Part shown: piece by piece, positions 1-64,000 of the stretch
Layout: each line of letters begins with the position of its first letter
Numbering within the stretch: position 1 is the first letter of the stretch
NCBI GenBank assembly: GCA_019310965.1
Contig: JAFDDG010000009.1
Location: 3,180-67,179 of the forward strand
Direction of reading: 5' to 3'
Length of the DNA stretch: 64,000 nt
Source of the DNA: Deltaproteobacteria bacterium
GTDB lineage: Bacteria > Myxococcota_A > UBA9160 > SMWR01
Translations under genes and position numbers: made by a program
Notes under the pieces: model-generated
What the model was told of the DNA's origin: nothing
The model's input: only the letters and a program-made list of their open reading frames with translations
The model's database searches: none

Positions 1-426
1 CGTGTCGCGCATGATCGGCACCGCCACGATCGCGTAATAGGCGATGCCATTCCAGCGACCGAGCCTGCTCGGCCGCAGACCCTGTGCCGCGAAGGCCCTG
101 GAATCGGCGGCGTACTGCACGAACGCCAGAACGATCAGGGGCGCCAGCGCGGCGGGCAACACCCCGCCGCTCGCGAGAGCGCAACAACCCACGCTGACAA
201 AGGTGGCGTCGGCCGCGTGATCGATCGCGCCGCCGAGGGGGGTCGCCTCGCCGTAGCGCCGCGCCACCCAACCATCAGCAAAGTCGCTGCCGACGGCCAG
301 CCAGAAAATCACCGCCGCGAACTCCGCTCGTTCTGACACGATCGCCCAGCCGAATGGCGGCACCAGTAACAGGCGCGGCAACGTCAGCGCCGTAGCTCGG
401 GTCCAGAGCGTGCGCCTGGCAGACAT
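1..426 (-). CDS. CDP-alcohol phosphatidyltransferase family protein (3' end outside window)
   Basis: Not in ORF track. Manual translation from ATG 426 gives MSARRTLWTRATALTLPRLLLV...SDFADGWVARRYGEATPLGGAIDHAADATF, matching the DxxDGxxAR...G...D..D motif. Confidence 0.85.
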   Translation of the reverse strand, partial: MSARRTLWTRATALTLPRLLLVPPFGWAIVSERAEFAAVIFWLAVGSDFADGWVARRYGEATPLGGAIDHAADATFVSVGCCALASGGVLPAALAPLIVLAFVQYAADSRAFAAQGLRPSRLGRWNGIAYYAIVAVPIMRDT

Positions 427-469
427 CGAGTGACGACAGTAACAGCGCCCACGCTACTCTGCAGCTCCC

Positions 470-829
470 ATGACACCTCGAGCCCACGCGCTCTTCGGAG
501 CCAATCCAACGCTGGTAGCCGCACTCGCCGCAACGCTGCTGGCTGCGGCCTGCAGCGACGACACCAAGGTCGAGACCACTGAGATGCGCGGCGAGCGGGT
601 CTACCGCAACGTCTGTGCCACATGCCACGGCAGCAACCCGAACCGGGACGGCGTGACCGGACCCGCCATCGCCGACGCTTCCGAGGAGTTGCTTCGAGCC
701 CGCGTGTTGCGCGGCGAATACCCGCCCGGCTACACGCCCAAGCGCAACACCAGGCAGATGGTGGCGCTTCCCTACCTCGAGCCGGTGATTCCCGACCTGT
801 CTGCCTACCTGGCATCAGTCGAGCGCTGA
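470..829 (+). CDS. Monoheme c-type cytochrome, probable lipoprotein
   Basis: CATCH heme motif, hydrophobic N-terminus with lipobox-like LAAAC, distal Met. Confidence 0.85.
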   Translation: MTPRAHALFGANPTLVAALAATLLAAACSDDTKVETTEMRGERVYRNVCATCHGSNPNRDGVTGPAIADASEELLRARVLRGEYPPGYTPKRNTRQMVALPYLEPVIPDLSAYLASVER

Positions 830-899
830 CACCAAGCGAAAACCGGGTGCGCGCCCGCCAGGACACGCACCCGGTTTCGTGCGAAGCGAAAGACTCGGG

Positions 900-1598
900 T
901 CAGATCAGGAACATCTGCGCAAGCATCAACACCGCGGTGAGGACGACACCGGCGTGGATGGTGCCCGACACCGTCGTGAGCGGCTTCTGGCTGGCGGCAC
1001 CGGGACCGATCAGACCGTTGATCTCGACCAGCGCGATCACGATGAGCGCGGCGATCCAGTAGGTCTGCACGCCGTCGCCGACATCGGCACCGCGGGCCAG
1101 CGAAGGCAGGTGGCTCGCTGCCGCCATGAAGAAGAGCATCGGGATCGAAAAGAGCGTGTTGGTGCGCGAGGCCATGCCGGCTTTTCCGCCCGCCGCCGCG
1201 GCCGCCGGATTGGGCTCGGCGCCACCCGCAACCTTGTTGGCATTCTCGATCACGATTTTCTGCGCGGGCCAGATGACGAACCAGACATTCGCCCACATCA
1301 GCGTGCCCATCGCACCGCCGGTCAGAATGCGCGTGAAGTAGCCGGACGTCAGGGGCACGCCGCCGTGAAGCTTCATGGCCACGATCAACCAGCCGGTGAG
1401 GAAAGTGAACATCGCGCCCCAACGGAACCACCACAGTGCGTTTGGCACGAGTTCGCGGGTCATCGCGCCCTTTGCCGTAGCACCCAGCTCAGTGCCAAAG
1501 AATGGCGTCTGAATGAAGTTGAAGTAGTAGAGCACCCCGATCCAGGTAATGCCCGCCAAGAAGTGGAACCAGCGCAGAACGAATTCTGCCACCTCCAT
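900..1598 (-). CDS. Urate hydroxylase PuuD N-terminal-like (DUF989-type) membrane protein
   Basis: RWFHFLAGITWIGVLYYFNF, WWFRWGA, NVWFVIWPAQK and SRTNTLFSIPMLFFM motifs. GAGGAGG RBS before ATG 1598. Confidence 0.75.
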   Translation of the reverse strand: MEVAEFVLRWFHFLAGITWIGVLYYFNFIQTPFFGTELGATAKGAMTRELVPNALWWFRWGAMFTFLTGWLIVAMKLHGGVPLTSGYFTRILTGGAMGTLMWANVWFVIWPAQKIVIENANKVAGGAEPNPAAAAAGGKAGMASRTNTLFSIPMLFFMAAASHLPSLARGADVGDGVQTYWIAALIVIALVEINGLIGPGAASQKPLTTVSGTIHAGVVLTAVLMLAQMFLI

Positions 1599-1706
1599 CA
1601 CGAACCTCCTCTTCTCGGGGTGGAGGGCTGGGAACATCCCATGACACACGCACCCCAGCTGTGAACAACGAGATTCTACTCGACCGCGGCAACGCTGCTC
1701 GGATTT

Positions 1707-2609
1707 TCAGCGTGGCCGGGGGATGCGCGTCGTGATACGGTCCCAGCCAAGCGACTCGAATAACGCCTCGGCGACGGTGTGGTCGCTGAGCTTCCACTGC
1801 AGGCATCGCAAGTCGCCGCGCAGACCGGGGACGTCGCGCACCAGGGTCGCGAGGCCGCGGGTCCGGAGCGCGAGTTCGCGGTGCTCGTCCACCAGGCCGG
1901 CGGCGCGCGTGGCACCTCGGACCCGCAGGCCCTCCCACTTCTCGGCGTCCGCCGGGATGTCCTCGATGCGGCCGAAGGCGCGCAGCGCCACGGAGGCGCC
2001 CTTCGGCCCGACCCCCGGCACGCCGGGCAAGTTGTCGACCACATCACCGATCAGCCCCAGGTAGTCGGTGATCTGGTCCGGAGCGACGCCAAACTTCTCG
2101 CGCACGCCGTCTGCATCCACATCGCGTTCGCGCTTCATGTCCCACAGCGTGGCTCGTCCATCCTCGCGCACGAGCTGCGCCATATCCTTGTCCGTGGTGA
2201 CGATGCGCGCGCTGGCGCCGCGCGCCAGCAGCCGCGTGGCCCACGTAGCAATCACGTCGTCGGCCTCGTAGCCCTCGACCTCACCCAGCTGGATGCCGAG
2301 GGCCCGCGTGATCTCCATGCACATCTCCCACTGGGGCTCGAGATCGTCCGGCATCTCGTCGCGCTGTGCCTTGTACTCCGGGAACTCCTCGTTTCGAAAG
2401 CTCTCCTGCGCGAAGTCGAAGGCGACCGCGATGTGGGTCGGCTCGTGATCGGCCAGGTAGCGCAACAGCGTATTCGCATAGCCGTAGGCGGCGTTCGTCG
2501 GCCGGCCGTCCGGGCTCGTCATCGACGGCAGCGAATAGTAGGCACGGAACACCCAGATCGGGCCGTCGATCAGGTGGACGAGCGGTCCCCGCGTCCTGCG
2601 CTTCGCCAT
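1707..2609 (-). CDS. Stand-alone 5'-3' exonuclease / flap endonuclease
   Basis: LIDG, YKAQR, EADD, DKD and H3TH (GDVVDNLPGVPGVGPK) motifs; no polymerase domain. Confidence 0.9.
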   Translation of the reverse strand: MAKRRTRGPLVHLIDGPIWVFRAYYSLPSMTSPDGRPTNAAYGYANTLLRYLADHEPTHIAVAFDFAQESFRNEEFPEYKAQRDEMPDDLEPQWEMCMEITRALGIQLGEVEGYEADDVIATWATRLLARGASARIVTTDKDMAQLVREDGRATLWDMKRERDVDADGVREKFGVAPDQITDYLGLIGDVVDNLPGVPGVGPKGASVALRAFGRIEDIPADAEKWEGLRVRGATRAAGLVDEHRELALRTRGLATLVRDVPGLRGDLRCLQWKLSDHTVAEALFESLGWDRITTRIPRPR

Positions 2610-4333
2610 CAGATCTGCGATGAGAAGTTGCGCTCTTCGAAGACGTTCTCCGCCACCGCCTTGGCCGCTTTCGTGAGGTCGATCTCGCGAGACTTGCGCG
2701 TCTTGCGACGCACGAGCTCGACCTTGCCTTCCTTGAGACCCTTGGGTCCGACGGTGATGCGGTAGGGAATTCCGATCAGCTCAGCGTCCTTGAACTTCAC
2801 GCCGGGCCGCTCATCGCGATCGTCGAGCAGCACATCGATGCCCTCGCCCCGCAGCGCATCGTAGAGGGCGCCGGACGCGTCGCTGGTCTCAGCGCTTTTC
2901 GCGTTCACCTGGGTGATGACCACTTCGTAGGGCGCAACGCTGAGCGGCCAGACCATGCCGGCCTCGTCGTGATGCTGCTCGACGATCGCCGCCATGGTGC
3001 GCTGGATGCCAATGCCGTAGGAGCCCATCACGATCGGGCGCTTCTGGCCCGCGTCGTCGAGGACGGCGGCACCCATCATCTCGTAGCGTGTGCCTAGCTT
3101 GAAGATGTGACCGATCTCGATCGTCTTCTGCACGGCCAGCGCGCCATCGCACATGGGGCAGGGCTCGCCTTCGTTCACTTCGCGCAGATCCAGCCAGCGG
3201 CCGACGTCGATGTCGCGCGCAATATCGACGCCGCGCAGGTGAAAATCGTCTTCGTTGGCGCCGGTGGTCATGTTCTTGCGGCCTGCGAGCGCCGCGTCTG
3301 CAGCGATGGCCAGCCCGCTCACGCCGACACCGCCGAGGCTTCCGGGCGAAGCGCCGAGCGCGGCTCGAATCTCGTCGTCGGAAGCGGGACGCAGATCCTG
3401 CGCCTGCAACCCGTCCTGCAGCTTCTGCTCGACGAGCGAGTGATCGCCGCGCAGCAGCACCAGCGTGGTGTTGCCATCGACGACGTAGACGAGGGTCTTG
3501 ATCTGCCGCCCTGCTGGCGCGCCGCCATCGAAGCTCTCGAGGTCATCGATGCTGCGCTGTCCCGGCGTGGCGAAGCGCTCGGGCTGCCCCGGACCGGCCT
3601 CGTCCGCGATCTCTGGCAACGTCGAAGTCGCCTTCTCGAAGTTCGCCGCGTAACCGCAGCTTCCGCAGGAGGCGACCCAGTCTTCGCCGGCGTCGCTCGT
3701 CGTCATGAACTCGATGCTCTCACTGCCACCCATGCTGCCGGAGGATGCCTCGACGGCCAGCGCGTCGAGCCCGCAGCTCGCGAAGATCTTGCGATACGCA
3801 TCGAAATGCTTCTGGAACGCAACATCCAATCCCTCGGTGTCGAGGTCGAGCGAGTAGGAGTCCTTCATGGTGAACTCACGCACGCGCAGCAGGCCCGACT
3901 TCGGCCGCGGCTCATCGCGGAACTTCGTCGCGATCTGGTACCAGATCTGCGGGAGCTGCCGGTAGCTGCGCAGCTCCGAGGCGATCGTCGCGAAGATCTC
4001 CTCAGCGGTCATGCCAAGAGCCATGTCCGTGCCCTTGCGATCCTGCAGGCGGAACATCTCTTCGCCCAGCGTCTCCCAGCGACCGGAACGCTTCCAGACG
4101 TCTGCTGGGTGCAACGACGGGAGCGCAAACTCCTGGCCTCCGATCTCGTCCATCTCCTTGCGGACGATGGCTTCGATCTTCGTGCACACGCGCTTTGCCA
4201 AGGGCAGCGTCGAATAGACGCCCGCGGTGAGTTGCCGCACGTAGCCCGCGCGCACCAGGAGCTTGTGACTCGCCGCCTCGGCGTCGGCGGGATCGTCGCG
4301 CAGGGTGGGAATGAAGCTGTGAGACCAGCGCAT
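2609..4333 (-). CDS. proS: Proline--tRNA ligase
   Basis: FRDEPRPKSGLLRVREFTMKD, GHIFKLG and MGSYGIG motifs; insertion editing domain. Confidence 0.97.
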   Translation of the reverse strand: MRWSHSFIPTLRDDPADAEAASHKLLVRAGYVRQLTAGVYSTLPLAKRVCTKIEAIVRKEMDEIGGQEFALPSLHPADVWKRSGRWETLGEEMFRLQDRKGTDMALGMTAEEIFATIASELRSYRQLPQIWYQIATKFRDEPRPKSGLLRVREFTMKDSYSLDLDTEGLDVAFQKHFDAYRKIFASCGLDALAVEASSGSMGGSESIEFMTTSDAGEDWVASCGSCGYAANFEKATSTLPEIADEAGPGQPERFATPGQRSIDDLESFDGGAPAGRQIKTLVYVVDGNTTLVLLRGDHSLVEQKLQDGLQAQDLRPASDDEIRAALGASPGSLGGVGVSGLAIAADAALAGRKNMTTGANEDDFHLRGVDIARDIDVGRWLDLREVNEGEPCPMCDGALAVQKTIEIGHIFKLGTRYEMMGAAVLDDAGQKRPIVMGSYGIGIQRTMAAIVEQHHDEAGMVWPLSVAPYEVVITQVNAKSAETSDASGALYDALRGEGIDVLLDDRDERPGVKFKDAELIGIPYRITVGPKGLKEGKVELVRRKTRKSREIDLTKAAKAVAENVFEERNFSSQI

Positions 4334-4397
4334 GGCCCGACGCTAGCTCAGGCGAGCAGGGGCGCGAAGCGCCGACGCGGCAATCGGAGCTGGAACC

Positions 4398-5273
4398 TCA
4401 GAGTTCGAACGCCGGAACACCCAGCGCCGGCGCCGCGTCGAGGTAGGCACGCCGCAGCTTGCTCCATACCTCGCCGGGGCGGCCGCTGCCGATCTCGCGC
4501 CCGTCGAGAGAGCGCACCGGCACGACGCCCGCGCCACTGCCGCTGAGAAATACCTCATCGGCGGCGAAGAGATCGAAGCGCGTGAGGCTGCGCTCGGCCG
4601 CTGGAATGCCGAGCGAGCCCGCCAGCTCGAGCAGCGTGCGGCGAGTGATGCCCTCGAGGGCGCCGTCCGAGACCGGCGGAGTCACCAGCTCGCCGCGCAG
4701 CACCGCAAAAAGGTTGGCCACCGCCGCCTCGGCCACGTGGCCGGAAAGATTGAGCAGCAGCGCCTCGTCCGCGCCCTGGCGCCGCGCCTCGCCCTTGGCC
4801 AGCACGTTGTTCAGGTAATTCAGGCTCTTCACACGCGGGTCGAGCACGTCCGGGGGCGGACGGCGCACACTGGCCGTCACCAGCGCGATGCCTTCCGCGA
4901 GCTTCTCATCGGGGTAGATGTGCACGTCGGAGGCAATGCAAAAGAGCTTTGGATCGTGACAGGTGGTCGGGTCGACGCCGAGTGCACCTTCGCCGCGGGT
5001 CACCACCAGGCGCACGTAAGCCTCGGGCTCGCCGTGCGCACGCACCGTCTCGAGCACGATCTCGCGAATGCGGCTCAGGCCGCCGGGCAACTCCAGGTCC
5101 AACGCCTTCGCTCCGGCAGCGAGCCGCGCCAGGTGATCGTCGAGCCGAAAGACGTTGCCTGAGAAGACACGGATGCCCTCGAAGACGCCGTCGCCGTAGA
5201 GCAGCCCGTGATCCGTGACCGGCAGCTTCGCCGCGCCGGCTTCCAGCACTTTCCCATCGAGCCAGATCTTCAT
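4398..5273 (-). CDS. ilvE: Branched-chain amino acid aminotransferase
   Basis: DHGLLYGDGVFEG, KSLNYLNN and LEGITR motifs (class IV PLP enzyme). Start placed at MKIWLDG. Confidence 0.92.
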   Translation of the reverse strand: MKIWLDGKVLEAGAAKLPVTDHGLLYGDGVFEGIRVFSGNVFRLDDHLARLAAGAKALDLELPGGLSRIREIVLETVRAHGEPEAYVRLVVTRGEGALGVDPTTCHDPKLFCIASDVHIYPDEKLAEGIALVTASVRRPPPDVLDPRVKSLNYLNNVLAKGEARRQGADEALLLNLSGHVAEAAVANLFAVLRGELVTPPVSDGALEGITRRTLLELAGSLGIPAAERSLTRFDLFAADEVFLSGSGAGVVPVRSLDGREIGSGRPGEVWSKLRRAYLDAAPALGVPAFEL

Positions 5274-5393
5274 CGGGCTGACCCCATCGTGCATCGGCCG
5301 TGATTTCGCGAACAGACTTTCATCGAACCGCCCCCTTGTCGCGTCGCTCGTGGCCCCGGCCAGGAGTCGGCATCGCGGCCACCCTCTTCAGCT

Positions 5394-6152
5394 TCACCCG
5401 TCGTCCGTGCCCGCGAGGCGCGCCCCAATGCGTTCGCCGGCTGCCAGCATTCGCCGCGCCAGCTCCCCGCTTCCGAGCGCTTCGAGGCGCTGTGCACTGG
5501 AGGCCAGGGCCACCGCGGCCTGCAGGCGTCCCGACGCCATCACCGGGGCGGCCACGACGGCGAGCCCCGGAATCCACTCCTCGCGGTTGACCGCAAAGCC
5601 CTGCTCCCGCGCGCGCCGGACGTCGCGCGCCAGCTCTTCGGGAACCGCGCGCGTCTGCTCGGTGAAGCGTTCGAGCTCGCCCTCGGGCAGCGAGACACAA
5701 CCATCGCCAAAAGCGAGGAAGAGCTTGCCGACCGCGGTGGCGTGCACGGGCACCTCGGCGCCGACCCGCGGCGAGGCGCGCAGGAAACCGGTCCCCTCGG
5801 CCTTGTCGAGCACCAGCAGCCGCCCAGCCCGCGCCGCCACCAGGAATACCGTCTCGTCGAGCGCCGCCGCCTCGGCCTCGAGCACCGGGCGCGCCGCCGC
5901 CAGCACCGGCTCGCGCTCGAGGGCACCGAGCCCGAGCGCCACGAGCCCGATGCCGGTGCGGTAGTGCCCGCGGGCGTCGCGCTCCACCAGGCTGCGCCGC
6001 ACCAGCGCGGCGAGCAGCCGGTGCACGCTCGACTTCGGCATGTCGAGAGCGCGGCCGATGGCGGTCACCCCCACCCCTGCCGGCTCTGTGTGCAGGTGGT
6101 AGAGGATTTCGATCGCCTTCTCGAGGCTGCCAAGGGACTCGGTGGACGCCAT
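5394..6152 (-). CDS. IclR family transcriptional regulator
   Basis: N-terminal HTH (LDMPKSSVHRLLAAL) and HATAVGK effector-domain motif. Confidence 0.92.
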   Translation of the reverse strand: MASTESLGSLEKAIEILYHLHTEPAGVGVTAIGRALDMPKSSVHRLLAALVRRSLVERDARGHYRTGIGLVALGLGALEREPVLAAARPVLEAEAAALDETVFLVAARAGRLLVLDKAEGTGFLRASPRVGAEVPVHATAVGKLFLAFGDGCVSLPEGELERFTEQTRAVPEELARDVRRAREQGFAVNREEWIPGLAVVAAPVMASGRLQAAVALASSAQRLEALGSGELARRMLAAGERIGARLAGTDDG

Positions 6153-6155
6153 TTC

Positions 6156-6194
6156 TGTTCCGTATTGCAGAACAACGTTCTTTGATACAGAACA
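6156..6194. promoter_or_regulatory. Two tandem GTTC-N9-GAAC palindromes, putative IclR operators
   Basis: TGTTCcgtattgcaGAACA (6156-6174) and CGTTCtttgatacaGAACA (6176-6194), AT-rich, abutting the IclR start codon. Confidence 0.65.
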
Positions 6195-6231
6195 AATTAC
6201 CGCAAGGTCCTGGCCAGGATCAACCCGAATC

Positions 6232-7401
6232 TCAGCCCTCGAGCAGCGCCAGAACCCCCGTGTAGCTGAGCAACTCGGTCACCCCGCCGATCGGCCCGAT
6301 CTCGAACGAGCCGAACATGCCGGCTACCGGCGCCGGCCCCAGAGCCCGGTCCAGGTAGGCGGCTTCGAGCCCAGGAACCCCGAAGAAGCCGGCACCGCGC
6401 GCACAGCAGTTGAGGTAGAGCCCGCATACCGCAGCCGGGCTGACGACGCGCTCGAGCATCGCCTTCAAGTCCTCCCGCGCAGCGGCGGCATCGCGAAAAA
6501 CGAAGGCGATCCGATCACCTGGACGAACCTCCGCCGGAATTGCGAACGCGTTCGCATCTTCCTCGAGGCCGATGGCGTGGCGCACCAGATAGTTGCCGGG
6601 CGCCAGCGAGTCGCCACCCACGCCGGGCACCGGCTGCGCCACGAACACGAACTGCGCGGCGCGCCGCAGATCGTCGGCGAGAGCACCACCCGCCGCCTCG
6701 CGAAATACCTCGAGGGCCGGACGCCCGTCGATCTCGAGGATCCAATGGCCGCGGGCGCCGGTCACGGTGAGGAGCTCCGTCACCGGCCGGCACGCCTGCG
6801 TCACCCCGACGCGGGGCGGCGCGGTGCCGCGCAGCACCAGCGCCGAGATCGCTCCGGTGGCCACGCTGCGGCCGCACCACTGCAGGGGTGCATCGCCCAG
6901 GGCGTCACCGGCACCGGCACCCACCAGCGTGGCGGGCCCCAGCCGTTCACCGAGGGCCGGCAGCAGGGCCGAGCTGTCGAAGGTGCCCGGATCGGGCAGC
7001 AGCACCACCAGGTCTTCCGCACGCGGGGCGCCGAGCCGGGCCACGATCTCCTCCGCCGCAGCCTCCTCCTCGCCCGCCGGGTCCGGGACGAGGAAGGCCT
7101 CGGCCTCTAGGCCCTGGAAAGCGAGCACCGCCACGGCAGCCTGTGCTTCGCTCTCTTGGCCGGCCGCCAGCACGCCGTGGGCAGTGGCCCCCGCCAGCAC
7201 CTCCGTGCCCAGTTCGGCCGCAGTCGCATCGAGAATCAACGACACGTCGTCCCCGTAGCCCGGGCCCACGAAGACGAGGGCGCCATCGGCGCGCCCAGCG
7301 CCCTCGAGCGCCCGCTTGGCGGCTTCTGCCCCCGCCTGGCGGGCATCCGCCGCGGTCGAGATCCCGGCTCCGGCCTGCAACACGCGGAGAGTATCCGGCA
7401 T
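6232..7401 (-). CDS. FIST-domain protein
   Basis: VGVTQACRP, YLVR, YLNCCARG and AGMFGSFEIGP motifs typical of FIST_N/FIST_C. Confidence 0.88.
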   Translation of the reverse strand: MPDTLRVLQAGAGISTAADARQAGAEAAKRALEGAGRADGALVFVGPGYGDDVSLILDATAAELGTEVLAGATAHGVLAAGQESEAQAAVAVLAFQGLEAEAFLVPDPAGEEEAAAEEIVARLGAPRAEDLVVLLPDPGTFDSSALLPALGERLGPATLVGAGAGDALGDAPLQWCGRSVATGAISALVLRGTAPPRVGVTQACRPVTELLTVTGARGHWILEIDGRPALEVFREAAGGALADDLRRAAQFVFVAQPVPGVGGDSLAPGNYLVRHAIGLEEDANAFAIPAEVRPGDRIAFVFRDAAAAREDLKAMLERVVSPAAVCGLYLNCCARGAGFFGVPGLEAAYLDRALGPAPVAGMFGSFEIGPIGGVTELLSYTGVLALLEG

Positions 7402-7588
7402 GCGGGCCGCCCCCGCCTCCGGGTCGGCTGGCCGCTCGGCCCGGCCACGCTTTCACGCCCCGCCGGGCTCGGCTAGCATCGCCGCTGCGTCACCTCGCCC
7501 CTCCTTGGCGTCGCTTGGCTCTCCCCCAGAAAATCAAGTCCCTGCTTGGGTACTCATTCCGAAACCCTCAGGGGACGGAGAGCGGACC

Positions 7589-8875
7589 ATTAAGGCTCCT
7601 GAATTGTCTGATTTCGAAGTCATCGAAACGAAAGCGGATCTAGACGTCCTCGCTCAGGATCTGCAGTCGGAGAAGGTGATCGGCGTCGATACCGAGGCCG
7701 ACAGCTTCTACCACTACTTCGACAAGACCTGCCTGGTGCAGATCGCCACCCGCAAACAGATCTACCTGATCGACCCGTTGGCGCTCGGGGGACCGGCAGA
7801 GCTCGCACCGCTCGGGCCCGTTTTTGCGTCGCCGGAAACCACCACGATCTTCCACGCGGCGGAGTACGACCTCTTCGTGCTGAAGCGCGATTGCGGCTTC
7901 AGCTTCGACGCCCTCTTCGACACGATGATCAGCGCGCAGCTGCTCGGCTACCCGTCCGTCGGGCTCGCAAGCCTGGCGGAACGCCACTACGGAGTGAACC
8001 TGCCGAAGGACGAGCAACGTTCCGACTGGTCGCGACGACCCTTGCGCGACAAGCAGCTCAACTACGCGGCGGCGGACGTGGTGTACCTGATCGCGTTGCG
8101 GGAGATCCTGACCAAGGAGCTGCGCGCCGCGAAGCGATTGCGCTGGGCTCAGGAAGAGTTCAAGACACTGTGTGCGCGGCAGTGGCCCGAACGCGAGTTC
8201 GACAAGCTCGGCTACCTGCGCATCAAGGGCGCGCGCAAGCTCGACCCGAACGGGTTGTCGGTGTTGCGCGAGCTGTACTACGCCCGCGACGAACGCGCGA
8301 GAGAGATCGACCGGCCGCCGTTCAAGGTGCTCGGAAACCGCACGCTGCTCGACATCGCAGAGCGCAAGCCCACAAAGCTGGCAGAGCTGGCCGAAATCAA
8401 GGGCATCACCGACCTGCTGCTGCGACGCCTGGGCCGCAACATCATGGCGGCCGTCCGCAAGGGCCGAAAGGAAGCGCACGGACCGATCCCGAAGCTCGGT
8501 GGCAGCCGCCGGCGCATGGACAGACACGCCGAGCGCAGGCTCGCGGCGCTCAAAGCCTGGCGCGCCGAGCGGGCCTCCGACACGAAGCTCGACCCCGGTG
8601 TGCTGGCACCGAACTCTGTGCTGGAAGCGATTGCCTGGCGCAATCCGTCATCGCAGACAGAGCTCGAGGACTTGCCGGAGCTGAAGGGCTGGTTCCGTCG
8701 GGAATTCGGCGCCGAGGTGGTGCGCACCAGCTGTGACGCGAACGACGCTTTGGCCGCCAAGCCCGAGTCGAAGCCGCAGGGCGGGCGACGCGGCCGTGGG
8801 CGCGGGCGAGGCCGCGGGCAGCGCTCGAGGAGCGGCGGCGAAGACGCCGGCGACGCGGGCGAGGAAGAGGCCTGA
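7589..8875 (+). CDS. rnd: Ribonuclease D (DEDD exonuclease plus HRDC domains); start uncertain (ATT 7589 or TTG 7604)
   Basis: GVDTEAD, HAAEYD, FDTMISAQLLG, QRSDWSRRPL and YAAADV motifs; C-terminal HRDC; RG-rich tail. Confidence 0.92.
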   Translation: MKAPELSDFEVIETKADLDVLAQDLQSEKVIGVDTEADSFYHYFDKTCLVQIATRKQIYLIDPLALGGPAELAPLGPVFASPETTTIFHAAEYDLFVLKRDCGFSFDALFDTMISAQLLGYPSVGLASLAERHYGVNLPKDEQRSDWSRRPLRDKQLNYAAADVVYLIALREILTKELRAAKRLRWAQEEFKTLCARQWPEREFDKLGYLRIKGARKLDPNGLSVLRELYYARDERAREIDRPPFKVLGNRTLLDIAERKPTKLAELAEIKGITDLLLRRLGRNIMAAVRKGRKEAHGPIPKLGGSRRRMDRHAERRLAALKAWRAERASDTKLDPGVLAPNSVLEAIAWRNPSSQTELEDLPELKGWFRREFGAEVVRTSCDANDALAAKPESKPQGGRRGRGRGRGRGQRSRSGGEDAGDAGEEEA

Positions 8876-8912
8876 CCCCCGGGTCGGAGGGTCACTCCCG
8901 TCGCGAGGGGGG

Positions 8913-8953
8913 AGAAACAGAAAGCCCCCGGGTCGGACCGTCCGACCGGGGGC
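8913..8953 (-). terminator. Intrinsic terminator (minus strand)
   Basis: GCCCCCGGTCGGA-CGG-TCCGACCCGGGGGC stem followed by TTTCTGTTTC. Confidence 0.8.
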
Positions 8954-9104
8954 TCTAGCGACTGTCTTTCCGTCTGGGAGACCGAAAAGGCGGGTGCCAT
9001 TCGTTGGGGAAAGCGCCTTATGGATTCGGACTCCTTCCGGAGGATGGGCCGAGCCGTCCGTGCGCGCCCGCTTACGTCCGACTCGGCCACTCCAGATCGC
9101 TGTG
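8913..9104 (-). ncRNA. Putative sigma-54-dependent structured small RNA (~190 nt)
   Basis: Bounded by a sigma-54 promoter and a terminator. 5' AGCGA/TCTGGAG pairs with 3' CTCCCAGA/TCGCT; internal hairpins; no credible protein. Confidence 0.65.
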
Positions 9105-9114
9105 TGGGGACTAA

Positions 9115-9131
9115 AGCAGGAAGCGTGCCAA
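9115..9131 (-). promoter_or_regulatory. Sigma-54 (-24/-12) promoter
   Basis: TTGGCACGCTTCCTGCT, with GG(9129-9128)-N10-GC(9117-9116); close to consensus TGGCACG-N4-TTGCW. Confidence 0.75.
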
Positions 9132-9265
9132 TTCGAACCGCCACCGCGTCGTGTACGCAAGCCCTCGCCCAGACAGCAGTTTCCGTCGGAGCACGGGGCA
9201 CTGCCCGCCCCGCGGTGTGCAGCCTTCGATTGCGGCTTCGCAGCGCCTGCGCAGCGCCCTGGACG

Positions 9266-10432
9266 ATGACCGCGGGCACTCCTCCGCAATTCCGCAGACT
9301 TGGCGGCACCGCCACCCAGAGCGGCGGTGCCGCCAGAGTTGGCGGACTGGCGATACTGTGGGCCGTCCTGACGCTCGCGAGCTGCAGCAGCGGGCCCGCA
9401 CCGCGAGCGGGCGTCCACGTCGCGAGCGCTCCGGCGCCGAGCCGCGACGAGGCGTATTGCGCCTGGTACGGCGACGCCCGCAACGGCGTCCTCTACTTCG
9501 GGCAAGCGGCGTTCTGGTCGGCGTTTCGCGCGGCCGGCGACGATCCAAGGGCAGACCTGCGGGCCGCAGGGCCGCAGCTGATCGGCCGTTTCGACCTCGC
9601 CGCCGAACGCTTCCTGCCGCCCCTCGACGTCACGACACCCGGAGCCCGCTCGGGTGTGTGGGACGTGCACGCGCACGCGAACCGGCGCGTCTACTTCACG
9701 ACCTTCTACGAGAGCATGGGTGCGGTCGACGTCGCGAGCGGGGCGGTGACGCGGTTTCCCGACCTGGGCCTCGGCTTGAACGAGATCGCCCCCCTGCCCG
9801 ACGGCAACCTGCTGGTGACGCGCTACGGCGCGGCGGCGATCGACGGGGTGGACAGCGGCTCTCTCGTCGTCATCACACCCGACGGCGAGCGCGTGGCAGA
9901 GCACGCGGTCGAGCCGCCGGCCGGCTTCACTGCCGCGCCGAAGACCCCCGCCTGGGATGCCCGGCGCCGCGAGTTCTGGACGACCAACGACCTGATCCCG
10001 CACGACCCCGGCCCGGTGCGGACCGACGCGACTGTTCTCGGCTCCGACGGCGTGCAGCTGCGGCGCATCGCCGAGCCAGAGGTCCAGTTCGTGGCGAGCA
10101 GACCGGGCGGCGGGCTGGTGCGCGTCGAGCATGCCGTTGACGGACTGTGGCTCGTCTCGCCAGACGACGCGGCGCAGCCACGGCTGCTCGACGCGGACTT
10201 CGTCGCAGCGCTCGACTTCGCCCAGGACCTGAAGTTCGCCGCCGCCGGGCGCAGCGTCACCACGCGCTGGAGCGGTTGGCTGCACGTCGCGGCCTCCGAC
10301 GGCTCTGTCCGCTCGCTGCGACTGCCAGCACTCGAGGAGCAGGGCCTCTACTACACCGCCGTGCTCCACGACGAGCGGGTCTGTGCCACCTACTGTGGCG
10401 GCGTGCGGGTGGTGTGCACGGACGCGCCCTGA
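9266..10432 (+). CDS. Hypothetical lipoprotein, probable beta-propeller; start uncertain
   Basis: Hydrophobic segment with LASC lipobox, beta-rich repeats, GC3-biased codons after ~9350. Confidence 0.65.
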   Translation: MTAGTPPQFRRLGGTATQSGGAARVGGLAILWAVLTLASCSSGPAPRAGVHVASAPAPSRDEAYCAWYGDARNGVLYFGQAAFWSAFRAAGDDPRADLRAAGPQLIGRFDLAAERFLPPLDVTTPGARSGVWDVHAHANRRVYFTTFYESMGAVDVASGAVTRFPDLGLGLNEIAPLPDGNLLVTRYGAAAIDGVDSGSLVVITPDGERVAEHAVEPPAGFTAAPKTPAWDARRREFWTTNDLIPHDPGPVRTDATVLGSDGVQLRRIAEPEVQFVASRPGGGLVRVEHAVDGLWLVSPDDAAQPRLLDADFVAALDFAQDLKFAAAGRSVTTRWSGWLHVAASDGSVRSLRLPALEEQGLYYTAVLHDERVCATYCGGVRVVCTDAP

Positions 10433-10456
10433 GGCTTCTGGGGTAAGATCGGCGCG

Positions 10457-11752
10457 ATGTTCGCAGAGCGGCGGCAACGGATGCACGGTGCGATGGGCGA
10501 TGGCGCCATCGCTATCCTCATCGGTGCAAAGCTCGTCACGCGCTCGGCCGACACCGAGTTTCCCTTCCGCCAGGACAGCGATTTCTGGTACCTGACGGGC
10601 TATGCGCACCCGAACGCCGTGGCCGTGCTGCGGACGGACGGCGGACCCGCCTACACGCTCTACGTCGAGCCGCGCGACCCCGCCCGGGAGACCTGGACCG
10701 GCCATCGCCCGGGCACCGAGGGCGCTGTCGCCAAATACGGAGCGGACGAAGCACACGAGCGCGAGCGCTTCCTGCGCGACCTGCCGGAGCTGGTCGCCGC
10801 GGCACGGCGCATCTTCCACGTGCTGGGGCGCAGTGTCGAGATCGATCGCTGCATCACCGAGAGCATCGAAAATCTGCGGCTGCGCTCGCGTCAGGGCGTC
10901 GAACCGCCGGAGGCAATCGTCGACCCGCGCAGCATCGTGCACGAGATGCGGCTCATCAAGACCGCGGCCGAACTCGAGCTGATGCGGCGCGGCGCGGCGA
11001 TCAGCGCCGAGGCGCACGCCGCTGCGGCGGCGCTGGCACACCCCGGTCGCTCCGAATACGAGCTCGAGGCCGCACTCGAATACACTTTCCGCCGCCGCGG
11101 CGCGAGCGGCCCCGCCTACACGACGATCGTCGGCGGCGCGCACAACGCCGCGGTGCTCCACTACATCAAGAACGACTGTGCGCTGGCGAGCGACAGTCTG
11201 GTTCTGATCGACGCAGGCTGCGAATTCGAAGGCTACGCATCGGATGTGACCCGCACGTATCCCGTGGGTGGGCGCTTCACTGGCGCCAGACGCGACGTGT
11301 ACGAGATCGTGTTGGCGGCACAGCTGGCGGCGCTCGACGCCTGCCGGCCGGGTAACACGCTGCCGCAAATCCACGATGCGGCCGTGAAGCAGCTGGTCGA
11401 GGGCCTCATCGCACTCGACGTGCTCTCGGGCGACGCCGACGAGCTGATCAAGAACGAAAGACACCGACCCTACTACATGCACGGCACAAGCCACTGGCTG
11501 GGGCTCGATACGCACGATGCCGGCTCCTACCGAAAGGACGGAGCGCCCCGGGTACTCGAGCCCGGGACGGTTTTCACCGTCGAGCCGGGCCTCTACTTCG
11601 GCGAGGCGGTCGAGGACATCGACGAGCGCCTGCGCGGCATCGGAGTGCGCATCGAAGACAACGTCGTCATCACGGCCGACGGCCACGAGAACCTGAACAG
11701 CGCCATACCCAAGCTACCGGACGACGTGGAGGCGCTGGTTTCGCAGCGCTGA
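10457..11752 (+). CDS. pepP: Xaa-Pro aminopeptidase
   Basis: [38 protein letters not shown] and RIED motifs. Confidence 0.95.
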
Positions 11753-11820
11753 CCCCACACGCGTCACCCCACTTCCACTTTCAACCCCGGAAAACGGACC
11801 GGGAACCAGGACGGAGCGAG

Positions 11821-13776
11821 ATGCCTGATATCGAGTCGCTGTTGAAAGAGAATCGCGTCTTCAAACCGAGCAAGGAGTTCGCGAAGGCCGCCAACTGGAG
11901 CAAGAAGCAGATCAAGGAATACCGCTCCTTGGGCGCAGCGAACCCCGAGCGCTTCTGGGCGAAGATGGCGCGGGAGAACATCGACTGGTTCACGCCCTTC
12001 AAGAAGACCCTCGAGTGGAAGCCTCCGTTCGCCAAATGGTTCAGAGGCGGAAAGCTCAACGTCTCCTACAACTGCCTCGACCGACATCTCGAGGGCGATA
12101 ACGCCTGGCGCCGCAACAAGGCCGCCATCATCTGGGAGGGTGAGCCTGGCGATACGCGCATACTCACCTATGCAGAGCTGCATCGCGAAGTCTGCAAGTT
12201 CGCCAACGTGCTCAAACAGCAGGGCGTGAAGAAGGGCGACCGCGTCGCGCTCTACATGCCGATGGTGCCCGAACTCGCCGTAGCGATCCTCGCCTGCACG
12301 CGCATCGGCGCACCGCATTCCGTCGTATTCGGCGGTTTCTCCGCCGAGGCACTGCGCGACCGCATCAACGACGCGGGGGCCAAGCTCGTGGTGACGGCCG
12401 ACGGCGGCTACCGCCGCGGGGCACCCCACGCACTCAAGCCCGCCGTCGACGAGGCGCTCAAGGGCTGCGAGGGCGTCGGCTCCGTCATCGTCGTGCAGCG
12501 CACCGGCGAGGCCACCGAGATGCAGGCGGGCCGCGATCTCTGGTGGCACGAGCTGATGGAAGGCGCGAGTGCCAAGTGCGCGCCGGCCAAGCTCGACGCC
12601 GAGCACCCGCTCTTCATCCTCTACACCAGCGGCACCACCGGCAAGCCGAAGGGCATCCTGCACACAACCGGCGGCTATCTCACCCACGTGACGACCACCG
12701 CAAAGGCGATCTTCGATCTCAAGGACAGCGACACCTACTGGTGCACCGCCGACATCGGCTGGATCACCGGCCACAGCTACGTCATCTACGGCATCCTCGC
12801 GAACGGTGCGACGACGTTGATGTACGAGGGAACGCCCACGTATCCGGCGCCGGATCGTTTCTGGGACATCATCGAGCGTTGGGGAGTCACCATCTTCTAC
12901 ACAGCGCCGACGGCGATCCGCACCTTCGTGCGGCTCGGCGACGAGTACCCGAAGCAGCACGATCTCTCGTCGCTGCGCCTGCTCGGCACCGTCGGCGAGC
13001 CGATCAATCCCGAGGCCTGGATGTGGTACCACCGCGTGATCGGCGGCCGGCGCTGCCCCATCGTCGACACCTGGTGGCAGACCGAGACGGGCGGAATCAT
13101 GATTTCGCCACTCGCCGCTGGCGTCGAGACGAAGCCGGGCTCCGCAACCCTGCCCTTCCCCGGCATTCACGCCGCCGTCTACGACGATTCCGGTGCATCG
13201 GTAAAGCCGCCGAACGGCGGCTTCCTGGTGCTCGAGAAGCCGTGGCCCGGCATGCTGCGCGGAATCTGGGGTGACCCTCAGCGCTACAAGGAGACCTACT
13301 GGGGCACATACGACAAGAAGTACTTCGCCGGCGACGGCGCGCACCGAGACAAGGACGGCTATTTCTGGATCATGGGCCGCATCGATGATGTGATGAACAT
13401 CTCGGGGCATCGCATCGGTACGATGGAGGTGGAGAGCGCGCTGGTGTCACATCGCGATGTCGCCGAGTCGGCCGTGGTCGGGCGGCCGGACGAGATCACC
13501 GGCACGGCGATCGTCGCATTCGTGACGCCGAAAAGCGGCATCGACTCCGGACCGGCGCTTACCCAGGAACTGCGCGCCCACGTAACAAAGCAGATCGGCG
13601 CCATCGCAAAGCCAGCGGAGATCCGTTTCACGGATGCACTGCCGAAGACACGCTCGGGCAAGATCATGCGGCGCTTGCTGCGCGACATCGCCTCCGGCAA
13701 GGAAGCAATAGGCGACACGACGACCCTCGAGGACTACAGCGTGCTCGCAAAGCTCCGGGAATCCGACGACGGCTAG
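11821..13776 (+). CDS. acs: Acetyl-CoA synthetase
   Basis: [20 protein letters not shown] and [12 protein letters not shown] motifs. Confidence 0.97.
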
Positions 13777-13880
13777 CCAAGCAGCCCCAAACGCCGCGCG
13801 CAGCGTCCCCTACGTGTGAAGTGCTTCATAGGCACTCCTCCGCCCGCGACCGATCCTTCGGTCCATAGGAGGGAAGAGTG

Positions 13881-14138
13881 ATGAAGAGCAATCGCGCCAT
13901 TGCATCCGCGGTCGCTGCCCTGCTGTTCGGACTTCCCGGAAACACCCGGGCGACAGAGCCCGAAGCAGAAACGGACGCTGCTCGGCCGGCGGAGGGGGAA
14001 ATGGCCGAAGAGGACGAAGCGGTCGCCTGCGAAGAGTTCTGCTGGCCGAGCGAGATCCCCGTCTACGTGCCGCCCAGCCGCGGATCCACCGCGATCCGCA
14101 TCGGGGGCGGCACGCGTGGCGGTGGTTTCCGGAGCTGA
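13881..14138 (+). CDS. Small secreted hypothetical protein with a DUF928-like GGGTRG motif
   Basis: Strong RBS (AGGAGG), signal peptide, PVYVPPSRG..RIGGGTRG. Confidence 0.55.
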   Translation: MKSNRAIASAVAALLFGLPGNTRATEPEAETDAARPAEGEMAEEDEAVACEEFCWPSEIPVYVPPSRGSTAIRIGGGTRGGGFRS

Positions 14139-14318
14139 GCTGGCCCTTCGGGGGCAGGCCGGGAGCTGACGCAGCTGTTCCTCGGGGGACGCGTGGTGCC
14201 AGGACCCACCGACAGGCTGGGTGTGGTCTAGGAGCTCGTCGCGGCCCCAGCATGAAGCGTGGCTCGAACAATCCCCGCCGAAAAGTTGCGGGCCTGGGAA
14301 ATCGCCGCGCGGAGAGAG

Positions 14319-14927
14319 CTAGGCGGCTTCGAGTCCTGCCGGATTGCTGCCGCGGCGGCCGAGATGCCAGGTGCCATCGACGGCACAGGAGACGCCGATA
14401 CACGCGCCGAGCTGCGGCTGGCCGTCCTCGAGCGTCGAGCCGAGCAGCTCCTCCGCGATGGTGCGCACGGTGCCCTTGTGGGCGACCACCAACACGCTGG
14501 TCGCGCCACTCTGCTGCAGGCCTTGAAGCCCCTCGAGCGTGCGCTCGCGGAACCCGGCACGCGTCTCGCCTCCCGGAAAGTCGAACTCCGCGGCCCCGGC
14601 CTGCCACAGCTCGTGCAGCTGCGGATCGGCCGCGGCGATCTCCTCCTTGGTGAGGCCTTCCCAGCGACCGAAGTCGATCTCGCGGAAGCGCGGCTCGAGC
14701 CGCACCGGCGCGCCGCCGCTCACGATCCAGGCCGCTTCCCAGGAGCGGCGCAGCGAACTCGCCACGACCAGGTCGAAGCACTCCCGGGTGAGGCTCTTCG
14801 CAACCTCGCGCATCCGAGCGCGACCCGCGTCCGAGAGCGGCACATCAGTGGCACCGTGGTAGCGGGTACTCGACTCGCCGGTGGTCTCGCCGTGACGCAC
14901 GCAAACGATGCGGCGAAGCTTCGACAT
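14319..14927 (-). CDS. Histidine phosphatase family protein
   Basis: RHGET, EIDFGRWEG, FPGGE and VVAHKG motifs; GGAGG RBS before ATG 14927. Confidence 0.9.
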   Translation of the reverse strand: MSKLRRIVCVRHGETTGESSTRYHGATDVPLSDAGRARMREVAKSLTRECFDLVVASSLRRSWEAAWIVSGGAPVRLEPRFREIDFGRWEGLTKEEIAAADPQLHELWQAGAAEFDFPGGETRAGFRERTLEGLQGLQQSGATSVLVVAHKGTVRTIAEELLGSTLEDGQPQLGACIGVSCAVDGTWHLGRRGSNPAGLEAA

Positions 14928-15116
14928 ATTGCCTCCAAGATGGACTAGGCCCGCAAGCTCTGGACTCACAGGCGGGAAGAGCGGGAATGGAGCTGCGACG
15001 GCCGGCAAAGAGCCGGCCAAGAACAGGCAGGCGGGAGGATCGCGCTCGTCAGGCGCGGCGTCAATGCGACGCCCTGCGGTAGAATCGCACTTCGCGCTGA
15101 CGAGGGGGGGTGTCGC

Positions 15117-16457
15117 GTGACCATTCGAGGCTGGCTCGTCATTCTGCTGCTGATCCTCGTGGGGGTCGGCGGCACGTTCGCCTGGCTGCGCTTCGAGAGC
15201 GAGGCACCACAGATCGCCGGACCGGAGAGTGTGGTGCTCGGTGGCCAGGGCGGCAACGTCGCACTCGAGCTTTCCGATGCCGGCGCCGGCCTGCGCTCGG
15301 TGCAGGTCGTGCTGCTCCACGCCGCCGGCGAACTCGACCTGCTGTCGGAGAGCTACCCGGGCAGCACCACCCAGGGCGCCCAGGCCGGCAAGATTCCGGT
15401 GAGCCTGGAGATTGCGATCGAGCCCGACGCACTGCCGAGGGCGGTAACCGAAGCCTTCCTGCGGGTGCGCGTGCGCGATTGGTCGCTGCGCGACAGCCTG
15501 CGCGGCAACCTGGCCGAGCTGAAGGTGCCGATCAGCATCGATCGACGACCGCCGCGGGTGGCGATCACCACCGGCCTCACCTACGTGCGGCGGGGCGGAT
15601 CCGGCGTCGTGCGCTATGAGCTCGACGAGGAGACCGCGCGTGACGGTGTGCAAGTGGGAGAGACCTTCTTTCCCGGCTACGAGATGAACGGCAGCCGCGT
15701 GGCCTTCTACGCCATCCCGACCGACACGCCGGACTCCCCGGAGCTGCGCGTGATCGCCGAGGACACGGCGGGCAACGTGGCAAGGGCGCGCTGGCCGGTC
15801 GTGGTGAAGGAGCGCGTGCTGCCCGTGGCCAACGTCACTCTGCCGCCCTCTTTCCTCGACACGACCGTCCCCGATCTCGCAGCCTCCGTGGGCATCGACG
15901 CCAGCGACCCGACGGCAGCCTTTGCGCAGATCAACACCGAGCTGCGCGCGGCCAACGAGCGGACGATTCGCGAGGCGTTGGCGGAATCCGCGCCCGAGCG
16001 TCTGTGGCAAGGCGCCTTCTCGCAGCTCGCCAACTCGAAGGTGACGAGCCGCTTCGCCGAGCGGCGCACCTATTTCGTGGGGGGGCAGCCGGTCTCGAAG
16101 GCGACCCACTTCGGCTACGACCTGGCCTCCACGCGTGCGGCGCCAATCGGCGCGGCCGCGCGCGGGCGCGTCGCCTTCGCCGACGAACTCGGTATCTACG
16201 GCAATTGCGTGCTCCTCGATCACGGACTCGGGCTGGCTTCACTCTACGGCCACCTCTCCCGGCTCGACGTGCAGGCGGGGGACAGCGTCGAGGCCGGCCA
16301 GAGCCTCGGGCTGTCGGGCGCCACCGGGCTCGCCGGCGGCGACCACCTGCACTTTGCGGTTCTCATCGGAGAGGCCTACGTCGACCCGATCGAGTGGTGG
16401 GACGAGAAATGGGTGCGCGAAAACATCGAGGCGCGACTCCCGACGCCGGCGCCCTGA
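15117..16457 (+). CDS. M23 family metallopeptidase
   Basis: N-terminal TM; HFGYD, YGHLS and HLHF motifs. Confidence 0.9.
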   Translation: MTIRGWLVILLLILVGVGGTFAWLRFESEAPQIAGPESVVLGGQGGNVALELSDAGAGLRSVQVVLLHAAGELDLLSESYPGSTTQGAQAGKIPVSLEIAIEPDALPRAVTEAFLRVRVRDWSLRDSLRGNLAELKVPISIDRRPPRVAITTGLTYVRRGGSGVVRYELDEETARDGVQVGETFFPGYEMNGSRVAFYAIPTDTPDSPELRVIAEDTAGNVARARWPVVVKERVLPVANVTLPPSFLDTTVPDLAASVGIDASDPTAAFAQINTELRAANERTIREALAESAPERLWQGAFSQLANSKVTSRFAERRTYFVGGQPVSKATHFGYDLASTRAAPIGAAARGRVAFADELGIYGNCVLLDHGLGLASLYGHLSRLDVQAGDSVEAGQSLGLSGATGLAGGDHLHFAVLIGEAYVDPIEWWDEKWVRENIEARLPTPAP

Positions 16458-16495
16458 CACGCGCCTGCACTGCGCACGCGCCGCCGCCGCGCAAC

Positions 16496-17215
16496 GTGAC
16501 CACCGCGGGCGTCGCCCTCGACACGCCCATCACGGGCCGCCTGCTGCGGCGCTACAAGCGCTTTCTCGCAGACATCGAGACCGACACCGGCGAAGAGCTC
16601 ACCGTGCACTGCCCCGACCCGGGAAGCATGCGGGGCACAGCGCGGCCCGGAGCAAGGGTGCGTTGCTCGACCAGCGAAAACCCCAAGCGCAAGCTGCCAC
16701 ACACTCTCGAGATGCTGCGCGTCGGACGCACCTGGGTGGGAGTGAACACCGGGCGCGCGAATGCGGTGGCGGCGCGCGCCCTGGCCGCCGGCTGCCTGCG
16801 AGAGCTCTCGGGCTACCGCCTGCGCGAGAACGAAGTGGTGGCAGAGCCGGGCTCGCGACTCGACTTCCGGCTGAGCAATCACCCCCGCGACCCGCGACCC
16901 GCGTGGCTGGAGGTGAAGAGCGTCACGTTGACCGACGGGGGCCGAGTCGGGTTGTTTCCCGACGCCATCACGTCGCGGGGCAAGCGACACCTCGAAGTAT
17001 TGACGCGACGGAAAAACGAGGGTGCCCGAGCCGCATTGCTCTTTCTGGTGCAGCGAGCGGATTGTGCATGCGTGGCGCCGGCCGACACCATCGACCCCGC
17101 CTACGGCGAGGCCCTGCGCGCGGCCGCCGCAGCCGGTGTCGAGCTCTACGCCCTGGGTGCGCGGATCACGGGACGGGCCATTCGCGTCGAGAGGCGCCTG
17201 CCCGTGTTGTTGTGA
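16496..17215 (+). CDS. sfsA: DNA/RNA nuclease SfsA
   Basis: RRYKRFLAD, HCPDPGSM, EVKSVTL and FPDAITSRGKRHL motifs. Confidence 0.93.
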   Translation: MTTAGVALDTPITGRLLRRYKRFLADIETDTGEELTVHCPDPGSMRGTARPGARVRCSTSENPKRKLPHTLEMLRVGRTWVGVNTGRANAVAARALAAGCLRELSGYRLRENEVVAEPGSRLDFRLSNHPRDPRPAWLEVKSVTLTDGGRVGLFPDAITSRGKRHLEVLTRRKNEGARAALLFLVQRADCACVAPADTIDPAYGEALRAAAAAGVELYALGARITGRAIRVERRLPVLL

Positions 17216-18285
17216 AGACCACGCGCCGACTTCTGCTCCGATGGTACCGTGAGAATCGCCGCGATCTCCCGTGGCGGCGCACGCGCGACCCCTACGCCAT
17301 CTGGATCTCCGAGGCGATGCTCCAGCAGACGCGCGTCGAAACCGTGATCCCGTACTTCGAGCGCTTCCTGGAGCGCTTTCCGAACGTGTTCGCCCTGGCG
17401 GGTGCCGACGCCGACGACCTGTTGGGCGTGTGGGCGGGGCTCGGCTACTACTCGCGCGCGCGCAATCTGCAGAAAGCCGCCAAGATCGTCGTCGAGGAGC
17501 ACGAGGGCCGGCTGCCGGGCAGCGCCGAGGCTCTGCGAGAGCTGCCCGGTATCGGGCGCTACACGGCGGGTGCGGTGGCATCGATCGCCTTCGACCGGCC
17601 CGAGGCGATCGTCGACGGCAATGTGGCGCGGGTGCTGGCTCGCCTGCTCGAGATTCGCGAAGACATCAAGTCGCCGCCCACTCGGCAACGGCTCTGGGAC
17701 GAAGCCGCGGCGCTGGCCCAGGGCCCTGATCCCGGAGATCTGAACCAGGCGCTGATGGAGCTCGGCGCCACCATCTGCACGCCCAGATCGCCGAGCTGCG
17801 GCGTGTGTCCGCTGCGACGGCGCTGCGCGGGCCTGGCGGCGGGCGACCCCGAGAGCCTGCCCGTGAAGACCCGAAAGGCGCAGCCCCGAGCCGTCGAGGG
17901 CGTGGCGGGCTGGGTGACGCGGCGGGGCAAAGCGCTGGCGGTACGACGCCCGCCGTACGGACTGCTCGGCGGGCTCTGGGAGCTGCCTGGCGGCGAGCTC
18001 TCCAGCAAGGAGGCGCCCGAGGCGGGCATGCTGCGCGCACTGCGCGAAGGCGTTGGCCTGCGCACAGCCGCTGCCGAGCGCCTCGGCAGCATCGACCACA
18101 CCTTCAGCCACCGCCGATTGCGGCTGCACGTCTTTCGGTGCGACACTGCCGTGGGTCGCGTGCGGCTCGACGGCTTCGACGCGCACCGCTGGGTTGCGCC
18201 GACCGCCGTGGTGGAGCTACCCCATGGCGCCCCGACGCGGAAGGCCCTCGGCCTGCTCGCCCGGAGCGAGACGAGTTCGATATGA
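17212..18285 (+). CDS. mutY: A/G-specific adenine glycosylase
   Basis: WISEAMLQQT, LGYYSRARNL, HhH LPGIGRYTA and a C-x6-C-x2-C-x5-C Fe-S motif; GTGA overlap with sfsA. Confidence 0.95.
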   Translation: MKTTRRLLLRWYRENRRDLPWRRTRDPYAIWISEAMLQQTRVETVIPYFERFLERFPNVFALAGADADDLLGVWAGLGYYSRARNLQKAAKIVVEEHEGRLPGSAEALRELPGIGRYTAGAVASIAFDRPEAIVDGNVARVLARLLEIREDIKSPPTRQRLWDEAAALAQGPDPGDLNQALMELGATICTPRSPSCGVCPLRRRCAGLAAGDPESLPVKTRKAQPRAVEGVAGWVTRRGKALAVRRPPYGLLGGLWELPGGELSSKEAPEAGMLRALREGVGLRTAAAERLGSIDHTFSHRRLRLHVFRCDTAVGRVRLDGFDAHRWVAPTAVVELPHGAPTRKALGLLARSETSSI

Positions 18286-18797
18286 GCGGTACCGAAGGCA
18301 ATGACGAGAATTCGGAGTTTCGAGAGGCCATGGGTGACGTGAACCCCGTTGCAGATCGCGACAAGCTGGCGCGGCCCAAGACCATCCGTCGCCGGCGCAA
18401 GCCGCGGCCCGACGAAACGACCGAGGCTGTGGCCTTTGAGATCGATCGCATCGGCGAGCGCCACGAGGGCATCGCTCCGGGCGTCGACCACGGGCTGCTG
18501 CGCAGGCTGCGCAACGGAGAGATCCAGCGCGACGCCAAACTCGACCTGCACGGCCTCGACGCCGTGTCGGCGCGACGCCGGGTGCACGAGAAGCTCGCCG
18601 AAGTGCATGCGGCGGGCGGCCGCTGCGTGCTGGTGGTCCACGGCAAGGGCAACCGCTCGACCGCGGGCCCGGTGCTGAAGGACGCCCTGCCGGTCTGGCT
18701 GGCGGAGCCCGCCCTCGCGCCGACCGTACAGGCGTTCGCCAGCGCCACGGGAGGAGACGGCGGCGTCGGCGCCACCTACGTGCTGCTGAGGGGCTGA
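18282..18797 (+). CDS. Smr/MutS2-domain protein
   Basis: LDLHGL, VVHGKG and GGVGATYVLL motifs. Confidence 0.9.
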   Translation: MSGTEGNDENSEFREAMGDVNPVADRDKLARPKTIRRRRKPRPDETTEAVAFEIDRIGERHEGIAPGVDHGLLRRLRNGEIQRDAKLDLHGLDAVSARRRVHEKLAEVHAAGGRCVLVVHGKGNRSTAGPVLKDALPVWLAEPALAPTVQAFASATGGDGGVGATYVLLRG

Positions 18798-18848
18798 GGC
18801 ACGCCGCACCGACCCGGGGCGGCGAACGGTTCGGTATCCTCGCCAGCC

Positions 18849-19946
18849 ATGAGCAGCGGCCTCGGACACAGCTTCCGCATCGAGACGTTTGGCGAGAGCC
18901 ACGGTGGCGGCGTCGGCGTGGTGGTGGACGGATGTCCGCCGCGGCTGCCGATCAGCGAGGCCGATATCCAGCGCGATCTCGATCGGCGCAAGCCCGGCCA
19001 GAGCCGGCTCACCACGCCACGCGACGAAGCGGACAAGGTGGAACTTCTCTCCGGCGTCTTCGAGGGCCACAGCATCGGCTCGCCCATCGCCATGCTGGTG
19101 CGCAACAAAGACGCACGGCCCTCGGCCTACGAGCACATGAAGGACGTCTACCGGCCTTCGCACGCCGACTTCACCACCGAGGCGAAGTACGGCATCCGCA
19201 ACTGGCAGGGCGGCGGGCGGGCGAGTGCGCGCGAGACCATCGGCCGCGTGGCGGCGGGCGCCATCGCGCGCAAGCTGCTGGCGACGGTCGCGGACGTCGA
19301 AGTGCTGGCCTGGGTTCAGCGGGTGCAGGAGATCGAGGCCAAGCTCGACGCGAGCAGCGTCAGCCTGGCAGCGGTGGAAGACAATATGGTGCGCTGCCCC
19401 GATCCGGGTGCGGCGGCCGAGATGACCCGCGCCATCGACGCCGCGCGCGCGCGCGGCGACTCGCTCGGCGGTGTGGTGGAGTGCGTGGCGCGGGGCGTTC
19501 CCGCCGGCCTCGGCGAGCCGGTCTTCCACAAGCTGGAGGCAGAGCTGGCGGGCGCCCTGATGTCGCTGCCCGCATCGAAGGGCTTCGAGATCGGCAGCGG
19601 CTTCGACGGCGCGCGCATGACGGGCAGCGAGCACAACGACCCGTTCATCCCCGGGCCCGACGGCGTGCCCCGTACCGCGTCGAATCGCTCGGGCGGGGTT
19701 CAGGGCGGCATCAGCAACGGTGAAGACATCGTCGTGCGCGTGGCCTTCAAGCCGACCGCGACGATCTCACAGCAGCAGGAGACGGTGACGACCGGCGGTG
19801 AGCCCACGACGCTCTCGGCCCAGGGCCGTCACGACCCCTGCGTGTTGCCACGGGCGGTGCCGATGGTGGAGGCCATGGTGTGCCTGGTGCTTGCCGATCA
19901 GTGGTTGCGCCAACGTGGCGTCGACGTACTGCCGCCGCTCGGCTGA
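18849..19946 (+). CDS. aroC: Chorismate synthase
   Basis: [25 protein letters not shown] and GRHDPC motifs. Confidence 0.97.
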
Positions 19947-20035
19947 CCCACGCAGCGCGAGCCCCGACTAGCGGGACTCTTCACCTTCCGGATCGTTCCG
20001 GAGGCGTGGGGAGAGGGGCGAGGGGGCGGCGCGGC

Positions 20036-21136
20036 TCACGGCTCGACCACGCTGCGTGCGAGTTCCCCGTCCTGAAGGGCTGCAAAGGCCTCGTTGACGC
20101 GCTCGAGCGGCAGCTTCTGGCTCACCAGCTTCTCGAGATTCAGGGCACCCTGCTGGTAGAGCCGCATGATGCGCGGGATGTCTCGCGCCGGAATGTTCTG
20201 CCCCCCCAGGCAGCCCAGCAAGCGCCGGTCCGAGAAGAGCGTGCGACTCGCGATCGTGATGGTCGCGCTCGGCGGCGGCGCCCCGACCATCACCGTCGTA
20301 CCCCCCGGCCGCGTGGCCTCGAAGGCTTGCGCCAGAACCTCCGTCGAGCCGATCACCTCGAACGCATAGTCGACGCCACCGGGCGCCAGCTCCCGGATGG
20401 CCGGGGCCAGCTCGGTGCCCTGGCTCACGTGGAGGCATTCCGTGGCCCCCAGGTCCGAAGCCAGGTCGAGCTTCACGGCCTGGGTATCGCAGGCGATGAT
20501 GCGCGCGGCCCCGGCGATGCGCGCCCCCTGGACGACGTTGAGCCCCACGCCGCCACAGCCGATCACCGCGACCGTCGCACCCGGCTTCACCTGGGCGATG
20601 TTGAGAGCGGCGCCGATGCCGGTCGTCACGCCGCAGCCGGCGAGGCAGGCGAGGTCGAGCGGGATGTCCCGATCGATCTTCACGAGCTGGGATTCGCGGA
20701 CGACCGACAGCTCGGCGAGCGAGCCCGAGCCGACCATGGGGGTGATCACCGCACCGTCGAGCGACAGGCGCGTCGTGCCGTCGGCCATGCGCCCATACAT
20801 ATTGTGCGTGCGCGTTTCGCTCCAACAGTTCGTGATGTCACCGGAGCGGCAGTCGTCGCAGCTGCCACAGGGGCCGTACAGGGCGACCACGACCGCGTCG
20901 CCGACACTGACGCCTCGCACCCCCTCCCCCACCTCTTCGACGAGGCCGGCGCCCTCGTGGCCTAGCACCATGGGCGGCGTGGCGACGGGGCTCTCGCCTT
21001 CGATGACGTGGAGATCGGAGCGGCACACGCCCGAGGCGGCTAGCCGCACCACGACCTCACCGGCGTGAGGACTCTCGACGTCGAGCTCCTCGATGACAAG
21101 GGGCTTGCCTGTTTCGTGCATCACGGCGGCGCGCAT
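20036..21136 (-). CDS. Zn-dependent alcohol dehydrogenase
   Basis: GVCRSD, GHEGAG, structural-Zn Cys cluster, GCGGVG. Confidence 0.92.
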   Translation of the reverse strand: MRAAVMHETGKPLVIEELDVESPHAGEVVVRLAASGVCRSDLHVIEGESPVATPPMVLGHEGAGLVEEVGEGVRGVSVGDAVVVALYGPCGSCDDCRSGDITNCWSETRTHNMYGRMADGTTRLSLDGAVITPMVGSGSLAELSVVRESQLVKIDRDIPLDLACLAGCGVTTGIGAALNIAQVKPGATVAVIGCGGVGLNVVQGARIAGAARIIACDTQAVKLDLASDLGATECLHVSQGTELAPAIRELAPGGVDYAFEVIGSTEVLAQAFEATRPGGTTVMVGAPPPSATITIASRTLFSDRRLLGCLGGQNIPARDIPRIMRLYQQGALNLEKLVSQKLPLERVNEAFAALQDGELARSVVEP

Positions 21137-21210
21137 GGCGGAGGCTCCTGCTGAAAGATGGGAGGATCACGATTCCCTCGAAACGGGGGACTCTGCGGGC
21201 CGAGGCCGCA

Positions 21211-22698
21211 TCAGTGCAGATCGATCCACGCGGTCTTCGTCTGCTGGTAACCGCGCAGACTCTCGAGGCCGGAGTCGCGACCGTAGCCCGAATCCTTGAC
21301 GCCGCCGAAGGGCGCCGCCCAGTGGATCATGCGGTAGGCGTTGACCCATACGGCGCCAGCCTGGATGTCGCGAACGAAGCGGTGAGCGCGCTTCAGGTCG
21401 CACGTCCACACGCCACTGGCGAGCCCGTAGGGTGTGTCGTTCGCGATGGCGAGGGCCTCGTCGTCGTCTTCGAAGGGAATCGCGCACGTCACGGGACCGA
21501 AGATCTCCTCGCGGCACACGCGCATGTCGTTGTGTGCATCGCGAAAGAGGGTCGGGGCTGCGAAGTAGCCGTTTCCCAACGCGTCGCCCGGCGCAAAGTT
21601 GTCCGCGCCGAAGCGCGCACCGAAAACCAGCTCCGCGCCCTCCTTCTGACCGATCTCGACGTAGCGCTTCACCTTCTCCAACTGCTCGTGGAACGCGATC
21701 GGGCCCATGCTGGTGGAAGCATCCAACGCATCGCCCAGGCGCACCGATGCCTCCACATGCTTCGCGATACGGTCAATCACTTCGTCGTAGATGGATGCGT
21801 GGATCAGGAGACGCGAGCCGGCCACGCAGACCTGCCCGGCACTGCCGGTGAACACCGCCTGCGTGCTTACGCCCGGAATGGCGCGATCGAGTTCGGCGTC
21901 GGCAAAAACGATGTTCGGAGACTTCCCGCCGAGCTCGAAAGTCAGCTGCTTGAGGAGCGGCGCAGAGCGCTCGGTGATGATGCGGGCGGTTTCTCCCGAG
22001 CCAGTGAGTGCGATCTTGCGAACGTCGGGATGGCGCACCAGCGCGTCGCCCACAACCTCGCCACGGCCCGAAACCACGTTGATCACGCCCGGTGGCATGC
22101 CGGCGGCGTCGAAGAGCTCGGCGATGGTGAGAATCGATGCCGCGGCCTGCTCGGCCGGCTTCAGCACGACGGTGTTGCCGGCGGCGAGCGCGGCACCCAC
22201 CTTGGCGGCGAGAATCGCGAGCGGCGAGTTCCAGGGAACGATGATGCCGCACACGCCGATCGGCTCGTGGATGGTGAAGTTGAAGCTACCGGGGCTGATC
22301 TGCACCGTCTCGCCGTGCAGCTTGTCCGCGGCGCCGGCCCAGTAGTTCAACATCTCGCACACGGCGGGCAGGTCGCCCGCACTCACCTCGGCGATGGGCG
22401 AGCCATTGTCGCGGGACTCGATCGTGGCGAGCTCTTCCGCGTGCTCAGCAACCTCCCGCGCAACACTGCGCAGATGCCCCGCGCGAGCCATTGCCGGCAA
22501 TTGGCGCCACGGGCCCTCGAAGGCGCTGCGCGCGGCGGCGACGGCGAGCTCGACGTCGGCCGCATCGCCATCCGGCACCTCGATCCAGGCCTTCGCGTAG
22601 GAGGGTTCGATGCTCTCGAGGTAGTTGCCGTTCTGCGGCGGGACGCGCCGGCCATCGATCCAGTTGTCGATTCGATGCCCTTCGAGCAGCAGCGCCAT
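21211..22698 (-). CDS. Aldehyde dehydrogenase
   Basis: PWN, ELGGKSP, GQVCVAGSR, EEIFGPV and PFGG motifs; AAGGAGG RBS. Confidence 0.93.
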   Translation of the reverse strand: MALLLEGHRIDNWIDGRRVPPQNGNYLESIEPSYAKAWIEVPDGDAADVELAVAAARSAFEGPWRQLPAMARAGHLRSVAREVAEHAEELATIESRDNGSPIAEVSAGDLPAVCEMLNYWAGAADKLHGETVQISPGSFNFTIHEPIGVCGIIVPWNSPLAILAAKVGAALAAGNTVVLKPAEQAAASILTIAELFDAAGMPPGVINVVSGRGEVVGDALVRHPDVRKIALTGSGETARIITERSAPLLKQLTFELGGKSPNIVFADAELDRAIPGVSTQAVFTGSAGQVCVAGSRLLIHASIYDEVIDRIAKHVEASVRLGDALDASTSMGPIAFHEQLEKVKRYVEIGQKEGAELVFGARFGADNFAPGDALGNGYFAAPTLFRDAHNDMRVCREEIFGPVTCAIPFEDDDEALAIANDTPYGLASGVWTCDLKRAHRFVRDIQAGAVWVNAYRMIHWAAPFGGVKDSGYGRDSGLESLRGYQQTKTAWIDLH

Positions 22699-22917
22699 CT
22701 GCATTTCCTCCTTGCGGCGAACGTCTTCGACTTCGCCAGCCAGAGATCGTCGGCACGCGCGTCTGCCAGCAGCCGCGCGTGGCCTCGGACCCGCTTCGCC
22801 AACCACGATCTCACAAATGCATGGTGTAGGGGAACCGGTCAGGCGGGTCGGCGCACATTTGAGCCCGCGGCGCACGGATTTCCGCCTTGGCCGCCGCGCA
22901 GTGCGTATCATGCCCGC

Positions 22918-24174
22918 ATGCCGCCCCAGGTGCTCGCCGGAGTCCGCATCGTCGAGGTGGCAATGTTCGCCCCCGACGCCGTGGGAATGCACCTCGCCGA
23001 TCTCGGTGCCGAGGTCATCAAGGTCGAAGCGCCGGGGATCGGCGACCCGGCGCGCCAGCTCGGCAAGCCCTACCGCGGGGAGTCGCCTGCCACCCGCCGC
23101 TGGAATCGCGGAAAACGCAGCCTGACCCTCGATCTGCGCGCCGCTGCGGGAGCCGACGTCTTCCGAGACCTGATTCAAAGCTCCGATGCCGTGGTCGAGG
23201 GCATGCGGCCCGGGTCGCTGGCGCGGCGGGGCCTCGGCTACGAAGACCTGCTGGCACTCAACCCCTGCCTCGTCTTCGCCACGATCTCGGGCTGGGGTCA
23301 GAGCGGCCCCTACCGCGACCTCGGCTCGCACGGGCTGGCCTTCGACTCCTTCGCCGGGCTGGCGCCGCCGCGCCAGGTGGATGGGCGCGCCGCCCGCCCG
23401 AAGGGCCACGTATGGCAGGGGCTCGAGGCCGCGCCCCTCTACGCGGCACTCGCGATCGTGTCGGCCATCGTTCGTGCCCGCGCGTCGGGCATGCCCTCGC
23501 TCATCGAGGTGAGTCAGGCGGACGCCGCAGCGACGTGGAACGGCTGGCGCATCGCTCACGCTGCCGCCGTCGCCGAACACGGCCGTGCTCCGAGCGACCC
23601 GGACGCCCGTGAGCTGGTCGAGGCCCTCGAGTCCTCGGCCGAGGGCGCCGGACACAGCGATCTGCCGGGAAGCGACGTCCGCTACCAGTACTACGAGGCA
23701 CAAGACGGCAGCGTCCTGCTGATGGCCACCGAGACGAAGTTCTGGGAGAATTTCTGCCGCGGCGTCGACCGGATGGATCTCTTCGAACGCTGGCCCGGCA
23801 GGCGACACGCCGACCACGACTATGGGAACGACGCCCTGCGGGACGAGCTGACGAATCTCTTTGCGACGCGAACGCGGGCGGAGTGGCTGGTGTTCTTCAT
23901 CGAGCACGACGTCGCGGGCGCGCCGGTCTACCGAGCGGGCGAGACCTTCGGCGACCCCCACTTCGAGTCGCGAGGCCTGTGGCTCGATCCACGAGTCCAC
24001 GGCGTCTCCCTGCTGGGCTCGCCGGTGCGAGTGGACGCAGAGATCGCCGTCTCGGACCGCGCTGCACCCTCGAACGGCGCCGACTCGGATGCGGTGCTGC
24101 GCGACGTGCTCGGCTACGACGAGCCGCGCATCGCCGCGCTGCGCTCGAGTGGCGCGGTGGGGGGAGCGCAATGA
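22918..24174 (+). CDS. CaiB/BaiF (family III) CoA transferase
   Basis: LADLGAEVIKVE, NRGKRSLTLDL and ISGWGQSGPY motifs. Confidence 0.9.
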   Translation: MPPQVLAGVRIVEVAMFAPDAVGMHLADLGAEVIKVEAPGIGDPARQLGKPYRGESPATRRWNRGKRSLTLDLRAAAGADVFRDLIQSSDAVVEGMRPGSLARRGLGYEDLLALNPCLVFATISGWGQSGPYRDLGSHGLAFDSFAGLAPPRQVDGRAARPKGHVWQGLEAAPLYAALAIVSAIVRARASGMPSLIEVSQADAAATWNGWRIAHAAAVAEHGRAPSDPDARELVEALESSAEGAGHSDLPGSDVRYQYYEAQDGSVLLMATETKFWENFCRGVDRMDLFERWPGRRHADHDYGNDALRDELTNLFATRTRAEWLVFFIEHDVAGAPVYRAGETFGDPHFESRGLWLDPRVHGVSLLGSPVRVDAEIAVSDRAAPSNGADSDAVLRDVLGYDEPRIAALRSSGAVGGAQ

Positions 24175-25391
24175 GCGGACCGCTGACCGGTGTGAGCATC
24201 CTCGCGGCCGAACAGATGCACGCTCTGCCCCACGCCACCCAGCTGCTCGCGCTGTTGGGCGCTGCGGTGATCAAAGTCGAGCCTCTCGGAGGTGAAGCCG
24301 GTCGCTTCGGCAAGCCCACGGTGCGCGACGCCGACGAACGCGATACCGGCATGACCTTCGTGCGCAACAACCTCGGCAAGGCCAGCATCGCCCTCGACCT
24401 GAAGGCCGCCGCCGGCCGCGAGCTCTTCTTGAAGCTGGCCGGCACGGTCGACGCCGTGGCGGAGAACTTCCGCCCGGGCACGGCCGACCGGCTGGGCATC
24501 GGCTGGGACGCCGTGCACGAGCGCAATCCCGCGGCCATCTACGTCTCGGTCTCGGGCTTCGGCAACCGCAGCGAGCCCCCCAGCCCCTACCGCGAATGGG
24601 CCGCGTACGCACCCATCGTCGAGGGCATGGCGGGCCTCTACGAGTACAGCCGCGGCGGCGACGAGCCTCCGCAGCTCGCCCTCGCGGGCGCCCTCGGCGA
24701 CACGGGACCGGGGCTCTACGCCGTCATCGGACTGCTGGCTGCGCTGCACGAGCGCAGCCGGACGGGCGTGGGGCGCTACGTCGACGTCTCCATGTACGAT
24801 GCCATGATCGCCATCGCCGACATCGTGAATCCCGCCAGCATGGGAGCCGAGCCGAGCCGCATGCTCGACGGCATCGGCATTCTCCACGCGTTTCGCGCGC
24901 AGGACGGCTGGTTCAGCATCGAGGTGGTGCGGGAGCCCCACTTCCCGCGCTTCGCGGAGGCGGTCGGTCACCCCGAGTGGGTCGACGACCCGCGTCTTGC
25001 CACGCGCGAGGGCTGGAGTGAGCAGATGGAGAGCGTGATCCGCCCCGGTGTCGAGGCCTGGGCGGCCTCGAAGACGAAGCTCGAGGCCAGCGCGGAGCTG
25101 GCGAGGAGAGGCGTCGCTGCCGGGCCCGTGAACACGGCAGAGGACATCCGCCGCGATCCACACGTGCGGGCCCGCGACTTCGTCCACAGCTTCGCGGGCG
25201 CGGACGGCGGCAAGGAGGTGGCGGTGGTCGGCAACCCCGTCGCATTTCGCGGAGGACCCGGCGAAGACGCTGCACCCCGGGCGGCGCGTTGGCCGGTCCT
25301 GGCGGGAGACACGACGAGCATCTTGTCCGGGCGCCTCGGTCTGGACGCGAACGAAATAGAAGAGCTGAGAGCACAAGGAATCATCACATGA
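24171..25391 (+). CDS. CaiB/BaiF (family III) CoA transferase
   Basis: LGAAVIKVEP, NLGKASIALDLK and ENFRPG motifs; ATGA overlap. Confidence 0.9.
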   Translation: MSGPLTGVSILAAEQMHALPHATQLLALLGAAVIKVEPLGGEAGRFGKPTVRDADERDTGMTFVRNNLGKASIALDLKAAAGRELFLKLAGTVDAVAENFRPGTADRLGIGWDAVHERNPAAIYVSVSGFGNRSEPPSPYREWAAYAPIVEGMAGLYEYSRGGDEPPQLALAGALGDTGPGLYAVIGLLAALHERSRTGVGRYVDVSMYDAMIAIADIVNPASMGAEPSRMLDGIGILHAFRAQDGWFSIEVVREPHFPRFAEAVGHPEWVDDPRLATREGWSEQMESVIRPGVEAWAASKTKLEASAELARRGVAAGPVNTAEDIRRDPHVRARDFVHSFAGADGGKEVAVVGNPVAFRGGPGEDAAPRAARWPVLAGDTTSILSGRLGLDANEIEELRAQGIIT

Positions 25392-26857
25392 GCGAAGCAC
25401 TCACCCCCGAGCAGATCCGAGAACGCATCGGTCACCCGGTGATCGACACCGACGGGCACACGACGGAATTCGTTCCGGCTCTCGCCGAATACCTGAAGGA
25501 GGTCGGGATCAGCACCGACTTCAACGAGCTGTTCAGGGGCGTCCTCGGCTCCGTCGCGGACTGGTACGAGATGACGCCGGATGAGCGCCAGCGCAAACAC
25601 ATCACCAAGCCACCGTGGTGGACGCGACCCATGCGCCGCACCCGCGACCGGGCCGCCGCGTCGTTCCCGCGCTACCTGCGGACCCGCATGGACGAGTTCG
25701 GCTGCGACGTGTCGCTCGTGTACCCCAGCACCGCGCTCGGCTTCTTTCAGCTTCGCTCCGACGAGCTTCGCCGCGGGGGCTGCCGCGCCCTGAATCGCTA
25801 CCACCGGGACGCCTTCGACGGCTGCACCGACCGGCTGATCCCCGTGGCCGCGGTCCCGACGCACACGCCTCAGGAAGCCATCGAAGAGCTCGAGTACGCC
25901 GTCGTCGACCTCGGCTTCCGCGCCGTCGTCATCCCTAGCTACGTTCCACGGCCGGTGCCCGGCTTCGAACAGGCCGACGACGACGTGCGGCGCTGGGCCT
26001 TCTGGCTCGACACCTACGGCATCGACAGCGCCCACGACTACGATCCCTTCTGGCAGCGCTGCCTCGAGCTCGGGGTGTCGCTGGGCACCCACAGCCAGGG
26101 CAACGGCTGGGGCAGCCGCCGCTCTCCCTCGAACTGGGTCTACAACCACATCGGCCACTTCGCGGCCTCCGGTGAGGCGCTCTGCAAGTCGCTCTTCCTC
26201 GGCGGCGTGACGCGTCGCTTCCCGGACCTGCGCGTGGCCCTGTTGGAAGGCGGCGTGGGGTGGGCGTGCAGTCTCTTCGGCGACCTCATCGAGCACTGGG
26301 AGACGCGGAACATCCGCACGATCCGGGAAGAGCTCGACCCGCAGCTCCTCGACCAGGCGGAGTTCCAGCGTCTCGCCGCGGAGTACGGCCCGGTCGGCCC
26401 GGCCACGCGCGAGCGAATCGAGGGAGCCGTGCTGACGACGCCCGGTCACCAGAAGGGCCGGCCAAGCGACGACGAGCTCGATGAGTTCAAGGCCCTCGAC
26501 CTGCGCGGCCCCGAGGACATCCCGGACCTCTTCCTGCCCAACTTCTACTTCGGCTGCGAGCCCGACGACCCCATGAACGTGCTCGCCTTTCAGGAGGGCC
26601 TCTGGCCCTATGGCGCCACCTTCAACGCCGTGTACGGCTCCGACTTCGGACACTTCGACGTGCCCGACATGACAGAGGTGCTCCAAGAGGCCTACCGGCC
26701 GGTCCAGAAGGGCACGCTGAAGCCCGAGCACTTCAGGGACTTCGTGTTCGCGAACCCCGTCCGCTTCTACACCGACACCAACCCCGGATTCTTTGCCGAC
26801 ACCGTAGTCGCCGATGACGTGCAGCGCCTGATCGGACCCGCTCGAGACGACGGCTGA
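25388..26857 (+). CDS. Amidohydrolase-2 family protein
   Basis: IDTDGH, LEGGVGW and GSDFGH motifs. Confidence 0.85.
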   Translation: MSEALTPEQIRERIGHPVIDTDGHTTEFVPALAEYLKEVGISTDFNELFRGVLGSVADWYEMTPDERQRKHITKPPWWTRPMRRTRDRAAASFPRYLRTRMDEFGCDVSLVYPSTALGFFQLRSDELRRGGCRALNRYHRDAFDGCTDRLIPVAAVPTHTPQEAIEELEYAVVDLGFRAVVIPSYVPRPVPGFEQADDDVRRWAFWLDTYGIDSAHDYDPFWQRCLELGVSLGTHSQGNGWGSRRSPSNWVYNHIGHFAASGEALCKSLFLGGVTRRFPDLRVALLEGGVGWACSLFGDLIEHWETRNIRTIREELDPQLLDQAEFQRLAAEYGPVGPATRERIEGAVLTTPGHQKGRPSDDELDEFKALDLRGPEDIPDLFLPNFYFGCEPDDPMNVLAFQEGLWPYGATFNAVYGSDFGHFDVPDMTEVLQEAYRPVQKGTLKPEHFRDFVFANPVRFYTDTNPGFFADTVVADDVQRLIGPARDDG

Positions 26858-26871
26858 GGAGCAGGAACGCA

Positions 26872-27741
26872 ATGAAGACCGCGGACACCATCGACTACTG
26901 GGCGAACTCGTTTCTCCCCAACCGCGAAGCGCTCTGGAACGCGGCGCTCGAAGCCCAGGGCATCCCGATCAAGATCCGAAGCGACCCGGCAGACAGCTTC
27001 GCCGACCCCGAAGCGATGATCACGCGCATGGACGAGCTCGGGATCTCGACCCTGATCCTGCCGACCTGCGACCTTCCCGATCGCACCGGCCCCTACGACT
27101 TCGAGCCGATCGCGATGCAGCCCGAAGAGACCGAGCAGCTCGCGAAGTCTTTCCCGCATCGCTTCGTTGCCGAGTGGAGCATCGATCCCAACTCCGGCAT
27201 GGCGGGCGTCGAGCGCGCCAGAGAGATGGCTGCCCATCCCTGGGTCGTCGCTCTGCATCTCCACACCCACAGCTTCGACCGGCCCTTCGATTCGCCCGAC
27301 TACTATCCATACTACGCACTCGCCAGCGAACTCGGCCTGCCCTTCGTCATGCAGGCAGGGACTTCGGGCGGACGACTCCCGAGCGCCTGCGGCCAGCCGA
27401 TTGGCATCGACCGGCCTGCCATCTACTTCCCGGCAGTCGACTTCATCCTGTCTCATACCGGCTGGCCGTGGGTCGAAGAAGCGGTCGCGATGGCCCTCAA
27501 GTTCTCGAACGTGTACCTCGGAACGGCCTCGTTTCCGCCTCGGCGCTGGAATCAGTCCCTGAAGGACTTCATTCGAGGTCCGGGCCGGCGGAAGGCGCTC
27601 TTTGGGACGAGCTTTCCGACGGTGGGCCATCGCCATGCTCTCGGACAGCTCGGCGAGCTCCAGCTCTCGGAAGAGGCCACCGCGAACCTTCTCGGAGCGA
27701 ATGCCCGCCGCATCTTCAAGCGCTTGGACAGCACGACCTAG
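26872..27741 (+). CDS. Amidohydrolase-2 family protein
   Basis: YYPYYA, HTGWPW, NVYL and LFGTSFP motifs. Confidence 0.85.
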   Translation: MKTADTIDYWANSFLPNREALWNAALEAQGIPIKIRSDPADSFADPEAMITRMDELGISTLILPTCDLPDRTGPYDFEPIAMQPEETEQLAKSFPHRFVAEWSIDPNSGMAGVERAREMAAHPWVVALHLHTHSFDRPFDSPDYYPYYALASELGLPFVMQAGTSGGRLPSACGQPIGIDRPAIYFPAVDFILSHTGWPWVEEAVAMALKFSNVYLGTASFPPRRWNQSLKDFIRGPGRRKALFGTSFPTVGHRHALGQLGELQLSEEATANLLGANARRIFKRLDSTT

Positions 27742-27788
27742 ACCCGTCGATTCAAATTCCCGCGAATCTGTGATTGAATCAGGCAGAA

Positions 27789-27876
27789 GGGGACGGTGTT
27801 GCCTTCTTGCCTTTCCAGGGCCTGTCGTCTGAGAAGGCGATCCGGGTGAGAAAGGCAAGAAGGCAACACCGTCCCC
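27789..27876. repeat. 27-bp perfect inverted repeat with a 34-nt spacer
   Basis: GGGGACGGTGTTGCCTTCTTGCCTTTC (27789-27815) and GAAAGGCAAGAAGGCAACACCGTCCCC (27850-27876). Confidence 0.9.
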
Positions 27877-27942
27877 GCCAGATCGATGCTGCTCGAGCTG
27901 CGTTCTGTTGGGCCGGGGCCGAGCAAGAGGAGAAGAACGAGC

Positions 27943-29073
27943 ATGACCGCGTCTGCACCGAGTCGCATCATTTCCGCCGATTGTCACATCAACGAACCGC
28001 CCCACGTCTTCGATGGCGTGCCGGCGGCCCTGAAGGATCGCGCTCCCAAGATGTTGCGCGGTGCAGACGGTGGAGATGGCTGGAGCTTCGATGGAAAGCC
28101 GCCCGGCCGCACCTTCGGGATCGAGGCGACGGCGGGGCGCGCGGCGGGCGACAAGAAGATGTCCGGTCTGCGTTTCGATGAGATCCTGCGGGGCAACTAT
28201 GAGGGCGCGGCCCACGTGGAGGACATGCGGACCGATGGCGTCGATGTCTCCATCGTGTATCCGGCGTATGCCGCCCAGTCCTATGCCGAGCCGGATCGCG
28301 AGCTCGCCCTGGCTTGCATGCGCTCCTACAACGACTGGATGCTGAGTGAATTTCAGGCTGCGGCGCCGGAGCACCTCCTCGGCCTTCCCATGCTTCCCGT
28401 AGACGATGGCATGGAGGTCTGCCTGGCCGAGTTCGAGCGTTGTCTCGAGGCTGGCGCGAAGGCGGGCTTCCTTCCCGGGCTTCCGACACGTCCCTATCAC
28501 GACCCGTATTACGATCCGCTCTTTGCACGGGTCTCCGAAGCGAGAATGCCTCTGACTTTCCATCGCACCTTCGGCGGAAGGCCGGCCGCGTCGGATTGGG
28601 ACGAACTCATCGGCATGAAGATCACGGCCGCGGGAACGGTCGAGCGATTCTTTTCATCCGTGCGACCCTTCAGCTACATGGTCTATGGCGGTGTGTTCGA
28701 ACGGCACCCCGGCCTCAAGATCGTCGCAGCCGAAGTGAATTTCGGGTGGCTTCCCTTCTGGGTGCAGACCATGGAGCAGAATTTCACAGTTCGTTCGGGG
28801 CTGGGGGACAGCACCGTGGCAACCCGGAAGCGACCCACCGATTACATGGGAGAGAATCTCTTCGTCACGATCATCGACGACAAGGTCGGCTTCGATCTCG
28901 TTGCCAGCTACCCCTGGCTTGCGGATACGGCGCTGTGGTCGTCCGACTACCCGCACAGCGTGTCGGCCTGGCCCAACTCGCGGAAGGTCCTGACCGAGCT
29001 CGGCTCGGCGCTCACCTCAGAGCAGCTCGAGAAGATCGCGCACGGCAATGCGGCACGGATCTATGGAGTCTGA
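27943..29073 (+). CDS. Amidohydrolase-2 family protein
   Basis: ISADCH, YNDW, FERHPGLK and WSSDYPH motifs. Confidence 0.88.
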   Translation: MTASAPSRIISADCHINEPPHVFDGVPAALKDRAPKMLRGADGGDGWSFDGKPPGRTFGIEATAGRAAGDKKMSGLRFDEILRGNYEGAAHVEDMRTDGVDVSIVYPAYAAQSYAEPDRELALACMRSYNDWMLSEFQAAAPEHLLGLPMLPVDDGMEVCLAEFERCLEAGAKAGFLPGLPTRPYHDPYYDPLFARVSEARMPLTFHRTFGGRPAASDWDELIGMKITAAGTVERFFSSVRPFSYMVYGGVFERHPGLKIVAAEVNFGWLPFWVQTMEQNFTVRSGLGDSTVATRKRPTDYMGENLFVTIIDDKVGFDLVASYPWLADTALWSSDYPHSVSAWPNSRKVLTELGSALTSEQLEKIAHGNAARIYGV

Positions 29074-29077
29074 AGCC

Positions 29078-29626
29078 ATGGAAGAGGTGAAAGTCGGAAT
29101 CGTCTATCACGTGCAGCCGGAGCCCCCGGATCCAGAGAATTGCCAGTGGCTCGAGGCCGGCGCTGTGAACTTCGGCCTCGAGTATCGAGTCGTAGACCCC
29201 GAGCGGTTGGCCAAGGCCTACGCGGGGAGCGAGGAGGACCTGGCCGAGGTGGAGGCCCACTCACCCGAGGGAGGATTCTATGGCTCCGGTGTATCGATCC
29301 ACGTCGTGGGCGCCGCCGATGGTCATGAATACCTGCGCTTCGATGCCTTCGACGATGATCCGCACTACCACTACGTGCGGCCGACGGGCGACCACAACCA
29401 CTGGGTGCCCTTCGATCCGGTCGCGGGCGGCGACATGCTGGCCTTCACCATCCGCAGCCTGCGCGAGCGCCTCGGCCCGATGCTGAGCGAGGCGGGGGGC
29501 GACGAGGTCGCCGCTCGCCTGGACCCCGCCGAGCAGGGACCGCCCATCGACGAGGTCAAACGCCTGGCCTACGAGATCCGCGACCGGCAGCGCGCTGCGG
29601 CGGCGGCCGGTGGCGGCCGCCGCTGA
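29078..29626 (+). CDS. Conserved hypothetical protein
   Basis: GVSIHV...EYLRFDAFDDDPHYHY motif; 4 nt after the upstream gene; strong codon bias. Confidence 0.75.
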   Translation: MEEVKVGIVYHVQPEPPDPENCQWLEAGAVNFGLEYRVVDPERLAKAYAGSEEDLAEVEAHSPEGGFYGSGVSIHVVGAADGHEYLRFDAFDDDPHYHYVRPTGDHNHWVPFDPVAGGDMLAFTIRSLRERLGPMLSEAGGDEVAARLDPAEQGPPIDEVKRLAYEIRDRQRAAAAAGGGRR

Positions 29627-29754
29627 CCGCCGAGAGGCTCTGCGCACCACACCGGCGGGCCGCCGCTTCCGAATTCGTGCAGACGCCCCCGCGAGACAGA
29701 CGATGGGCGGCACGGGCCGTCTCATCACCGAGGACGAGCCGCCCGTGTCGCGGC

Positions 29755-30924
29755 TCACTTGCCGGCCGGTGCCTCGATCTCGTAGAGCTTCGCCGCGTTC
29801 TCCCAGAGCAGGCGGTGCCGCACTTCTTCGCTCAACGATCCCAGGCTCGATTCGATCGTCTCGCCGACTTCGTCGCCGTAGATCGACGTGGGGTGGGGAA
29901 AGTCCGTCTCGAACATGATGTTCTCGGCCCCCACACGTTCGATGGTCTCGGCGGTGATGGTCTCGAACCAGCAGCACGCGTAGATCTGGCGCTTGAAATA
30001 CTCGCTCGGCAGCATCTTGAAGTCGGAGCGCTCCTTGCTGACAGCCATGGCCTTGAATTGGTAGTCGGCGCACTGGAGCAGGAAGGGGATCCACCCGACC
30101 CCGCTCTCCACGGAGACGAACCGGAGCCTGGGAAATCGCTCGAGGATGCCGCTGAAGAGCAGGTCGAGCACATGCGCGCCGTTGGTCATGAAGATCTTTG
30201 CGCCCGCCCGCGCGGAGGTGGCCGCATAGCCCTCGACCTCGACCCGCTCCTCCGAGAATTCGTCACCGAAGTCGCCGCTGCCGATGTGGAAGCTGACCGG
30301 GAGCTTGCAGTCCTGCGCGGCCGCCCAGATCGGATCCCAATGACGGCTGGCCAGCACAGGCAGCCCGAAGCTCTGGGGCTCGCCCGTGAAGACCACTCCC
30401 CGATGGCCGAGGGCGGCACAGCGCTGGATCTCCGCGACCGCTGCCGACACGTCCCAATAGGGCAACGTCATGACCGGGATCAAGCGTTTCCTGTCTGCAG
30501 AGGACCAATCGATCAAAAAGTCGTTGTAGGCACGCACACAGGCGAGCTTCGCCTCCGCATCGTCGAGCCGCCCAAAGACCTGATTCCCGAAGCCGCCGAC
30601 GTTGGGATAGAGAACGCCCGCCCAGATGCCCAGCTCGTCCATGTAGCGCAGCCGCGCGGCGGCATCGTAGGAGCCCGGGTGGGCGTCTTCATAGCGCGGC
30701 GGGTGACTGGGATAGGCGTCCTTCCAGCCCGCCACGGCCGTGATGCCCACGGAGTTGATCCACTCGTCGCCGATGTACCAGGCCTGTTCCTGCTTCTCCG
30801 GATCCCACTCCACTCGCGGAACCCTGTCCTTTAGCCGCGCCGGGACTCGGCTCGTCCAGAGGTCGGGCGCCTCGGTCACATGGGTGTCGGAGTCGATGAT
30901 CGTGTAGGCAGGTGAGTCGGTCAT
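29755..30924 (-). CDS. Amidohydrolase-2 family protein
   Basis: IDSDTH, VLYPN, ESGVGW and FETDFPH motifs; AGGAG RBS. Confidence 0.88.
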   Translation of the reverse strand: MTDSPAYTIIDSDTHVTEAPDLWTSRVPARLKDRVPRVEWDPEKQEQAWYIGDEWINSVGITAVAGWKDAYPSHPPRYEDAHPGSYDAAARLRYMDELGIWAGVLYPNVGGFGNQVFGRLDDAEAKLACVRAYNDFLIDWSSADRKRLIPVMTLPYWDVSAAVAEIQRCAALGHRGVVFTGEPQSFGLPVLASRHWDPIWAAAQDCKLPVSFHIGSGDFGDEFSEERVEVEGYAATSARAGAKIFMTNGAHVLDLLFSGILERFPRLRFVSVESGVGWIPFLLQCADYQFKAMAVSKERSDFKMLPSEYFKRQIYACCWFETITAETIERVGAENIMFETDFPHPTSIYGDEVGETIESSLGSLSEEVRHRLLWENAAKLYEIEAPAGK

Positions 30925-31129
30925 GCGGTGCGCTCCTGTGTTCCAACCGATGCTGTCCCAACTGGGACGATTCGGCCACCATCCTGGGGTCGAGCGCCGT
31001 GGCTCACAGGCAACCTGGGACGACCTCTCGGTTTTCCAGAACCGCCGCGGGCTCCCCCGGTCGCGGCCTCCGTCGGCTCGACGGCAGACCGGGGCCGACC
31101 CGCAGGCCCATCGCCACGGCTGGCGGGGC

Positions 31130-31295
31130 CTAGAGGCCATCTCATAAACCCCTCGGTCGCCAGACACCTGCCTTCGACCCGATCTCTGCGTTGCGAAATC
31201 TCGCCGGTGCGACGGCCATGGCTGCGATTTCGCGCCTTGATCTCGGGCCGAATTCAGGCGCCTGGCTCGGTCGGGGTCTATGAGATGGCCTCTAG
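31130..31295. mobile_element. 166-bp MITE-like element, copy 1
   Basis: TIRs CTAGAGGCCATCTCATA...TATGAGATGGCCTCTAG; near-identical inverted copy at 62373-62538. Confidence 0.85.
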
Positions 31296-31610
31296 AGCGT
31301 ATCGTGGACTCGACCGCGCGAGATCTGCCGCAAATCCTCGACCCCGGCCGAACGGGTAGACTCGAGCTCGCTCTGCCGGTGGGCAGCGGCTCGGCTTGGG
31401 CCCGCTGCACGCTGTGATCACCACGACCGAGAGCGGGGTCGCGGTGCGGTCGATCGCGTGTCGGGGAGGAATCGTGAGCAGATCTGGCAAAGCGATCGGT
31501 GGTCGCTTGCGACGCGCGGCAGCGACCGGGTGGCCGTGGGTGAGAGCGGGGAGACACAAGGCACGCCGTGTCCTCGAACGGCTCGAGGGCACTGCGCCGT
31601 GAGCCTGGTC

Positions 31611-32813
31611 ATGCAGGGAATCCGCGTCATCGAGGTGGCGCAGTACGTCTACGTTCCGGTAGCGACCTCGGTGCTCGCCGAGTGGGGTGCCGACGTCATC
31701 AAGGTCGAGCACCCGACCCACGGCGACGCCTACCGAGGCCTGCGGCGCACGGGGAACCTCGCGATCGCGGGCCCCGTCAACTACGCAATCGAGCACGCCA
31801 ACCGCGGCAAGCGCAGCATCGGCATCGATGCCGCGAACGCGGAGGGCCGAAGGATCCTCGGGGAGCTGCTGAAGACCGCCGACGTCCTCGTCACGAACCT
31901 GCTGCCCGCATCCCGCTCTCGCCTGCACCTCGAGATCGACGACGTGCGCGGCGACAATCCCTCCATCATCTATGCGCGGGGAACAGCGTTGGGGGAGCGA
32001 GGGCCCGAGCGCAACCGGGGGGGCTTTGACCACGCAACCTTCTGGGCGCGCGGCGGGAGCCAGTTCGGCGCCACGCCCGCTGATGCCGATCGCCCCTCTC
32101 CAATGCCGAGCGGCGCCTACGGGGACAGCGCGGCGGGGTTGGCACTCGCGGGAGGCATTGCGGCCGCACTCCTGGCGCGGGAGCGGACGGGGAAGCCGCC
32201 GGTCGTCGATCTATCGCTGCTGGGGATGGGAATGTGGTCGATGGCCTCTGCGATTGCAGGCGCACTGATGCAGGGCGAATCGGCGCGCCCCATGGATCGG
32301 ATTCCACCGAGCAACCCGCTTGCGGGCACCTATCGGTCGCAGGACGGCCGATGGATCGTGCTGGGCTGCCTCCAGGGATTCTCGCAGTGGCCTGCATTCT
32401 GCCGTTGTGTCGGACGCCTCGAGTGGATCGAAGACGCGCGCTTCGCCAGCGCGGAGGCCTTCGCTGCCCATGGAACGGACTGCGCGGGGCTCCTCGACGC
32501 GCTCTTCGCCTCCGCCCCGCTCCGCCACTGGCAGGAAACCCTCTCGGGCCTGGATGCGGTCTGGGAGACGGTCCAGGACACTCTCGAAGTCGCACGAGAC
32601 CCTCAGGCCATCGCCAACGGCTACCTTGCGCAGGTCGAGGCTGCGGACGCATCGACCTTCGAGCTGGTGGCGAGCCCGATTCAGTTCGACGAGTGCCCGC
32701 CCCAGCCGCGCCGCGCACCCGAAGCGGGCCAGCACACGGAGGAGATCCTTCTGGAGCTGGGCCTCGACTGGGACGAGATCAACGACCTCAAGGCCGCCAG
32801 CGCCATCAATTGA
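31611..32813 (+). CDS. CaiB/BaiF (family III) CoA transferase (alternative start GTG 31599)
   Basis: LAEWGADVIKVEH, NRGKRSI and APEAGQHTEEIL motifs. Confidence 0.9.
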   Translation: MQGIRVIEVAQYVYVPVATSVLAEWGADVIKVEHPTHGDAYRGLRRTGNLAIAGPVNYAIEHANRGKRSIGIDAANAEGRRILGELLKTADVLVTNLLPASRSRLHLEIDDVRGDNPSIIYARGTALGERGPERNRGGFDHATFWARGGSQFGATPADADRPSPMPSGAYGDSAAGLALAGGIAAALLARERTGKPPVVDLSLLGMGMWSMASAIAGALMQGESARPMDRIPPSNPLAGTYRSQDGRWIVLGCLQGFSQWPAFCRCVGRLEWIEDARFASAEAFAAHGTDCAGLLDALFASAPLRHWQETLSGLDAVWETVQDTLEVARDPQAIANGYLAQVEAADASTFELVASPIQFDECPPQPRRAPEAGQHTEEILLELGLDWDEINDLKAASAIN

Positions 32814-32914
32814 TGCCTGGGTTTCCAGTAGACTGCAGCAACCGCAGTCCACGGCGAAGAACTCGCATCCGATGACCACACCGGGGCGATCGCCGCCCAC
32901 GCCGAGGCCCCCAA

Positions 32915-34303
32915 ATGTCGCAGGGAATCCGCAGACCCCACGAAGCCGTCGACTACGAATATCTGACGCGCGCCTACCCGCCGCCGCCGGAGTATTTCGA
33001 GAAGGCGTACCTGGAGACGCCCGAGGAGATCGAAGCCTGCCAGCTGGCTCGCCTCAAGGAGCGTGCGCTGACGGCCTACAGCATCCCCTTCCATCGCAAG
33101 CGCTGGGATGCGGAGGGATTCGATCCACGCAGCCTCGAAAGCCTCGAGGATCTCTGGCGCGCCCCGTTCTACACCGTCGACGACATTCGCAAGAGCATCG
33201 AAGAGCATCCGCCACTGGGCGACTACCAGGTCGCCCGCCCCGAAGACGCACGCCGGGAACCGATGCGGCTCTACATGTCCGGCGGCACGACCGGCAACTC
33301 GCGTCCCACTCTATACACGCAATGGGATCGCGAAGTGGGCGCCGTCCTGACGGCTCGCGCTCTCTACATGCAGGGCATCCGACCGGGTGACACGGTGCTC
33401 AATGCATGGTCCTACTCGACCCACAACGGCGCCTTCTCCTTCGACGAGGCGCTCCACCGCTGGCTGAACTGCGTCATCCTCACGACGAGCACCGGCACGG
33501 TGACCAGCAGCCGCCGCCAGATCGAGCTCGCGCTGCAATACGGGGCGAAGGCCATCCTCACGACCGGCGACTACCTGCTGCGCCTTGCCGACGTCGCGCA
33601 AGAGATGGGGGTCGACCCCAAGAACGATCTCAAGCTCTGCGCGCTGCCCAACATCGGCGACCGCGAGCTCCTCGAGGCAACCTTCGGCGCCCCGAATTAT
33701 GCCTCGTACGGCTTCCACGAGGTCCAGTGGGTAGCCTCCGAGTGCCCGGCCAGACAGGGTCTCCACATCTTCGAGGACGCCTTCATCGTGCAGGTCGTCC
33801 ACCCCGAGACCGGCGAGAGGCTGCCCGACGGTGAGCTCGGCGCACTCGTCGTGACCGAGCTCTATAAGACGGGAAGTGCACAGTTCCGATACAACATCAT
33901 GGACCTCGCCTACCTGATGCCGCGAGAGCGCTGCGCATGCGGGAGCTGGCTTCGGCGGATGGGACCCTTCTCTGGGCGCGGCGACAATATGGTGAAGCTG
34001 CGCGGCGTGAACGTCTGGCCCGAGGCGCTTGGCGAGATCGTCACGCTGCACGAGAGGGTGAGCGACGACTACTTCGTGCGCGCCATTCGCAGCGAGAATC
34101 ACGACGAGATGATCGTCGCGGTGACGAGCTCCGCGCCATCCAGTGAATTCGAAGGCCTTCGTTCCGAACTCGAGAGCCTGCTCAAGGAGAAGATCGGCGT
34201 GCGCTTCGAGGTCGAGGTCCATCCGCTCGGGGCCCTCGATGCGCTCACGGAGATCCACAGCTCGCCGAAGCCCAAGCGCTTCCGGGACGAACGGGGTGAG
34301 TAG
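32915..34303 (+). CDS. Phenylacetate-CoA ligase (PaaK)-like acyl-CoA ligase
   Basis: SGGTTG, YGFHE, RYNIMD and GRGDNMVKLRGVNVWP motifs. Confidence 0.88.
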   Translation: MSQGIRRPHEAVDYEYLTRAYPPPPEYFEKAYLETPEEIEACQLARLKERALTAYSIPFHRKRWDAEGFDPRSLESLEDLWRAPFYTVDDIRKSIEEHPPLGDYQVARPEDARREPMRLYMSGGTTGNSRPTLYTQWDREVGAVLTARALYMQGIRPGDTVLNAWSYSTHNGAFSFDEALHRWLNCVILTTSTGTVTSSRRQIELALQYGAKAILTTGDYLLRLADVAQEMGVDPKNDLKLCALPNIGDRELLEATFGAPNYASYGFHEVQWVASECPARQGLHIFEDAFIVQVVHPETGERLPDGELGALVVTELYKTGSAQFRYNIMDLAYLMPRERCACGSWLRRMGPFSGRGDNMVKLRGVNVWPEALGEIVTLHERVSDDYFVRAIRSENHDEMIVAVTSSAPSSEFEGLRSELESLLKEKIGVRFEVEVHPLGALDALTEIHSSPKPKRFRDERGE

Positions 34304-34315
34304 GAGGGACGAAGC

Positions 34316-35473
34316 GTGAGCCTGCGAGACCAGGTGGCGATCGTCGGCATCGGCTGCACCGAGTTCTCGAAGGACTCCGGGGTGAGCACGCTCACGCTCG
34401 CCGCTCGCGCAATTCTCGCTGCAGTCGAAGACGCGGGTGTGCAGGCCTCGGAACTCGACGGGATCGCGACCTTTCGAGTCGGAGACTCGGTGCCTCCCGC
34501 CATCCTGGCACAGTCTCTCGGAATCAGGGACCTCCGGTATTTCGTCGACCAATTCGGCGGCGGCAGCGTCTCCCACTCGATCGTGGGCCAGGCGGCGCTC
34601 GCGATCCACGCGGGCATTGCAGAGACCGTCGTCTGCTATCGCGCGCTCAACGCGCGCTCCGAGTTTCGGATGGGGGGCACCGGCCGGCCACCCGTCGATG
34701 CCATCGAGACCCAATACCAGGCCCCCTTTGGCTATTTCACGCCGCCACAACAATTCGCCATGGCAGCGCGAGCGCACATGGAACGTTACGGCACGTCCGC
34801 CGAGCAATTGGGCGCCGTGGCCGTCCAGCAACGCGCAAACGCGAGCCTCAACGAACGCGCGATGATGCGCAAGCCGATCAGCCTCGACGACTATCTCGCA
34901 TCGCGTTGGATCGTCGAGCCCTTCCGGCTCCTCGATTGCTGCCTCGAGACGGACGGCGCGGTGGCACTGCTTCTCACCAGCGCGGAGCGGGCCCGCGACC
35001 TCCGCCAGGATCCAATCCTGATCAGTGGCGTCACGTGGGGCTCGGGGCAGACGCTCTATTCGAATCAACAGCCGGATTCCACACGCACGTCCGCCGCCGA
35101 CATGGCCCCCCGCCTCTTCGAGATGGCGGGGGTCGGGCCGCATGACATCGATGTGGCCGAGCTCTATGACTGCTTCAGCTACAGCGTGCTCGTTCAGCTC
35201 GAGGACTACGGATTCTGCAAGAAGGGCGAAGGCGGCGCCTTCGTCGAGAGTGGCGCCACAGCGCTCGGCGGATCGCTCCCAGTCAACACCCACGGCGGTT
35301 TTCTCTCGGAGGGTTATGTCCACGGGCTGAACCATGTCTACGAGGCGGTATCGCAGCTGCGCGGGGACGCGGGCGAGCGGCAGGTCGAGAACGCGCAGGT
35401 CGCACTCTCGGCCGCTCAGCCGGGCTACGTCTCCGGCAACACGTCCGCGCTCGTGCTCAGGAGGGACTCGTGA
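34316..35473 (+). CDS. Thiolase-superfamily Ltp2-like protein
   Basis: DCCLETDG, ELYDCF and NTHGGFLSEGYVHG motifs; GGG in place of the thiolase Cys. Confidence 0.88.
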   Translation: MSLRDQVAIVGIGCTEFSKDSGVSTLTLAARAILAAVEDAGVQASELDGIATFRVGDSVPPAILAQSLGIRDLRYFVDQFGGGSVSHSIVGQAALAIHAGIAETVVCYRALNARSEFRMGGTGRPPVDAIETQYQAPFGYFTPPQQFAMAARAHMERYGTSAEQLGAVAVQQRANASLNERAMMRKPISLDDYLASRWIVEPFRLLDCCLETDGAVALLLTSAERARDLRQDPILISGVTWGSGQTLYSNQQPDSTRTSAADMAPRLFEMAGVGPHDIDVAELYDCFSYSVLVQLEDYGFCKKGEGGAFVESGATALGGSLPVNTHGGFLSEGYVHGLNHVYEAVSQLRGDAGERQVENAQVALSAAQPGYVSGNTSALVLRRDS

Positions 35474-35880
35474 GCGACGCGATTCCCAAGCCACTGCCGC
35501 ACCCCGATCGGGACTCGGAGCCGTATTGGAAGGCCCTCTCGCAGGGCAGATTCCAACTCCAACGCTGCGGATCCTGCAACGCGCTGCGCTGGCCACCACG
35601 CGCCCTCTGCAACCGCTGCGTGGGCTTCGAATTCGAATGGGTGGATGTCGCGACGACTGGACGGATCGTGAGCTGGACTCGAACCCATCAAGTATTTGCC
35701 CCCGCCTATCGGGGGGAGGTTCCCTACACCACGGTCGCGGTCGCACTCGACGCGCAAGAAGACATCTCGATGATCGGGGGCTGGTCGACAGACCGCGACC
35801 CGCGAGCGGGTGAAACGGTCCGCATCAGGCTCGTCGATGCCCCAGAAGGATTCAAGCTTCCCTGCTGGGAACCAGCGTAA
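35470..35880 (+). CDS. DUF35 Zn-ribbon/OB-fold protein
   Basis: QRCGSC...PPRALCNRC; GTGA overlap with the thiolase-like gene. Confidence 0.9.
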   Translation: MSDAIPKPLPHPDRDSEPYWKALSQGRFQLQRCGSCNALRWPPRALCNRCVGFEFEWVDVATTGRIVSWTRTHQVFAPAYRGEVPYTTVAVALDAQEDISMIGGWSTDRDPRAGETVRIRLVDAPEGFKLPCWEPA

Positions 35881-36008
35881 CGCCGTGCCCGATGCTGGCC
35901 GGTCACTGGCTGCGCAGCGCGGCGCCGACGTGCTGCCGCCACTCGGCCGACCGCTGCGCGGCGCCGCCGCGGGTTGCGCTCCACCCACCGGATCGCCGAT
36001 AAAGAGTC

Positions 36009-36902
36009 GTGGCCTTCTCGCTTCCCGAAACGCTGCGCGGCCTGTTGCCGGAGCTGGAGCTCCCCGGCTCGCTGGCCGCTCGCGCCGTCTTGAACGAGGT
36101 CAAGGACGCGCTCGCGCGTGCTCCCCTCGCACTCAACGAGTACGGTTACGACCCCTATGGCTTCAACCCGGACGCTGCCGCCAGCTTCCTGGGCATGCAG
36201 GCGCTGCTCTACCGTTACTACTTCCGGGTCGACACCGCCGACATCGGCAACGTACCCGAGGGCCGCGTGCTTCTGATCGCCAACCACGCCGGAAGCTTCG
36301 CCTGGGACGCGGCGATGCTCACCGTCGCCACGCTGCTCGAGGCGGATCCGCCGCGCATCTGCCGCGGCATGGGCGAGTACTTCCTGTGGAAGCTGCCCTG
36401 GGTGGGAAGTGCCGGAACGCGTGCCGGCATGCTGGTGGGCACGCCGGCCAACTGCGTGCACATGCTCGAGAACGAGCAGTGCGTCATGGTCTTTCCGGAA
36501 GGCGCCAGAGGGGCGAACAAGCCCTTCCGCAAGCGCTACCAGCTCCAGAAGTTCGGCCAGGGCTTCATGCGCCTGGCGCTCCAGACCGACACGCCGATCG
36601 TGCCCGTGGGCATCGTCGGCTCCGAGGAGCAGCAGCCGGGCATCGCCAACTTCGAGAGTGTCGGCCGTGCCATCGGGCTCCCGAGCCTGCCCATCACCAT
36701 CAGCATGCCGTGGCTGGGCCCGCTCGGCCCCTTCTTCGCGCTGCCGGTGAAGTACCGTATCTATTTCGGCGAGCCACTCCACTTCGAAGGCGACAGCGGC
36801 GAAGAAGATGCCGCCATCCAGGAGCGGGTCGATGTCGTCAGGGACGCCCTCGACGACCTGCTCCAGCGGGGGCTGGCAGAGCGGACCGGGATCTTCACGT
36901 AG
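36009..36902 (+). CDS. Lysophospholipid acyltransferase family protein
   Basis: NHAGSFAWD (HxxxxxD), VFPEG and PIVPV motifs. Confidence 0.88.
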   Translation: MAFSLPETLRGLLPELELPGSLAARAVLNEVKDALARAPLALNEYGYDPYGFNPDAAASFLGMQALLYRYYFRVDTADIGNVPEGRVLLIANHAGSFAWDAAMLTVATLLEADPPRICRGMGEYFLWKLPWVGSAGTRAGMLVGTPANCVHMLENEQCVMVFPEGARGANKPFRKRYQLQKFGQGFMRLALQTDTPIVPVGIVGSEEQQPGIANFESVGRAIGLPSLPITISMPWLGPLGPFFALPVKYRIYFGEPLHFEGDSGEEDAAIQERVDVVRDALDDLLQRGLAERTGIFT

Positions 36903-36959
36903 CGCGAGGCGAGGGGCTGCGTCCCAACGCCGAGAGGCGCTGCGCTGGCAGGAGAAAAA

Positions 36960-37223
36960 ATGGTCGAATTCCCCAAACCCATGCGAATCCGGCTCTCCGA
37001 TGAACGCCGCGATCAGATCATTCGTTCGCTTCAAGCCTTCTTCTCCTCCGACCTGGAGCGAGAGGTCAGCAACTTTCAGGCACAGCTGGTCCTCGACTTC
37101 TTCATTCGCGAGCTCGGGGCGCCTGTCTACAACCAGGCCATCCAAGACGCCCGCGGCTTCATTCACGGAAAACTCGACGACCTCGAGGGCGAGTTCTACG
37201 AGCCCGACGAGACAACTTCCTAG
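36960..37223 (+). CDS. DUF2164 family protein
   Basis: LDFFIRELGAPVYNQAIQDA motif; AGGAG RBS. Confidence 0.85.
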   Translation: MVEFPKPMRIRLSDERRDQIIRSLQAFFSSDLEREVSNFQAQLVLDFFIRELGAPVYNQAIQDARGFIHGKLDDLEGEFYEPDETTS

Positions 37224-37251
37224 ACGCGACGCCACGGAAGTCCCCCAAAGG

Positions 37252-37654
37252 ATGAAGAACCGGACACATTGGAACTCGATAAGCGATGTGTACCAGGAGG
37301 CGCACGGCGCGACCCTCAGCGACAAGGCACTCGCATGGGGTGTCTGGCGCATCCCAGAGTCGCAGCTGGGGGTGCTGGGACCGCTCGAGGGGAGAGACGT
37401 GCTCGAGTTCGGCTGCGGAGCTGCGCAATGGACGGCCGCCCTCACCCGCTTGGGCGCGCGAGCCGTGGGGTTTGCCCTATGGAGCCTGGATCCGATTGTT
37501 TCGTCGATACGCGTTCGTCGTCGAAGATCTGGTGGAGCTACGAGCTGCGCATGACGACACCACGACCTACCCGGACTTCGCGACCACCAGCTGGGCGAGC
37601 CGTTGGCCGGCCGAGCACATCTGGAAACTCAGGAAGGAGGCCACCCAGACATGA
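37252..37654 (+). pseudogene. Class I SAM methyltransferase with internal deletion and frameshift
   Basis: N-part (WGVWRIPE..VLEFGCGAAQW..ARAVG) joins out of frame near 37471 to a C-part (LPYGAWIRLFR..WPAEHIWKLRK). Confidence 0.75.
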
Positions 37655-37938
37655 CGGCGTACATCATCGCGCGCATCGACGTCACCGATCCGGAGAAGTA
37701 TGTGGGTTACCAGGAGCGCACCCCCGCCGCAGTGGCCAAGTTCGGCGGACGCTTCATCGTCCGCGGTGGCAACAGCGTCACCTTGGAGGGACCAGAAGAG
37801 GCGCGCCGAGTCGTCGTGATCGAGTTCCCCTCTCTCGATCGAGCGCAGGCCTTCTACGACTCCGAAGACTACCAGTCCGCCAAGAAGTTCCGCGACGGAG
37901 CTGCCGAGGCACAGTTCCTCGCCATCGAAGGCGTCTGA
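37651..37938 (+). CDS. DUF1330 family protein
   Basis: FGGRFIVRGG..LEG..RVVVIEFPS..FYDSEDYQ motif. Confidence 0.92.
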   Translation: MTAYIIARIDVTDPEKYVGYQERTPAAVAKFGGRFIVRGGNSVTLEGPEEARRVVVIEFPSLDRAQAFYDSEDYQSAKKFRDGAAEAQFLAIEGV

Positions 37939-38049
37939 CGACGCCGGACGGGAACGCCCGAGCAATTCCCGCTCGCATGGTCCCCCTAGCAAGCGTGAAA
38001 TGGGCCCAGGCGATTCGTGGTAGCATCCCGCCGCAACAAAGAGGCCGGC

Positions 38050-39300
38050 ATGAAAAGACTACTCACCATTGCACTCGTCGCATTGCTGGCACTGGTGGCC
38101 TTCGCTGCCGGCTTTGCTGCGGGCAAGGGGCCTCGACTGATGACGATGCTCCTCACCGGCGGCGGCGCAGCAGATCCCGCCTGGCAGCGGCTCGAAAGCG
38201 TACAAGCTTTCGATCAGCTGATGGGCAGCGTCGACGACGTTCGCAACATGGTTCTGGCAGAGGCCGAATCCGAGCGAGAAGTCGTCCAGGGCATGCGCTG
38301 GATTCTGCGAAATATCGCCGAGACCACGGATATCGCTGCCGACGCCAACCCACTGCGTCCGGATTTCGTCCGCATGGACACCACCGTGCGCAAGATTGGC
38401 GGCGACAATGCGGACGGGGAGTACCACGTAGCCACGATCGATGGGCGCCACGACTACCGCATCACCGGCAATCGCGGTTCGGTGCGCTACTTCAGCCTCA
38501 ATGTGAATGCCGGTCGCGGCATGACCAGGCGACGCATGGCTGCCTTTCTCAACGACCGCACCATCGAGTTCGACGAGCAGGGCAACTTCACCCTGCTCTT
38601 GAGCCAGGAGCGCCCTCAGGCTGACGGTCAGTGGGTCCAGATCCCCGAAGACGCCAGCATCGTCATGCTGCGACAGTACGTCGCCGATCGTGACCGCGAA
38701 GAGCTGGTGAGTATCTCCATCGGACCGCTAGGCGAGGCCCCGCCCCTCCCCGACACGCGCGATACGGACGTCGCTGACGCCATGACGGCAATGAACTACG
38801 CCTTCGTGACTCTCGCCAGCCTCCACAAACTCGTCTTGCCGCAAGCCTGGGAACGCCCCAACGAATTTTTCAGCACGGATTCCGACAGCCTGGGTGGCAG
38901 CATTTCGACTCCGGACAACCTCTACATGATCGGGTCCTTCGAGGTGGCTCGCGACCAGGCGCTGATCATCGAGGTGCAGCCACCGCAGACGCGCTACTGG
39001 AACATCGCCCTGGAAACCCACTGGCACGAGACAGTGGAGCACCTGTACCGCCCCACCAGCCGCACGCTGGAGGACGTGACGGCCGAGGCCGACGGCAAGG
39101 TGCGATTCGTCATTGCCCATCGAGATCCGGGGGTGCCGAACTGGTTGGACCCGATGGGGAACGAGCGTGGATTCATGACATTGCGGTGGCTGGATGCGCG
39201 TGACGCGACGGTGCCCACGCCCGTGATCACGCGGGTCCCACTGGCTGAACTCAGCGACGCTCTGGCACTGGCACAGCTGGAGAGTGCTGGGTCGCCGTAG
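38050..39300 (+). CDS. Membrane-anchored DUF1214-like protein
   Basis: GGDNADGEY, YRITGNRG and HRDPGVPNWLD motifs; paralogue of 51983-53212. Confidence 0.78.
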   Translation: MKRLLTIALVALLALVAFAAGFAAGKGPRLMTMLLTGGGAADPAWQRLESVQAFDQLMGSVDDVRNMVLAEAESEREVVQGMRWILRNIAETTDIAADANPLRPDFVRMDTTVRKIGGDNADGEYHVATIDGRHDYRITGNRGSVRYFSLNVNAGRGMTRRRMAAFLNDRTIEFDEQGNFTLLLSQERPQADGQWVQIPEDASIVMLRQYVADRDREELVSISIGPLGEAPPLPDTRDTDVADAMTAMNYAFVTLASLHKLVLPQAWERPNEFFSTDSDSLGGSISTPDNLYMIGSFEVARDQALIIEVQPPQTRYWNIALETHWHETVEHLYRPTSRTLEDVTAEADGKVRFVIAHRDPGVPNWLDPMGNERGFMTLRWLDARDATVPTPVITRVPLAELSDALALAQLESAGSP

Positions 39301-39344
39301 TCCGACAGGATCCCTGTCCGCCGGCTCTCTGTCGGAGCGAGAGC

Positions 39345-40691
39345 TCAGCGGCCGGCGAGAAGCTGCCTCGAAGCGCGCAGGTCCGCTTCGAGGAGTCCGA
39401 TCTCGCTGTAGTTCGAGAGACCGGACTTCGCTTCCGCGATCAGCTTCTCGACCGCCTCGATACGGGCATTCAGAACGGCCTTCGTCTCGTTCCCCGCGGC
39501 GATGTCGAGCAGCCGAATCGCTTCGAGCGGCTGCCCCTTGGCGAGGTAGGTGCGCGCCCGGGCCGCGAGCGCGTCGGCGCCTCCCACCATCTCGACGACA
39601 TCGCGATGAATCGCGGTCGGCGGGACGTGATAGAGGTTGGCGATCGTGTCGTAGTAGTACCAGCCGGCGATGATTTCCCACGTCGCGCGAACGGACCACG
39701 ACACCTTCCCGTGCCCTTGACTCAACTGAAGATGCTCCGGCAGCTGAATGTCCCGCATCAGCTCCCAGACGGTCTTCCCCGCATTCATCCCCTTCACGGT
39801 CTCGTCCCATACGTACTGCACTGCATCTCGCATCCGCGTCACACTCTCGCGGATGTACTCCTCACCCTCGATGACCCTGAAATGCGTATGGGCAATGACC
39901 TCCGGCTTCAGCTCGAGAACGAGATCGAGGGCATCCACGTAGTCGAGAGGATCGCGGTACTTCTCTCCACGCACCGTGTAGAGATTCGGAAACATCGGGT
40001 AGAGCGTCCCGAAGAGGTCACCGGTGAAGAGCACCCTCGACTCGGGAAGCCAGAGCAGGATCCCGTCCTCGCCCTCCCCCCCGTTCTCCGGCGCAATCAC
40101 GACGAACCGCACACCACCGAGCTCGAACTCGTAGTCGCTCCCGGGATAGACTTCGCGGGCGGGCCGCATATTCCAATAGGGTCGCGGCGGCTCGTCCTCG
40201 AGAGAGACGCGGGTCGGATAGAGCACATGGAACCGCCGCTTGAAATAGGGAAGCGGCTCGTCCTGAAGTCGTGCCATATAGGCGTAGCGGTGGTGACCGA
40301 TGAACTCGGCACCGGCGTCGATCTCCTCCTGCCACGCGGGCAATCCGCCGGCATGGTCGGCGTGAGCATGGGTCACGACGATCTTGCGTATCGGACCCGT
40401 CGCGAGCTCGCGGACCGCCTGCTTCTGGTCCGCCGACTGCTCGCTCGCGACTCCGGTATCGACCAGAACCGAACCCTCGCGGGTGTTGATGAGGAACATC
40501 GCTCCCTCACCCTCGATCTTGTAGATGAAGTCATTGATCGGTTCGGCCTTGACCTCGAGCGACTGAAGATCGTCGACCCGCTGCGGGACATCCGACTCGA
40601 CCTTCCGAGCCGAGATCTCTCCGGCGTTTCCGAGCCACAGGGCGCAGGCGAGGAGCGAAACGAGGGCCGCGTCGAGGGCGGGCTGGCGCAT
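39345..40691 (-). CDS. Alkyl sulfatase-like metallo-beta-lactamase
   Basis: THAHADH, FPNLYTVRGEKYRD and GKVSWSVRATW motifs; signal peptide; AGGAGG RBS. Confidence 0.85.
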   Translation of the reverse strand: MRQPALDAALVSLLACALWLGNAGEISARKVESDVPQRVDDLQSLEVKAEPINDFIYKIEGEGAMFLINTREGSVLVDTGVASEQSADQKQAVRELATGPIRKIVVTHAHADHAGGLPAWQEEIDAGAEFIGHHRYAYMARLQDEPLPYFKRRFHVLYPTRVSLEDEPPRPYWNMRPAREVYPGSDYEFELGGVRFVVIAPENGGEGEDGILLWLPESRVLFTGDLFGTLYPMFPNLYTVRGEKYRDPLDYVDALDLVLELKPEVIAHTHFRVIEGEEYIRESVTRMRDAVQYVWDETVKGMNAGKTVWELMRDIQLPEHLQLSQGHGKVSWSVRATWEIIAGWYYYDTIANLYHVPPTAIHRDVVEMVGGADALAARARTYLAKGQPLEAIRLLDIAAGNETKAVLNARIEAVEKLIAEAKSGLSNYSEIGLLEADLRASRQLLAGR

Positions 40692-40968
40692 GAGACATCC
40701 TCCTGATGAATCGACCCGCTCGACGGCAGTCAGTGCCATCGTGGATGCCGGCGACACCCGGTGTCCCCGTGGGTCCAACTCAGGATATCTCCGTAGAAAA
40801 AGGCGCGCTCGATGATTCCCGCAGTCAGAGTCCGGGCGAATCAGCGGCTGAGGGTTCTCCGTCTTCGTCTGGTGCGTTGAGAAACTCGCATCGGCGGCAG
40901 CGCCGGCCGCTCCAAGAAGTGGCGATCACCGCTACGCTGTGCCCGATGCGAGTTTGGAGGCACAGCCG

Positions 40969-41388
40969 ATGAGCGAACGGGAAGCGCAGGTCGAAACCAA
41001 CAAGCGGATCGCACGGGACTTCATGGATGCCATGTCGAGCGGCGACGCGGAGCGCATCCTCTCCCGCTACTGCGACGACGTGACCATCTGGACCGCAGGA
41101 TCACTGCCCTTCTCGGGAAATCACGACCGAGCCGCGGCGGCCGCTCTGTGTGCGGGACTCCTCGGCGCCTTCCCGGACGGGCTCGAGTTCAGCATCAAGG
41201 CCATGACGGCCGAGGGGGAACGCGTGGCGATCGAGGCCGAGGGCCGGGGCACCCACGCAAGCGGCAAGGTCTACCACCAGCACTACCACTTCCTGCTGGT
41301 CATTCGCGACGGCAAGATCGCGCAGATGAAGGAGTACTTCGACACGGAACAGGCGCGCGACGTGCTGACGGCGAGCGTTGCCGGCTAG
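40969..41388 (+). CDS. SnoaL/NTF2-like protein
   Basis: AEGERVAIEA, YHQHYHF and KEYFDT motifs. Confidence 0.88.
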   Translation: MSEREAQVETNKRIARDFMDAMSSGDAERILSRYCDDVTIWTAGSLPFSGNHDRAAAAALCAGLLGAFPDGLEFSIKAMTAEGERVAIEAEGRGTHASGKVYHQHYHFLLVIRDGKIAQMKEYFDTEQARDVLTASVAG

Positions 41389-41421
41389 AGGGCGGCGCAC
41401 CTCTCGACACAGGAGCGATGA

Positions 41422-42816
41422 ATGAAGCAGCGCTCTCGTCACGCCCTCCTCGTCGCGGCCATGTGGGGCGCCTTCGTGACCGCGGCCCAGGCAGAACCCC
41501 ACGTGGTGATGATCTCGATCGACGGCTTGCGGCCGGAGGTCTACCGACAGCCCGCGCTGCTCGGCATCGAGGTGCCAAACCTGCTGGCGCTTGGGCGCAA
41601 TGGGATCAGTGCCGACCGGATGATCCCGGTATTTCCATCGGTGACGTACCCGGCCCACACGACTCTCGTAACCGGCACGCGCCCGGCCGAGCACCGCATC
41701 GTCGCAAACTTCAAGGAAGGAATGAGCTGGTACCTACACGCGAGGGACATTCACTCGGAGACTCTCTGGCAAGCCGCCAGGCGAGCGGGGCTCTCGACGG
41801 CGATCGTGACATGGCCGGTGAGCTATGGCGCAGAGGTCGACTACCTGGTGCCGGAGAACCTCTCTTTCGAGGTCCCGAACCTGCCGGAGCTGATTCGGAA
41901 GGGCTCGACGCCCGGGCTCTTCGAAGCGCTGGAGGAGAAATGCGGGCCCGTCGAGCTCTCCTCGTTCGATGCGCTCGACGCAGGCAAGCGTCTCGATCCG
42001 GTAACGACGTGTTTCGCGGCGGAGGTGATCCGCGCTCACCAGCCCAATCTCCTTCTCGTCCACTTTCTGGACGCGGATCACATGCAGCACTACTTCGGGC
42101 CGAACTCGCAGGAAGCGATGCGCGCCTTCGAGCAGATCGACAGCTCCATCGGCGAATTGATGGCGGCGACCCGGGCGGCCGGGATCGCCGAAGAGACCAC
42201 CTTCGTCATCGTCGGCGATCACGGCTTCGTTCCGCTCCATACGCACATCAACGTCAGCGCAATGTTGTTGGCCTCGGGCTTCGCCGAGCTCGTGGACGGA
42301 AAGATTCGAATTTCACCCGCGCTGAGCGTCTCCGATTTCAACGGCTCCGCCGTATATCTGCGCGATCCCCAAGATCACGAGACGGGCGCCAGACTGGAGG
42401 CCGCACTTCAGGCCGAAATCGACCGGCGCTACGACGGGATCGTCGAGCTGATTCCGGCCAGCGAGCTCGAGCGCATGGGCGCCTTCCCGGAAGCAGCCTT
42501 CGCATTGGCGGCGGCGCCGGGCTTCATGCTGATCGCGACCGACATGCCTCGAGCGACGCTGCCCAGCGGCACTCTGAAGGGCATGCACGGTCATCGACCG
42601 GAGCTGCCGGAGATGGCGACGGGCTTTCTCGCCAGCGGACCCGGCATCCGCAAGGGCATCGTGATCCCGCTAATCCGACAAGTCGACGTGGCACCGACCG
42701 TGGCGGAGCTGCTCGGCATGCAGATGGACGGGGCGCTGGGGCTCCCTCTCGTCGGTCTCTTCGACGGCGGTGATCCGGGAGCCGGGGCTGGCCTCGACCT
42801 CCCCACGGACCGGTAG
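41422..42816 (+). CDS. Nucleotide pyrophosphatase/phosphodiesterase (alkaline phosphatase superfamily)
   Basis: ISIDGLRP, FPSVTYPAH, DHMQH, GDHG and GMHG motifs; signal peptide. Confidence 0.9.
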   Translation: MKQRSRHALLVAAMWGAFVTAAQAEPHVVMISIDGLRPEVYRQPALLGIEVPNLLALGRNGISADRMIPVFPSVTYPAHTTLVTGTRPAEHRIVANFKEGMSWYLHARDIHSETLWQAARRAGLSTAIVTWPVSYGAEVDYLVPENLSFEVPNLPELIRKGSTPGLFEALEEKCGPVELSSFDALDAGKRLDPVTTCFAAEVIRAHQPNLLLVHFLDADHMQHYFGPNSQEAMRAFEQIDSSIGELMAATRAAGIAEETTFVIVGDHGFVPLHTHINVSAMLLASGFAELVDGKIRISPALSVSDFNGSAVYLRDPQDHETGARLEAALQAEIDRRYDGIVELIPASELERMGAFPEAAFALAAAPGFMLIATDMPRATLPSGTLKGMHGHRPELPEMATGFLASGPGIRKGIVIPLIRQVDVAPTVAELLGMQMDGALGLPLVGLFDGGDPGAGAGLDLPTDR

Positions 42817-42972
42817 CCAGCCACCGGCTGGCTGCCCGCCGCAGCGACCCGCCCGCAACCATGGCCCGCTGACGGTGCTCGGGCCTAGACTGGCTGCGAC
42901 GCCGTCCACTCCGCTTGCCCGCCGCCCGGGCATGGCCGAGCGGCGGGACCGTCGGACAGGTGAGGGGCCTCG

Positions 42973-43511
42973 GTGCATACCCCCGGGCTGTATCAGTTCG
43001 CCAGAGAGCTCTATGTCCGCGAATCGACGATCCGCTTCTACGGGGTTCGCCTCCAGACGCGCATGGCGGTCGTCCGGCTGCCGGGGGGTCGCCTTCTGCA
43101 TGGGGAGAGCAGCTCGATCAGGCGCTCACGGCCGGCAACGTCTTCTTTGCCGAGGCAGTGCTCTTCCACCGACCGTCGCAAACCCTGCTCGTCGGAGACC
43201 TGGTGGAGAATTTCGATGAGTCGACGACATCCGCCTGGGGCCGGGCTGCAGCTCGTCTGTTTGGCGTCGGCCGGCGGCCCGTCGCTTCACCGGAGTTTCG
43301 GCTCTACACGCACGATGCAGAAGCGGCAGCCAAGTCGTTCGCACGGCTGGCGAGCTGGGACTTCGACAAGATCTTTCTCTGCCATGGCGCGCTCATCACC
43401 GCAGAGGCCAAGCGCACCCTGCAGAGCGTGACCGAGGGCGTCCTGCGTTGCGCCCGAGGGCGGACACGCGCGTCTCGCTGGCTGCTGCGGCAGATCGCGG
43501 GCGCGCAGTAG
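42973..43511 (+). pseudogene. DUF4336-like protein with internal deletion and frameshift
   Basis: TRMAVVRLPGGRL in one frame joins near 43095 to AWGEQLDQ..EAVLFHRPSQTLLVGDLVENF..WDFDKIFLCHG in another. Confidence 0.7.
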
Positions 43512-43544
43512 CACTCGGGTCCCCCGCCGCCCAGCCTCCGGCGA

Positions 43545-44636
43545 TCAGCGCCCCAGCGCAGCGAAGGTTTCCAGGTCTTCGACCGCCGCGGTCAGCCTCT
43601 CGAGGTTCGCGTGGAGAATCTCCTCACCGTAGTTCTCGACGGAGGTGATCATCCAGCCGATCAAGAAGCCCCAGATCGCGGTCTGCCTGTGCAAGAGCCA
43701 GGCAGCCTCCATGTCCGGCGCCGTCTGCACGCCTCCCGCTCTCAGTCGATCCAGGTAGTAGGCGAGCAGGTCCCTCTCGTGCTGCCGGCGGTACTCGGTA
43801 TCGAGCGCTGTCATCAGGAAGTAGGTGACGTCGTGAGACCAGCGGCCACGAATCATCAGCTGCCAGTCCAGCAGACCGACGCGGTCACCTGGCAAGAGGT
43901 AGGTGTTTCCCAAGTGGGTGTCTCAGTGGAGCAACGTCGTGGGTTCCGACGCCAGAATCTCCTGGGCTGCCCAGAGGCAATTCCACGCTTCGTCGAACGA
44001 GTGTCCCAGGCGCACGAGCAGCTCCTGTTTGTACTCGCTTCGCCCCAGCTGAAGGCGGAGGAACTCGCCGCCGTCTCCCTGCATGAAATCGTAGAAGCCA
44101 CCTGAGCACGGGGTCCACAGCCAATCCAGATCCTGCGAGAATCTCGGACTGTTCCAGAAACGCGAGTGAAGAGCGGCCAGCTGTGTCAACCCGCTCTCGA
44201 TCTGCGCCCGGCTCAGCGACTCGGTGGCGTTCGGAAAGCGCGACGGTCTCAGCCGGAGATCCTCCATCACCAGACCAAAACCGCCCGACGCCTCGTCGAA
44301 GCTGCTCGCGAAGACTCGCGGCGCCTCGATCTCGAGTTCGGGGCGCAGCTCCCGATAGAAGCGCACCTCATTGTGGTACATGGAGCTCGGAGCGCCGGGC
44401 TGGATCAAGACCGTCTTGAGCACGACGCGCCTCGGCAGCCCTCGATCGCAGCCCGTTGCGTAATCCAGATCGAGGACCGCCCGCGCCGCCGTCGACGCCG
44501 ACCCAGTGTCGCAGTGAGCCTCCTCTGCGACTCGTACGCCAGCGACTGCCACGCCGGGCGCAAGCTCGGAGAGCGCTTCCGTCAGCAGCTCCGGAGTCAG
44601 AAGCTTGCTGTCGGTGGGGAAGACGATCGCGGCCAT
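43545..44636 (-). pseudogene. Phosphotransferase (APH/ecdysteroid-kinase-like) interrupted by an in-frame TGA
   Basis: LLH-TGA(43925-43923)-DTHLGN...LLDWQ; both halves are in the same frame and the stop sits at the G of HGD. Confidence 0.8.
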
Positions 44637-44718
44637 GCTTCAACCTACGCTTCCAGCGGCCCATCGCGAGCCGCACGTTTCGACTACATTGACCCAATCA
44701 GCGAGCAAGGGGAATACC

Positions 44719-45204
44719 ATGGGCAGCCCCCTGGACGACGGCCTTGCCCGGACGGATCGGCGGCGAAACCCCGGAGACGACACGCACGGACGAGCCACTC
44801 GCGGCTGCGGCCGGGCGACCCGTCGTTCGAGGCGCGCGCGTCGGATCACTCTCGCGTTGGCATTCGCAGCGACCACTTTGGGCGCGCCGGCGTTGGCCGG
44901 ACCAGCAGATGTAGTCTCCGCCCGCGTCCAGTGCTCGGCGCACGGAGGCTGCACATTCGACGTCACCGTCATTCATGCAGACACAGGTTGGCAGCACTTC
45001 GCCGACCGCTGGGAAGTCGTCGGGCCGGGCGGAGAGACTCTGGCGACACGCGTACTGCGGCACCCCCACGTCGAGGAGCAGCCGTTCACGCGTCGTCTTG
45101 CAGGTGTCCGGATACCGACCTCCGTGACCGAGGTGGTCATCCGTGCCCGCGACTCCCGCCACGGCTTTGGCGGGGCCGAGCTGACGGTCGAGATCCCCCG
45201 GTAG
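44719..45204 (+). CDS. Conserved secreted hypothetical protein; start uncertain
   Basis: FDVTVIHADTGWQHFADRWEV..RVLRHPHVEEQPFTR after a signal peptide. Confidence 0.75.
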   Translation: MGSPLDDGLARTDRRRNPGDDTHGRATRGCGRATRRSRRARRITLALAFAATTLGAPALAGPADVVSARVQCSAHGGCTFDVTVIHADTGWQHFADRWEVVGPGGETLATRVLRHPHVEEQPFTRRLAGVRIPTSVTEVVIRARDSRHGFGGAELTVEIPR

Positions 45205-45333
45205 GCAGGGCGGCGCCTCCGCGCCGCACGCAGGGCCGTCCCCAGTCTTGGCGCGCCGGCACGCGGCGCCGCGCCGACTCGATGATAGACTCCGAACCTT
45301 GAACCCCCGAAAACACATCGCGTGGCGACGCTC

Positions 45334-45909
45334 ATGAACTCGGACACCACCTGGCCGGCCGCTCCGGGCGGAGAGTCGATCAGCCCGCCGCTCTCGATGC
45401 AGGATCTTCGCAGCTTCGCGGGCGAGCCGGCCTATGCGGGGCCACTCCGGGGCGCCGTCGACTACTACGTACCGCGCTGGGTCGAAGCCCTCTCGAACGG
45501 CGATTCGCTCGCGGACTTCAACTGGGCGGCCGCGCTGTTCGGCTCGAACTGGTGCTTCTGGCGCAAGCTCTACGGGCTGGCGTTCACGATTCTCATCGCC
45601 GAGCTCGTGACGAGCTTGCTGCTGGCGCTGATCTTGCTGCAGGGCCTGGAGATCGAGCCCGAACCCGGTGCCTTGAACCTGATCGGCTGGGCCGCACTGA
45701 TCCCGGTGCGCGGCATGCTCGGCCGCCACGCGAACACCTTGTACCTGAGCAAGGCGATCCAGGCGGTGGCTGACGCACGCCTGCAGCACGCGGACGCAAA
45801 TCAGCAACAGCAGCTGGTCGTGGCGCGCGGCGGCACGAGCTGGCTGGTGCTGGGAATCGTCCTGGCCGCACAACTCGCGCTCATGTCCGTTCCCCTGGCC
45901 TCGGTGTGA
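45334..45909 (+). CDS. DUF2628-like membrane protein
   Basis: FNWAAALFGSNWCFWRKLY, ANTLY and RGGTS motifs. Confidence 0.75.
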   Translation: MNSDTTWPAAPGGESISPPLSMQDLRSFAGEPAYAGPLRGAVDYYVPRWVEALSNGDSLADFNWAAALFGSNWCFWRKLYGLAFTILIAELVTSLLLALILLQGLEIEPEPGALNLIGWAALIPVRGMLGRHANTLYLSKAIQAVADARLQHADANQQQQLVVARGGTSWLVLGIVLAAQLALMSVPLASV

Positions 45910-45974
45910 GCGTCACGCGCACGGCGCGTGGTAGCATGCCCAGCGACCACCGCGCACAACGCAGAGGAGAGGGC

Positions 45975-46460
45975 ATGGCAGGAAACGATGCCGCGTCGGA
46001 CTTGAACCTCAACCTGACGGAGCTGCTGCCCGAGCACTTCGAGCGCTTCTTCGCGTTCTTTCGGCCGGGGCACACGGAGGGCGTTCTGCCCTCGCGGGTG
46101 AAAGAGCTGGCGCGGCTCAAGATCGCGGAGCTCAACGGCTGCGATACCTGAAGCTTCGCCCGGTACGCGTCGGCGACGCGTCAAGGACTCGGCGAAGAGA
46201 CGATTGCACAGATCTATCGGGCGGAAGCGGAACGTGAGCTCGAGCCCCGAGATGCCCTGGCCGTACGCTTCGCAGAGAAGCTCGCCACGGACTTCCGCAG
46301 CGTGGATACCGCCTTCAAGGCCGAGCTGCGCGAGCACTTCGAGCCGGCGGAGATCGCAGAGCTGGGACTGATGATCGGCCAGTATCTCGCGCTCGGGCGC
46401 ATGCTGGTGATCGCCGGAGGCGGCAAGAGCGCCTGCGAGATCTACGTCCCCGACGCCTGA
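45975..46460 (+). CDS. AhpD/carboxymuconolactone decarboxylase-like selenoprotein (CxxU; UGA 46149-46151 read as Sec)
   Basis: KELARLKIAELNGCDT-TGA-SFARY..LREHFEPAEIAELG continues in frame to 46460; GAGGAG RBS; hairpin 46165-46181. Confidence 0.85.
46165..46181 (+). promoter_or_regulatory. Putative bacterial SECIS element
   Basis: ACGCGTC-GGC-GACGCGT stem starting 13 nt after the UGA; G first in the loop. Confidence 0.65.
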
Positions 46461-46601
46461 GCGACGACGGCGGTGCGCCGCTTCGTTCTCCCGCCCGACG
46501 GCATTCGATAGTTTCGACTGCGTTCGCGCTGACGTGCCCCGCGCATCAGGAGAGAGACCGTTCCCATCCCCCTCGTCGATGCTGCGCTCGCGGTATGTGT
46601 C

Positions 46602-47294
46602 ATGGCGGTAGCCTGCACGGTGCAGGGGAGTCTGGGATTCGGCTCAGCTCTGCTGGCAGCACCGCTATTGGCATTGATCCACCCCGCATTCGTACCCGGG
46701 CCGATCCTCGCGGCCAACGTTCTGCTCACCCTCCTGGTGGCGCGCCGCGAATGGTCGGCCATCGACTTCGCCGGGCTCAAATTCATCATCGTCGGCCGTG
46801 TCGTCGGCAACGCGGTGGCGGCCGCGATGCTGATACAGCTGAGCCAGGTGTTCTTCGATGGCTTGTTCGGCGCGCTCGTGCTGGCGGCCGTGGGCCTGAG
46901 CTTCGCGCGTCCCAGCGCAGGGAGGAGCCCGCGCGTTCTCGCAGCGGCGGGATTTGCGTCGGGAATCATGGGGACGCTCTCCTCGATCGGTGGGCCGCCA
47001 GTGGCGTTGGTCTACCCCCACGACGACCCGGCTCGCTTTCGTGCAACACTCTCGGCCCACTTCATCTTCGGCGGCTCGCTCTCGCTTTTCGCGGTGTGGA
47101 TCGTGGGACGCTATGGCGCGACGGAGCTGGCGCTGACCGGGCTGCTGCTCCCCGCCGCCCTGGCGGGCTTCTGGCTCTCCCGTTTCGGTATCCAGCGGAT
47201 TGGAACGGCGCGATTGCGCAGCGCGGTCTTGGCACTCTCGACCATGGCCGGTGTCGGTGTTCTGCTGCGCGCCATCAGCACGCACGGAAGCTGA
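46602..47294 (+). CDS. TauE/SafE (TSUP) family transporter; may start slightly upstream
   Basis: VQGSLGFGSAL and GTLSSIGGPP motifs; multiple TM segments. Confidence 0.85.
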   Translation: MAVACTVQGSLGFGSALLAAPLLALIHPAFVPGPILAANVLLTLLVARREWSAIDFAGLKFIIVGRVVGNAVAAAMLIQLSQVFFDGLFGALVLAAVGLSFARPSAGRSPRVLAAAGFASGIMGTLSSIGGPPVALVYPHDDPARFRATLSAHFIFGGSLSLFAVWIVGRYGATELALTGLLLPAALAGFWLSRFGIQRIGTARLRSAVLALSTMAGVGVLLRAISTHGS

Positions 47295-47332
47295 CACCTT
47301 GCAGTCGAGTCACGGCCGCCCACGAAGCCCGG

Positions 47333-48115
47333 ATGGCAACCCTACTCCTCGCACTATTTGCCTGCGGCGTCTCCCTGCTGACGCTCTTCTCGGGCTTCGG
47401 CCTCGGCACGTTGCTGCTGCCCGCGTTCGCGCTCTTCCTTCCCATCGACGCCGCGGTAGCTGCGACGGCCGTCGTGCACGCTGCCAACAATCTCTTCAAG
47501 GTGGGGCTGCTGGCCGGCGACGCCGAGGGCAGCGTGGTGCTTCGCTTCGGACTGCCCGCCGTGGCCGCCTCCTTCGCGGGCGCGCTGCTGCTGACGTCGC
47601 TCTCCGGACAGGCGACGCTGCACGACTGGGAGTTCCTCGGACGCCCAGCCCACATCACGCCCATCAAGCTGGTGATGGGCCTGCTGATTCTCGCGTTCGC
47701 GCTCTTCGAGCTCGTCCCAGCGTTGCGCACCCTGCGCGCGGCGCCGCGCTGGCTGCCGTTGGGCGGACTGCTGTCGGGTTTCTTCGGCGGGCTCTCCGGG
47801 CACCAGGGCGCGTTGCGGGCGGTCTTCCTGGCGCCCTTGGGCCTATCGCCGACTCGATTCGCGGCGACCCAGGCGGTGCTCGCCTTGCTGGTGGACGGCG
47901 CGCGCCTGCTCGTCTACGGCGCGGGGTTCGTGCTGGCGGGAAGAGCGGCCTCGGCAATCCCCTGGCCCCTGGTGGCAACGGTGACTCTCGCCGCGTTCGC
48001 CGGCGCGTTCGTCGGCAAGCGACTGCTCCCCAAGGTCACACTCGCGGGTCTGCAGCGCTTGGTGGGCGGGCTGCTGCTGTTCGCCGGTGCAGCACTCGCG
48101 CTCGGCATCGCCTAG
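47333..48115 (+). CDS. TauE/SafE (TSUP) family transporter
   Basis: LTLFSGFGLGTLL and SGFFGGLSGHQGALR motifs. Confidence 0.85.
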   Translation: MATLLLALFACGVSLLTLFSGFGLGTLLLPAFALFLPIDAAVAATAVVHAANNLFKVGLLAGDAEGSVVLRFGLPAVAASFAGALLLTSLSGQATLHDWEFLGRPAHITPIKLVMGLLILAFALFELVPALRTLRAAPRWLPLGGLLSGFFGGLSGHQGALRAVFLAPLGLSPTRFAATQAVLALLVDGARLLVYGAGFVLAGRAASAIPWPLVATVTLAAFAGAFVGKRLLPKVTLAGLQRLVGGLLLFAGAALALGIA

Positions 48116-48303
48116 CGCTGCCGTTGCACAGCGGGCACAGATGGCACGATCCGCACACCGGAATTCCAACACCGGGGGGAGCCCAGCACGGCCGACCGCA
48201 ACCCGCCCCGCTCCGGCGTCGAGGCCGAAGCCCTCGAGTCGGCGCTGGCAGCCTTCGCCGACGACGCGCTGCTACCGCGGCTGACCGCGCAGCGCCTCGC
48301 AGC

Positions 48304-48426
48304 ATGAGACTCGACATCGAACCGATCGGCCACGTGCGCGGCGGCCGGGCGCTGGCCGGAGACGACAACGGGGACGGCAGAACGGCCCAGATCGTGCTGA
48401 ACGACGATCTCGAGCCGGAGGCCTGA
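48304..48426 (+). pseudogene. N-terminal fragment of a TrmO/TsaA(YaeB)-like protein
   Basis: MRLDIEPIGHVRGGR..DD....AQIVL resembles the family N-terminus; stops after 40 aa. Confidence 0.5.
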
Positions 48427-48539
48427 CGCGACGCCCGCGACGCGGGCCATGGCATCGCGGCGGATCAGCTGCCCGTGTTCGCGGGGAGCGCGCGGCGCGA
48501 TCCGGGCGATGCGGAGGCTCGTGATACAGTGCAAACAGC

Positions 48540-49154
48540 ATGCCTCAAGCGACGATCGATCCCACGCCCAAGCCGGCGCGCCTGGCGCTTCCCGCCGACT
48601 ACCGGAGGATCTCGGAGTGCCTCGGTCGCGCGTTTCACGACGATCCACTCGCCGAGTTCTTCTTTCCCGATGAAGCGAGTCGCTCGCAGCGTTTCGGCGC
48701 GTTCGCCCGCTTCGTGATGAGCACACTCGCTCCCCACAGCCGCTACTTCACGACCGATCCGATCCACGGCGCAGCGCTCTGGCAGGCGCCGTCTCCAGCC
48801 AAATCGGGCTTGCTCACCAACTTGCTCCTGGGCCTGCGCATGGCATGGGTCGCGGGTTCCGCGTTCGGGCGCATCGCATCCATGGGCGATGCCACCCTGC
48901 CCTATCATCCACGCGAGCCGCACTGGTACCTGGCGGTGCTCGGCACCGAGCCCGCCGCGCAGGGACGAGGCATCGGTTCCGAGCTTCTGCGCGGCACGCT
49001 CGAAGAGTGCGACCGCACGGGAACCCTCGCTTATCTCGAGTCGTCCAAAGAATCCAATCTCCCTTTCTACGAGCGCCACGGCTTCCGCGTCGACGCCGCG
49101 TTCAGCCCTCCAGGGGGCCCCCAGCTATGGGCCATGACACGGCAGCCGGCTTGA
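48540..49154 (+). CDS. GNAT family N-acetyltransferase
   Basis: HWYLAVLGT..QGRGIG, AYLESS and NLPFYERHGF motifs. Confidence 0.92.
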   Translation: MPQATIDPTPKPARLALPADYRRISECLGRAFHDDPLAEFFFPDEASRSQRFGAFARFVMSTLAPHSRYFTTDPIHGAALWQAPSPAKSGLLTNLLLGLRMAWVAGSAFGRIASMGDATLPYHPREPHWYLAVLGTEPAAQGRGIGSELLRGTLEECDRTGTLAYLESSKESNLPFYERHGFRVDAAFSPPGGPQLWAMTRQPA

Positions 49155-49627
49155 GTCTTGCGCGTCGCGGCCGACACCGGTGGGCCGGCATCGTCGCCTG
49201 CCTGCTCGTTGCATCGACGGCGCACGGCGAGACGACGACGCCCGCGCCGAGATGTGTGTGCCTGGAGAGCGTGAAGCCCCTCGAGGCTTTCGACCGCTAC
49301 GACATGATCTTCTTCGGGCAGGCGAGCTTCGTGGGCGTGTCTGCGCTCGGCGACTCGGGTGACGAGGACGAGTTCGTCGAATTTTCGGTCGAGGGCATCT
49401 GGAAGGGCCTGGTCCAGCGCCGGTTGCGCGTGCACACCACCGAGGGCGATCCGCTGTGTGCCTACCGCTTCACACTGGGCAAGCGCTACCTGGTCTACGC
49501 GCGCCTCGAGAGCATCTCGTTCTCGAACCGCTACCGGACTTCGGCCTGCGCGCGCACCACCGAGGCATCTCGGGCGCTGCCGGATCTGGCGATCCTGGGC
49601 CCGCCGCACTCGCGCCTCGAGGAGTGA
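49151..49627 (+). CDS. Secreted TIMP/NTR-like protein
   Basis: Signal peptide, then CVC..IFFG..WKG..CAYRF..G.RYLVYA..TSACART. Confidence 0.65.
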   Translation: MSLARRGRHRWAGIVACLLVASTAHGETTTPAPRCVCLESVKPLEAFDRYDMIFFGQASFVGVSALGDSGDEDEFVEFSVEGIWKGLVQRRLRVHTTEGDPLCAYRFTLGKRYLVYARLESISFSNRYRTSACARTTEASRALPDLAILGPPHSRLEE

Positions 49628-49709
49628 CGTCGCGGGCGGTTGGCGTCCCCGCAGCGGGCGGAGTCCGGTAGGCTAGGAGCGCCGCAATCCTCGACGGCAC
49701 GAGGCAACA

Positions 49710-50087
49710 TTGGAACAAGCGAACACACCCGCGGCCACGAGCAGCGGTATTTTCGAACTGCTCGAGCCCGATATCGTCAATCAGGCGGAGGGCTCGGTGC
49801 AGATCGCGTTCACCGTGAAGCCGGAGTTCATGATCCCGCCCGGGATCGTGCAGGGCGGCATCGTGGCGGCGATGCTCGACATGACGATGGCGATGGCTGC
49901 CGGCGGCGGCATTTCGACCGCATCGATGCACTTCGAAATCCTGCGACCGGTCTCCGGCCCGCGGCTGCGCGTGCACGGCAGCATCGCCAAGCACGGGCGA
50001 CGCATCGTGTTCGCGGAGGCCGAGATGTACGACGGCGACGACGCGCTGGTCGCACGCGGACGGCAGACGGCCGTGCCCATCGCCTGA
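49710..50087 (+). CDS. PaaI family thioesterase
   Basis: GIVQGGIVAAMLD hot-dog fold motif. Confidence 0.88.
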   Translation: MEQANTPAATSSGIFELLEPDIVNQAEGSVQIAFTVKPEFMIPPGIVQGGIVAAMLDMTMAMAAGGGISTASMHFEILRPVSGPRLRVHGSIAKHGRRIVFAEAEMYDGDDALVARGRQTAVPIA

Positions 50088-50104
50088 CGCGCGCGCAGGC
50101 AAGG

Positions 50105-50587
50105 GTGAACGCACCGCGTCAGACCCTGCAGAACATCCTGGCAGCCACCGCCGCCGGTGTCCTCGGCCTCGCGGCCGGCGCGCTGCTGACGGGGGCGGGA
50201 GTGCTGGTGCCCTACTGGCGCTCCCTCGAGCCCGCGGAATTCATGGCCTGGTACGCGGCGCACGCGGAGCTGCTGCCGCGCTTCTTCGCACCGCTCGGGA
50301 TTGGCGGCGCCGTACTGGCAATCGCCGCCGCGGTACTCGAGCGTTGGCCGCTGCGCGGGGAGAGCGGTTTCCAGCTCGCCTCTGCGCTGCTGGCTGTCGC
50401 CGTGCTGGCCGCCTCTCCGCTCTACTTCACCGATGTCAGCGCGAGCTTCGCGGCGGGCACGATCCCCCACGCCGCCCTCGCAGACGAGCTCACCCGCTGG
50501 GCCTGTTGGCACTGGGCGCGCACGGTGCTCGCGATCGCCGCATTCGCGGCAGCGCTGATGGGACTGCGCGAACGGCTTACGTGCTAG
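50105..50587 (+). CDS. DUF1772 / anthrone oxygenase-like membrane protein
   Basis: GLAAGALL..VPYWRSL; C-terminal RW..WHWART. Confidence 0.75.
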   Translation: MNAPRQTLQNILAATAAGVLGLAAGALLTGAGVLVPYWRSLEPAEFMAWYAAHAELLPRFFAPLGIGGAVLAIAAAVLERWPLRGESGFQLASALLAVAVLAASPLYFTDVSASFAAGTIPHAALADELTRWACWHWARTVLAIAAFAAALMGLRERLTC

Positions 50588-50943
50588 ACACACTCAAGGC
50601 TCCGGCGCCGATCACCGATTGCCAGGACATGCAGGCACCGCCCATCGCCGACCTGCGTGCGACCTTCGCCGGGCTCGCGAGCGAGCTCGTGCTCTGCATT
50701 GCGGGCGCCGGGGCGTTTTTCGCCGTGGCGCCCGGGCTCTCGAGTGCGGGCCCGGACGCGAAGTTCGTGTGGCTCATGGCAGTCGTGCTTCACGCTCTGG
50801 CCTCCCTGCGCTTCGCGGAGAACGCCGCAGCGTTCATCAACCTCGATTGCCCCACCTGTTCGTACAGCTTCCACGGCTTTCCCGAACATCTGCCGCGCCC
50901 ATCCCGCAGATGTTGCGCGCACTGTGGCTCGGAGCTCGCATAG
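50581..50943 (+). CDS. Hypothetical membrane protein with a C-terminal Zn ribbon; start uncertain
   Basis: Two TM segments followed by CPTC...CAHC. Confidence 0.55.
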   Translation: MLDTLKAPAPITDCQDMQAPPIADLRATFAGLASELVLCIAGAGAFFAVAPGLSSAGPDAKFVWLMAVVLHALASLRFAENAAAFINLDCPTCSYSFHGFPEHLPRPSRRCCAHCGSELA

Positions 50944-50998
50944 CCGGATCGGCGGAGCCTTCGCGTGGTAGCCTGGCGCCAACCTGCAACCACGCGCC

Positions 50999-51547
50999 AT
51001 GACCCACGCCGTGCCGCCTTCCGTCCCTTTCGCCTGGAGCGCCCACCCGCGCAGCGGCTGGGCCTTCTGGTGGCGCTGGGTCCTGGCCACGAACGTCGGC
51101 TGGTTTCCGGGCATCGTCCTGGGCACATGGCTCGCCCAGCCCCTCGCAGAGAGCACACCCACGCTCGCCGCGGTGGCGGCCGGGGCCGTGGCGGGGCTTT
51201 GCTTCGGTGCGACCCAGGCTTTCGCGCTTCGGGCGACGCTTCCAACACCGCTCGCGTGGTGGCTTGCCACGGCCCTCGGGTGGCCGCTGGGCATCGGCGC
51301 CGCGCGGCTGCTGTTGGATGCGCTGGGCGTCGACACGCAGCCGCTGCTCGACACCATGCTCACCGGGTTCATCGCGGGCGGCTGTGTGGGCCTGCCGCAG
51401 GCTCGGCTGCTGCCTCCGTCGCGGGGCGCGCGCCAGTGGCCCTGGGTATCGGCAATCAGCTGGGGCCTGCTATTTCCCGGCGCGCTGGCAGGGCTCTGGC
51501 TGGTTCTGTCGTGGCGCGCGCCCGACGACCGGACCCACGCGAAGTGA
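50999..51547 (+). CDS. Hypothetical multi-pass membrane protein
   Basis: Repeated W.W.LAT..GW and G..Q units. Confidence 0.7.
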   Translation: MTHAVPPSVPFAWSAHPRSGWAFWWRWVLATNVGWFPGIVLGTWLAQPLAESTPTLAAVAAGAVAGLCFGATQAFALRATLPTPLAWWLATALGWPLGIGAARLLLDALGVDTQPLLDTMLTGFIAGGCVGLPQARLLPPSRGARQWPWVSAISWGLLFPGALAGLWLVLSWRAPDDRTHAK

Positions 51548-51605
51548 CAGCTCGCCCGGGCCCCTGCGGGGCCGTGGTACCCTCGCAACCGACCCGAGGA
51601 GACCC

Positions 51606-51965
51606 ATGCGCCGCGACTCCCCCGCGCCCCGACTGCGGCCGAAGGCCCCGCACTCGCTTGTCGCGCTCGCCTGCGTGACGGGCTGTGCGTGGTTCGGCGG
51701 CGGACCGGCGCCGGCCCCCTCGCTGTCGCAGGCCCGCGTCGAGCCGCACATCCATGCGGAGCTCGACGAGGTCATCGCCCATTCGCTACCCGACGTGTCC
51801 TACGAATCCCAGAATCCGGCCATGACCGAGCCGCTCGGCCGGGCAGACCCATCACTCATCCTGCGAAAGGTCGAGACTCTCGACGGCGAGGGCCGCATCG
51901 TCTGCCGGAAACACGGACGCAACATCTTCGGCGAGTGCGTCTTCCCGCCGCTGACACCCCCCTGA
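51606..51965 (+). CDS. Hypothetical lipoprotein
   Basis: GAGGAG RBS; VTGC lipobox. Confidence 0.6.
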   Translation: MRRDSPAPRLRPKAPHSLVALACVTGCAWFGGGPAPAPSLSQARVEPHIHAELDEVIAHSLPDVSYESQNPAMTEPLGRADPSLILRKVETLDGEGRIVCRKHGRNIFGECVFPPLTPP

Positions 51966-51982
51966 AACACGAGGACACGAGA

Positions 51983-53212
51983 ATGGATTTCGACCGACGC
52001 GGCTTCATGCGAGGCGCCGGTGCCGTCGGAGCCGTCGCGGGCCTGGGATGGCTCGACGCCGCCGAGGCGATCGCCAAGCAGGCGGCAGCTGGCGTGACGT
52101 CCGAGAGCCGCAAGGCCTACGCCGAGCTGATCGAATTGCTCGCGGCCGTCGACACCGACTACCTGTCGGAAAAACGCAAGGTCACGCGCCCCAGCGACAT
52201 TTCGGACGGGCACCGCTACATCATGCACGTCCTCGACGCCGGCCTCGACTTGCACTTCGAGTCGAACCCGGACTTCCCGGTCTTCAAACGCATCGTGTCA
52301 CCATCGCGCAAGGCCAACGGAGACAACCCGGACGCCATCTATTTCACCACCGCCATTCGGGGCAATCGCCGCTACCGCGTGCGCGGCAATCTGGCCGGCG
52401 CCACCTACACCTCGTTCACCATCGAGGCGGGCAGTGGCGAAGGCCGCTATGCGTCGCGCACTGCCGGTGTACTGAACGACCTGGAGATCGAGACAGATGC
52501 ACAGGGCCACTACGAGCTCACGCTCGGGCCGGACAGCGAAGGCCAGAACGCCTTCAAGCTGCCGGAGGACACGGCGCGACTCACCACGCGCCACTATTTC
52601 GAGCGCAAGCGCTCGGTGGCCGCCGACCCGAACGTGGTGATCCCGCTGGTGATCGAGCCGCTCGACGCCGGCGAACCTCCGCCGGACTGGAACGATGCGC
52701 GCATCGCCGCCGGTATCCGCCGCGTCGCGAACCACGTGCGCTCGATGACCCTCGATTCACCGGTCGGCGACCCGACACGGCTGCCCAGCTGGGTGTCGAC
52801 GCGGCCCAACGTCTTCAATGCGCCGGAGAAGCCCGGCCAGATGGCGTTCGCCGCCTTCGACGCGGCCTACAGCATGGCGCCCTACGCGCTGGGCCCCGAC
52901 GAGGCGCTCGTCATCGAAGGGAAGTTTCCGAAGTGCCGCTTCGCAAATGTGGTGCTCTGGAACCGCTACTTGCAGAGCTACGACTACGTCTACCGCCAGA
53001 TCTCGCTCAATCGCCAGCAGACGCAGCTCGAGCCCGACGGCAGCTTCCGAATGCTCCTCGCGCACAGCGACCCGGAAGCGCCGAACTGGCTCGACAGCAT
53101 GGGCCGCAGCAGCGGCACGATCTACTGGCGCTTCATGCTGCCCGAAGGAGACATCGTCACGCCGAAGGCGCAGGTCGTGCGCCTCGCCGACGTTCGCGGC
53201 GCGCGAGGATGA
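51983..53212 (+). CDS. Tat-exported DUF1214-like protein
   Basis: DRRGFM twin-arginine signal; GDNPDAIY and HSDPEAPNWLD motifs. Confidence 0.8.
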   Translation: MDFDRRGFMRGAGAVGAVAGLGWLDAAEAIAKQAAAGVTSESRKAYAELIELLAAVDTDYLSEKRKVTRPSDISDGHRYIMHVLDAGLDLHFESNPDFPVFKRIVSPSRKANGDNPDAIYFTTAIRGNRRYRVRGNLAGATYTSFTIEAGSGEGRYASRTAGVLNDLEIETDAQGHYELTLGPDSEGQNAFKLPEDTARLTTRHYFERKRSVAADPNVVIPLVIEPLDAGEPPPDWNDARIAAGIRRVANHVRSMTLDSPVGDPTRLPSWVSTRPNVFNAPEKPGQMAFAAFDAAYSMAPYALGPDEALVIEGKFPKCRFANVVLWNRYLQSYDYVYRQISLNRQQTQLEPDGSFRMLLAHSDPEAPNWLDSMGRSSGTIYWRFMLPEGDIVTPKAQVVRLADVRGARG

Positions 53213-53862
53213 TGCGCTGCATCGCGGCATTGCTGCTGCTGGCGGGGTGGTGCGGCTGTCAGAGCGCCCCGGAACCGCAGCCGCTGGCGCTCCACGATGC
53301 AAAGTGGGCGAGCTTCCTGCAGATCCTGCCCAGCGCACTCGGCCCGGCGAGCGAGCTCGAGAAGCGTCGCCAGCGACGCGGCATTCCGCTGCGCTTTCGC
53401 GTGGATGGCGCCGACGTCACGGCGGTCCAGGAACGAGTCCAGAGCGACCCCCACTGCGGCGACATGCTCGAGGTCTTCGTCCGCGAGCTGCCGCCGCCCT
53501 CCGCGACGGCCGTCGGCAGCGAAGAGGTGCTCGAGCTGGGTTTCGGCCAAGAGGTGATCGAACGCTGGCCGGTGCCGCCGGACAAGCCGGTCGTCGCGAT
53601 CCGGGACGACGAGATCTTCGTGCCGCACAGCGTGCCCTTGCCCGACTCGCGAACCCTCGCCGTGCTTCTCGCAATCCGACAGGACGGGTCGTTCCGGGTG
53701 ACGTCGCGGCGCGACTTCGCCGCACCCGAGCGCATCGTGTGTCCCGACGCCGAGGCGCTGCGCAACGCCTCGGTGCCCGAGCGAAGCTGCCGACGCTTCC
53801 CCAACGCGTCGTCCTACCGCGTGTTGGCGTACGAGGGCGCATGCCTGGCGGCCCAGCCCTGA
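53209..53862 (+). CDS. Hypothetical lipoprotein
   Basis: Signal peptide with Cys; overlaps the upstream stop. Confidence 0.6.
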   Translation: MMRCIAALLLLAGWCGCQSAPEPQPLALHDAKWASFLQILPSALGPASELEKRRQRRGIPLRFRVDGADVTAVQERVQSDPHCGDMLEVFVRELPPPSATAVGSEEVLELGFGQEVIERWPVPPDKPVVAIRDDEIFVPHSVPLPDSRTLAVLLAIRQDGSFRVTSRRDFAAPERIVCPDAEALRNASVPERSCRRFPNASSYRVLAYEGACLAAQP

Positions 53863-54021
53863 AGCAGCCGCCGAGCCGGAGCGGCTCGGCCCAGTGAAGG
53901 GTCTCCCCTCGTGGCGCAGCCAGCCGCCGTGCCGACGACCGGCGGGATCGCGAACATGGTAGGCTGACTTCCTCTGGAACAGGCGATCTGGGTGCCACAC
54001 CCGGGCGGGAGGGAATCGACC

Positions 54022-54591
54022 ATGCGGGTGACTTTCGATCTGAGCGCGAAAGATATCAGCTACTTCCGGCACATGATGAAGGAGGCGCGAGACAGCGCGC
54101 GCGGCAAGAGCGAGGCGACCATCCGCAAGGGCGCCGAAGACCTCCTCGCCGATCTCAGGGACGCCGAAATCTCTGACTTCGTTCGCGAGCGGCTCTCGAC
54201 ACTGGAGACGATGCTCGCCCTGCTCGATGACAGCGAGTGGCAACTTGCGGGCCCGGACCGTTCGCGCATCGTCGACGCGCTGGCCTATTTCGCCGAGCCC
54301 GAGGACCTGATCCCGGACCGGATTCCCGGTCTGGGTTTCCTGGACGACGCGATCATGATCGAGCTGGTCGCCGAGGACCTGAAACACGACCTCGAAGCGT
54401 ACGCCGATTTCTGCGAATTCCGCACCACCGGAGAGAAGGCTCACAGCAAGGGGCAGGACACCGAATCGCGTGAAGCATGGCTCTCCGCCCGCCGCACGCA
54501 GCTGCACCAGCGGATGCGGCGCCGTCGCCGCGGGCGCCGCTCTCGACAGGGGGGCGCCAGGAAACCCAAGCCGCCGCTCTCGCTCTGGTAG
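54022..54591 (+). CDS. YkvA/DUF1232 family protein
   Basis: ALAYFAEPEDLIPDRIPGLGFLDDA motif. Confidence 0.88.
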   Translation: MRVTFDLSAKDISYFRHMMKEARDSARGKSEATIRKGAEDLLADLRDAEISDFVRERLSTLETMLALLDDSEWQLAGPDRSRIVDALAYFAEPEDLIPDRIPGLGFLDDAIMIELVAEDLKHDLEAYADFCEFRTTGEKAHSKGQDTESREAWLSARRTQLHQRMRRRRRGRRSRQGGARKPKPPLSLW

Positions 54592-54606
54592 GGTCCACCT
54601 GACATC

Positions 54607-55371
54607 GTGCGCCTGGACGGCTCAGCACGCGTCGCAGGCGGGCTCGCTCGCGGCCTCTACTCGTGTGTCTTCTGGCTGTTCCTGGTCGGCAGCTCGATCG
54701 CGCTATTTCCCGCGGCACTGCTGATCTGGGCGCTGACGACGCCTTTCGACCGTCGCAAGCGCGTGCTGCACCTCTTCACTTGCTTCTGGGCCTCGCTCTA
54801 TACGTGGCTGAACCCGGCCTGGACGGTAACCCTGGAGGGCCGCGAGAAGCTGCGCTCCGATCGCGCGGCAGTGCTGGTCGCCAACCACCTCTCGCTCCTG
54901 GACATCCTGGTGCTCTTCCGCACGTTCACGCACTTCAAGTGGGTCTCGAAGATCGAGAATTTCCGGCTTCCCTTCGTGGGCTGGAACATGTCACTGAACG
55001 GCTACATCAAGATCCGCCGCGGCAACCGCGCCAGCGTCGTACAGATGATGCGCGCCTGCGAAGCGACCCTGGCCGCCGGAAACTCGATCATGATGTTTCC
55101 CGAAGGCACGCGCTCGCTCACCGGGCTCATGCGTGCCTTCAAGCCCGGCGCCTTCGAGCTGGCGCTGTGCACGAAAACTCCGATCCAGCCGATCCTGCTG
55201 CGCGGCAGCGGAGATGCGCTGCCCAAGCGCGGCTTCGTGCTTCAGGGACACTACCCGATCCGCGTCACGGTCCTCGACCCGATTGCGCCGGAGAGCTTCG
55301 CCGGGCTCTCGGTGAACGAGCTCACCGATCGCGTCCGCACGCTGATGGCGAAGGAGCTGGGCCAGGCGTAG
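54607..55371 (+). CDS. plsC: 1-acyl-sn-glycerol-3-phosphate acyltransferase
   Basis: NHLSLLD, FPEGTRS and FKPGAF motifs. Confidence 0.85.
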   Translation: MRLDGSARVAGGLARGLYSCVFWLFLVGSSIALFPAALLIWALTTPFDRRKRVLHLFTCFWASLYTWLNPAWTVTLEGREKLRSDRAAVLVANHLSLLDILVLFRTFTHFKWVSKIENFRLPFVGWNMSLNGYIKIRRGNRASVVQMMRACEATLAAGNSIMMFPEGTRSLTGLMRAFKPGAFELALCTKTPIQPILLRGSGDALPKRGFVLQGHYPIRVTVLDPIAPESFAGLSVNELTDRVRTLMAKELGQA

Positions 55372-55419
55372 CGACGCCGGGTGCATCAGCTGCCGGACCG
55401 GTTTGCCGATGGATGTGCG

Positions 55420-55836
55420 ATGAGCGCAGACAGCGGCTTCGAGCAGAAGCTGAGCCAGGCGACCGGCAGTGAGGACGACGCGTCGCTCACGAGCCATGCG
55501 GTGGGCACCTCCCAGCACTTCCGCTGGCTCGAGGGCATCGTGAAGTGGATGTTGGTGCTCAACCTCTGTGACGCCCTCTTCACTCTGGTGTGGGTGCGCT
55601 GGGGGCTCGCCCGCGAAGCCAACACACTGCTCGACGAGCTGGTAAACGAGAACGCCGTGGCGTTCGTCGCCACGAAGCTCGGCCTCGTCAGCCTCGGCTC
55701 CTGGGTGCTCTGGCAACGACGCTCGCGGCCGCTGGCGGTGATCGCGATCTTCATCGCGTTCGTGCTCTACTACCTGGTGCTGCTCTACCACGTGCAGTAC
55801 GCGAGCGGCCTGCTGCGGCAGCTCCTCTCCGCCTGA
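55420..55836 (+). CDS. DUF5658-like membrane protein
   Basis: LNLCDALFT..EAN..F...K pattern. Confidence 0.7.
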   Translation: MSADSGFEQKLSQATGSEDDASLTSHAVGTSQHFRWLEGIVKWMLVLNLCDALFTLVWVRWGLAREANTLLDELVNENAVAFVATKLGLVSLGSWVLWQRRSRPLAVIAIFIAFVLYYLVLLYHVQYASGLLRQLLSA

Positions 55837-55851
55837 TCCGGCGAAGCGGCA

Positions 55852-56415
55852 CTACATCTCTTCTTTGAGTCGCACCGCGCCGAACTGGTCCGGATGGCGC
55901 CCGACCTTGCCGGCGTAGAACTCCCGGATCTCATCCATATCGCTGCGCAGGTCACCTGTCGGCAGTAGCGCCGGGCCGAAACCGCCGCACTTGCGCGCAT
56001 AGTCGAGGTAGCTCATCACGATGGGCACACCCGCCGCGCAAGCGATGTGGTAGAAGCCGGACTTCCAGTGCGGAACGTAGCCGCGCGTCCCTTCGACCGG
56101 GATCACGAGCGCCAGCGAGTCGGCGTCGCGCAGCAGCTGGGCCATCTGCTCGACCATATTGCCGGCCTTGTGGCGCACGACCGGGACGCCGCCCAGCTTG
56201 CGCAGGAACCAGCCGAGGGGCCAGTGAAACAGCACGTGCTTGCCCATCCAGCGGATCTTGACGTCGAAGAAGCCGGCCATGGCGAACAGGAAGAGCATGT
56301 CCCAGTTCGACGTATGGGGCGCCGCAATCAGCACGAAGCGCGCCTCCGTCGGCCTCACGCCCTCTGGCTCCCAGCCCGAGAGCCTCAAAAAACAGCCTGC
56401 GAGCCAGCGGCGCAT
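55852..56415 (-). CDS. Acyltransferase family protein
   Basis: PHTSNWD, EGTR and WKSGFYHIA motifs. Confidence 0.9.
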   Translation of the reverse strand: MRRWLAGCFLRLSGWEPEGVRPTEARFVLIAAPHTSNWDMLFLFAMAGFFDVKIRWMGKHVLFHWPLGWFLRKLGGVPVVRHKAGNMVEQMAQLLRDADSLALVIPVEGTRGYVPHWKSGFYHIACAAGVPIVMSYLDYARKCGGFGPALLPTGDLRSDMDEIREFYAGKVGRHPDQFGAVRLKEEM

Positions 56416-56537
56416 TCCGGGGGCAGCCTCCTGCTGGAGGCGGGAGCCGGGCCTCCGAGCGCACAGGCTAGCGTTCTGCGTTCGGCGACGCCGTTCCGTG
56501 AAGTGGAAGCCCGGCGTGGTAGCCTTGATCGACCTCC

Positions 56538-57080
56538 ATGCGAACCCTAGCCGCCAGTCTCGCGTGTCTGCTCTTTCTCGCGGCGCCGCCGAGTCGATCC
56601 GAGACCGGCGGCGAACCGGCCTCCGAGGAGGCCACCGAAGAAGCGCCCCCTCAATCCCCCGAGCAGGAAGTCCGCACCCTGGGCGATTACGGCATCGCCT
56701 ACACCACCAGGGCGCTCCAGGCCGGTTCGGAATTCTATCCGTTCGCCTTCGTGATGCGGCGCGACGGCGCCATCCAGCGCATCGCCCCCGGCGAGCTGCC
56801 GCGGTTTCCGACCCAGATCGAGCTGCTGCAGACGCTCGAGCAGGGCTTCGCCGACGCGGCCGTCAAAGACAAGTACCGGGCCGTGGCCATCGTCGCCGAC
56901 GTGGTGATCGCCATGCCCGACGGCCGCGAGAGCGAGGCGATCCAGCTGGCCCTCGAACACCGCGAGGGCTTCTGTCGCAACGTCTTCTACCCCTACACGC
57001 TGTCCAAAGAAGGCACCCTCAACTTCGACGAGCCCCTTTCTGGCAAACGTACGGGCAAGATCTTTACCGCCTGCAATTGA
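56538..57080 (+). CDS. Secreted hypothetical protein
   Basis: Signal peptide; EFYPFA..AIQLALEH; strong codon bias. Confidence 0.7.
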   Translation: MRTLAASLACLLFLAAPPSRSETGGEPASEEATEEAPPQSPEQEVRTLGDYGIAYTTRALQAGSEFYPFAFVMRRDGAIQRIAPGELPRFPTQIELLQTLEQGFADAAVKDKYRAVAIVADVVIAMPDGRESEAIQLALEHREGFCRNVFYPYTLSKEGTLNFDEPLSGKRTGKIFTACN

Positions 57081-57688
57081 CCGCACATCACCTCACCACC
57101 ATCGTCGTCGTCTACACGGCAGCGCTCCTGCCGCTGGCCCTGCTCGGCATGCTGCGCCGGCGGGGCCGCCTCGAGCCGTGGGTGCTGACGGTGTACGGTG
57201 CCTCCCTCTTCTTCTGCGCCACTGGCTGGGAGATCTGGCTGAGCTACGGACTCATCGACGGCGAGCCCGTCGACGCGCGGCGTGCGGCGGCCCTGAGCGC
57301 CGCAATCCCGCACCATCTGAACTGGCTTGTCGACTCTCTGGCCGATGCCGGCATCTGCCTGTTCGGTCTGCTGCTGGTCGGATGTGCCTACCGCTTCCGG
57401 CTCACGCCCTTTCTCGATTGGAAATGGGGCGCTTTCATCCTGCTCTTCGTCTGGTTCGTGGGCCAAAACGCCCTCGTGGAGCTCACGCTCTACCAGGAGC
57501 AGCTGGCAGCCGGCAAGCGCCTCTCCTGGGCACCCCTGATCCCGACCGGGCCCTGGTGGAACCCCATCCTGCTGAATTTCGACGGCCGAACCCTACACTT
57601 CCAGACCCAACTGCCCTGGGTTCTGATGACCCCCCTTTTCTACGCAACCACGATCGCCTGCTGCCGCCGCTGGAAAGAACCCCGTTGA
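57077..57688 (+). CDS. Hypothetical membrane protein
   Basis: TTGA overlap with the upstream gene; several TM segments; WEIWLSYG. Confidence 0.65.
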   Translation: MTAHHLTTIVVVYTAALLPLALLGMLRRRGRLEPWVLTVYGASLFFCATGWEIWLSYGLIDGEPVDARRAAALSAAIPHHLNWLVDSLADAGICLFGLLLVGCAYRFRLTPFLDWKWGAFILLFVWFVGQNALVELTLYQEQLAAGKRLSWAPLIPTGPWWNPILLNFDGRTLHFQTQLPWVLMTPLFYATTIACCRRWKEPR

Positions 57689-57929
57689 CCCCCCGGGAAT
57701 GAGGCTCTGGCGCTTCCAGGATGGATGGCGTACGGTGCTCGACGCCTAGGAACGATACCTGCTCGATACTCTTCAGTGACCCAATTCCTGTTCATCAATC
57801 GGCATCGCATCGGTTTCCAAGCGCTCCACGAGTGCATCGGGCACCCGTGGTGAACCCTACACGTGCGCGCCGCTCCCTGAGCGACGTGCACATCTCGATA
57901 GCTCGACAGAGCTCGGATAAGGATCGGAC

Positions 57930-58199
57930 GTGAAGAAGATCTACGTTGGCAACCTTTCGTGGGGCGTCACAGACTCGGAACTGAAAGATTTTTTTGCAAA
58001 CTACGGAACGGTGCACTCCGCCGTCGTGATCACCGACCGGGAGACCGGTCGCTCGCGGGGCTTTGGCTTCGTCGAGATGGATGCCGCCGACGCGGAGAAC
58101 GCGATTCGCGAAGCCGATGGCAAGGACATGGGCGGACGCTCCCTGCGCGTCAACGAAGCGCAGGAGCGCCAGCGCCGCCCGCAGCGGGACCGCTGGTAG
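57930..58199 (+). CDS. Stand-alone RRM RNA-binding protein
   Basis: RNP-2 IYVGNL and RNP-1 RGFGFVEM; TAAGGA RBS. Confidence 0.95.
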   Translation: MKKIYVGNLSWGVTDSELKDFFANYGTVHSAVVITDRETGRSRGFGFVEMDAADAENAIREADGKDMGGRSLRVNEAQERQRRPQRDRW

Positions 58200-58209
58200 T
58201 CTGGAAAAT

Positions 58210-58242
58210 CCGGGGGCTCGCCGCGGCGAGCCCCCGGCTTCT
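58210..58242 (+). terminator. Intrinsic terminator after the RRM gene
   Basis: CCGGGGGCTCGC..GCGAGCCCCCGG hairpin plus a short CTTCT tail. Confidence 0.65.
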
Positions 58243-58351
58243 CGTCACGCGCCGCGCCGGCCGGCACACACCGCCCAGCGGTGGGCACCGCGTAACGCCG
58301 AGCGGATCGCTGAGCGCCTATGAGGCATTCCTCTCACCCGAGGACGCTTGA

Positions 58352-58801
58352 ATGTCTCACCTCGGCCGCACCCGCGGCCTGCCGCTCGTGATCACGCTGC
58401 TCGCCTGCGCGGGCAGCCCGCCGACCGACATCGGCGATTTCGCCGCGCGGCTCGCCCCGTGTCCGAGTTCGCCGAACTGTGTTTCCAGCGATGACGAGAG
58501 CGAGCGGCACCACATCGCCGCGCTCGGCTTCGGCGGCGATCCGCTGGAGGCGTGGCACAGGGCGCTCGCCGCGGTAGCAGCTCTGCCGCGAACACAGATC
58601 CTTCGAGAATACTCGGGCTACTTGCACGCCCAGTGCACGAGCGCTCTGCTGCGCTACCGCGACGACCTGGAGCTTCAGCTGCGACCCGATCGCGGAGAGA
58701 TCGCCGTGCGCTCGGCATCGCGCATCGGGTACAGCGATCTGGGAGTGAACCGCGCCCGGATCGAAGCCTTGCGAGCCGCCTTCGGCGCCGGCGGCTCCTA
58801 G
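58352..58801 (+). CDS. DUF1499 family lipoprotein
   Basis: PCPSSPNCVSS, DDLE and RSASRIGYSDLGVNRARI motifs. Confidence 0.92.
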   Translation: MSHLGRTRGLPLVITLLACAGSPPTDIGDFAARLAPCPSSPNCVSSDDESERHHIAALGFGGDPLEAWHRALAAVAALPRTQILREYSGYLHAQCTSALLRYRDDLELQLRPDRGEIAVRSASRIGYSDLGVNRARIEALRAAFGAGGS

Positions 58802-58817
58802 CCGTTCGCGGTTCGCG

Positions 58818-59282
58818 TCAGCTCGTGCCCGGGATGTCCCGGTCGAGCAACGTGCGCCGGCCGTCGCGACGCGCGTTCTCGATGGCCGTGTCGACGGCGT
58901 CGCGCACCAGATCCGAGAGCGGGCCGAGCGCCTTGTCCGACGTGCTGAACTCGCCGTTCCGCCTCACATACTCCTTGAGACGGCTGGCGACGATCAAGAT
59001 CTCGCTCCCCGGCGCAGCGCTGTCGTCGCTGCCGAGTGTCGGTGCGCGACGACGGGGCCTCTGCTCCGCAGCCTCGTGCGAAGCCGGGGCCTCGCGCTCG
59101 ACGGCCCAGGCCTCGCGGTGATTCGCACCGGGCAGGTGCACTTCCCAGCAGCGCACGCTGCAGAACGCGAGCCCGGTGCGCTTGCGGTTGCAGGTGGAGA
59201 CGTTGCACACCCAGTAGCCACTGGCGTACGCAATCGGCTCCTTGCACACGCTGCACCGGCGCCACTGCTGCACATCACTCAT
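58818..59282 (-). CDS. Bacterial histone-fold protein with an N-terminal ZZ-like zinc finger
   Basis: C-x2-C-x12-C-x4-C-x9-C-x3-C-x3-H-x5-H, a linker, then EILIVASRLKEYVR...STS...A.RDGRRTLLDRD; GGAG RBS. Confidence 0.85.
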   Translation of the reverse strand: MSDVQQWRRCSVCKEPIAYASGYWVCNVSTCNRKRTGLAFCSVRCWEVHLPGANHREAWAVEREAPASHEAAEQRPRRRAPTLGSDDSAAPGSEILIVASRLKEYVRRNGEFSTSDKALGPLSDLVRDAVDTAIENARRDGRRTLLDRDIPGTS

Positions 59283-59468
59283 TCTCCGCGGTCCTCCCCT
59301 TGCATCTCGTCCCGGTAGCGAGCTCTCGGCGGCGAATGCTACCGCAGCCACAGGCAACGAGGGGGTCGAACACCGGCGCTATCAGCACGGCCCGGCAGGC
59401 GCCTCGCTCGCGCCGGCACGACATTCCCGACGACTCCCCCCGCGGTGCCGCTGCGGTATCCTTGCCAC

Positions 59469-59687
59469 ATGCACATCGAAATCACCTACTGCGGCGCTTG
59501 AAACTTCCTGCCTCAGGCCTCCAGTCTGGCGGCCGCGATCCAGGACTCCTTCGACGTCAAGGCCAAGCTCATCCGAGGCGACAACGGCATCTTCGATGTC
59601 AGCGTCGATGGAAAGCTCATCTACTCGAAGCACGAGACGGGGCGCTTCCCGGAGACCGTGGAGATCCTCGACGGGCTGCGCAGCTGA
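59469..59687 (+). CDS. SelW/SelT/SelH (Rdx) family selenoprotein (CxxU; UGA 59499-59501 read as Sec)
   Basis: Not in ORF track. MHIEITYCGA-U-NFLPQASSLAAAI..GIFDVSVDGKLIYSK..GRFP, 72 aa. Confidence 0.92.
59516..59534 (+). promoter_or_regulatory. Putative bacterial SECIS element
   Basis: GGCC-T-CCA-GTC-TGG-C-GGCC stem-loop starting 14 nt after the UGA; G first in the loop. Confidence 0.65.
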
Positions 59688-59878
59688 GATATCCGCGTTG
59701 TCGGCGCTCAGTCCGCCCCGTGTAGCGGAGACTGTTCACCTGCCGCGACGACACCGGTGGCACCCGCGAGCAGCTCCACGGACCGCGGCCTGTCGGCCCG
59801 AAGTTCATGATACGCTGCGCGCCTCGCAGCGAGCCCCGCGGCGGCCCGCGCCGTGCGCGTGGCAGAGGTCTTGCCGAC

Positions 59879-60280
59879 ATGGCCGAGCGCAGCTTCTTTG
59901 CCGTCTCCACGCTCCTGTGGCTGGGATACGGCGTGTACTGCTTCTTCCAACCCGGCGTGCTGGCCGAAATGGCCGGTGTCATGGGCTCGACGCCAACCGC
60001 CACCACGGAGCTGCGCGCCATGTACGGCGGCGCCCAGGCGGGCATCGGCCTGCTCTGTGCCGGCGCCTTTGCCCAGGCGACCTTGCGACGTCCGGCGCTG
60101 CTGGCGCTGCTCTTCATCGTGGGCGGCCTGGGCACTACGCGCCTGCTCGGCGCGCTGCTCGACGGCTCGTTCACCAGCTACACATTCTCGGGCCTCGGCT
60201 TCGAGTGGGCAACGATCGCTGTGGCGGCGTGGCTGCTGTCGCGAACGAGCACGCCGCCCGCGGCCACATTCAGCTCCTGA
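59879..60280 (+). CDS. DUF4345-like membrane protein
   Basis: ELRAMYGG and RLLGALLDG motifs. Confidence 0.8.
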   Translation: MAERSFFAVSTLLWLGYGVYCFFQPGVLAEMAGVMGSTPTATTELRAMYGGAQAGIGLLCAGAFAQATLRRPALLALLFIVGGLGTTRLLGALLDGSFTSYTFSGLGFEWATIAVAAWLLSRTSTPPAATFSS

Positions 60281-60348
60281 GAGGGATCGGCCTGGGCCCC
60301 GGCACCGCGCTCGGGCGAGCCGCGGCATGCGCGAGCTAGACTGCCCGC

Positions 60349-60702
60349 GTGTCGGAAACGGAAGACGCACTGCACCTTCGCACCGAAGCTGCCCTCGAGC
60401 GCGACGACCCGATCGAGCTCGAACGCATCGTCGTCGAGGTAGCGCTCGAATCCGAAGAACGCGAGTGGGCCGAGTGCACCTGCGCGCAGCTCGCCCGTCA
60501 CCGCCACGCCGGCGTGCGTGGCGGTGCGCTGCTGGGCTTCGGCCATCTGGCGCGACGTTTCGGAGCTCTCGACCGGCGCCGCGTCCAGCGACTGGTCGAA
60601 CGCGGCCTTTTCGCACACCACGAGCTGGTGCGCGAGCACGCCGAATCGGCGGCGCAAGATCTGGAGACATTCCTGGCCTGGGAGTTCGACCGGCCCCGCT
60701 AG
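60349..60702 (+). CDS. Helical-repeat protein resembling CdiI-type immunity proteins
   Basis: WAE..C..L..H....VRG.A...GHLAR..G.LD...V pattern, recognised by eye. Confidence 0.55.
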
Positions 60703-61844
60703 CCGCCCATCACCTCGGCATAGGCCCAGTCGAGCCAGGGCAGCAGCGCGGCGATGTCGTCGCACTCGACGGTGGCGCCGCCCCAGATGCGCAGGCCCGG
60801 AGGTGCGTCGCGGTAGCCGGCGATGTCGTAGGCGACGCCCTCCTTCTCCAGCAGCTTTACGAGCGTCGAGATCGCCTCGCGCTGCGCCTTCTCGGACAGC
60901 GCCACGAACTCCGGCGCCACGATCGCGAGGCAGATCGATGTGCACGAGCGCGTCGCGGGGTCTGCCGCCAGGAAATCGACCCACGATGTGCGCTCGACCC
61001 AGGCCGCCACCTCGGCGAGATTCGCCTCCGAGCGAGCGATGAGCCCCTTGTTGCCGCCGTTGCGTTCGGCCCAGGCGAGCCCATCGAGCGCATCCTCCAC
61101 GCACAGCAGCGACGGTGTGTTGATGGTAGAGCCCTCGAAGATGCCGCCGATGAGCTTGCCGTTCTTGGCCAGACGAAAAACCTTCGGTATCGGCCAGGAC
61201 GGAGTGAAACTCTCGAGCCGCTCGATCGCGCGCGGCGAGAGCGCCAGCATGCCGTGGGCGGCCTCGCCGCCGAGCACTTTCTGCCACGACCACGTAACGA
61301 CATCGAGCTTGTCCCAGGCGAGCTCCATGGCAAAGACGGCAGACGTGGCGTCGCACAGGACGAGACCCTCGCGATCCCGCCGAATCCAATCGGCGCCCGG
61401 CACACGAACTCCGGAGGTGGTGCCATTCCAGGTGAAGATCACATCGTGTGCGGGGTCGATGCGCGAGAGGTCCGGCAGCGCGCCGTAGCCGGCCTCGATG
61501 ACGACGGCGTCGAGCCTCAGGTGTTTGGTCACATCCGTCGCCCAACCGGCCCCGAAGCTCTCCCAGGCCAGCACATCCACCGGCCGCGCGCCGAGCAGAT
61601 TCCACATGGCCATCTCGAATGCGCCCGAATCCGAGCCGGGCACGACGCCGAGCCGCCAGCCCTCGGGCATGCCCAGCAACGCCCGGCTGCGCTCGATCAC
61701 CGCCTGGATGCGCTGTTTGCCCGCCGGCGCACGATGGCTGCGGCCGACGACGGCATCGGCGAGCGCGGCCGAGCTCCAGCCCGGCCGCTTCGCGCACGGT
61801 CCCGACGAGAACTCCGGACGCTCGGGACGACGATCGGGCTGCAT
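60699..61844 (-). CDS. serC: Phosphoserine aminotransferase
   Basis: [24 protein letters not shown] and [13 protein letters not shown] motifs. Confidence 0.95.
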
Positions 61845-62097
61845 GGAGGACCTCGGGCGCAAAAAGCAGGGAAATAGCACAACCAAACTGCATCGAGCAG
61901 GCGCGCGGAATGGTCGGAACGCAGCACAAGTCTCGTCTTTCGCGACGCCTCCGCCCCGAACTCACGACACGACCTCGCCGAATCCACCATCGGCGAGCGG
62001 AGCATGCACCTTCGAGCCACGTGCTCGCGGGCACGGCCCGCGAGCTGAGCACGCGGCCCATCACCGGGAGCTGGCCCAGGCGCTATCCTCGAATGTC

Positions 62098-62376
62098 GTG
62101 CGACGCAGTGTACTCTTCGCTACCGGCCTGCTGCTCCTCGGCGGGTGTCAGGCCACACGTTCCTGGCAGGAGGGTTGCCCGGGCGTGTATTCCGGCGCGC
62201 GCTACTACGCGGACATCACGCCGACGGTGCCCTTCGACGGCAAGGTCTTCTTCACGCTGGACCTGATTCCGACGCTTCTGGTCGACACGCTGGCCCTGCC
62301 GGTCACCGCCTTCAGCGAGCCGAAGAGGCCCGCCGGTGGGTTCGTGGTCGGATGTCGCTGGGCGAAGGAACGCTAG
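62098..62376 (+). CDS. YceK/YidQ family lipoprotein
   Basis: LGGC lipobox; YSG and DL...LVDTLALP motifs. The stop TAG lies within the MITE's CTAG. Confidence 0.8.
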   Translation: MRRSVLFATGLLLLGGCQATRSWQEGCPGVYSGARYYADITPTVPFDGKVFFTLDLIPTLLVDTLALPVTAFSEPKRPAGGFVVGCRWAKER

Positions 62377-62538
62377 AGGCCATCTCCTAAACCCCGACCG
62401 AGCCAGGCGCCTGAATTCGGCCCGAGATCAAGGCGCAAAATCGCAGCCATAGCCGTCGCACCGGCGAGATTTCGCAACGCAGAGATCGGGTCGAAGGCAG
62501 GTGACTGGCGACCGAGGGGTTGTTGAGATGGCCTCTAG
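62373..62538. mobile_element. 166-bp MITE-like element, copy 2 (inverted)
   Basis: Reverse complement of 31130-31295 with about 7 substitutions by manual comparison. Confidence 0.85.
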
Positions 62539-62667
62539 ACATGCAACGCGACGGATTCCGGCGCGAGCTGACCAACGCAGGGTCGGACCTCGGAGAGAGG
62601 TGCGCATCGCACGCATCTGGCGCATCCTCGGAAGCCCCGCGGTGCGAGCCGCCTCTAGGAGAGTGTC

Positions 62668-63075
62668 GTGAGCGACGAGCAGCCCGAACAGCCCCCCGGC
62701 CTGGCCGACATCAAGGTCGATACGACCAACCTCTATCGAGAAGAGCTCATCACGGACCTGCGCGTCGCTTCGATCCGCAAGCTGACACCGATCAAGCCGG
62801 ATGGCTCGGACGACCCCAGCCGTCCCGCGCTCTTCACCGGTCAGACGACGCTGATGTCCCAGGGCGGCCCAGTGCCCGTGCAGTGCCAGCTCGAAGCCAC
62901 GACGCTCGAAGAGGCCGCGGCCCAGTTTCCCCAGGGCATCCAGGAGGCCGTCGACCGGCTCGTCGAGGAAGCCCGCGAGATCCAGCGCCGGGAGGCATCG
63001 CGCATCGTGGTGCCCGGTGAGATGCCCGCCGGCGGCCTCAGGGGCCCCGGCGGCGGCAGCGGCATCATCAGCTGA
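62668..63075 (+). CDS. Conserved hypothetical cytoplasmic protein
   Basis: NLYREELITDLRVASIRKLTPIKPDGSDD..SRIVVP; AGGAG RBS. Confidence 0.8.
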   Translation: MSDEQPEQPPGLADIKVDTTNLYREELITDLRVASIRKLTPIKPDGSDDPSRPALFTGQTTLMSQGGPVPVQCQLEATTLEEAAAQFPQGIQEAVDRLVEEAREIQRREASRIVVPGEMPAGGLRGPGGGSGIIS

Positions 63076-63196
63076 CGCTGCGGGCTCAGATCGCCCCCTT
63101 CAGGATCGCGTTCTCGAGCAAGAAGCGGGAGAGCGCCCGGGCCAGCCGAAGGTCGAGCGTCACCGGCGCGACGCTCCCTTCCCGGGAAAGCCTGCC

Positions 63197-63745
63197 TCAA
63201 TCGAGGGCGTCGACGATCTGCATCCCGACGGGCTCGTCTACCTCGAGCTCGGTCACCTCGGTGAGCCGCGCGAGCATGCTGTAGTAGCCGAGAGTCAGCA
63301 CGAGCTCGACGATTTCCCTGGGCGAAAAGTGGCTGCGCAGCTCGGCGAATAGCTCATCCGACACCTTCGCATGCTGCAGCGTGTCCGCACCGAAACGCAG
63401 CGCCGCCGAGGTCATCGCATCGAATTCAGCGGCGCTCCAGTCGCCACGTTCCACCGCCGCGATCTCCGCGGCGCTGGCTCCGACGGCCTCGGCGATGGGC
63501 ACGTGCTGCACCCACTCGTAGCGCCCCGGCGTGAGCTGCGCGGCCTGGAGGATCGCCAGCTCGCGCACTCTGGGATCGAGCTTCTGCTGGCTCAGAATCG
63601 CGGTCCCGAGATCCACCAGCGGCTGGAGACAGGTCTCCGCCTGGGCCATGAGACCGAAGATCGAGAGCTTCACGGGCATTGCTTCGAAGAGCTCGCGCAC
63701 CGGCGGCGCTGCGGTCTCCGGCTTCACGAGAGGCAGACGTGACAT
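63197..63745 (-). CDS. Carboxymuconolactone decarboxylase family protein (no CxxC)
   Basis: RELAIL..YEWVQH and EIVELVLTLGYY motifs; AAGGAGG RBS. Confidence 0.88.
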   Translation of the reverse strand: MSRLPLVKPETAAPPVRELFEAMPVKLSIFGLMAQAETCLQPLVDLGTAILSQQKLDPRVRELAILQAAQLTPGRYEWVQHVPIAEAVGASAAEIAAVERGDWSAAEFDAMTSAALRFGADTLQHAKVSDELFAELRSHFSPREIVELVLTLGYYSMLARLTEVTELEVDEPVGMQIVDALD

Positions 63746-64000
63746 GCAATCCTCCTTGCAGACATGATTCGCAATTCTGGCAGCGCATTTCAAGCAATAA
63801 ACTGAACAGCATCGAACCCTCGAGAGCGGTGGACGACAGCTCGATGTGTCGGCCATGCGCTTCGTCGCCATCGCCTGTCTGGCGTCCATGCTCCTGGTGA
63901 GCATCGTGGTGGAATTCCGGCTGACCGGCGTGGGCAGCTCCAGGCGCTGCTGCCAATGCGCGCGATCGAGCCCCAGCGGGGCTGGGGCGATCGAGCCCAA

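Follow-up and report, generated by a model that had tools for sequence, protein, structure and literature searches.

A predicted sigma-54-dependent small RNA family convergent with the RNase D gene in an uncultured order of Myxococcota

The spacer behind rnd, the gene for RNase D, raises the question of whether its minus strand holds an independent small RNA (sRNA) gene and, if so, of what kind this gene is and what its place beside rnd means. The spacer lies at positions 8913-9131 of the window, that is, of the whole 64,000-nucleotide stretch of DNA that was analysed. A preliminary description, made from the single sequence, had proposed an unannotated, structured, sigma-54-driven sRNA. Our comparative analysis supports this proposal, since the locus matches no Rfam family and is conserved with covariation among relatives. 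On comparative sequence evidence, 8913-9131 thus appears to be a genuine sRNA gene, read from the minus strand and equipped with its own sigma-54 promoter and terminator. The sRNA beside rnd is a new family of a familiar kind, that of the sigma-54-dependent sRNAs, without a match to catalogued RNA families. A description of it was absent from the literature searched, which included sigma-54 small RNAs in Myxococcota and covered main article texts.

Promoter, upstream region and terminator

The promoter, TGGCACGCTTCCTGCT, lies at 9115-9130 on the minus strand, with the -24 GG at 9128-9129 and the -12 GC at 9116-9117. The pattern TGGCACG-N5-TGCT has its sole match in the 64-kb window at this site, where 0.02 matches are expected from shuffles, which confirms the sigma-54 promoter with exact GG-N10-GC spacing that had been claimed. 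Looser sigma-54-like sites number 33 in the 4.66-Mb genome, this promoter among them; the window's own activator dyads (see below) are too degenerate for a regulon link between the sRNA and any of these promoters to be drawn. Transcription is predicted from the promoter geometry to start at 9104 on the minus strand, 12 nt downstream of the -12 C, in agreement with the start near 9104 given earlier, and the covariance-model match (see below) starts there.

We compared 93 distinct copies of the sRNA together with their upstream regions. A -24 element of the GGCA type (GGTA in one copy) is visible in all 93 rows, as judged by eye and without a count. The canonical GG-N10-GC arrangement is present in 76 of the 93 copies; the other 17 lack the -12 GC and show TG plus A, G or T instead, which we count against the explanation preferred below, a stand-alone gene for a trans-acting sRNA. 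Further upstream, 66 of the 93 copies (5.6 expected) carry the 17-bp dyad TGC-N11-GCA, whose positions cluster at -110 to -80 and at -200 to -175 relative to the promoter GG. There are proximal sites in 52 copies, distal sites in 32 and both in 18. The dyad consensus, TGC(A/C)NCC-N3-GGN(T/G)GCA, displays a CC/GG symmetry that was not imposed by the search pattern. Upstream of the window's copy the exact TGC-N11-GCA is absent, and the proximal enhancer-like dyad found there (CGCAATCGAAGGCTGCA, 9218-9234, minus strand, 105 nt upstream of the GG) carries one mismatch to it, a second point that we count against the preferred explanation. An IHF-like element, WWTCAANNNNTTR, which we take to fit the IHF consensus, was found in 19 of the 93 copies against 0.2 expected; of 24 occurrences of the looser core TCAANNNNTT, 20 fall in the interval from -40 to -21, a cluster about 40 nt ahead of the GG. 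To judge from these patterns, the region upstream of the sRNA has the classical, textbook layout of an enhancer-dependent sigma-54 promoter. The host genome encodes one rpoN and 15 enhancer-binding proteins (Sigma54_activat). None of the 15 activator genes is on the window's contig, a third point counted against the preferred explanation.

At the other end of the gene, the intrinsic terminator that had been proposed proved to be real: at 8913-8954 on the minus strand, a GC-rich hairpin (8923-8954) is followed by the U-tract UUCUGUUUCU (8913-8922). By a strict rule, hairpin and U-tract follow the core in 65 of 92 copies, and in many of the remaining copies a GC-rich hairpin precedes a U-tract that is less pronounced. 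Read on the plus strand, the same hairpin has no U-tract behind it; therefore, rnd transcripts may run antisense through the sRNA gene.

The predicted primary transcript of about 190 nt consists of a structured core of about 150 nt (8954-9104) and the terminator. A 198-nt minus-strand stretch folds with -97.7 kcal/mol (z = -4.35), and none of 200 shuffles was as stable. The sequence is present as a single copy in its own genome. The earlier statement that the unit holds no credible ORF stands: a conserved ORF is absent, and each frame of both strands is interrupted by stops in at least 21 of the 47 copies. Folding energy and position by themselves would also suit a cis element of the flanking plus-strand mRNA, either the 3' UTR of rnd or the leader of the lipoprotein gene or pepP, with no independent gene involved, since the plus strand likewise forms a stable fold (-91.9 kcal/mol, z = -2.98) and the locus lies between two plus-strand genes. 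This reading is very improbable in our view. It is the minus strand that carries the conserved sigma-54 promoter and the U-tract, the minus-strand reading yields 198 G-U pairs against 66 A-C cells, and behind the terminator this strand holds only the antisense tail of rnd. The excess of G-U over A-C, the promoter and the U-tract thus identify the minus strand as the sense strand.

Predicted fold, covariation and distribution

Similarity searches at the DNA level found sRNA-like sequence in 24 of 41 related genomes, the similarity beginning at the promoter. From these, 22 copies were aligned by sequence only with MAFFT (alignment A2), leaving out L032 and L033 (coding-like chance matches), L027 (without P2) and L029. 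The fold is Y-shaped, a three-way junction made of a closing helix (P1), a hairpin (P2) and a long arm (P3-P4-P5), and single-sequence minimum free energy folds of the 22 aligned copies gave the same Y in most cases, by eye and uncounted. In A2, 80.4% of the cells are paired against 69.0% after shuffling, none of 500 shuffles being as high; 33 of the 41 pairs show compensatory changes, and controls with slid partners reach at most 49.9% paired. A covariance model, R1, was built from A2. The preliminary description had suggested looking for covariation in the regions downstream of rnd in relatives, and on the model-fitted alignment (49 distinct rows from the sampled genomes) 35 of the 41 pairs are compensatory, with 84.5% of the cells paired against 67.3% in shuffles. 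Aligned to the model, 74 pattern hits gave 83.5% paired against 65.5% shuffled and 36 of 41 pairs compensatory. Both model alignments are biased towards the model, and that of the 74 pattern hits was also selected by motif. Covariation in these alignments supports the predicted Y fold of the sRNA.

The helices differ in how far they agree with the pairings drawn earlier from the single sequence. P1 joins GCGAUCUG (9093-9100) to CAGUCGC (8958-8964), both on the minus strand, the 3' strand being placed by covariation and coordinates; 8 of its 9 pairs are compensatory, 83.2% of the cells are paired, and the family consensus is GAUCUGG/CCAGAUC. Of the closing helix that had been claimed, the AGCGA/TCGCT part stands and belongs to P1, whereas the pairing of TCTGGAG with CTCCCAGA fails in relatives, where the 3' segment is part of the long arm, with GGAGUCCGAA as its pairing partner. 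The proposed hairpin GGCCGAGTCG/CGGCTCGGCC is P2 (9047-9088, minus strand), in which 15 of 15 pairs are compensatory and 86.7% of the cells paired; its loop, UAAGCGGGCGCGCA (9061-9074), carries a nearly invariant GGGCGCG. The long arm spans 8966-9043 on the minus strand. In P3, P4 and the adjacent helix, 74.5-90.5% of the cells are paired and all 11 pairs are compensatory. The apical loop of the arm, CUUUCCCCAACGAAUGGCACC (8993-9013), is C-rich (CUUUCCCC...GCACCC) and is flanked by P5, AAGGCG/CGCCUU (9014-9019 with 8987-8992), a helix that had been recognised from the single sequence. P5 is almost invariant, and covariation is silent on it and on the loops because both hardly vary. The local CTCC-GGAA-GGAG hairpin of the preliminary description does not recur in the family model, in which this segment supplies the arm's 5' strand. 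The pseudoknot proposed between GCGGGCGC and GCACCCGC (GCGGG/CCCGC) received neither support nor contradiction from covariation, with 91.7% of the cells paired against 91.4% in shuffles and 92 of 500 shuffles as high. A second candidate loop-loop contact, GGG..GCGC with GCGC..CCC, involves invariant bases only and competes with P5.

A few copies are reduced to parts of this architecture. One keeps P1 and the arm and has no P2 (L074; G040), another consists of the promoter, P2 with its GGGCGCG loop and the terminator only (L166; G033), and a third has P2 with a different 3' part (G053).

Of 151 sampled genomes of the window's order, 113 have one copy of the sRNA according to R1. These matches extend over 66 of the 90 genomes of high quality, 56 of 65 genera and 12 of 12 families, with two hits in one genome; in four further genomes, negative with R1, a weaker copy lies downstream of rnd. 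A sample of the phylum gave matches in 16 of 151 genomes, all 16 of them in the window's order, and R1 returned no match in the 127 sampled phylum genomes outside the order, four of which belong to the sister family in the same class. A motif pattern searched with one genome per species gave 74 records, all metagenome-assembled genomes and mostly titled Myxococcota or Deltaproteobacteria bacterium, and all 74 are also R1 hits. As far as these samples reach, the sRNA appears to be confined to one uncultured order of Myxococcota.

Linkage to rnd

On the plus strand, rnd occupies 7316-8875 (Pfam DNA_pol_A_exo1 8.3e-44, HRDC 2.9e-30) and converges with the sRNA gene, its stop codon (8873-8875) lying 38 nt from the sRNA U-tract. 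On the promoter side, a plus-strand lipoprotein gene of unassigned family (9266-10432, lipobox LTLASC) diverges from the sRNA gene and has a promoter/enhancer spacer in common with it; this gene matched no Pfam family and is widespread among relatives. Next comes pepP on the plus strand (Xaa-Pro aminopeptidase, M24; 10457-11752; Pfam Peptidase_M24 8e-63, AMP_N 8.5e-33). The physical link to rnd claimed for this one locus turned out to be universal synteny: among the 93 copies, rnd is downstream of the sRNA and convergent with it in 89 of 89 evaluable loci, the other four loci ending within 270 nt. The divergent neighbour varies, being the lipoprotein gene in 52, pepP in 31 and another gene in one of 84 evaluable loci. 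From the rnd stop to the 3' end of the core the median distance is 79 nt, and because it is often 35-60 nt, the terminator abuts the rnd stop.

Such constancy could mean that the sRNA and RNase D work as a functional pair, RNase D trimming the 3' trailer or terminator back to the base of P1, the sRNA acting as an antisense in cis, or both. In the cis version, sigma-54 induction would cut or block the message of rnd, the lipoprotein gene and pepP, or collide with the polymerase transcribing it. The fixed position of rnd opposite a changing neighbour argues for such a pair, as do the terminator set against the rnd stop and the possible read-through of rnd into the sRNA gene. Four genomes without the sRNA gene (G016, G072, G076 and G089) have an rnd-pepP gap of only 94-168 nt, which is operon-like. 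The closing helix is separate from the terminator, an arrangement typical of RNAs that undergo trimming of a 3' trailer. There is also the example of Pxr, an sRNA of Myxococcus, which the preliminary description had given as sigma-54-dependent and as reportedly processed by an RNase D homologue. Both facts are in print: Pxr synthesis in Myxococcus requires PxrR, a sigma-54 regulator of the NtrC type, and Pxr-XL is converted to Pxr-L by RNase D in vitro (PMC10217877).

Several observations speak against a functional pair. The pxr gene of M. xanthus is not linked to rnd (PMC10217877). Adjacency of rnd and pepP is also found in two sister-family genomes without an R1 hit (L172 and L173, with gaps of 172 and 292 nt), in whose rnd-pepP spacers R1 had no match with the limit relaxed to E <= 1, and neither promoter nor loop motif was present. 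Where the sRNA is missing within its own order, rnd is kept in every case, namely in the four genomes G016, G072, G076 and G089 and in five genomes of genus g19, a genus in which 0 of 6 genomes carry the sRNA; in those five, the lipoprotein gene comes immediately after rnd. There is no signal of co-loss. The sRNA seems, from this pattern, to have been lost several times while rnd stayed. Moreover, the conservation of loops and helices exceeds what plain antisense action needs. Since the rnd-pepP order is present where the sRNA was not found, and rnd is kept after sRNA loss, an inherited gene order can explain the linkage alone; the pattern fits a gene order, rnd then lipoprotein gene or pepP, that would be older than the sRNA gene. 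We hold a functional pair to be unlikely, while noting that it is compatible with the preferred explanation. In the earlier formula of an sRNA linked to its processing nuclease, RNase D is a putative processing enzyme. A more specific proposal places the sRNA as an antisense inside a former rnd-pepP operon, where RNase D would mature the sRNA by trimming its 3' trailer to P1, and sigma-54-induced transcription of the sRNA would uncouple or repress the message of rnd and the peptidase; we regard this as more doubtful than the general form.

Candidate function and comparison with known RNAs

The explanation that we prefer, and hold to be moderately probable, is a stand-alone sigma-54 sRNA gene whose Y-folded product would regulate in trans, by base pairing that does not depend on Hfq, its position beside rnd being inherited. 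On the comparative evidence, sigma-54 RNA polymerase would read the sRNA from the minus strand when an NtrC-type enhancer-binding protein, encoded elsewhere in the genome, binds the TGC-N11-GCA dyads, one or two in number, that lie about 105 and about 196 nt upstream of the -24 GG, with an IHF-like site between dyads and promoter in many relatives. In the predicted transcript, P1 would join the 5' and 3' ends, P2 would present the G-rich GGGCGCG loop and the long arm the C-rich apical loop. The sRNA would most likely act in trans by base pairing without Hfq, which was not found in the window's genome (90% complete), and its two conserved loops may serve as independent seed modules that switch a set of mRNAs on the activator's signal. 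The gene would have been born into the old gene order of rnd followed by the lipoprotein gene or pepP and would owe its convergent position to that order. Variants that keep one module without the other suggest that the two loops function as separate units, each of them most simply as a base-pairing seed.

We looked for targets of both loops with RNAduplex in about 5,459 crude translation-initiation regions and found no enrichment over gene interiors: the mean energies, initiation regions against interiors, were -18.56 and -18.09 kcal/mol for the apical loop and -16.94 and -17.26 kcal/mol for the P2 loop. The top RNAduplex hit was the sRNA's own antisense. Complements of the invariant motifs near start codons, also based on crude gene calls, gave 16 regions with an 8-mer hit where about 26 were expected. 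With no signal from target prediction in this single genome, base pairing is a putative mechanism.

The near-invariance of the loops is also compatible with a protein-binding RNA, a point that we count against the preferred explanation. The sRNA would then be a decoy or partner of a protein, similar to 6S RNA, to the Csr/Rsm sponges or to Y RNAs, or of a new kind, with the invariant loops as the protein contacts. Its single copy per genome, the near-invariance of its loops across the order, its paired 5' and 3' ends, which are found in stable RNAs, the missing signal for mRNA targets and the failure to detect a 6S RNA in the window's genome are all in keeping with this. It nevertheless seems improbable to us, more so than either version of a partnership with RNase D. 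Some lineages keep either module alone, and no model of 6S, CsrB/RsmZ, SRP or Y RNA matched at E <= 10.

Rfam 15 at the gathering threshold returned no match in the whole 64-kb window and none in 20 homologous loci, and for the region 8700-9400 at E <= 10 it returned chance-level matches only (miRNA models, narK, P15); the comparison with Rfam advised in the preliminary description thus ended without a family at the gathering score. 6S RNA (RF00013) resembles the sRNA in length, in being single-copy and in its paired ends. It was rejected as an identity for it: the sRNA has no RF00013 match at the gathering score or at E <= 10, has a sigma-54 promoter, and forms a three-way junction and not a rod with a central bubble. 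RF00013 found nothing in the window's genome, a control that detects only 5 of 14 known genomes, and among the 41 relatives it found four genomes (G036, G037, G038 and G040) with separate 6S-like loci besides the sRNA. A sponge of the CsrB/RsmZ type was rejected as well, and with it the earlier idea of a Csr/Rsm role, given that the GGA motifs, CACGGACG included, are not conserved and CsrA was not found in the genome (90% complete). The same holds for a bacterial Y RNA, as Ro60/TROVE was not found in this 90% complete genome and no Rfam match of the Y-RNA type appeared at E <= 10.

The closest kinship lies with the sRNAs that depend on sigma-54 and an enhancer-binding protein. Qrr of Vibrio and CrcZ of Pseudomonas are of this kind, and a study of the sigma-54 regulome of Desulfovibrio vulgaris reportedly describes sigma-54-dependent ncRNAs. 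With these the sRNA has in common the -24/-12 promoter, the activator dyads and, by prediction, a non-coding transcript that ends at a terminator. Many such sRNAs sit next to the gene of their activator; the sRNA described here does not, and it has no match in Rfam 15. A second resemblance is to sRNAs such as Cuckoo/CcsR1-4 and RsaE/RoxS, whose exposed C-rich loops pair with G-rich ribosome-binding sites, as the sRNA exposes CUUUCCCC and CACCCC. It differs from them in that its second conserved loop is G-rich and no model matches the sRNA itself; CcsR1 (RF02791) gave a chance-level match only, on the other strand at 9268-9341, with 17.3 bits against a cut-off of 65.3.

A sigma-54-dependent sRNA is thus a familiar kind of gene, and its invariable pairing with rnd is the feature of special note. 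The present family adds to the phylum a structured RNA known from more than 110 species-level genomes, strongly supported by covariation and equipped with the full architecture of a sigma-54 promoter. The lineage is known from metagenomes only, and the sRNA family therefore gives a handle on its regulation. The arm-only and P2-only variants amount to natural dissections of the molecule.

Pxr is the only other sRNA of the phylum that we met in the literature searched, which was a partial survey. In the published accounts, Pxr is described as three stem-loops, SL1-SL3, is confined to Cystobacterineae and has its gene directly downstream of pxrR (PMC10217877, PMC5684412, PMC5568312). The sRNA described here differs from it in its Y-shaped core of about 150 nt, in being always convergent with rnd, in having no activator gene on the contig and in its neighbours, which are rnd and the lipoprotein gene or pepP. 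No sequence relation emerged, R1 being without a hit in the 127 phylum genomes outside the order. The SL1 probe sequence, used as a pattern to find Pxr loci, had no match in the 401 genomes of the phylum sample, and the comparison is one with the published description of Pxr; membership in the Pxr family is not supported. The likenesses are nonetheless several. By the titles of the records both RNAs belong to the same phylum, both are sigma-54-dependent (for the sRNA, by prediction), and hfq was not found in either host, Myxococcus being described as without it (PMC5684412). The first loop of Pxr is functional and C-rich, the published SL1 probe implying CCCCCCACCCC, and CACCCC is common to this loop and to the sRNA (PMC5568312). 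RNase D is implicated in both cases, biochemically for Pxr and by synteny only for the sRNA. Pxr is a precedent, being an sRNA that depends on sigma-54, has a first loop rich in C and comes from a member of the phylum without hfq. The sRNA is always convergent with rnd, and therefore the maturation of a sigma-54 sRNA by RNase D can be tested in a second, independent system. If the antisense/RNase D module were true, the partnership of RNase D and sRNA seen in Pxr would be older and wider in Myxococcota, and would here be hard-wired into the chromosome.

Genes flanking the RNA gene

The conserved rnd block includes a gene for a stand-alone FIST_N+FIST_C protein (6232-7401, minus strand), which lies divergent from rnd, the RNase D gene convergent with the small RNA gene. 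The rnd ORF is listed at 7316-8875 on the plus strand, and its TTG start codon at 7316 falls within the beginning of the FIST gene. Since similarity to relatives begins at about residue 72-97 of the listed ORF, this start is probably placed too far upstream. On the other side, the RNA gene is divergent from a gene (9266-10432) for a conserved lipoprotein of 388 aa with the lipobox LTLASC, which matched no Pfam family. This lipoprotein gene is the divergent neighbour of the RNA gene in 52 of 84 evaluable loci; in genus g19, the RNA was lost and the lipoprotein gene retained.

The sigma-54 promoter and its upstream region

We compared the promoters of 93 distinct copies of the RNA. In 17 of them (for example L078, L084, L112 and L151), the -12 element TGC(T/A) is replaced by GTGAAAT, GTGTAAT or GTGGAAT, with TTGGCACG kept; the sigma-54 promoter of this subgroup may be weaker or tuned differently. 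Upstream of the promoter, a 33-nt palindrome, GGCGGCACCGCC-N9-GGCGGTGCCGCC (9302-9334), lies in the 5' part of the lipoprotein coding sequence, 173-205 nt from the promoter GG. The distal TGC-N11-GCA dyad of relatives, an enhancer-like motif of the family, stands at the same distance from the GG, and the palindrome may be an activator site or may be no more than coding sequence for the N-region of the signal peptide. The palindrome also caused miRNA matches in the Rfam E-value search, which we rejected as chance-level.

Modular variants and database labels

Three natural modular variants of the RNA were observed. The variant of genome G040 (L074) has a core of ∼105 nt and lacks hairpin P2; that of G033 (L166) consists only of the promoter, P2 with its GGGCGCG loop and a terminator; and in that of G053 (L160), an unrelated structure lies 3' of P2. 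Separately, several public MAG records in which this Myxococcota-type locus is present (L081, L086, L106, L117, L139, L146 and others) have titles that name Spirochaetales, Spirochaetaceae, Opitutales or Desulfobacterales, labels that conflict with the locus carried.

6S RNA in the order

No 6S RNA (RF00013) was detected in the genome of the window or in 24 relatives of the same family, and among 16 genomes from the other families of the order, only four gave matches. The window's family may have a divergent 6S RNA that escapes the Rfam model.

Follow-up and report, generated by a model that had tools for sequence, protein, structure and literature searches.

A probable ZZ histone from a Deltaproteobacteria bacterium: a ZZ-like double zinc module joined to an HBb-type histone fold

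Bacterial histones have been recognised as working chromatin proteins only in 2023-2024. To our knowledge, bench work on them has been limited to free-standing forms (HBb and HLp), and we know of no bacterial class other than the ZZ histones in which a histone fold is coupled to a module resembling eukaryotic readers of histone tails.

HBb (Bd0055) of Bdellovibrio bacteriovorus has been solved in PDB entries 8CMP, 8FVX, 9EZZ and 9F0E. This free-standing histone, about 60 amino acids long, is highly expressed and essential, whereas the ZZ class is described as weakly expressed (PMC11390915). In HBb the alpha2 helix is one turn shorter and alpha3 is a single turn, according to the published structural account (PMC11317129). 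In molecular dynamics the main DNA contacts reported for HBb are N22, R57, S9, T53, T8, S24, K10, K12, K52 and K16 (Hu et al., NAR 2024, PMC11317129), and the same account gives the RD clamp as R51-D58, together with D49. A related fold is found in the FtF alpha3 histones HLp (Leptospira perolatii, 9QT0) and HTkC (Thermococcus kodakarensis, 9F2C), which superpose on the histone domain described here with target TM 0.86-0.90; these proteins are DNA-wrapping or bridging tetramers, whereas the protein described here is nearer to HBb in sequence.

ZZ histones were defined by Schwab et al. (2024, Nat Commun 15:7950, PMC11390915), with D0LYE7 of Haliangium ochraceum as an example, and are placed there mainly in 'Proteobacteria'. 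In that description the shared layout is an N-terminal C4 plus C2H2 module followed by a bacterial-dimer-like alpha3 fold, the module being structurally like the ZZ domains of HERC2, p300 and ZZZ3 with the pocket residues unconserved. The same source reports a second histone in only about 50% of ZZ-histone proteomes and very low expression and abundance of the ZZ histone in B. bacteriovorus, and its authors caution that not every 'histone' need organise genomes. In the literature searched for the term there was no experimental study of any ZZ histone.

The gene described here lies in the window, by which we mean the whole stretch of 64,000 nucleotides that was analysed. The initial annotation, made from the sequence letters, had read it as a bacterial histone closely resembling Bd0055 and fused to a two-zinc, ZZ-like finger. 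The features of the locus are as follows.

58818..59282, minus strand: complete coding sequence of the probable ZZ histone, 154 amino acids plus a TGA stop
59085..59264, minus strand: N-terminal ZZ-like double zinc module, residues 7-66
59007..59084, minus strand: variable low-complexity linker, residues 67-92, with RPRRRA at 75-80
58833..59006, minus strand: C-terminal alpha3-truncated histone fold, residues 93-150 (alpha1 99-110, alpha2 116-139, one-turn alpha3 146-148)
58836..58859, minus strand: RxTxxxxD signature, R142-R143-T144-...-D149, comprising the loop-2 'RD clamp' and the DNA-contact pair of a basic residue and Thr
59283..59468: divergent intergenic region between the ZZ histone gene and the SelW-like gene, 186 bp
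59469..59687, plus strand: SelW/Rdx-family selenoprotein gene, listed as context and outside the system, with an in-frame TGA at 59499-59501 (codon 11) and a CGAU motif

The reading frame opens with an ATG at 59280-59282, which a GGAGG precedes by about 10-14 nt, and closes with a TGA at 58818-58820. A longer frame is possible from an alternative upstream TTG at 59357; the ATG was preferred because the starts of homologues are level with it. Scanning 58600-59800 for promoters and terminators returned neither sigma-70-like promoters nor intrinsic terminators. A search of sequencing data with 58300-60300 listed no RNA data set, the best DNA data set sharing 0.35 of the sequence words. Only a single copy of the gene was found when its own genome was searched. 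The six Cys and two His that had been noticed between residues 10 and 55 are C10, C13, C26, C31, C41, C45, H49 and H55, and residues 93-150 stand as they were first written out, including R142-x-T144-x4-D149.

The protein belongs to a large family. Among 1457 candidates from a database clustered at 90% identity, 1413 matched at E <= 1e-3, the best 120 of these 1413 being 57-79% identical and 151-187 amino acids long. An exhaustive HMMER search of representatives at 50% identity gave 568 clusters at E <= 1e-3, 294 at E <= 1e-10 and 39 at E <= 1e-30. Given matches in such numbers at both levels of clustering, the features of this reading frame are not a product of chance. When one genome per prokaryotic species was scanned, 151 loci proved to encode a homologue, and 80 of them were retained for locus comparison. 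By their titles these 80 come mostly from Myxococcota or 'Deltaproteobacteria' MAGs and from Bdellovibrio or Bdellovibrionales MAGs, the few others possibly reflecting binning labels, and copies from Haliangium and Bdellovibrio MAGs were among the homologues fetched. Within its own group the protein found a match in 33 of 41 genomes, its own genome counted, and in 30 of these 33 the match takes in the zinc module. The histone part alone was matched in the other three (G002, G033 and G039), two of which are matches at a contig end. On these comparisons the gene is real and conserved.

To place the C-terminal domain, sequence and structure searches were carried out against solved proteins. In a PDB sequence search residues 93-150 matched HBb at E 7.9e-07 (8cmp_A) and 8.8e-07 (8fvx_A); the 8cmp_A alignment pairs them with chain residues 4-61 at 33% identity over 58 residues. 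A family profile built from 46 members gave HBb at 1.9e-18, HLp (9qt0) at 2.6e-10, HTkC (9f2c) at 7.8e-09, HmvA at 1.7e-06 and HMfB at 0.03. An AlphaFold2 model of the protein (mean pLDDT 89.2) has two helices in this domain, 99-110 and 116-139, followed by one turn at 146-148. When the histone domain of this model was compared with known structures by Foldseek, HBb chains ranked first (target TM 0.82-0.85, rmsd 1.1-1.3 Å), with 9f0e_A at E 1.4e-04, target TM 0.85, 33% identity and rmsd 1.3 Å over 57 columns. The Pfam family CBFD_NFYB_HMF (PF00808; gathering threshold 21.4 bits) gave no match for this protein and matched 3 of 18 homologues weakly, at best with E 0.017, while NCBIfam archaea_histone scored it at 16.6 bits, below the cut-off of 50. 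Since the Pfam and NCBIfam scores fall below their thresholds, the case for homology to histone folds is made by the PDB profile and fold matches. The likeness to Bd0055 proposed at the outset is thereby borne out. A histone fold is likewise upheld, but its description as 'three-helix' is not, as alpha3 amounts to only about one turn, the condition seen in HBb. The sequence matches and the model together identify residues 93-150 as an HBb-type, alpha3-truncated histone fold.

To examine oligomeric state, the full-length protein was modelled as a pair, alongside three controls. The homodimer scored 0.71 and the best of the three controls 0.00. In calibration the threshold was reached by 20 of 30 proteins solved as one-chain pairs and by 1 of 23 whose structures contain a single chain; as solved HBb dimers exist, this pass may reflect likeness rather than binding. 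At least 83% of contacts are shared between the homodimer runs, and the partner pLDDT is at least 67. All confident contacts between the chains lie within residues 92-153 and have the geometry of a handshake, in which alpha2 meets alpha2 at 126:126 and loop 1 (113-115) meets loop 2 of the other chain (144-146). The modelling, which the initial annotation had named as a check, therefore predicts a symmetric histone-handshake homodimer, held by the histone domains alone. A different line of evidence comes from homologues in which a zinc module is followed by two tandem histone folds within one chain. This architecture was read directly in two proteins (P0126 and P0142) and was found by motif count in 10 of 150 representatives. 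Chains with two folds would be anticipated with the dimer as the functional unit, and they provide independent support for it.

The residues with which HBb contacts DNA were transferred to this protein through the 8cmp_A alignment, whose numbering is offset by 2 from that of the paper, and the mapping was verified by residue identities. N22, R57, S9, T53 and T8 of HBb correspond to S113, R148, S100, T144 and A99, and S24, K10, K12, K52 and K16 correspond to S115, R101, K103, R143 and R107. At eight of the ten positions the residue is the same or alike (S100, R101, K103, R107, S115, R143, T144 and R148), the two changes being T8 to A99 and N22 to S113. The RD clamp is retained as R142-D149, together with D140. 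Among 46 homologues no change occurs at R142, T144, R148 or D149; 43 of them retain S100, the same number K103 and likewise S115, and 39 have N at position 113. Compared with HBb, the histone domain is less basic: its net charge is 0, against about +3 for the aligned HBb stretch (counted by hand from the alignment). If the HBb contacts apply, the dimer would bend DNA and bind it without sequence specificity: alpha1 with its first turn, loop 1, and loop 2 with its R-T pair would touch the minor-groove backbone.

With a length of 154 amino acids and an N-terminal extension of 92 residues, the protein was placed in the ZZ histones, a sister class of the bacterial dimers; relative to HBb the roughly 92 extra N-terminal residues comprise the zinc module and the linker. 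Seven ligand positions of the published ZZ profile (C10, C13 and C41; C26, C31, H49 and H55; PMC11390915) coincide with positions here. The published legend gives the fourth Cys of the C4 site as C43, whereas here, in 46 of 46 homologues and in a Haliangium MAG copy (L085), it stands at position 45, in a CxxxC arrangement. Reading the pairing from Schwab et al. (PMC11390915), the cross-brace would consist of a C4 site (C10/C13/C41/C45) and a C2H2 site (C26/C31/H49/H55), and each chain would bind two zinc ions. No substitution of any of the eight ligands occurs in the 18 close homologues or in the 46 more diverse ones, and 77 of 80 public genomic loci satisfy the eight-ligand pattern. On average, pairwise identity is 0.57 in the zinc module and 0.52 in the histone fold, compared with 0.17 in the linker; by this measure the two folded parts are under similar constraint. 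We consider the protein very probably a ZZ histone. The view that ZZ-domain histones are a catalogued and little-studied class agrees with the account of Schwab et al. (PMC11390915), and the protein is a further member of that known, uncharacterised class, with nothing new in kind.

The N-terminal module was also folded on its own. Residues 1-72 (AlphaFold2, 41 sequences) gave a small, beta-rich model with pLDDT 88.2 and pTM 0.76, with helices at 29-32 and 43-53. In a Foldseek search with the isolated domain no match reached E <= 0.001; the best was a weak one, 5yph_A, at E 0.09, probability 0.92 and target TM 0.61, and 10 of the first 15 rows are labelled ZZ (p62, HERC2 and PRT1). A VIA search, independent of Foldseek, had 4.5 as its highest Z, and none of its chains reached 5. 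Its ZZ rows (ZZZ3 at 4.0 and 3.6, p62 at 3.7, CPEB1 at 3.5, HERC2 and BIG at 3.4) are interleaved, within 1 Z unit, with ribosomal zinc ribbons, B-box, LIM and U-box rows. Pfam ZZ (PF00569) was absent at E <= 1 for this protein and all 18 homologues, the family profile matched no PDB zinc-finger chain at E <= 1, and no Pfam or NCBIfam family was above threshold for the domain. ESM Atlas, queried with residues 1-70, gave TRASH, MYM-type, DUF3330, zf-FCS and YdaE leads at 0.84-0.87, under the 0.9 level. Eukaryotic ZZ domains (p62/SQSTM1, HERC2, p300/CBP, ZZZ3 and PRT1) are likewise small cross-braces with two zinc sites, and a match to them at the level of sequence is absent. The two-zinc, ZZ-like module first proposed is thus matched by an eight-ligand, two-site pattern and by nearest solved folds that are ZZ domains at weak scores, and on these grounds 'ZZ-like' is the best label available for it.

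These properties bear on whether the protein is architectural at all. It could instead serve as a specific transcription regulator or as an adaptor for protein or RNA, with the zinc module supplying the specificity. The ZZ histone of B. bacteriovorus, with its very low expression and abundance, and the caution attached to the word 'histone' (PMC11390915) are consistent with such a use, as are the neutral histone domain, the conservation of the zinc module to the same degree as the histone fold, and weak look-alikes that include RNA-binding ribosomal zinc ribbons and the TRASH and MYM-type leads (0.85-0.87). However, the HBb set of DNA contacts is largely retained, with the RxT and RD positions invariant, and no conserved operon partner suggests a pathway. 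We regard a non-architectural use as rather unlikely.

Between the two folded parts the linker is predicted to be flexible, its pLDDT dipping to 54. At least two consecutive K/R residues occur in the linker of 32 of 46 homologues, and a [RK]R.?[ILV] motif in 27 of 46, commonly in the form P-[RK]-R-[RK]-[ILV]-[ILV]. The version found here, RPRRRAPTL, is partly degenerate (RRRAPTL against the usual RRR[LI]VR). The zinc module has a net charge of +4 here and a median of +4.5 over 46 sequences. Each dimer would then carry a pair of basic (+4), flexibly tethered zinc modules, whose tethers would exit at the DNA-contacting N-terminus of alpha1, and the modules and the Arg-rich linker would most likely give a second contact, either with nearby DNA or with a partner.

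A second histone in the same genome is one candidate partner. The stand-alone Bd0055-like protein for which a search had been proposed was not found: no stand-alone HBb-like histone was detected in the genome with the protein, the family profile or PF00808 as query, although the genome is 90% complete and the absence of such a gene is accordingly not proven. What the genome encodes instead, on another contig, is a full-length histone fold of 70 amino acids (PF00125 at 43.3 bits, PF00808 at 38.2 bits), whose best PDB matches are H2B and archaeal histones. This 70-aa histone occurs in 33 of the 41 genomes of the group. Both proteins were matched in 28 of the 41 (own genome included), or 27 if the zinc module is required; five genomes hold the ZZ histone without the 70-aa histone and five the reverse. 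Its N-terminus is conserved in 24 copies as M-[AGS]-[DEA]-[LI]-P-N-A-V. The protein is tail-less, with only about 4 residues before alpha1, and the residue at position 3 is acidic, not basic.

These observations can be set against a model in which the zinc module reads a protein N-terminus or tail, as eukaryotic ZZ domains (p300, ZZZ3, HERC2 and p62) do, and docks onto the 70-aa histone to form a two-histone chromatin system. The model is consistent with nearest solved folds that are peptide-binding ZZ domains, with the presence of a separate full-length histone in the same genome, with the frequent joint occurrence of the two proteins in the group and with the well-conserved N-terminus of the 70-aa histone. 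It is opposed by the lack of a tail and the acidic residue at position 3, by the ten genomes in which one of the two proteins was matched singly, and by the published figure of about half of ZZ-histone proteomes with a second histone (PMC11390915). We consider tail reading very unlikely. A different reading, which we put forward as speculative and also doubtful, is that the zinc module is no tail reader but a second, basic head that binds nucleic acid or a partner and, with the linker motif, makes an HBb-type bending dimer into a bivalent bridging or recruiting factor beside the tail-less 70-aa histone; the two would then form a two-histone chromatin with divided labour.

Finally, gene neighbourhoods were compared, beginning with the divergent SelW-like gene. 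This neighbour is real: it matches Pfam Rdx (PF10262) at 66.8 bits and TIGR02174 at 52.8 bits, and the genome encodes SelA (515 bits) and SelB (276.5 bits), each above its cut-off. An RNA hairpin 3' of the SelW UGA (-21.3 kcal/mol, z = -1.4) was not significant, 18 of 200 shuffles being as good. Relatives of SelW were sought by tblastn, first at E <= 1e-4 and afterwards at E <= 1 in the flanks of the 80 public loci, and at E <= 0.01 in 21 loci from genomes of the same genus, family and order. Even at E <= 1 a SelW gene was found at only 1 of the 80 public loci (L021, which has the same divergent pair), and none was found near the homologue at the 21 relatives' loci, 11 of which have only about 1.5 kb of flank, still more than the 186-bp gap here. 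The other window neighbours are similarly sparse at the 80 public loci (DUF1499 at 1, an RRM protein at 2 and DUF4345 at 5). When the reading frames of the 80 loci and the window were clustered all against all, the widest neighbour cluster reached 14 of the 81 regions, the gene itself and shadow frames apart; the cluster found at 14 loci is a downstream Exo_endo_phos gene of one subclade and is absent from the window. The linkage to the Rdx gene, which the initial annotation had proposed to check for conservation, was accordingly dropped as a conserved feature. The adjacency looks like an accident of local gene order, unrelated to the function of the ZZ histone, and on these comparisons the gene neighbourhood, SelW included, gives no clue to that function.

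The same data weigh on the proposal that the zinc finger is under redox control. According to this proposal, thiol oxidation would free the zinc and the divergent SelW/Rdx protein would service the finger, coupling chromatin to redox state. The divergent arrangement across 186 bp, the genuine CxxU Rdx-family character of SelW in a genome with SelA and SelB, and the identical pair at L021 are what speak for it. The pairing, however, is shared by neither the remaining public loci nor the relatives, a same-genus genome among them, the other local neighbours are unconserved too, and structural Cys4 and Cys2His2 sites require no dedicated reductase. While the divergent neighbour itself is confirmed, redox control of the finger is without support from this comparison and we judge it extremely improbable.

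Taken together, the data are probably best explained by a protein in which a ZZ-like module is joined, through a disordered Arg-rich linker, to an HBb-type dimer, and which acts as an accessory chromatin or regulatory factor. Several observations sit uneasily with this reading: the histone domain has no net charge and two of the HBb contacts are altered, Pfam recognises neither domain at threshold and the ZZ fold match is weak, and no conserved neighbour points to a partner for the zinc module. Within this preferred reading, the role would be that of a low-copy accessory chromatin or regulatory factor, not a bulk packaging protein, as suggested by expression data for one species, B. bacteriovorus (PMC11390915).

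The value of the locus lies in a class that is unstudied at the bench, and not in the single copy described here. To that class the family analysis adds several testable points, namely the large size of the family, the basic zinc module, the Arg motif of the linker and the two-fold fusions. With a histone fold joined to a module that resembles tail readers, the function of ZZ histones bears on the origin of histone-associated domains.

The genome carrying the ZZ histone encodes a second histone of 70 aa, located outside the window and identified by Pfam and PDB matches:

G000:C32:63587-63796 (own genome, contig 32; the same gene as L006:1483-1695), minus strand, second histone with a full-length fold

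This protein lacks a tail and scored above the cut-off against both PF00125 (core histone, 43.3 bits) and PF00808 (38.2 bits), with H2B and archaeal histones as its best PDB matches. It was found in 33 of the 41 genomes of the window's group, and its N-terminus is kept as M-[AGS]-[DEA]-[LI]-P-N-A-V. Three genomes of the same order, all without the 70-aa histone, gave matches spanning just the histone-fold part of the ZZ histone query:

G031:C1:4014505-4014732, histone-fold-only match
G033:C69:30035-30268, histone-fold-only match
G039:C53:10-192, histone-fold-only match

These may be free-standing histones resembling HBb (the Bdellovibrio histone Bd0055), or else broken or truncated copies; a TGA lies within the match in two of the three, and one falls at a contig start.

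Around the ZZ histone itself, four neighbouring genes were assigned within the window:

57930-58199, plus strand, small RRM_1 RNA-binding protein (76 bits)
58352-58801, plus strand, DUF1499 protein (119 bits)
59469-59687, plus strand, SelW/Rdx-family selenoprotein with an in-frame TGA at 59499-59501 (CGAU)
59807-60280, plus strand, DUF4345 membrane protein (50.7 bits)

Across 80 public loci with ZZ histone homologues, none of the RRM_1, DUF1499 and DUF4345 genes was conserved beside the histone. An Exo_endo_phos (PF03372) gene, absent from the window, is located downstream of and co-oriented with the ZZ histone, at varying distance, in one subclade, at 14 of the 80 loci (L041, L045-L047, L050-L052, L054, L056, L057, L059, L065, L077 and L084; the family was assigned by Pfam on two members of this set). 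For the SelW/Rdx gene, both SelA and SelB are encoded in the same genome, and a hairpin 3′ of the UGA was not significant (z = -1.4). An annotation ending at the TGA would shorten this gene or overlook it.

Within the ZZ histone, the linker was compared with those of its homologues in an alignment of 46 sequences:

59007-59084 of the window, minus strand, linker of the ZZ histone

The linkers are variable except for a short conserved arginine-rich motif, commonly P-[RK]-R-[RK]-[ILV]-[ILV], which is partly degenerate in the window's protein; the pattern [RK]R.?[ILV] occurs in the linker of 27 of the 46.

Finally, the family includes proteins in which a single chain holds the zinc module and, C-terminal to it, a tandem pair of alpha3 histone folds, among them P0126 (231 aa) and P0142 (234 aa). 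By motif count, 10 of 150 representatives combine the zinc pattern with two RxTxxxxD motifs, and four further representatives carry two such motifs without the zinc pattern. These tandem-fold variants do not appear in the main texts of Schwab 2024 (PMC11390915), which defines the ZZ histone class, or of a 2026 review of double histone folds. With both folds on a single chain, the tandem-fold ZZ histone is a built-in pseudodimer.
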